NCBI GenBank assembly: GCA_013265495.1
Contig: MU057375.1
Coordinates: 53,226 to 73,225 of the forward strand
Direction: 5' to 3'
Length of the DNA stretch: 20,000 nucleotides
From: Vicugna vicugna
Taxonomy: Eukaryota
Numbering within the stretch: the stretch's first letter is position 1; each line of letters starts with the position of its first letter. Made by a program: the position numbers and the translations under genes. Under the pieces are notes generated by a model. It worked only from the letters and a program-made list of their open reading frames with translations, searched no databases and was not told the DNA's origin. This document shows positions 1 to 20,000 of this stretch, in pieces.

Positions 1-789
1 AGGATGAGTGTTAAGAGATAAGCATCTTGGAATGGTGAAGGACCCCACACCATTGAAGATGGAGAGAAAGGTGGTACTCAGGGCAGGAGGTGAGGTTTAC
101 TCAGGCCAAGAACTTCCAGAGGAATGCCAACCTGAGTCATAGCCCTCCAGGGCACAAACTAGTGGGATCCACTTCATCCAAACTAGAAATTGATAGAAGT
201 CCCCTCAAAACTGTGTTTGTCAGTTGACTTGTTAATATTTGAAAGAGGGTCTTGAGATTGGTCTCACTGTAATCATGCTACCTCTACCTAGCATAATAAA
301 TATCAAGAAGAAGTTCTAACTGGATTAGAATTATCACATGCCTACTTTACTAACATAATGCAGGGGTCCAAACAAGTGTCTTTGGGCAATCCCTGCCCCT
401 GTGGCTATTGATCTCAAGTCTGATCCCAAGAGGGTGAATATACTACCATGCTTCTGAGGTGGAGACAGTCCCCATAGGAACCAAGCTGTTACATAATGAA
501 ACCCACCCTTTATTTCATATCTCTCTACAACTGTTCAGCCAGTGCATGGTAGAATTTTCAGGGAATGAGAATGGAGACATGGAGTTTTGTAGAACCTGAG
601 TGGGGCATGTTTTACAATTCAAGACCCCTAAAATGGATTTCTTGTGGAAGTGCCTTTGTGTGAGCACTACACACACACTCAGCTGCACAGCTCAGCCTCC
701 TGCATGCCTTGTGATTTTTCTCTTTCTGCCCATGGGCCCCTCATCCTGGAAGTCACTGTGCCAGCCCATGCAGCTCCCTGCTGTTTCTC

Positions 790-961
790 CAAACCATGTT
801 CTCCTCTCACCTAGACTCCCCCTTCTCAACTGAGTCAGTCCCATCAGTCATTGCAAGAGTTGCCTCACTGCTCTCCAATCCTGCTCTGGACCCCTCTGCA
901 CAGCCTCCTCCCACATCTTTTCAAAGTAAAATTTTCCAGTGTCTTCCGTGGCAGGCAGCTT

Positions 962-1003
<42 letters not shown>

Positions 1004-1297
1004 TATTTTTCTTTGTCTTCTTGCCTTGGCTGGCTAACCAGCATTCAATACCTGAAAGCCTCCCTTCCTTCTCCCTTGGTAACCCCCACTTAGAACTGTC
1101 ACCTCTTCCAGGCAGCCATCCCCTGGCTCTCCATCCCAGGCTGGGTCACATCCCAGGATGTGCCTGTGCATATATGCCACTTGGGGTCCTTGATACATCT
1201 TTTAATGATCTGTTTAGGTGTCTGCCTCTCTTCTGAGTGGGGAGTTTCAGGAAAACCTCTCTTAATCTCTCACACCCAGCACATGGCCCTGATTAAA
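790..1297 (+). mobile_element. Ancient L2 3' fragment, interrupted by the (AC)n tract
   Basis: L2-like motifs: CTCTCACCTAGACT, TGTCACCTCTTCCAGGCAGCCATCCCCTG, TCTGTTTAGGTGTCTGCCTC and CCCAGCACATGGCCCTGA. Ends are approximate. Confidence 0.55.
965..1001. repeat. (AC)18 microsatellite
   Basis: Perfect dinucleotide run seen directly. Confidence 0.98.
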
Positions 1298-2520
1298 GCC
1301 TGGCCTTGGGGCCAGGCCAATGACAGTGTTAAGAGGTGCTCCTGGGCTTAGGGGAGCAGCTCCTCATAGGAGGCTCTGCTAGGTGGTCCCAGACCTAGTT
1401 TCTACGGAATCCCTGTTCAGGAAGGCTCAGCTCTCTCCCTGAAATCTTGGGTGTTGCCATGAGGAGCCCAGTCTTTCTTAAACTTATGAAGGTTTGGGGG
1501 GGTGAAGGTGGCTATGCATCAGGCTTGTTACCTCCTCCCAGGCTGGAGCCCAAACAGCTTAATGCTACATCTAGTGGTGGTAGCTGACTAGAGGCAGTCA
1601 TCCGGTGGTGGAGACAGCCCAGCTCTCTGCTGGCTACAAGATGCTAGCTCTCCACCTGGGCTCATGTGTAAAGGCTTCATGCAGTGTAGGAGTCTGAGCA
1701 TGCTGGCCCCTTGGAAGGCTCTTCATGTCCAGGCGCCAAGGTCAGGGATGCACTGGTTTCCAGCCATGAATTGGGCTTCAGAGTCTGAGCCTACTGCCTG
1801 AATCCAGGCTGAGCTGTGGGCAGAGGGATGGGGGATGGACACCCACCAAGGTCCATGGGGCCAGCTAGGGTTCAAGCCCACAGCCAAGGCTCTGCTCTGG
1901 AATGTTTGGCCATGGCGAGTCCCCCTTGACTCCCTGTCAGCCAAGGGAGGCTGAAGAGGGATTCAAGGAGGTGAGCTGCCCAACTGGAAAAATGTGAGGA
2001 GCTGACTTTCTGTGAAATAGACTGCACCAGGAGCTGACATGGAGTGAAAAAACATTTTATTCTATTGCCGCAAGGTGGTGTTTGCGCTCCGGGGTGCACT
2101 TGTCCTGCTTTTATCTCTTTTCTGCCTGCACATGCTGTGTTCATTTCTTTGTTCATGAGGCTTACATAACACCACTAGCTCATGGGTACTTCTACTTTAT
2201 TTTTTCTAAAACTTATATAAGTGCGTATGCATACAAACATCATTTACCTTATACTACAAGCATGTTGTTGTGGCCTTGGCCTTGAGTCCCACGACCTACT
2301 CATTCAAGGTCACTAACATTCCCCTTGTATCCCAATGCCTGGCTCAGTGTCCCTCCCCATCTTTCTCCCAGCTGTCCTTGGCCAGGCTCCATGAAGTGCT
2401 CTCTGCCCAGGGCACGGGGTCACGGCATGAGATACTCAGCAGCTGAGGTCAGCAGGCACCAGGGTCTCTAGGAACCTCTGAAATCAGTCCAAGGCCAATA
2501 CTTTTTTCATCCTCTTGTCC

Positions 2521-3127
2521 CTGGTGAACACGAGGAGTGAGGCCCCGGGCTGCCAAGTCTCTGAGCGCCGCAGCCCAGGCAGTTCTCTACCACCCTGCTG
2601 GCCTGCCTCCAAGCGTCCCTCCAGCTGGGAGTGAGGGGCACCCAGTGCCCTCTCTGAGCCATGAACAGGAGAGCACTACACGGCAAGGTTGAGACCCTGC
2701 AGTTACCCGGTTGAGAGGAGGGTAGAGGAAGGGAGTCAGGCAGGTATGGGAGGGGGCATCCTCCACAGTTTGCTCCTCATGGGGGCTCAGACACACAGTG
2801 ACCCTGGAGCCACTGTGCCTGCCCAGGCTGCTGCTGCCACAACCTCTGCTGCCTCCAAACAAGCTTCCTGAGCCATGGGAAGTGCCCCCACTGCACTGGC
2901 CTGGGCTTGGGCTGCCAACAATGCTACAGCCACAACCAGAGTAGGAGCAGGGGCCTGACAGCTGGACTGGGCTGGGATGGGGTGGGCGCACGACACAGAG
3001 GTTGGCATGCAGGGGAAGATGCACTGATGGCCTTGGCTCTCCAGGGGAGCAGCCTGGGACTGCACCCAAACCTGCGCCTCCCCATTCGGTGCTGCCCTTG
3101 GCACACACCCGGGGGACATGCAAGCAC
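2521..3127 (+). promoter_or_regulatory. Fossil (deaminated) CpG-island promoter/5'UTR of the GRID1 copy
   Basis: GC-rich but CpG-poor: manual count of 16 CpG in 2521-3480 and none in 2761-2940. TG/CA-rich runs such as GCTGCTGCTGCCACAACC resemble decayed (GCC)n. It lies directly upstream of the exon. Boundaries are approximate. Confidence 0.7.
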
Positions 3128-3206
3128 CTGGAAGAGCTAATGCTGTGGCTTCTACCCTTGATATGCCAATGCATGTCGGTGCAGGCCAACTCCATCATCC
3201 ACATCG
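3128..3206 (+). pseudogene. GRID1: Degenerate copy of GRID1 (glutamate receptor ionotropic delta-1) coding exon 1: signal peptide and start of the N-terminal domain
   Basis: Translates as LEELMLWLLPLICQCMSVQANSIIHI(G). The human GRID1 N-terminus, as recalled, is [27 protein letters not shown], giving 20/27 identity. The start codon position reads CTG (3128-3130). The segment is 79 nt and ends in phase 1 at a donor-like G|GTGAAT (3207-3212). It lies within ORF-track entry 3002..3232. Confidence 0.92.
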
Positions 3207-3797
3207 GTGAATGTGGAGGGCAGTGGGGCTGAGGCTGGGTGGAGGCCCCAGTGGCTCACCCGGTGTGCAGAGTCCAAACATGGCTGTTCCCTGGGCTGAG
3301 GGGCTCAGCAGGTGGTTCTCCCCCAAAGGGCTGTGCCACACTGCCTGGCAGAGGAGATGTGCATGGGCCATGCTGCTGTCCCACTGGTTCTCACTGTTTC
3401 CCAGGATTCAAATCCCCACTCGGGGCCCTGAAGCCTCTGCCACCACATAGGGCCCAGGCTTTGAGGAACCTCTGGCTAGACGCACCTCCAGACCTGTGCC
3501 CCTGGCAGGGCTGTTGGCTGGATAGAACTAGCCCTTACCTTCAGTTAGAGCAGCGTGGGATGGGGGCAGACAGGACCTGGGGTTTCCCCAACTTGGCAGG
3601 GCAGGATCAAAGTGTCACATGCTGCTATGCATGAATGTATGTCAGTGGGTGTTTTCAGCATGTCACTGTGTACATGCCTGGCACCGTGTTGGTGTCACTG
3701 CAAGAAGGTGTTGGGGTGCGTGGGGCCATCAGAGCCTGTGTTGGTGTACACACTAGTGTCAGCATTTTAGAGTGGACAGTGTCTGCCTGTTTCCCTG

Positions 3798-3820
3798 GTG
3801 TGTGTGTGTGTATCTCTCAA

Positions 3821-3852
<32 letters not shown>

Positions 3853-3856
3853 TGTA
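3798..3856. repeat. Interrupted (TG)n microsatellite
   Basis: TG runs at 3799-3810 and 3821-3844 plus a degenerate tail. Confidence 0.95.
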
Positions 3857-3992
3857 TCTGTTTGTGGCAACAACAGCCCAATCCTGGACAGGACAGTCCC
3901 AGAGTTTCCCAAGGCCCAAATGTTGGGGGCAGGCAGATGGTCTGGGTGGTGGGAGCCAGGGGAGAAGCCTGAGTAGTGATGTGTTAGGGGAA

Positions 3993-4006
3993 TGTGTGTG
4001 TGTGTG
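3993..4006. repeat. (TG)7 microsatellite
   Basis: Seen directly. Confidence 0.85.
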
Positions 4007-4668
4007 GAGGAGATGAGCAGGATGAGACCAATGGACAGAGAACCAGGAGAGGAAAGAAGAGGAGAGGAGGAGGGGGCCTGGGGATAAGAAGTGTGGGGGA
4101 GTTGGTAACAGCAAGGGAGAAAACCCAGAAAGTTGGGTTGGGTTGGGGGACTAACAATGGTTGCTTTAGGGGAGCTCCTCTGCAGTAGCTTTTCAGGAAG
4201 TTGGGAAAGACCAGCAAGCCCAGAGAAACTGGGGGTTGGGAGCTATGAGAAGGCAGGAATGATGGGACTGATCAGGCAGGGGTGTGAGGGGCTAGGGGTG
4301 TGCTTGGTGTGCTGCAATCCCCAGGAAGAGACCAGGGCCAAGTCTGATTCCCAGTGGTGGGTGGTGGTGGCTCGGGTCTTGAGATCAGCCTCATGGCTCT
4401 GGGTATAGCATGGAAGGGGATCCCCCTCCTCCTGCCCAGCAGCCAGGTCCGGGGGTCATTGGGTCCAGCCCTGGGACTGTGGTGAACCTCATGGCCTGAA
4501 GAGGAGGGAGAAGTCTGGAGTTGTCCAGGCTGCACAGCCAGGCTCTGATGAGTCTGACTGATCTCAGGTGGAAGTGCACAGAGTCTGCCAAGGTGGTGCT
4601 AAGAATGCAAAGGGCCAGCTGGAGGCCATCCTGGAGGAGCTGTTCATGGTTTAAGAGCAGCACATTCT

Positions 4669-6315
4669 GAGGAGGGGCCAAGATGGCAGAGTAGAAGGAC
4701 ACTCATAGCTCAGCGTCTCCCACAAATACACCAAAGCTCACTTCCACGGACCCACCCAGCCAACCGGAGCACCTGCTGAACTCCAACAGAACATCGCCCT
4801 CTTCAAAAGACAAAGACACCACGAATCTGGTAGGAGAATAGGAAAAAAGAAAGAAGAAAAAGCAAAACAGTGCAGACCAGTCCTGTGGGGAGGAAGTAAC
4901 AAAGGAGGAATAACGCTTGTTCACTGGGCCTCTCCCTCTCCAATGGAGAGGTCAGCAGGAAGGAAGGGGAACCTCCGAGGCTTGGATCTGTACAGATCAG
5001 AACTAAGTTAAATGGGCACAGAGGGTCTCTGCTACTCCCAGCCCTAGAGGCAAAGTGGCAGGTGGGGGACAGGACAGGCTACCTGAGCCAGGAAGAGGAC
5101 TGGGGCAGTTGCACTGAGACATCCCCAGGGGAATGCAGGGTGCTATGCGCTGTGGATGAGTGGGTACACAGGGCAGAAAAACCTGGGCCCTCCATAAAAC
5201 AACATGGCTGATGTGCCCTGGGGGGGAAGGGTGTATACCCCCATCTCTGAAAACCCACGGAAAGTTTTCAGGGGAAGAGAGGCAGGCCTTGGGCACAGCC
5301 GCCATATCCTCCAGTGCTTAGCATCCAGGTGGGGGCGGGAGCAAAACCTGCATCTGCACCGAAGGGCTTAGCAGCCTCAAAGGCCAGATGGAGACTTGTC
5401 TACAGCCCAAGGCAGATAGAATCCTTCCATCCTGGTCCCTCAGAGAACTTGCTCCACCAAGACAAACAAGGAGCTGTGTTTTGGCCTGGAGCAAGGACAA
5501 GGCTGTTCCTCGGTCTTCCCGGAGCCCACCTGTGGAGCCCCAACCTGAGGCGGAGCACGCAATGGCACAGAGCAGCAGAGCGACAGGCGCCAGGAGAGGG
5601 AGGGTGGCCTCCCGCCCTTCAGGCAGGAACACAGCCCCTGGCCATGGTGCTGGGAGGGGGCGCGACCCGTCCTCCTACCTGGCCAGTCTGCAACATTTGA
5701 CTGCGGCAACAGGAGGGGCAGTGACCCGCCCGCCCACAGCAAAGGAGAGCTACACCTGACCCAGTGTTGGGAGAAGATGCGATCTGCTTGCCGACAGGCA
5801 CTGGGGGCAGCAAAGTTGAGGGCAACAACGGAGGACCTCTGGAAACAGCAAGCTGAGCTTCCAAAACAGGACAAAGACAGAAAGACTTCACACTAAAAGC
5901 ACACAGACTCCAGGAGAACACCGACCCCCCTTTTTTTAAATCTGTTTTTACCTGTTCTATTTTCTATTACCCTCTTAATTTTTACTTCTTAATTCATTTT
6001 TATTTCTCTTGGGTTTTGATGTCCTGTTATTGATTAGACACAGGTTTCAAATACATCTTTTCACTTTTTACCCTTTTTAAAAAGATTTTAAAAGGATGTC
6101 TCAACCCGATTGATATTCTGCTTCAACTCGCTCTTCTATTATTCATTATACACTGTTTTCAAACCTTTTTTCTCCCTTCTTTTAAAATCATTCTCTCTCT
6201 CTCTTTTTTTTTCTTTTTTTCCTAAGTCTTATTCCTAAATAGGCATTAGATAGATAAACTCCTTAAGGACCACAATAGATAACTGATACTCCATAAAGCA
6301 CAGTGCCAGAGAGGT
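4669..6315 (+). promoter_or_regulatory. L1 5'UTR/internal Pol II promoter with a YY1-like site
   Basis: CCAAGATGGC at 4678-4687 is the YY1 core typical of L1 5' ends. A GC-rich, CpG-containing block spans about 5500-5830 and a T-rich block spans about 5930-6230 before the ORF1 ATG. Confidence 0.85.
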
Positions 6316-7217
6316 ATGAGCAAGATGAAGAAGCAGAGAAACCATTCCCAATTAAAAGAACAAGAGAAATCCCCTGAAAGAAAGATCAATGAAAAAGACA
6401 TCGATAACCTACTAGATCAAGATTTCAAAAAAGGAGTGATCAAAGTGCTGAAGGAATTAAAAGAGATAGTGTTTAGAGGTATAAATATATCAAAAATGAA
6501 ATTGAGGCTATAAAGAAGAGCCAAGTAGAATGGGTAAACTCATTGACTGAGATGAGGAATGATCTAATAGCTGTGCTAAGCTGACTAGATAATGCAGTGG
6601 AATGAATTAGTGACCTAGAAGACAGGACAATAGAAAGCACCCAATCAGAAGAGCTACAAGAGAAACAAATAAAAAATAGTGAAAATAGCATAAAGAGGCA
6701 TATATGGGGTAATATAAAGTGTGCCAATCTACACATAATAGGGATCCCAGAAGGGGAAGAAAGATCAAAGGGGATTGAAAAGGTTTTTGAAGAAATCATG
6801 ACTGAAAACTTCCCAAACTTAAAGAAAGAATAGGATATCCAAGTACAGGAAGCTCAGAGGGTCCCAAACAAGAAGAACCCAAATAGACCCACACCAAAAC
6901 ATATAATCAAGATGGCCAGAGTCAAGGATAAAGAAATGATTCTAAAGGCAGCAAGAGAAAAGCAAAAAGTAAGTTACAAGGGAACCCCCATAAGGCTCTC
7001 AGCTGATTTTTCTACACAAACACTACAGGCCAGAAGGGAGTGGCAAGATATATTCAAAGTCCTGAATGAAAAAAAGATGCAGCCTAGGATACTTTATCCA
7101 GCAAGGCTATCCTTTAGGATAGAAGGAGAGATAAAGAGTTTCACAGAGAAGAAAAAGCTGCAGGAGTTTAGCAACACTAAACCCATGCTAAAAGAAATAT
7201 TGAAAGGTCTATTCTAA
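6316..7217 (+). pseudogene. L1 ORF1p (coiled-coil, RRM, CTD RNA-binding protein), disrupted
   Basis: Runs from MSKMKKQRNHSQLKEQ to ...ARREWQDIFKVLNEKKMQPRILYPARLSF. There is a frameshift near 6480-6490 and in-frame stops TGA 6582, TGA 6603 and TAG 6831. Confidence 0.95.
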
Positions 7218-7617
7218 ATAGAAAAGCAGCAGGATGCTATAGAAATGAGAAACTCACAACTGGAAAGGTGTTAACTAATGAATTACAAATAAAATAAACA
7301 TGAAATTATAAAAGAAGACATGCAAATCATTGAGAGTGGGAGAGGGAGGCAGGGAAATATAGAAGATTTTTTTTCTTTCTTTTAAAAAATTTTTTATCGG
7401 TAGGATGGTTTTGAGATCATGTTACTATCAGTTTAATAAAAACAGTTATAGTAATGGGCTAATAGATTTACGAAAAAGGGTAACCACAAGCCAAAACTTA
7501 CAAGGGAGTCACAAAAATTAAAATCCATGATAATACAAAGGAAAATTACCAAACCACAAAAGGAAGAAGAAAGGGACAAAGAGGAAATACCAAATCAACA
7601 GCAGAAATAAGTTCAAA

Positions 7618-10600
7618 ATGGCAATAAACACACATCTATCATTAATTACTGTAAATTTTAATGGACTAAATGCTCCAGTCAAAAGACATAGAGTGGCAGA
7701 CTGGATAACAAAGCAAGAACCTTCAATATGCTGCATATAAGAGACCCACTTTAGGGAGAAGGACATATACAGATTGAGAGTGAAAGGATGGAAAAGGATA
7801 TTCCATGCAAATGGAAAAGCCAAAAAAGCAGGTGTTGCAGTACTGATTTCAGACAAAATAGACTTTAAAACAAAGGCCATAAAGAAAGATAAAGAAGGAC
7901 ATTTTATAATGATTGAAGGAGTGATACAAGATGAGGATATTACACTCGTCAATATATATGCACCCAATATAGGAGCACCTAAGTACATAAAACAATTACT
8001 AACAGAGATAAAGGAGGATATTGATGGGAATACAATCATAGTTGGAGATTTTAACACTGCATTAACATCACTGGGCAGATCTTCCAGACAGAAAATAAAG
8101 CAACAGAGAAATTAAATAATACAATAAAAAACCTAGATTTGGTGGATATTTTCAGAGCATTACACCCACAAAAAATAGGGTATACATTCTTTTCAAGTGC
8201 ACATGGAACATTTTCCAGGATTGATCATGTACTTGGGCACAAAAGAAGCCTCAACAACTTTAAGAAGATAGAAATTATCTCAAGCATCTTTACTCACCAC
8301 AATGCCACAAAACTAGAAATCAACAACAGAGAAACAAAGGAGAAAAAAAGAAAAGCATGGAGATTAAACAATATGTTATTGAAAAAACAATGGATCAATG
8401 AGGAAATCAAAGCTGAAATTAAAAAATACCTTGAGACAAATGATAATGAAAGCACAACCACTCAAAACCTATGGAAAAAAAGAAGAACAATCTCAAACAA
8501 TTTAACCCACTAGCTGAATGAATTAGAAAAAGAAGAACAAAAAGCCCCAAAAGGCAGCAGAGGGAAGGCAATTATAAAGATCAGGGAGGAAATAAATACA
8601 ATAGAGATTAACAAGACCACAGAAAAGATCAACCGAACCAAAAGCTGTTTTTTTGAAAAAGTAAATAAAATTGATAACCCTCTGGCAAAACTCACAAACA
8701 AGAAAAAAGACAGCACAAATTAGCAAAATAAGAAAGAAAAATGGAGAAATTACAGCAAATAAAATAGAAATACAGAATACCATACGAGAATATTATGAAA
8801 AACTATATGGAACAAAAATGGATAACCTAGAGGAGATGGACAAGTTTCTGGAAACATACTGTCCACCAAGACTGAATCAGGGAGAAACTGACCACTTGAA
8901 CAATCTGATCACTAGAAAGGAAATAGAAACAGCAATTAAAAACCTCCCTACAAATAAAAGTCCAGGGCTGGACCACTTCACCAGGGAATTCTACCAAACA
9001 CACAAAGAAGAACTCATACCAGTCCTTCTCGAACTCTTCCAGACGATTGAAAAGGAGGGAATACTCCCAAATTCATTCTATGAAGCCACCATCACCCTGA
9101 TACCAAAACCAGGCAAAGACACTACCACAAAGGAGAATTATAGGCTAATATCACTGATGAACATGGATGCCAAAATCCTCACCAAAATATTAGCAAATAG
9201 AATCCAACAACACATAAAAAAGATTAGACATCATGACCAAGTGGGGTTCATCCCAGGGACACAAGGGTGGTTCAACATATGCAAATCAATCAAGGTAATA
9301 CATCACATCAACAAGAGAAAGGACAAAAACCCATGATCATCTCAATCGATGCAGAAAAAGCATTCGATAAAATTCAACACCTATTTATGATAAAAAACTC
9401 TCGCCAAAGTGGGTATAGAGGGAACATATCTCAACATAATAAAAGGTATATATGACAAACCTACAGCCAGCATAGTACTCAATGGTGAAAAACTCAAAAC
9501 CTTCCCACTAAAATCTGGGACAAGACAAGGATGCCCACTAACACCACTCCTATTCAACATAGTCCTGGAAGTCCTAGCCACGGCAACCAGGCAAGGGAGA
9601 GAAATAAAAGGTATCCAAATTGGAAAAGGAAAGGTAAAGGTGTCACTATATGCTGATGACATGTTACTATATATTGAAAACCCTAAAAGTTCCATACAAA
9701 AACTACTAGAGCTGGTTAAAGAATCCAGCAAAGTAGCAGGTCACAAGATTAATGTTCAAAAATCAGTTGCATTTTTTTACAGTAACGATGAATCAACAGA
9801 AAAAGAAAGTAAAGAAACAACCCTCTTTAAAATAGCATCCAAAGTAATAAAATACCTAGGAATAAATCTAACCAAGGAGGTGAAAGAATTATACACAGAA
9901 AACTATAAACCATTGATGAAGGAAATTAAAGAAGACTCTAAAAAATGGAAAGATATCCCATGCTCTTGGATTGGAAGAATAAATATTGTTAAAATGGTCA
10001 CAATGCCCAAGGCAATCTACAGATTTAATGCAATTCCGTTTCAAATCATACTGGACATATTTCACAGAACTAGAACAAATCATAATAAAATTTATATGGA
10101 ATGATCAAAAGACCTAGAATTGCCAAAGCATTACTGAAGAGAAAGAAAGAGGCGGGAGGAATAACTCTCCCAGACTTCAGACAATATAGAGCTACAGTCA
10201 TCAAGACAGCATGGTATTGGTACAAAAACAGACATATAGACCAATGGAACAGAATAGAGAGCCCAGAAATGAACCCACAAACTTTCGGTCAACTTATCTT
10301 CGACAAAGGAGGCAAGAATATACAATAGAATAAAGACAGTCTCTTCAGCAAATGATGTTGGGAAAACTGGACAGCAGCATGTAAAACAATGAAGCTAAAA
10401 CACTCCCTTACACCATATACAAAAATCAACTGAAAATGGATCAAAGACTTAAACACAAGACAAGATACAATAAAACTCCTAGAGGAAAACATAGGCAAAA
10501 CATTATCTGACATACATCTAAAAAATTTTCTCCTAGAAGAAATAAAAGCAAGAATAAACAAATGGGACTTAATGAAACTTACAAGCTTCTGAACAGCAAA

Positions 10601-11351
10601 GGAAACCATAAGTAAAACAAAAAGACAACCTACAGGATGGGAGAAAATTTTTTCAAATGAAAACAACAAAGGCTTGATCTCCAGAATATATAAGCAGCTC
10701 ATATGACTCAATAAGAAAAAAATAAACAACCTAATACAAAAATGGGCAGAAGATCTAAACAAGCAATTCTCCAAGGAAGACATACAAATGATCAAAAGGC
10801 ACATGAAAAAATGCTCAATATCACTAATTATCAGAGAAATGCAAATCAAAACTACAATAAGGTATCACCTCACTCCTGTCAGAATGGCTGTCATTCAAAA
10901 ATCCACAAATGACAAATGCTGGAGAGGCTATGGAGAAAGGGTAACTCTCCTTCACTGCTGGTGGGAATGTAGTTTGGTGCAGCCACTGTGGATAACAGTA
11001 TGGAGATTACTCAAAAGACTAGGAATAGACTTACCATATGACCCAGGAATCCCACCCCTGGGCATATATCCAGAAGGAACCCTACATCAAAATGACACCT
11101 GCACCCCAATGTTCATAAAAGCACTATTTATAATAGCCAAGACATGGTAACAGCCTAAATGTCCATCAACAGATGACTGGATAAAGAAGAAGTGGTATAT
11201 TTATACAGTAGAATACTATTCAGTCATAAAAATGACAATGTAACTCCATTTGCAGCAACATGGATGTTCCTGAAGAATGTCATTCTAAGTGAAGTAAGCC
11301 AGAAAGAGAAAGAAAAATACCATATGAGATTGCTTATATGTGGAATCTTAA
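7618..11351 (+). pseudogene. L1 ORF2p (APE endonuclease, reverse transcriptase, C-terminal CCHC), disrupted
   Basis: ATG 7618 begins MAINTHLSLITVNFNGLNAPVKR. EN motifs are NIYAPN, GDFN and SRIDH; RT motifs are QGCPL (~9526) and YADD (9649-9660). The zinc knuckle [18 protein letters not shown] (~10917-10970) has its second Cys changed to Tyr. Lesions include stop TAA 7738, further stops, frameshifts near 8100, 8700, 9330, 9400 and 10050, and a deletion near 8474. Confidence 0.96.
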
Positions 11352-11660
11352 AAAAAAAAAAAGAACATAAATACAAAACATAAGCAGATTTAAAGACATA
11401 GACTACATACTTGTGGTTGCCAGGGGTGAGGATGGGGGGAAGGGACAGACTGGGATTCAAAATTTGTAGATACTGACAGGCATATGTAGAATAGATAAAC
11501 AAGATTATACTGTATGTCACAGGGAAATATATACAAGATCTTGTGGTAGCTCCCAATGAAAATGAATGCAAAAATGAATATATGTATGTTCATGTATAAC
11601 TGAAAAATTGTGCTCTACACTGGAAATTGACACAGCATTGTGAACTGACTATAATTCAGT

Positions 11661-11697
11661 AAAAAAAAAAAAAAGAAAGAAAGAAAAAAAAAAGAAA
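11661..11697 (+). repeat. L1 poly(A) tail with GAAA interruptions
   Basis: A14 G AAA G AAA G A10 G AAA. The polyadenylation signal reads AGTAAA (11658-11663) rather than AATAAA. Confidence 0.93.
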
Positions 11698-12649
11698 TAC
11701 CAGCATAAGTCTCTTGTTTTCTTCTCCGGAGGTTGGCTGTGGTATTTGGTAAAAATTTTTTCCTTCAAGCCATAAATTCCACCCCAGTGAATGCGGTCTC
11801 TAATGTGACTCCACTTAAACTTGGCTGCCATGGTGAGGATGCTCTCTCTCTGCCTGAGAGGCACAGACACCATTCATCCAGGGCCAACTTTCCTCATGCA
11901 GTTCCTCACAGATCAGATAGGCACTGAGCATTCTCTCTTATTCTAAGGCAATCTGCAAAACCTAAGGCTTTGAGAAATTTAAGTCTCAGTTTTCCTTACT
12001 AGATGTTATTAACAAAGGCAAAGAAAGAATTACTCTGAGTGTTAACATCAGAAGTGTTTTTCAGTTCACCCACATGTACAGAGAGAACTAGATATTATTG
12101 TTATTGTTGCATCAGCATTTCACTGAGACAGTGATTTTCTTTACACTTTTGTTTAGTCATATAGGCAAACCTAAGTAGACAGTGATGTAGCAAGTAGGGG
12201 TGATAGCTGTGCAATGCTCCTTACAGGAAGGTAGGCTGTCATTTTGTCACATCAGCAGGTTCCACCTCATCTGGCTCTCTTCTCTTCTGTGACATGCATT
12301 CACATAAACAAATATTTGATTTTCACTCTTTCACTGGGTGCTAAGTTGCGCCCCTCTTCTGTGCCTGCCTGGGTGTATAAGTGGAAGTGTGCCTTGGCTT
12401 AGAGACCACATGAACATGTGTATTTTGAGTGTGTGAGTAAACTCATACAGTTTCAAAATCCTTTAGGATGCTAGGACTTATAAAAAGAAATCCAAAGAAA
12501 AATCCATGAACAAAATAGAAACTTGTTCTAACAAGTTAAGTCATAAACTTATAATTTTTAACTGTTTAATTTTATATTACATTTGCTTATAATAAGGAAT
12601 ATTGCTAGAAAAAAATTCCCATAACTTTCAATGATCTCAATTTCTTTCT

Positions 12650-12847
12650 CCTAAGGGCATTGGGGTTTGGTTAATGTTCACTAAGGGCTTCAAGTGTGGC
12701 TATACTATTTTATTTCTTAAAAAAGATACAAATCAATTATGATAAAATTTGTAAAATTTAAGAAAACTGGATGGTAAGTACATGGATATTTGTTATGTTA
12801 TTTTTTAAGTATTTTTTTCTGCTTGGAATATTTCACAATAAAATAAT
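12650..12847 (+). mobile_element. Ancient L1ME-type 3' end fragment
   Basis: AACTGGATGGTAAGTACATGGATATTTGTTATGTTATT...TTGGAATATTTCACAATAAAA resembles L1ME 3' termini as recalled. Confidence 0.7.
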
Positions 12848-15449
12848 GGAAATATACAAAGATGCTTAGATTATTCATGTTTTCCTCTTTTTCTGTTGCT
12901 ATAGAAAGTATTTATCTTTTCTGGAGTATTTAGAAAAAAACTTGGATCCCTATGGACAGTAGAGTGATCAAGAAATATGGAAAGTTACAGATGAGGTAAG
13001 GCTGGTAACTGAAATAATTTTGAAAAAGGTAGCTTGTACACACACGAGTGGACATCACAGCTGAGATGATTTGCCACACTTAACCTGTGTGCATGTGTAT
13101 GTACATAACTTTACAATGGAGAACTCTAATATCCATGGAGTACCCACTTCTTAGGATGAGACATACCCCTTCCCTCAGTGGTGAGTCTCCAACTACCAGG
13201 CCCCAGAGATTGCATGACTTTGGCCTTCTCCCCTAGCAGTGTGCATCAATGAGACATGAACTGGGAGAGACCCAGTAGCCAACATGTAGCACACCAGGAT
13301 TATTCCTGATCCATAGGCTTGTCTCTCCACACCGTCTCATTTTCTCCTTGTCCGGGTTCTGAGCTTTCCTAATACATGGCAGAGGCTTTAGTTTGAATTG
13401 ATCTACTCTCTGGGAAGCATAGGTTTAGCACAAAAGGATGGTGACTATTCTGGAGCACATGTAGATGGCTACAGTCTTCCGTAAAGTCACCAGGAGTCAA
13501 CTGTCTTCAGGGGTTATGGCTATAAGCACCTTCAGGCAAAACACCACATAACCTGGCTGTGGCCTACTTTATCCCTTGAGGTCATTAGGACATCGTATAT
13601 GAAATATGTCAATTAAAATGTAATCTAAATTCCTAACTCATACCCTATATTTACTCAACAGATGGTTCACTATAATTAAAGGCTTTATATGGAGGAATTT
13701 AGGGTTAGGAGAGACTGAGAATGGAAATCATAGTTTCCTTAACAGAACACCCTAGCTCTTAACTGATAATTCTTGAAATACAGGCATTATACTTAAGAGA
13801 ATGAGAACATAAATTATTCTGGTTTATTAAACTTGAGATTTAGGTCCAAAGCTGTGGATGATGGCAGACTACAATGATGGGAACTAAGTACATTGAGATT
13901 CAAAGGTCTTCTTAGAGAACAACTTTATTCCACCATTTCTGACATTTTTGGTCCTTGTTGTAAAGCCCAGTTCTGTTTATCCCAAATGCTCTTTCCTTTT
14001 CTGCCTCCCTTCAGAGTGGATCTTGCCAGGAGCTTTGAAACACCTGTGAGTGTGAAACACTTACCCACTGAGTGCCCAACCTTCATATGCCCCTAAAAAA
14101 ATGTACTTAGAGTAACCATTTTCATTATCAAAGTTTCCTTATTACTGAATAAACAAGGATTTTTAAAGAAAAAATTAACTAAACCACATGTGACACATTT
14201 TAAGATCTTTGATGTGACTTCAGAGAATTAACTATAGGAACACAATGTGGTGGGAGAGATACTTTGAAAGGAAGACATTAGACTTTAGGAAATCTGCAAG
14301 TATTGCCAAGTCACAGTAAAACTGATAGGAAATCAGAGTCATAAAAATAAGCTAAAATTTTAGAAGACATGTTAAGATTTTAAATATCAATATAATACAA
14401 ACATTTTTACCTGTTTATATTTCTGTTTGATCAACTCATATTTAGGTATATCTTTCTACTGATCCTTTTAAAAAAATATGCTGTTCACAAGCAGAGATGC
14501 TGTGGCTGTCCTTACATGAATGTCACATGTCTGAGTAGTATTGATATGTTTTTGTTGAGGAGGCCTGAGAATAGCATACAGACAAATAAGCAACACCCAG
14601 ACAAGCAGAAAAGGCATTGGTTTACAAGTGATGGGGCTTGAGCTTTAACCCTATTTGGTTAATCATAAAATTTGCCCAAACAGGACCTTTTGAGGGTGTC
14701 CTCAGTTTCTCAACTAGACATGATACTGGGAAGAAAGGTGTAAGCCAGAACTGTCAAGGGCAAACTGGGATTGAATGTCATCTCATCTTGTCCTCTCTGT
14801 GACCTTGGTGTGACTTGTTTCTCTAGAAGGAAATGAACTGAGTAATGCCAGGTAGTCAAACACCTGGGTCTTATCCCAACAGCGCCTTCTTCATAATTCC
14901 CCTTTGCCTGAAATGGAACTCAAAAGTGTACACAATGACAATTCCAGGCCAGGGGATTGTCCATTCCCACCTGGGATTTGGCCCCAGACTCCAGTGTGAA
15001 ATCATTTTTGTAGATGGGGATTGGATCTTGGCACTGGGTGCCTTATCATTCTATGGACGAATTTAAAGCAAGTGCAAGGGAAGGAAAGAGAGTTTCTGTC
15101 TAAGACCTAGAACTGAGAAGGGTTTATTTCCCCATCCTCAAGCCACTTATGGCCAGATAGCTTCTCCCCAGGAGCATTGACCACCAGTTGTGCAGACCAA
15201 AGAGAATTTCAAAAGGGGCTGAATCTTGAGGGAAAAAAATAGACCAATTAATAAATTGGTAAGGTTGTTGTAAATTTTCAGGCTAATATATATAATGGAC
15301 CCAGGTGAGGGCTGGCAAATAATAGGTAGTAAGTGAATGTGAGCTTTTATATTCACATTTTCATGTGGTCTTCACGTGGCCAGCTCTTAAATGTTGTTGT
15401 TTGACAGAGTCCTAATTATTGTCTTACTTATTCTTCCTGAGAAATTTCA

Positions 15450-16412
15450 TGCATCCTCTTAGCTCTAATTATTACCTCTATGCTGATGACTCCCAAATCC
15501 ACTGTTCCCAGTGCTCCTCACCTGACATCTCAGCATGGACAAGCACCTTCTGCCCATAAGTGAGTTTCTTACCTGCCCCAATCACACAGTTGTCCTGCAT
15601 CCCCAGTCCCAGCGAGTGGCACCACCAGCCCATAGTTGTCCAAAGCCAAGACCTAGGGCTTATCCTTGACTCCCACTTTCTCCACCTGTCTCCATATATC
15701 AAGACCTCTCAAGGCTGTCTCCTGCAAAAATCTTGAATGTATTCACTTTTCTCAACCCCCATCTCGCACCACTCCTAATTCTCATATGGATTTTTGAAAT
15801 AGGCTCCTGTCTGGTTTCCCTTTAATTGGCTCCCTAGAGTTCTTTCTACTCTTTGCAGCTTTGCATCTGATCCTTTGCTTCTCCCCTCCCAGAGCTCCTT
15901 ATTGACCTTTGGGCAAAGTCCACATTGCTTAAGGTGACTTATAAGGTCGCTTGTGATTTCATCTTTGCCTACTTCTCCAAACTCCCTCCCCAACCTTCCC
16001 CACTTATCAGGATCCAACTACACTGAATTTCTTTGGTTTCTCTAAGGCACATGTGCTGTCTGTTCTCCAGAGGCTTTTTCACATGCTCTATGCCTGGGAC
16101 CTCCTGCTAGCTCTTTACTGCCTGCTCCTCCTCCTCACCGAGTCCTCTCCTTACACACCCCTGCTCCCCAGAAACCTGCCCTGATCCTCCAGGTATGAGG
16201 AAGGAGCCCCTCCAAGGTTCCCATACCTCTACTCCTTTCACAGCTTTCCTTACATAGGAGAGAGATTTACCTGTTAACTTGTCCATGTTCCCCAGCAGAT
16301 TATAAGTTCCTCAAGGGCAGAGATGAGTCACTGTGGTATTTCCAGTCCTTAGAGTCACATTGGCCACATGGATGGTGTTCAATAAATATTGATCGATTGA
16401 ATGAGTGAATGA
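15450..16412 (+). mobile_element. LINE-2 3' portion
   Basis: RT relic TATGCTGATGACTCCCAAATC (YADDSQI, 15479-15499), AAGACCTAGGGCTTATCCTTGACTCC, and terminus TCAATAAATATTGATCGATTGAATGAGTGAATGA. Confidence 0.88.
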
Positions 16413-17276
16413 TTTTATTTGTTTATTGAAATGACTAAGTAAATGATTCAGGTGTGATGTATCAAGAAGATAGCCTTGTGATTGATGCACCACAGGTGCT
16501 ACCATTAGTAATGAGGGTGCTAAGCCTGGAGAAGTCTGAGGGACTTGGCGGAGGTTGGCGGTGGGTGTAGGAATAGCTGAGTCCCTCAACTATGATCATG
16601 AGCTGTCCCAGTGTAATCCAAGCAGCACAGCTGTTGGTTTCAGGATGGTTTAGAATGGTTTTAGAATGTATTAAGACTTTTTGGTAATTGTTTGCTTTTT
16701 AGATTACTTATAAAATAGATTCCTTTCTTACACATTGATAGTTGAATAAGTTATTTTAGATAGCAAGCTAAATACCAGAAATTGTGGCCTTTTAAGTTGA
16801 AAATTTGCACTGGAAAACCTGCAGAGTAGCAAAAGGCAAGTCTAAACGGGGTTGACAGAGTCTATGTCAATAGATTGCCAGTGGACTACTCAGTCCAAAC
16901 ACACTTCACTTCTCCGATTTTTCTTTTTCAGAAGAAAATGCCTGGTCTTTTAAAGGCTGTTATACATTTTTCAGTTTCATGTGTCACAAAACAAAATATC
17001 TTCTTTGTAAATAGCAGTTGGGAAGTACATACGATTTAGTAGCTCAGCTGTATAAAGCGGGCAAATTCTTTTGTCCTAAAGTTCTTTATAGGCACAAATT
17101 TTTGATGCTTTGATTTATTTTTAAAGCCAAGTTGGAATGAAAATAACTAGAAACATTTAGAGTCTAGTAATTTTTAATTCACCTTAGTTTGGCCATAGCT
17201 AAGCTAAAGTTTGTATTTATTTTTAATCTATTGAAAAATGATTTGTGGTAATAGTGTAAATCACATTATATTGGGA

Positions 17277-17326
17277 ATATATGTGTATATATATATATGT
17301 ATATAAATATATATACACATATATAT
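17277..17326. repeat. (TA)n-rich simple repeat
   Basis: ATATATGTGTATATATATATATGTATATAAATATATATACACATATATAT seen directly. Confidence 0.9.
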
Positions 17327-17436
17327 TTATTTTTAAATAATTCTGCTGTTAAAGATCACTGAAGTAGATGATCTCTATAGCAAGTTCCCTTTTGGTCTCC
17401 CCCCAACTCCAGCACATTTCTCTTTGAACAGTAATT

Positions 17437-17577
17437 TCCCATTTATTATTTTTCTCCCCCTCTGAACCATGAGTTCCTTCAAGGAAGGACCCAGTATTAT
17501 TCACCTTTGAATTCCCTGGTCTGGTATTGTACCTAGAATTTAATAAACTCTCATTAGTCTGTTAAGGAATACATGAT
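17437..17577 (+). mobile_element. L2 3'-end fragment
   Basis: CTCTGAACCATGAGTTCCTTCAAGGAAGGACCCAGTATTATTCACCTTTGAATTCCCTGG matches the L2 terminal pattern. Confidence 0.7.
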
Positions 17578-17676
17578 GAAGCATCCAAACAATCACAAGG
17601 TTAGTTTAAGCCCTTCTTATCAGCACATGAAGTTGGTAACAAGAGCTTTGTATCTTTTAAAAAAAACAATTACTAA

Positions 17677-17756
17677 TCTGTCTTGCTTCCCATTTGCTCT
17701 CCAAAGCCTATCACAATGTCTGGCAGAAAATAGGTAATTAATATATTTGTTAAATA
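17677..17756 (+). mobile_element. L2 3'-end fragment
   Basis: TCTCCAAAGCCTATCACAATGTCTGGCAGAAAATAGGTAATTAATATATTTGTTAAAT. Confidence 0.7.
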
Positions 17757-18330
17757 TTCACTGACTTCAAATTTAAAGTTTTACTAACTTATCTTCACCT
17801 TTCTCTAATGAATATGATTTTAAAATGTTTTTACTATATCTGCAATGAGTAAAATAATGAGATAGGAATGTGGCAAAATGCATCCTAGACTGGTCTGTCT
17901 CACTGTCATATTTTTACATTTTTGTTCTCTAAATATTGACAGTACTATATGCTTAGGGACTTAATTATTTACATGTGTTAAGAAATAGAGTCATTTGGGT
18001 AAAAACCACATGCTTTGCTCAGCTCTTTATCACAGGGAAGTACAAAATATAACATCTAAAGTCACTTTCCCAGTGCGGCCTTGAGGAAATTATGGTACAA
18101 TTGGTGTGAATCAAAAAAAGCTGTAACATCCTTACCAAACTCTCAGCCTTGTACCTAGGGGCATGATGTGAATAACTAGTATTGCAATACTTCCTGCTAA
18201 CTTACTTTACAAGGTGACTTGTAGTGGGAAAATATTACAAATCTTATTGCCACACTAGGGAAGGGTTTCAGTGACCAGGCCCATGTTTTGGGATTTCCCA
18301 GGCTTCAACAATACTAAGAGTTAGGGTGGA

Positions 18331-18545
18331 TTAGGTACTTAATACGTGCTACACTCTGTGGCAAGCTCTTTCCACAAATTATCTCATTTAATCCTCACTA
18401 CAAGCCTTTGGATTCTATACCATTATTTTCCCCATTTTTTTCCAGAGAGGTAAGTGAGACTTACAGTCATACACCTGACATCATCAGCAAATGAGTGGTG
18501 GAGTGTAGATTGAAAGCACTTCTGTGTAACTTGCGAGCTTTTATC
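18331..18545 (-). mobile_element. MIR SINE
   Basis: ATTATCTCATTTAATCCTCACTACAAGCCT...ATTATTTTCCCCATTTTTTCCAGAGAGGTAAGTGAGAC is the MIR core in antisense. Confidence 0.8.
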
Positions 18546-18664
18546 AGTACTTTTCTTGATGCTTAGTTTGAATTAAAATTCTGAAGTATTTCTTATTGAT
18601 CTGAAATGAAATAGTGACATCTCTATCAGTGTCAAAGAACTTATTTATCATTTATTTGTAAGGG

Positions 18665-18760
18665 ATTTTATAGTCTTAAAGATGAGAAATCAGAGGCACA
18701 CAGACAGGCAAAGTGACTTCCCTTAGATCACAGGCTATACTGGCAGAGCTTAAACCAGCA
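18665..18760 (-). mobile_element. MIR SINE core fragment
   Basis: TTAAAGATGAGAAATCAGAGGCACACAGACAGGCAAAGTGACTTCCCTTAGATCACAGG. Confidence 0.75.
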
Positions 18761-18829
18761 CTATTCATTTACCATTTGTCATTCTTCCTTAAATTTGGGT
18801 TTATTTATCATTCATCCAAACTGTGTTTG

Positions 18830-18889
18830 TTTTGCTTGGCCAGCATTCTAGGAGCTCAATATGTATTTGTTGAACAAATGAATGAATGT
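18830..18889 (+). mobile_element. L2 extreme 3' end
   Basis: TAGGAGCTCAATATGTATTTGTTGAACAAATGAATGAATG. Confidence 0.7.
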
Positions 18890-18904
18890 GTTAAGGCTGA
18901 CAAT

Positions 18905-19780
18905 ATGTCCTATATTGGCACTGAACTAAAGAGCATGTCTTTACCCTCAGGAAGCTGACAGTCTAGCAGGGGAACTTGCACAAATGCTTCCATGATCATG
19001 TGCCTGACTGCCCTAAAGGATGTTCAGTATTCAGAAGGGTATGCCAGGCAAAGCAATGGCACAGACCTGAGAAGGTCAAGGTGGACAGGGAACTACACAC
19101 TGTGTGTTGAGTGCTGCTGGAAGTAAAAGTGAAGGGGGTTGATTCTGGATGCCTTGTATGCTACATGAGAGAGTTCACTTATTCTGTTGGGAGGAGAGCC
19201 ACCATAGCATTTAAAACAGAGAAATTATATGGTCAAATCTATATTTTAGAAGGACCCCTGGGTGGTTGTGCAGTGAATCAACAAATCAACCACTTGGGAT
19301 TTATAGTCTAAAGCTAGAGAGATAATTGTGACCTGGACTAGTGCTGTTGTAATAAGGTTAGCAAGGAGGAGGAGGATTTAAGAAGTATTTAGAAGAGGTC
19401 CAGGGCTAGAGATAAAGAAGAAAAATCATTAGCTTATCAGTGGTAGTGGATACCCTAAGAATGAATGAGAGCTCAGCAGGAGAGTTTGGAGAGTTGGGAA
19501 TGAGGAAAGCTGATATTCAAGGGACAGGAAGAGGGGTGTTAAACTCCACATGATCATAGGAAGAAATAGTCATAGAGGGTGTGGTTTCTGATAAGCCAAG
19601 GAATAGGTGTTTGAAGAAGGAAAAAGTCTATAGTCTCAGCAGTGGAGACAATAGATAAACACTCATTATTCAGGATTTCTAGATGACAAAGGGGTGAGAT
19701 AGTAAATAACAGCTTAAGGAGAACCTGGAGGCAAGCGAGGGATTTTATTTTTGTTTTAAGAGGGGGAAGACTGTAGCAAG
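18905..19780 (-). mobile_element. Degraded LINE-2, antisense
   Basis: Purine-rich, with antisense L2 motifs CCCTCAGGAAGCTGACAGTCTAGCAGGGG, GGATGCCTTGTATGCTACATGAGAGAGTT, TATATTTTAGAAGGACCCCTG and GACCTGGACTAG. Ends are approximate. Confidence 0.7.
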
Positions 19781-20000
19781 GACACAGGCTGAAGCCAATA
19801 AGAAGCAGAGGTTGAAGACAGAGAAAACGTAAGTCCTCTGACTCCTCACCCAAGAGTTCTTATTCACAGTCTCAGCTGCCTGGAACCAAAATTAGTTTTA
19901 TGTTTGAGTCTTCTAGGATACATCAGAGTAGTCCCCCTTGTCTAATAATGTTCACATTTCCTACCATCTCAGAAACTCTTTTCAAACACTAATGAATTCT

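What the first reader, a model, noticed from the sequence alone, without database searches (positions are those of the whole stretch)
2521..4668. Hidden non-processed GRID1 5' fragment (promoter, exon 1, intron 1): duplicate pseudogene or disrupted locus
Seen: a 79-nt exon translating to LEELMLWLLPLICQCMSVQANSIIHIG, followed by a GT donor and intron-like DNA. Knowledge: this matches the GluD1 (GRID1) N-terminus as recalled (20/27), and GRID1 is normally a highly conserved single-copy gene. Inference: a donor rather than exon 2 follows, so this is a DNA-level copy and not a retrocopy. Seven amino-acid changes, including loss of the initiator, indicate released constraint. It is either a lineage-specific partial duplication or the remains of a broken native GRID1 5' end. 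I know of no description of either.
Basis: partly seen in the sequence, partly recalled or inferred. Interest (0 to 1): 0.8.

Follow-up and report, generated by a model that had tools for sequence, protein, structure and literature searches.

The report
Decayed duplicate of GRID1 first exon
This mammalian DNA holds a worn-out extra copy of the start of the brain receptor gene GRID1, while another, better-kept copy sits elsewhere in the same genomes, so it is an ordinary gene-fragment relic and not a broken gene.

Summary
Window 3128-3206 (+) is a 79-nt exon-like stretch. A GT follows at 3207, and the protein match stops there. The copy has CTG where the initiator should be, and a donor that reads GTGAAT. 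Its surroundings have lost their CpGs (o/e 0.17-0.18 at GC 0.61-0.62). A decayed full-length L1 lies 1.46 kb downstream.

The main new result comes from laying public DNA contigs of three coded organisms on 2521-3790 at 80% likeness. All 3 of 3 DNA runs hold the window's own contig. Each also holds a second contig that matches the exon (12-14 differences in 82 nt) and an upstream block, 2537-2602, at nearly the same spacing. That second copy keeps Trp-11, reads GTGAGT at the donor, and shows CG where the window shows TG or CA. Further contigs hint at more than two copies.

I could not test where either copy lies, whether the second copy is the working exon 1, or whether either is expressed. 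This is an ordinary kind of feature and of low to moderate interest.

The parts
2505..2604 (+). Upstream block shared with at least three other contigs per run. In one of these contigs it lies 550 nt before the second exon copy, against 526 nt in the window.
   Evidence: tables 5, 7 and 8: pieces 2534/2537/2538-2600/2602/2604 with 8-13 differences. The loose ends before 2534-2538 still resemble the window by eye.
2501..3500 (.). GC-rich but CpG-depleted stretch around the exon, read as an eroded CpG island.
   Evidence: GC 0.61-0.62; 17 CG against about 96 expected; TG 100 and CA 94 against about 58-60 expected. In one search the loose ends of paralogous contigs show CG where the window shows TG or CA.
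3128..3206 (+). GRID1 (GluD1) exon-1-like coding stretch, 79 nt, with CTG in place of the initiator. The first in-frame ATG is at 3140.
3207..3212 (+). Splice-donor-like GTGAAT. The consensus G at +5 is replaced by A. The second copy reads GTGAGT.
   Evidence: table 7 (loose end behind 3210 in X17).
3213..3368 (+). Start of intron-like DNA with patchy homology to other contigs (3193-3237, 3311-3368).
   Evidence: table 8, records 14 and 21.
3798..3866 (.). (GT)n microsatellite.
4669..11697 (+). Full-length but broken L1 retrotransposon with an A-rich tail. It is inserted downstream of the fragment and is not part of the GRID1 homology. The 5' limit is approximate.
   Evidence: fragmented ORFs. 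Transposase_22, Tnp_22_dsRBD, Exo_endo_phos and RVT_1 at 6606-10101. A-rich array at 11661-11697; no target-site duplication of 8 nt or more found.

Best explanation
The stretch is a non-functional relic: a DNA-level (unprocessed) partial duplicate of the 5' end of GRID1. It carries upstream or 5'UTR sequence, coding exon 1 and the first part of intron 1. After the copy was made it was no longer protected as a promoter CpG island. Inferred: it became methylated in the germ line and lost nearly all CpGs by deamination. Shown: it has no ATG initiator, a weakened splice donor, and an L1 downstream. At least one other, better-preserved copy of the same module exists in the same genomes. Inferred: that copy supplies the working first exon. 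Inferred: the event is old, tens of millions of years, because outside short blocks the two copies are under 80% alike.
For: The peptide matches GluD1 residues 2-27 (E 1.5e-6, 19/26). The match ends at the GT. CTG replaces the initiator, and there is no upstream in-frame ATG. CpG o/e is 0.17-0.18 at GC 0.61-0.62, with a TG/CA excess. In 3 of 3 DNA runs from three coded organisms, a second contig (687, 1028 and 1032 nt; depth 0.7-2 times that of the window's contig) matches 3129-3210 with 12-14 differences. In two of those runs the same contig also matches 2537-2602, with 8 differences in 66 and 550 letters between the two matches against 526 in the window. In the third run its 30-letter end does so. 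That copy has G at 3159 (Trp-11, as in the solved chain) and continues after 3210 so that the donor reads GTGAGT. By eye, loose ends of the paralogous contigs show CG at four or more places where the window has TG or CA (table 7). The depths match genome coverage, so contamination is unlikely. No Pfam family other than L1 domains was found in 136 ORFs of the window.
Against: The second copy is not shown to be intact. Its first codon is outside the aligned piece. In the 20-nt middle part where differences are listed, it has as many amino-acid changes against the solved chain (C13F, V16L, plus S17P in one organism) as the window has (W11L, V16M). Contigs resembling human DNA are silently dropped by the tool, so the true exon 1 could be a third, unseen copy. 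The genomic position of either copy is unknown because no genome is held. An ATG at codon 5 could in principle start a shorter signal peptide, so loss of function is inferred, not shown. No native GRID1 DNA from another species could be fetched for comparing flanks.
Confidence: 0.7

Rival explanations
1. The window holds the native, still-used GRID1 first exon of this lineage. Translation starts at the ATG of codon 5 (3140), giving a shorter signal peptide, and the other contigs are the pseudogene copies.
For: An in-frame ATG lies at 3140, followed by a hydrophobic stretch and the conserved SIIHIG. A GT donor is present. In the visible middle part, the second copy has as many residue changes as the window.
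Against: There is no CpG island (o/e 0.17-0.18). The donor has A at +5 while the other copy has the consensus G. Trp-11 is lost here but kept in the other copy and in the solved chain. The paralogous contigs are richer in CG.
Confidence: 0.1
2. Gene disruption: this is the broken native 5' end, and GRID1 is inactivated in this lineage.
For: The initiator is lost, the donor is weakened, CpGs are lost and an L1 is inserted.
Against: A second exon-1-like copy with a consensus donor is present in all 3 DNA runs laid. From general knowledge, not tested here, loss of this conserved receptor in a mammal would be unexpected.
Confidence: 0.05
3. The GRID1 5' module is part of a small multi-copy repeat (a segmental-duplication family, or a fragment carried along by a mobile element). 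The window is one of several dispersed copies, not one of a simple pair.
For: For 2534-2604, two (X1, plus a 32-nt contig) or three (X2, X17) non-window contigs per run were laid, and the summed depth is 3-5 times single copy. A further contig is collinear at 2922-2958 and 3311-3368 (326 letters between, against 352 in the window) without matching the exon at 80%. Another contig covers 3193-3237.
Against: Short contigs can be fragments or alleles of one locus. The upstream block may simply be an old interspersed repeat. There are no terminal repeats and no second copy inside window 1-4700.
Confidence: 0.13
4. The resemblance to GluD1 is chance.
For: The match is only 26 residues. The same peptide also gives weak summed matches to TAL-effector repeats.
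Against: The GluD1 match is a single-stretch E of 1.5e-6 at the exact N-terminus, ending at a GT. No single TAL stretch passes the threshold (stretches 0 in nearly all rows). An independent paralogous copy in the same genomes keeps the same reading.
Confidence: 0.02

Closest known systems
GRID1 (GluD1) coding exon 1, compared here with solved GluD1 chains 9jrd, 9jrf and 9jre
   Same: The stretch encodes the signal-peptide region and the first mature residues (LWLLP..ICQC..SIIHIG). The match starts at residue 2 and ends where a GT donor follows.
   Different: CTG replaces the initiator, and seven of 26 aligned residues differ, including Trp-11 to Leu. The donor is GTGAAT, and there is no CpG island.
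Unprocessed (duplicated) partial pseudogenes and gene fragments in mammalian segmental duplications
   Same: The copy is at the DNA level and keeps flanking non-coding sequence and the exon-intron junction. It carries disabling-looking changes, and another copy lies elsewhere in the genome.
   Different: Only the 5' module (about 0.9 kb seen) is shared, as far as could be tested. The size, ends and place of the duplication are unknown.
Processed pseudogene (retrocopy)
   Same: Both are non-functional copies of a gene's coding sequence.
   Different: Exon 1 is not joined to exon 2. A donor and intron-like DNA follow the exon instead, and homology extends upstream of the coding start. The only A-rich tail nearby belongs to the L1.

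Membership tests
GRID1/GluD1 exon 1 homologue | Peptide similarity to the GluD1 N-terminus | tested here: met
   query 2-27 to chain 2-27, 19/26 identical, E 1.5e-6.
GRID1/GluD1 exon 1 homologue | The coding match ends at a splice donor, not continuing into the next exon | tested here: met
   the match stops at chain residue 28. GT at 3207.
Functional GRID1 first exon | ATG initiator at codon 1 | tested here: not met
   codon 1 is CTG, and the first in-frame ATG is at codon 5.
Functional GRID1 first exon | CpG-island promoter context (recalled for the human gene, not tested on a native locus here) | tested here: not met
   CpG o/e 0.17-0.18 across 2501-3500.
Functional GRID1 first exon | Transcripts spliced from 3206 to exon 2 | not testable with these tools
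   No RNA holder was listed. The one RNA-labelled run laid gave 0 reads, which is no test.
Unprocessed duplicated pseudogene fragment | A second copy in the same genome | tested here: met
   a second contig matches the exon in 3 of 3 DNA runs, at a depth comparable to single copy.
Unprocessed duplicated pseudogene fragment | Homology extends into non-coding flanks in the same order and spacing | tested here: met
   2537-2602 and 3129-3210 lie on one contig, with 550 letters between against 526 in the window. The loose ends resemble the window. On the intron side only short pieces match.
Unprocessed duplicated pseudogene fragment | The parent gene is intact elsewhere | tested here: inconclusive
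   the second copy keeps Trp-11 and a GTGAGT donor. Its start codon was not seen, and it has changes of its own.
Processed retrocopy | Exons joined without introns, with a poly-A tail and target-site duplication | tested here: not met

The most novel reading that the evidence does not exclude
The promoter and first-exon module of GRID1 has been amplified into a small family of three or more copies in this mammalian lineage. At least one extra copy, possibly this one using the ATG at codon 5, then serves as an alternative promoter and first exon, or as a non-coding transcript start, for GRID1 or a neighbouring gene. Alternatively, the working signal peptide of GluD1 has itself been remodelled in this lineage (C13F, V16L).
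Probability: 0.1. Interest if true: 0.5.

Novelty: new member of a known kind. Interest (0 to 1): 0.25.

Why it matters
Mostly this matters for annotation. A decayed exon-1 look-alike can mislead gene predictors and ortholog pipelines into reporting a GRID1 with a lost start codon. Equally, a GC-rich true exon 1 that assembles poorly can be replaced by this copy in gene models. It is also a clean example of how a CpG-island promoter erodes once it is copied out of its working context. If several copies exist, it would be a small case study of promoter and first-exon duplication at a gene usually treated as single-copy.

Tried and rejected
- **Whole-genome search:** no genome is held for this window, so copy number and synteny could not be read from an assembly.
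- **Protein collection searches:** a 40-aa query (lengths 'longer') and the 95-aa stop-to-stop frame (lengths 'near') found no candidate sharing three words. This gives no information on annotated GluD1 proteins of any mammal. An earlier try with 27 aa was too short, and one call had an out-of-range E-value.
- **Metagenome scan:** a 23-letter motif of the exon's 3' end returned 1 locus. It is a high-GC bacterial contig matching by chance, so no native mammalian GRID1 DNA was obtained.
- **RNA:** no RNA holder was listed. The RNA-labelled run X24 gave 0 laid reads of about 1 in 100 read, which is no test.
- **Further GluD1 exons:** Pfam on 136 ORFs of 45 aa or more found only L1 domains and one sub-threshold DUF5485 row.
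- **RNA families and tRNAs:** Rfam gave 0 matches and ARAGORN gave 0.
- **TG/CA excess as a measure of the former CpG island:** background windows give similar 'ancestral' estimates, so it is only suggestive.
- **L1 target-site duplication:** none of 8 nt or more was found.
- **TAL-effector rows in the PDB searches:** these are sums of weak repeat matches and I rejected them as spurious.
- **Earlier findings of this scan:** nothing relevant.
- **Paper searches:** 'GRID1 + pseudogene', 'GRID1 / partial duplication / exon 1' and 'GRID1 + camel' listed nothing on a GRID1 partial duplicate. I saw listings and abstract starts only.

Full report
**What is in the sequence.** The window is mammalian-looking genomic DNA. 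Its base composition is patchy, CpG is depleted throughout, and there are microsatellites. A 7-kb L1 lies on the + strand from about 4669 to 11697. Its reading frames are broken, but they still give Pfam hits to Transposase_22, Tnp_22_dsRBD, Exo_endo_phos and RVT_1. No whole genome is held for the window.

The exon-like part is 3128-3206 (79 nt), and 3207-3212 reads GTGAAT.

**Is it GRID1, and is it more than chance?**
- A phmmer search of the 27 residues against all PDB chain sequences puts three GluD1 entries on top (9jrd, 9jrf, 9jre). The match is query 2-27 to chain 2-27, 19 of 26 aligned residues identical, E 1.5e-6 to 2.5e-6, as one stretch.
- I then read the same frame through from 3002 to 3229 (76 aa). 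The GluD1 match still covers only chain residues 2-28 (E 8e-6). The similarity therefore ends at the GT, as expected for an exon followed by an intron and not for a retrocopy.
- Both searches also list TAL-effector chains. Those rows are sums of many weak matches to a repeat, with 'stretches 0' in nearly all rows and single-stretch E-values of 26 or worse in the alignment shown. I treat them as spurious.
- Allowing for about 1,500 non-overlapping 27-mers in six frames of 20 kb, the GluD1 match still has an expectation near 2e-3 (my arithmetic). It also sits at the exact N-terminus and ends at a donor.

**Signs of decay.**
- Codon 1 is CTG. Upstream the frame is open back to a stop at 2942 without any ATG, and the first ATG is codon 5 at 3140.
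- Seven of the 26 aligned residues differ from the solved chain, including Trp-11 to Leu.
- The donor has A at +5, where the consensus has G.
- The 1 kb around the exon is GC-rich (0.61-0.62) but has a CpG observed/expected of only 0.17-0.18. There are 17 CG against about 96 expected, with TG (100) and CA (94) well above expectation.
- The TG/CA excess alone is not decisive, because ordinary parts of the window give similar back-calculated values.

**The decisive test: is there another copy?** A search for public runs with 2521-3790 listed 20 DNA holders from three coded organisms and eight studies. It listed no RNA holder.

I laid the contigs of one DNA run from each organism (X1, X2, X17), plus one RNA-labelled run (X24), on 2521-3790 at 80% likeness. 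Each of the three DNA runs contains the window's own contig, with 0, 0 and 2 differences over 1,270 nt. Two of these runs may be the source of the window, so this is not independent support.

Each DNA run also contains a second contig (687, 1028 and 1032 nt) with these properties:
- It matches 3129-3210 with 14, 12 and 12 differences in 82 nt.
- In two runs it also matches 2537-2602, with 8 differences in 66. The record has 550 letters between the two matches, against 526 in the window. In the third run (X1) only its 30-letter end lies on that block.
- Its depth is 0.7, 0.8 and 2.0 times that of the window's contig. It therefore belongs to the animal's genome and is not a trace contaminant.

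In the middle of the exon, where the tool lists differences, the second copy reads as follows:
- G at 3159: Trp-11, as in the solved chain.
- T at 3165: Cys-13 to Phe.
- C at 3173: Leu-16, where the window has Met and the solved chain has Val.
- A at 3178: silent.
- C at 3176 in organism A only: Ser-17 to Pro.

After 3210 the second copy continues so that its donor reads GTGAGT. The next letters resemble window 3218-3230 by eye, which suggests an 8-nt length difference and not an end of homology. The alignment begins at 3129, one base after the C of the CTG codon, so the first codon of the second copy was not seen.

**Direction of decay.** I compared the loose ends printed with the window by eye. 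The paralogous contigs remain recognisably similar beyond the aligned pieces, before 2534-2538, behind 2604 and 2659, and before 3036. At four or more places they show CG where the window has TG or CA. At one exon position (3177-3178) the window keeps the CG and the second copy has CA. Overall the window copy looks like the CpG-eroded version of a CpG-richer sequence.

**More than two copies?** For the upstream block 2534-2604, X2 and X17 each have three non-window contigs. X1 has two, plus a 32-nt contig and the 30-letter end of its exon contig. The summed depth there is three to five times single copy. Three other contigs are relevant:
- One is collinear with the window at 2922-2958 and 3311-3368, with 326 letters between against 352 in the window. 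It does not match the exon at 80%.
- One 142-nt contig covers 3193-3237.
- One covers 3036-3067.

These may be further paralogues, fragments or alleles of one locus, or an old interspersed repeat under the upstream block. Contig fragments cannot settle this. Inside the window there is no second copy.

**What it most likely is.** It is a DNA-level partial duplicate of the GRID1 5' module: upstream sequence, coding exon 1 and the start of intron 1.
- Shown: the GluD1 homology, the exon-intron structure, the missing ATG, the CpG loss, and the presence of at least one other copy with Trp-11 and a consensus donor.
- Inferred: that the other copy is the working exon 1; that this copy is silent and methylated; and that the event is old. 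Outside short blocks the copies are under 80% alike, which with fast CpG decay suggests tens of millions of years.
- The three coded organisms are nearly identical here, so the copy predates their split.

**What remains open.**
- I could not place either copy in the genome.
- I could not obtain native GRID1 DNA from any mammal. The one metagenome hit was a bacterial chance match.
- The protein collection gave no candidates.
- RNA could not be tested. No RNA holder was listed, and X24 gave 0 reads, which is no test.
- The laying tool silently drops contigs that resemble human DNA, so a third, more conserved exon 1 could be hidden.
- The second copy's own residue changes mean I cannot call it intact.
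- The ATG at codon 5 leaves a small chance that the window's exon is still usable.

**Comparison with what is known.** Unprocessed partial pseudogenes and duplicated gene fragments are common in mammalian genomes. This is a new instance and not a new kind. Three full-text searches listed nothing describing a GRID1 5' duplicate: GRID1 with 'pseudogene'; GRID1 / 'partial duplication' / 'exon 1'; and GRID1 with 'camel'. I saw only the listings and abstract starts. Statements about the human locus (CpG island at exon 1, WAPL as neighbour) are recalled and were not tested here.

**Verdict.** Interest is low to moderate (0.25), mainly as an annotation trap and as an example of CpG-island erosion after duplication.

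Noticed in passing
window 4669-11697 (+): A full-length but degenerate L1. ORF1 and ORF2 are split into many pieces, the 5' region (about 4669-6000) is GC-rich, and there is an A-rich tail at 11661-11697. No target-site duplication of 8 nt or more was found.
   Followed up: partly
window 3128-3208 (peptide): The GluD1 signal-peptide-like stretch (LLPLICQ...) gives summed weak matches to the 34-residue repeats of TAL effectors in PDB searches. This is a coincidental resemblance and no single stretch is significant.
   Followed up: yes
window 2534-2604: This 70-nt block is present in more copies than the exon itself. There are two or three other contigs per run, and the summed depth is 3-5 times single copy. 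It may be an old interspersed repeat lying upstream of GRID1 exon 1.
   Followed up: partly
window 3666-3705: A 40-nt piece matches a short high-depth contig in two runs (4 differences, depth 2.5-3.5 times single copy). It is probably a small repeat.
   Followed up: no
window 965-1001 and 3798-3866: An (AC)n and a (GT)n microsatellite flank the fragment in inverted orientation, about 2.8 kb apart. This is probably coincidence.
   Followed up: no
window 11700-20000: AT-rich DNA without any Pfam, Rfam or tRNA hit. No lineage-specific tRNA-derived SINE was detected anywhere in the 20 kb.
   Followed up: partly
L001 2056-2078: The only metagenome match to the exon-end motif lies in a high-GC bacterial contig, inside an open reading frame. 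It is a chance 23-mer match and unrelated to GRID1.
   Followed up: yes

Follow-up and report, generated by a model that had tools for sequence, protein, structure and literature searches.

How did a full-length L1 element come to lie between two flanks that share no target-site duplication (TSD)? The element occupies the central part of the window, by which we mean the whole stretch of 20,000 nucleotides of Vicugna vicugna DNA that was analysed (positions 53,226 to 73,225 of MU057375.1, here contig C40). The contrast in composition described in the original prediction is present, with a GC content of 0.54-0.62 in the left flank (positions 2501-4500) and of 0.27-0.48 in the right flank. We recognise the following features, with the basis of each assignment in brackets:

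1..4669, + strand: truncated copy of a GC-rich low-copy repeat (LCR) with a unit of at least 11 kb (paralog alignments)
4650..4669, + strand: TTT|AAGA site of L1-endonuclease type, then a 17-nt putative orphan 5' TSD half at 4653-4669 (sequence)
4670-11697 (5' end 4670/4671), + strand: full-length decayed L1, 7.0 kb (Pfam domains, tail, 5' end alignment)
4670..6282, + strand: L1 5' UTR, ~1.6 kb, GC-rich (5' ends of other copies; GC 0.53-0.56)
6283..7217, + strand: L1 ORF1 remnant, its frame disrupted by a stop and by frameshifts (Pfam, frame map)
7363..11150, + strand: L1 ORF2 remnant, many stop-to-stop pieces in two frames (Pfam, frame map)
11151..11697, + strand: L1 3' UTR and tail (tail sequence; 3' alignment to other copies)
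11692..20000, + strand: second copy (segmental duplication) of the single-copy locus C3193:9048750-9057029 (BLAST)

The L1 element

The hallmarks of a LINE-1 are present in the form of ORF1 RNA-binding domains, an ORF2 endonuclease and reverse transcriptase, a poly(A) tail and a 5' end shared with other copies. Pfam places Tnp_22_dsRBD (E 5.6e-25) and Transposase_22 (E 7.1e-14) at 6834-7217 in ORF1, and in ORF2 the endonuclease Exo_endo_phos at 7741-8115 and the reverse transcriptase RVT_1 in two parts, at 8665-9336 and 9394-10104. Its extent is that of a full-length L1: the alignments of 37 out of 39 other genomic copies start at window positions 4668-4680, and the 14 L1 loci compared begin with the same GGAGGAGGCCAAGATGG motif. 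At the 3' end other copies align as far as ~11660-11698, and the A-rich tail measures 37 nt (11661-11697) with the composition A14 GAAA GAAA G A10 GAAA. Because the longest open frame encodes 236 aa and ORF2 is fragmented in two frames, the copy is, judged by its reading frames, dead. Comparison of both flanks revealed no matching TSD of 7-20 bp, a further LINE-1 hallmark; the best local match between left and right flank was reached by 1807 of 5000 shuffles and by 1816 of 5000 random flank pairs, and we therefore agree with the original prediction that there is no convincing duplication.

Two flanks from two loci

The LCR of the left flank is arranged in tandem in C40 and has at least 8 other copies elsewhere in the genome (72-85% identity); a ~385-bp interspersed repeat interrupts it at 1934-2320. 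The flank is collinear with C827:170000-178359 and C2951:150999-140978, but this homology stops exactly at 4669, where the window enters the L1 and all of the other LCR copies aligned across the position (7/7) continue, those in C827 and C2951 for at least 1.5-3.7 kb beyond the breakpoint. Immediately 5' of the L1, TTT|AAGAGCAGCACATTCTG occupies 4650-4669, so that the endonuclease-type site expected directly before the start of the element is indeed there. The TTTAAGA motif is found in 6/7 other copies of the repeat, i.e. it is ancestral to the LCR family. Lying 17 nt upstream of the L1 start, a canonical TSD length, the site holds the sole TTAA of positions 2321-4669, a 2.35 kb stretch of GC-rich left flank. 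The local chance of finding such a site 7-20 nt upstream of a random position is 0.0043; wider backgrounds and looser definitions give 0.006-0.034. An overlap of 1-3 nt (G/GA) is possible at the 5' joint (4669-4671). The left flank had also been held to derive from GRID1, for which coding comparison gives no support: none of 12 six-frame read-throughs of the two flanks and none of 26 left-flank ORFs matched any Pfam family, and the genome's 29 Lig_chan matches all fall outside C40, C3193 and the contigs carrying the left-flank repeat.

On the right, a single BLAST alignment to C3193 (8,409 columns, 89.3%) covers the 8.3 kb from 11692, a position within the L1 tail or at its very end, as far as the end of C40. 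The duplication extends at least 2.5 kb further on contig C4119, and the right-flank sequence has 2 copies in the whole genome, which differ by 672/8174 substitutions (8.2%; non-CpG 7.3%) and 66 gap events. After the tail the window reads AAGAAATACCAGCATAAGTCT (11692-11712). The C3193 locus is an empty site without an L1, with TT|AAAAAATACC (TT|AAAAAA) at the breakpoint in the context GCAGATT|AAAAAATACCAGCATG, and is single-copy on both sides of it, the upstream 1.2 kb occurring once. Sites of TT followed by at least four A have a density of just 0.0008-0.0013 per position, and 13-33% of A-runs, by run length, are preceded by TT.

Each end of the L1 thus shows a separate signature of target-primed reverse transcription, the two coming from different loci (TTT|AAGA at the 5' end, TT|AAAAAA at the empty site). 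Since both flanks lose homology to their same-genome paralogs exactly at the L1 ends, the element sits exactly at the junction of two unrelated sequences, which on the evidence of these alignments were formerly not neighbours; the proposal that it lies at a rearrangement junction is supported. The reciprocal junctions that had been suggested as a check were searched for genome-wide and are absent from the assembly. No L1 5' start with AATACCAGC before it occurs there (0 matches), the only other exact copy of the 17-mer found in a genome search lacks a preceding A-tail, and no second copy of the 1.2 kb upstream in C3193 exists in the genome. All LCR continuations (8/8) belong to the 8 already known loci, leaving no orphan continuation in the assembly. 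The missing halves of the two putative insertions are therefore absent from the assembly.

Origin of the junction

The explanation that fits best, and to which we give about an even chance, is that the L1 is a chimera produced by unequal (non-allelic) homologous recombination between two L1s of the same subfamily and orientation. A full-length element, L1-A, would have entered an LCR copy at TTT|AAGA by ordinary target-primed reverse transcription, and a further element, L1-B, would have landed in a duplicate of the C3193 locus, at TT|AAAAAA. A crossover in the common L1 sequence would then have deleted the 3' portion of L1-A together with what remained of the LCR unit, the intervening DNA, and the 5' portion of L1-B along with the flank upstream of it. 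What is left would look like a single full-length L1, its 5' TSD half stemming from one insertion and its 3' target from the other. We infer that two elements once existed and that they were joined by recombination rather than by another repair route. Several observations argue for this history: the LCR is truncated at 4669 where all 7 other copies aligned across the position continue, the C3193 homology starts at the tail end and persists for 8.3 kb, the empty site displays a motif that is rare by density, the 5' joint falls 17 nt past the only TTAA in 2.35 kb (a chance of 0.4-3.4%), and the flanks have no common TSD. The absence of left-over or reciprocal halves from the assembly also counts in its favour, as does precedent, 73 L1-L1 recombination deletions of 56-64,113 bp being reported for the human lineage in the account given in PMC3543922, which together removed ~25x more DNA than L1 insertion-mediated deletions.

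The interior of the element was compared with three other full-length copies, with which it is collinear over its whole length at 89-90% identity. A site pattern shared by the window L1 and copy L043 (101 sites) is present in every kb bin; this pattern and the collinearity are what two parents of one subfamily would give, and so agree with recombination. Among the same three relatives, a set of low power in which two members share 97-99.6% identity in ORF2, no switch in diagnostic sites along the element was seen, and a change-point in the private substitutions (257 over 5471 comparable sites, distributed along the length) is not significant, the statistic being reached by 110 of 500 shuffles. 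There is thus no direct sign of two parents, which counts against recombination. Of the original suggestion of a hybrid of two insertions, then, the spacing of the 5' site and the empty TT|AAAAAA site make it the best fit, but the expected switch between subfamily sites did not appear. In its ORFs the element has a private divergence of 123/3811 = 3.2% at non-CpG sites, an upper bound on the age of the L1, and the duplication has diverged by 7.3%/2 = 3.7% per lineage at non-CpG sites; as the former is not above the latter, insertion after the duplication is possible, which counts for the recombination model. The closeness of the two values, however, is an outright prediction of a single-event origin and weighs against recombination, which moreover supposes a duplication, two insertions and a crossover as distinct events.

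In such a single event, one L1 would have started its reverse transcription at TT|AAAAAA of a C3193-type sequence, and the distal cDNA end would have been joined to a distant break in the LCR, with an L1-mediated deletion as the outcome or an unbalanced translocation that itself made the duplication. It would account for flanks without a TSD, for the canonical endonuclease site at the 3' junction, for an element that looks like one coherent copy and for an L1 divergence (3.2%) close to half that of the duplication (3.7%). The mechanism is documented in tumours, for which the preprint, in the portion drawn on here, lists 90 TSD-free deletions mediated by L1 and ranging from 0.5 kb to 53 Mb, 74/90 of them with an endonuclease motif at the 3' end, and also describes L1-bridged translocations and duplications (bioRxiv 10.1101/179705). 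We nevertheless regard it as unlikely, because it leaves the position of the 5' joint, 17 nt past the sole TTAA in 2.35 kb, unexplained (p 0.004-0.034) and because insertion-mediated deletions in the primate germline are small, 50 events having removed ~33 kb in total according to the figures given in PMC3543922. The fuller version, in which one germline L1 event bridged the two loci and created the segmental duplication, priming on one C3193 chromatid and having its cDNA end captured by a break in the LCR array, is supported by the near equality of 3.2% and 3.7% but strikes us as quite improbable; the derivative may in that case have been inherited alongside the intact C3193 locus. We assign a similarly low probability to a break in the tail at a later date, whereby a normal L1 insertion in the LCR with a 17-nt TSD was followed by an unrelated deletion or duplicative transposition that broke the poly(A) tail and joined it by microhomology to a C3193-type A-run, at the cost of the 3' TSD and of what remained of the LCR unit. 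This would explain the 5' endonuclease site and its spacing as well as the coherence of the element, both partners are A-rich at the joint, and it is not unusual for an A-run to follow TT (13-33% by run length). The breakpoint would have to fall within a 37-nt tail, however, compared with up to 7 kb of homology usable by recombination, and the TT|AAAAAA of the partner would become a coincidence (0.13-0.33). If the duplication made the joint, moreover, the L1 should predate it, and the estimates lean slightly the opposite way (an upper bound of 3.2% against 3.7%).

An artefact of assembly would have the same two-ended signature, if two real and separate insertions, one in an LCR copy and one in a C3193-type copy, had been fused by the assembler through a common stretch. 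C40 is small (73 kb) and ends 8.3 kb past the L1, exact runs of 159 and 144 nt are common to the L1 and other copies, and a paralog switch by the assembler is evident where C40 ends: C4119:24497-25912 matches C3193 at 100% identity, the adjacent C4119:21955-24496 at only 90%, and the changeover falls within ~130 identical nt. This demonstrable switch nearby counts against recombination. The left-over halves that a chimera predicts (an L1 3' part with TSD and LCR continuation, and a C3193-type upstream copy with an L1 5' part) are nevertheless missing, the 257 private substitutions along the element show that it is not a collapsed average of many copies, and the window contains no N, so that misassembly, too, is improbable. 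A 3' transduction, in which a source L1 beside C3193-type sequence was read through and the entire transcript integrated into the LCR at TTT|AAGA, would account for both endonuclease sites, a coherent element and the equal ages of L1 and duplication, but we consider it nearly excluded and its probability very small. Up to the contig end alone the carried segment would measure at least 8.3 kb, and with C4119 included at least 10.8 kb, and the transcript would have had to run past 5 AATAAA and 4 ATTAAA signals of the + strand. C3193:9048750 lacks an L1, C3193 shows no poly(A) followed by a repeat of the upstream sequence further downstream, and there is no orphan LCR continuation in the assembly.

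Relation to known rearrangements

The type of event is ordinary and known, L1-L1 recombination, L1-mediated deletions and repeat-bounded duplications all being well described. L1 retrotransposition-mediated deletions and rearrangements were reportedly described by Gilbert et al. in 2002 and by Han et al. in 2005, both of which PMC3543922 cites, and Alu-rich boundaries are described for segmental duplications. At such repeat-bounded junctions, as here, the duplicated segment stops exactly at the A-rich tail of an interspersed repeat; the present case differs from Alu-bounded junctions in that the repeat is a full-length L1 and the parental site is empty with a TT|AAAA cleavage motif. L1 recombination-associated deletions (L1RAD), in the outline of them available through PMC3543922 (Han et al., 2008), likewise consist of one L1 with flanks from two insertion sites, without a matching TSD, with the intervening sequence lost and with parents of one subfamily. 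Unlike those, one partner flank is here a segmental duplication whose boundary coincides with the L1, and the two-element ancestor is putative. The rearrangements mediated by L1 retrotransposition resemble our locus, as far as the account of Rodriguez-Martin et al. goes, in having no TSD, a poly(A), a 3' endonuclease-type site and an L1 bridging separate sequences (bioRxiv 10.1101/179705). The 5' joint one TSD length past an endonuclease-type site is, by contrast, not predicted by that mechanism, and the tumour insertions are for the most part truncated in that account, whereas the L1 described here is germline-fixed, old and full-length.

The locus opens no new question; it adds one further case of L1-associated structural change and flags a locally fragile region of the assembly. 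Were one germline event to have bridged the two loci, it would be a fixed evolutionary case of the L1-bridged unbalanced translocation or duplication that has so far been documented mainly in tumours. More generally, same-genome paralogs can replace a missing outgroup, and here they show that an L1 without a TSD marks a real breakpoint, between an LCR array and a segmental duplication.

The L1 and the low-copy repeat on its left

The window forms the last 20 kb of the 73,225-bp contig C40, in an assembly of 2.03 Gb and 12,405 pieces. C40 is not gap-free upstream of it, carrying a run of 946 N at C40:10608-11553 that is possibly a scaffold gap.

Main features of the left part of the window (window positions unless a contig is named)
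4670/4671-11697, forward strand: L1, recognised by Pfam domains, an A-rich tail and a 5' end common with other copies
C40:27069-57894 (window up to 4669): low-copy repeat, two tandem units
C827, C2951, C6141, C2714, C4856, C5868, C9390, C11084 and C7854: other contigs bearing the repeat

Pfam places the ORF1 domains, endonuclease and reverse transcriptase in the order expected of an L1, a 37-nt A-rich tail stands at the 3' end, and the 5' end is that of other full-length copies, alignment beginning at 4668-4680 in 37 of 39 of them. The window's L1 is dead; its longest open frame is 236 aa, and ORF2 lies in many pieces and two frames. Rfam returned no matches across the window. An inverted 2.8-kb L1 3' fragment lies 30 kb upstream (C40:23234-26003; 85% identical to window 8900-11697), and several further L1 pieces are present in C40.

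Positions 4200-4669 match eight other places in the genome at 80-82% identity, and the homology reaches back over all of the window's left part and about 18 kb more of C40. The repeat unit is at least 11 kb long, with some 9-10 copies at 72-85% identity, mostly on small contigs. The left flank follows C827:170000-178359 and C2951:150999-140978 collinearly and loses homology exactly at 4669, but the family sequence continues past the L1 entry point in all seven other copies aligned across it; C827 and C2951 remain alignable for 1.5 kb past the breakpoint, and again after an insertion. Because homology stops at 4669 while the other copies run on, the left flank is the truncated copy of a low-copy repeat unit that is old (15-28% diverged), GC-rich and apparently non-coding. 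No Pfam family was found in 26 left-flank ORFs, 67 ORFs of C40:30001-53225 or 12 read-through frames (six of them left-flank), and with no match in these 93 ORFs or the read-through frames we rejected a gene or ERV. An origin as part of an L1 5' UTR or as a 5' transduction was likewise discarded, all eight other flank copies being without an L1 continuation. The original prediction had derived this flank from GRID1, a label that the coding-sequence searches did not support: neither flank shows a glutamate-receptor domain, and the genome's 29 Lig_chan matches all lie outside C40, C3193 (the contig matching the right flank) and the repeat-bearing contigs. Within the low-copy repeat copy lie two microsatellites, (AC)18 at 965-1001 and an imperfect (GT)34 at 3798-3866, and an interspersed repeat of about 385 bp (1934-2320); the other copies of the unit lack it at that point, and the genome contains over 30 copies of it at 74-87% identity.

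The duplicated right flank and the target-site marks

Positions 11698-12400 have exactly one other match in the genome, on the 11.4-Mb contig C3193, and homology to it extends as one uninterrupted block of 8.4 kb from 11692 to the end of C40. Of 8174 aligned sites, 672 carry substitutions (8.2%; 7.3% at non-CpG sites), and there are 66 gap events. The duplication extends at least 2.5 kb further on contig C4119. At the breakpoint C3193 reads GCAGATT|AAAAAATACCAGCATG and has no L1, and its upstream 1.2 kb occurs only once in the genome, so C3193 serves as an empty site. The 21 kb upstream of this point have no counterpart anywhere in C40 except scattered 62-77% matches involving sequence that is itself repeated within C40. 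The GC-rich left and AT-rich right flanks of the original prediction, and its placing of the L1 at an apparent rearrangement junction, are borne out: a truncated low-copy repeat unit joins a segmental duplication, and homology breaks at the L1 ends.

The endonuclease-type site before the L1, TTT|AAGAGCAGCACATTCTG (4650-4669), and the sequence after the tail, AAGAAATACCAGCATAAGTCT, are likewise as first described, and no convincing target-site duplication (TSD) links them: of 5000 shuffles 1807 reached the observed flank-flank similarity, as did 1816 of 5000 random flank pairs. A degraded TSD was rejected, since the common letters (AAGA, CAGCA, TCT) occur at chance level and those in each flank are inherited from its own paralog family. 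On the left, TTT|AAGA is ancestral to the repeat family (six of seven other copies) and is the sole TTAA of 2321-4669; from its cleavage point to the L1 start is 17 nt, a normal TSD length. TTAAAA or TTAAGA stands 7-20 nt upstream of a fraction of 0.0043 of positions locally, 0.0058 over the left flank as a whole and 0.0083 across the C40 repeat units, and bare TTAA of 0.004-0.034, fractions that are somewhat generous as the test was defined after the site was seen. On the right, the C3193 breakpoint reads as a textbook L1 endonuclease target (TT/AAAA); sites of TT followed by at least four A have a density of 0.0008-0.0013 per position here, yet TT precedes 13-33% of A-runs. Both ends of the L1 bear the marks of ordinary target-primed insertion, but into two different loci.

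Origin of the junction

Two L1 copies of one subfamily and the same orientation, one in a repeat unit and the other in a C3193-type duplicate, would have been fused by unequal homologous recombination, with loss of everything between. We give about an even chance to the window's L1 being such a hybrid. Consistent with this account, the assembly lacks the pieces that the deletion would have taken out: all eight repeat continuations belong to the eight loci already known, and the sequence upstream in C3193 has no second copy. The reciprocal junction that the original prediction proposed to search for did not turn up, an L1 5' start preceded by the right-flank target giving 0 matches in the genome. 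The 17-mer at 4653-4669, the orphan 5' TSD half, gave 720 matches with up to two mismatches, versus 57 for a reversed control; the one other exact copy among the 100 matches listed has no A-tail before it and is unrelated.

Also consistent with recombination, three other full-length copies (L043, L045 and L046) align collinearly with the element at 89-90%, and the element's private non-CpG divergence in the ORFs (123/3811, 3.2%) is not above half the divergence of the duplication (3.7%). In the original prediction's hybrid of two insertions, the unmatched ends stand, while the switch in subfamily-diagnostic sites did not appear in a comparison with these three relatives, a weak test: the element shares 101 informative sites with L043, 26 with L045 and 20 with L046, in a pattern constant along its length, and the best change-point in private substitutions, reached by 110 of 500 shuffles, is not significant. 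Parents from a single subfamily could recombine without any visible switch.

L045 (C11356:9210650-9217750) and L046 (C10588:336650-343800) share 97-99.6% identity over ORF2, falling to 89-95% in the 5' UTR and at the start of ORF1 and to about 92% in the 3' UTR. Gene conversion may lie behind this, as may assembly mixing or a very young lineage whose ends were swapped. Two L1 5' ends 11.2 kb apart on C3703 (205662-206593 and 216838-217769) have identical upstream flanks, evidently a tandem duplication including a full-length L1.

Contig C4119, 25,912 bp long, appears to be chimeric: the final 1,416 bases (24497-25912) are 100% identical to C3193, the adjoining 2.5 kb (21955-24496), which continue the C40-type paralog, are only 90% identical, and the switch falls within about 130 identical bases, exactly where C40 ends. 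An assembly paralog switch is likely here, a real recombinant haplotype less so.

Switch region at the C40 end
Window 19956-20000; C4119:24380-25912 (L048/L049); C3193:9055614-9057150

A misjoin running through the L1 would look just as two-ended and is a real concern; the assembler's probable switch between two 90%-identical paralogs at the very end of C40 favours it, as do exact runs of 159 and 144 nt common to this L1 and other copies; the left-over halves are, however, absent from the assembly, and 257 private substitutions in 5471 comparable sites are spread along the element, leaving a misjoin unlikely. Twenty public runs from eight studies gave 57-62% of sampled words (of 3200-13100), shares uninformative on the junctions. 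Another reading is a single retrotransposition primed at the C3193 site, whose far end met a break in the repeat array and was captured there. Tumour L1 events are described as including bridged translocations and duplications, and some as having an endonuclease motif at the 3' end and no TSD (bioRxiv 10.1101/179705). The near equality of L1 age and duplication age is as a one-event origin would predict, but this model makes a coincidence of the 17 nt between the only TTAA and the L1; we consider it improbable, and doubt still more that a germline L1-bridged rearrangement itself created the duplication. There is a similarly small chance that the poly(A) tail broke later and was joined to the A-run of a C3193-type segment. 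A 3' transduction is all but excluded: it would have had to carry 10.8 kb or more containing nine canonical poly(A) signals, C3193 lacks a source L1, and neither a terminal TSD nor a repeat continuation was found anywhere in the assembly. Nor is the C3193 copy an acceptable orphan 3' transduction from the window's L1, the segment being too long and none of four downstream A-runs (at least 8 nt) being followed by a repeat of upstream sequence.

Each of these readings is a known kind of event. For recombination between L1s, 73 events of up to 64 kb are reported in the human lineage (PMC3543922). Two L1s of the same subfamily joined by unequal homologous recombination would be the simplest biological account of this junction.
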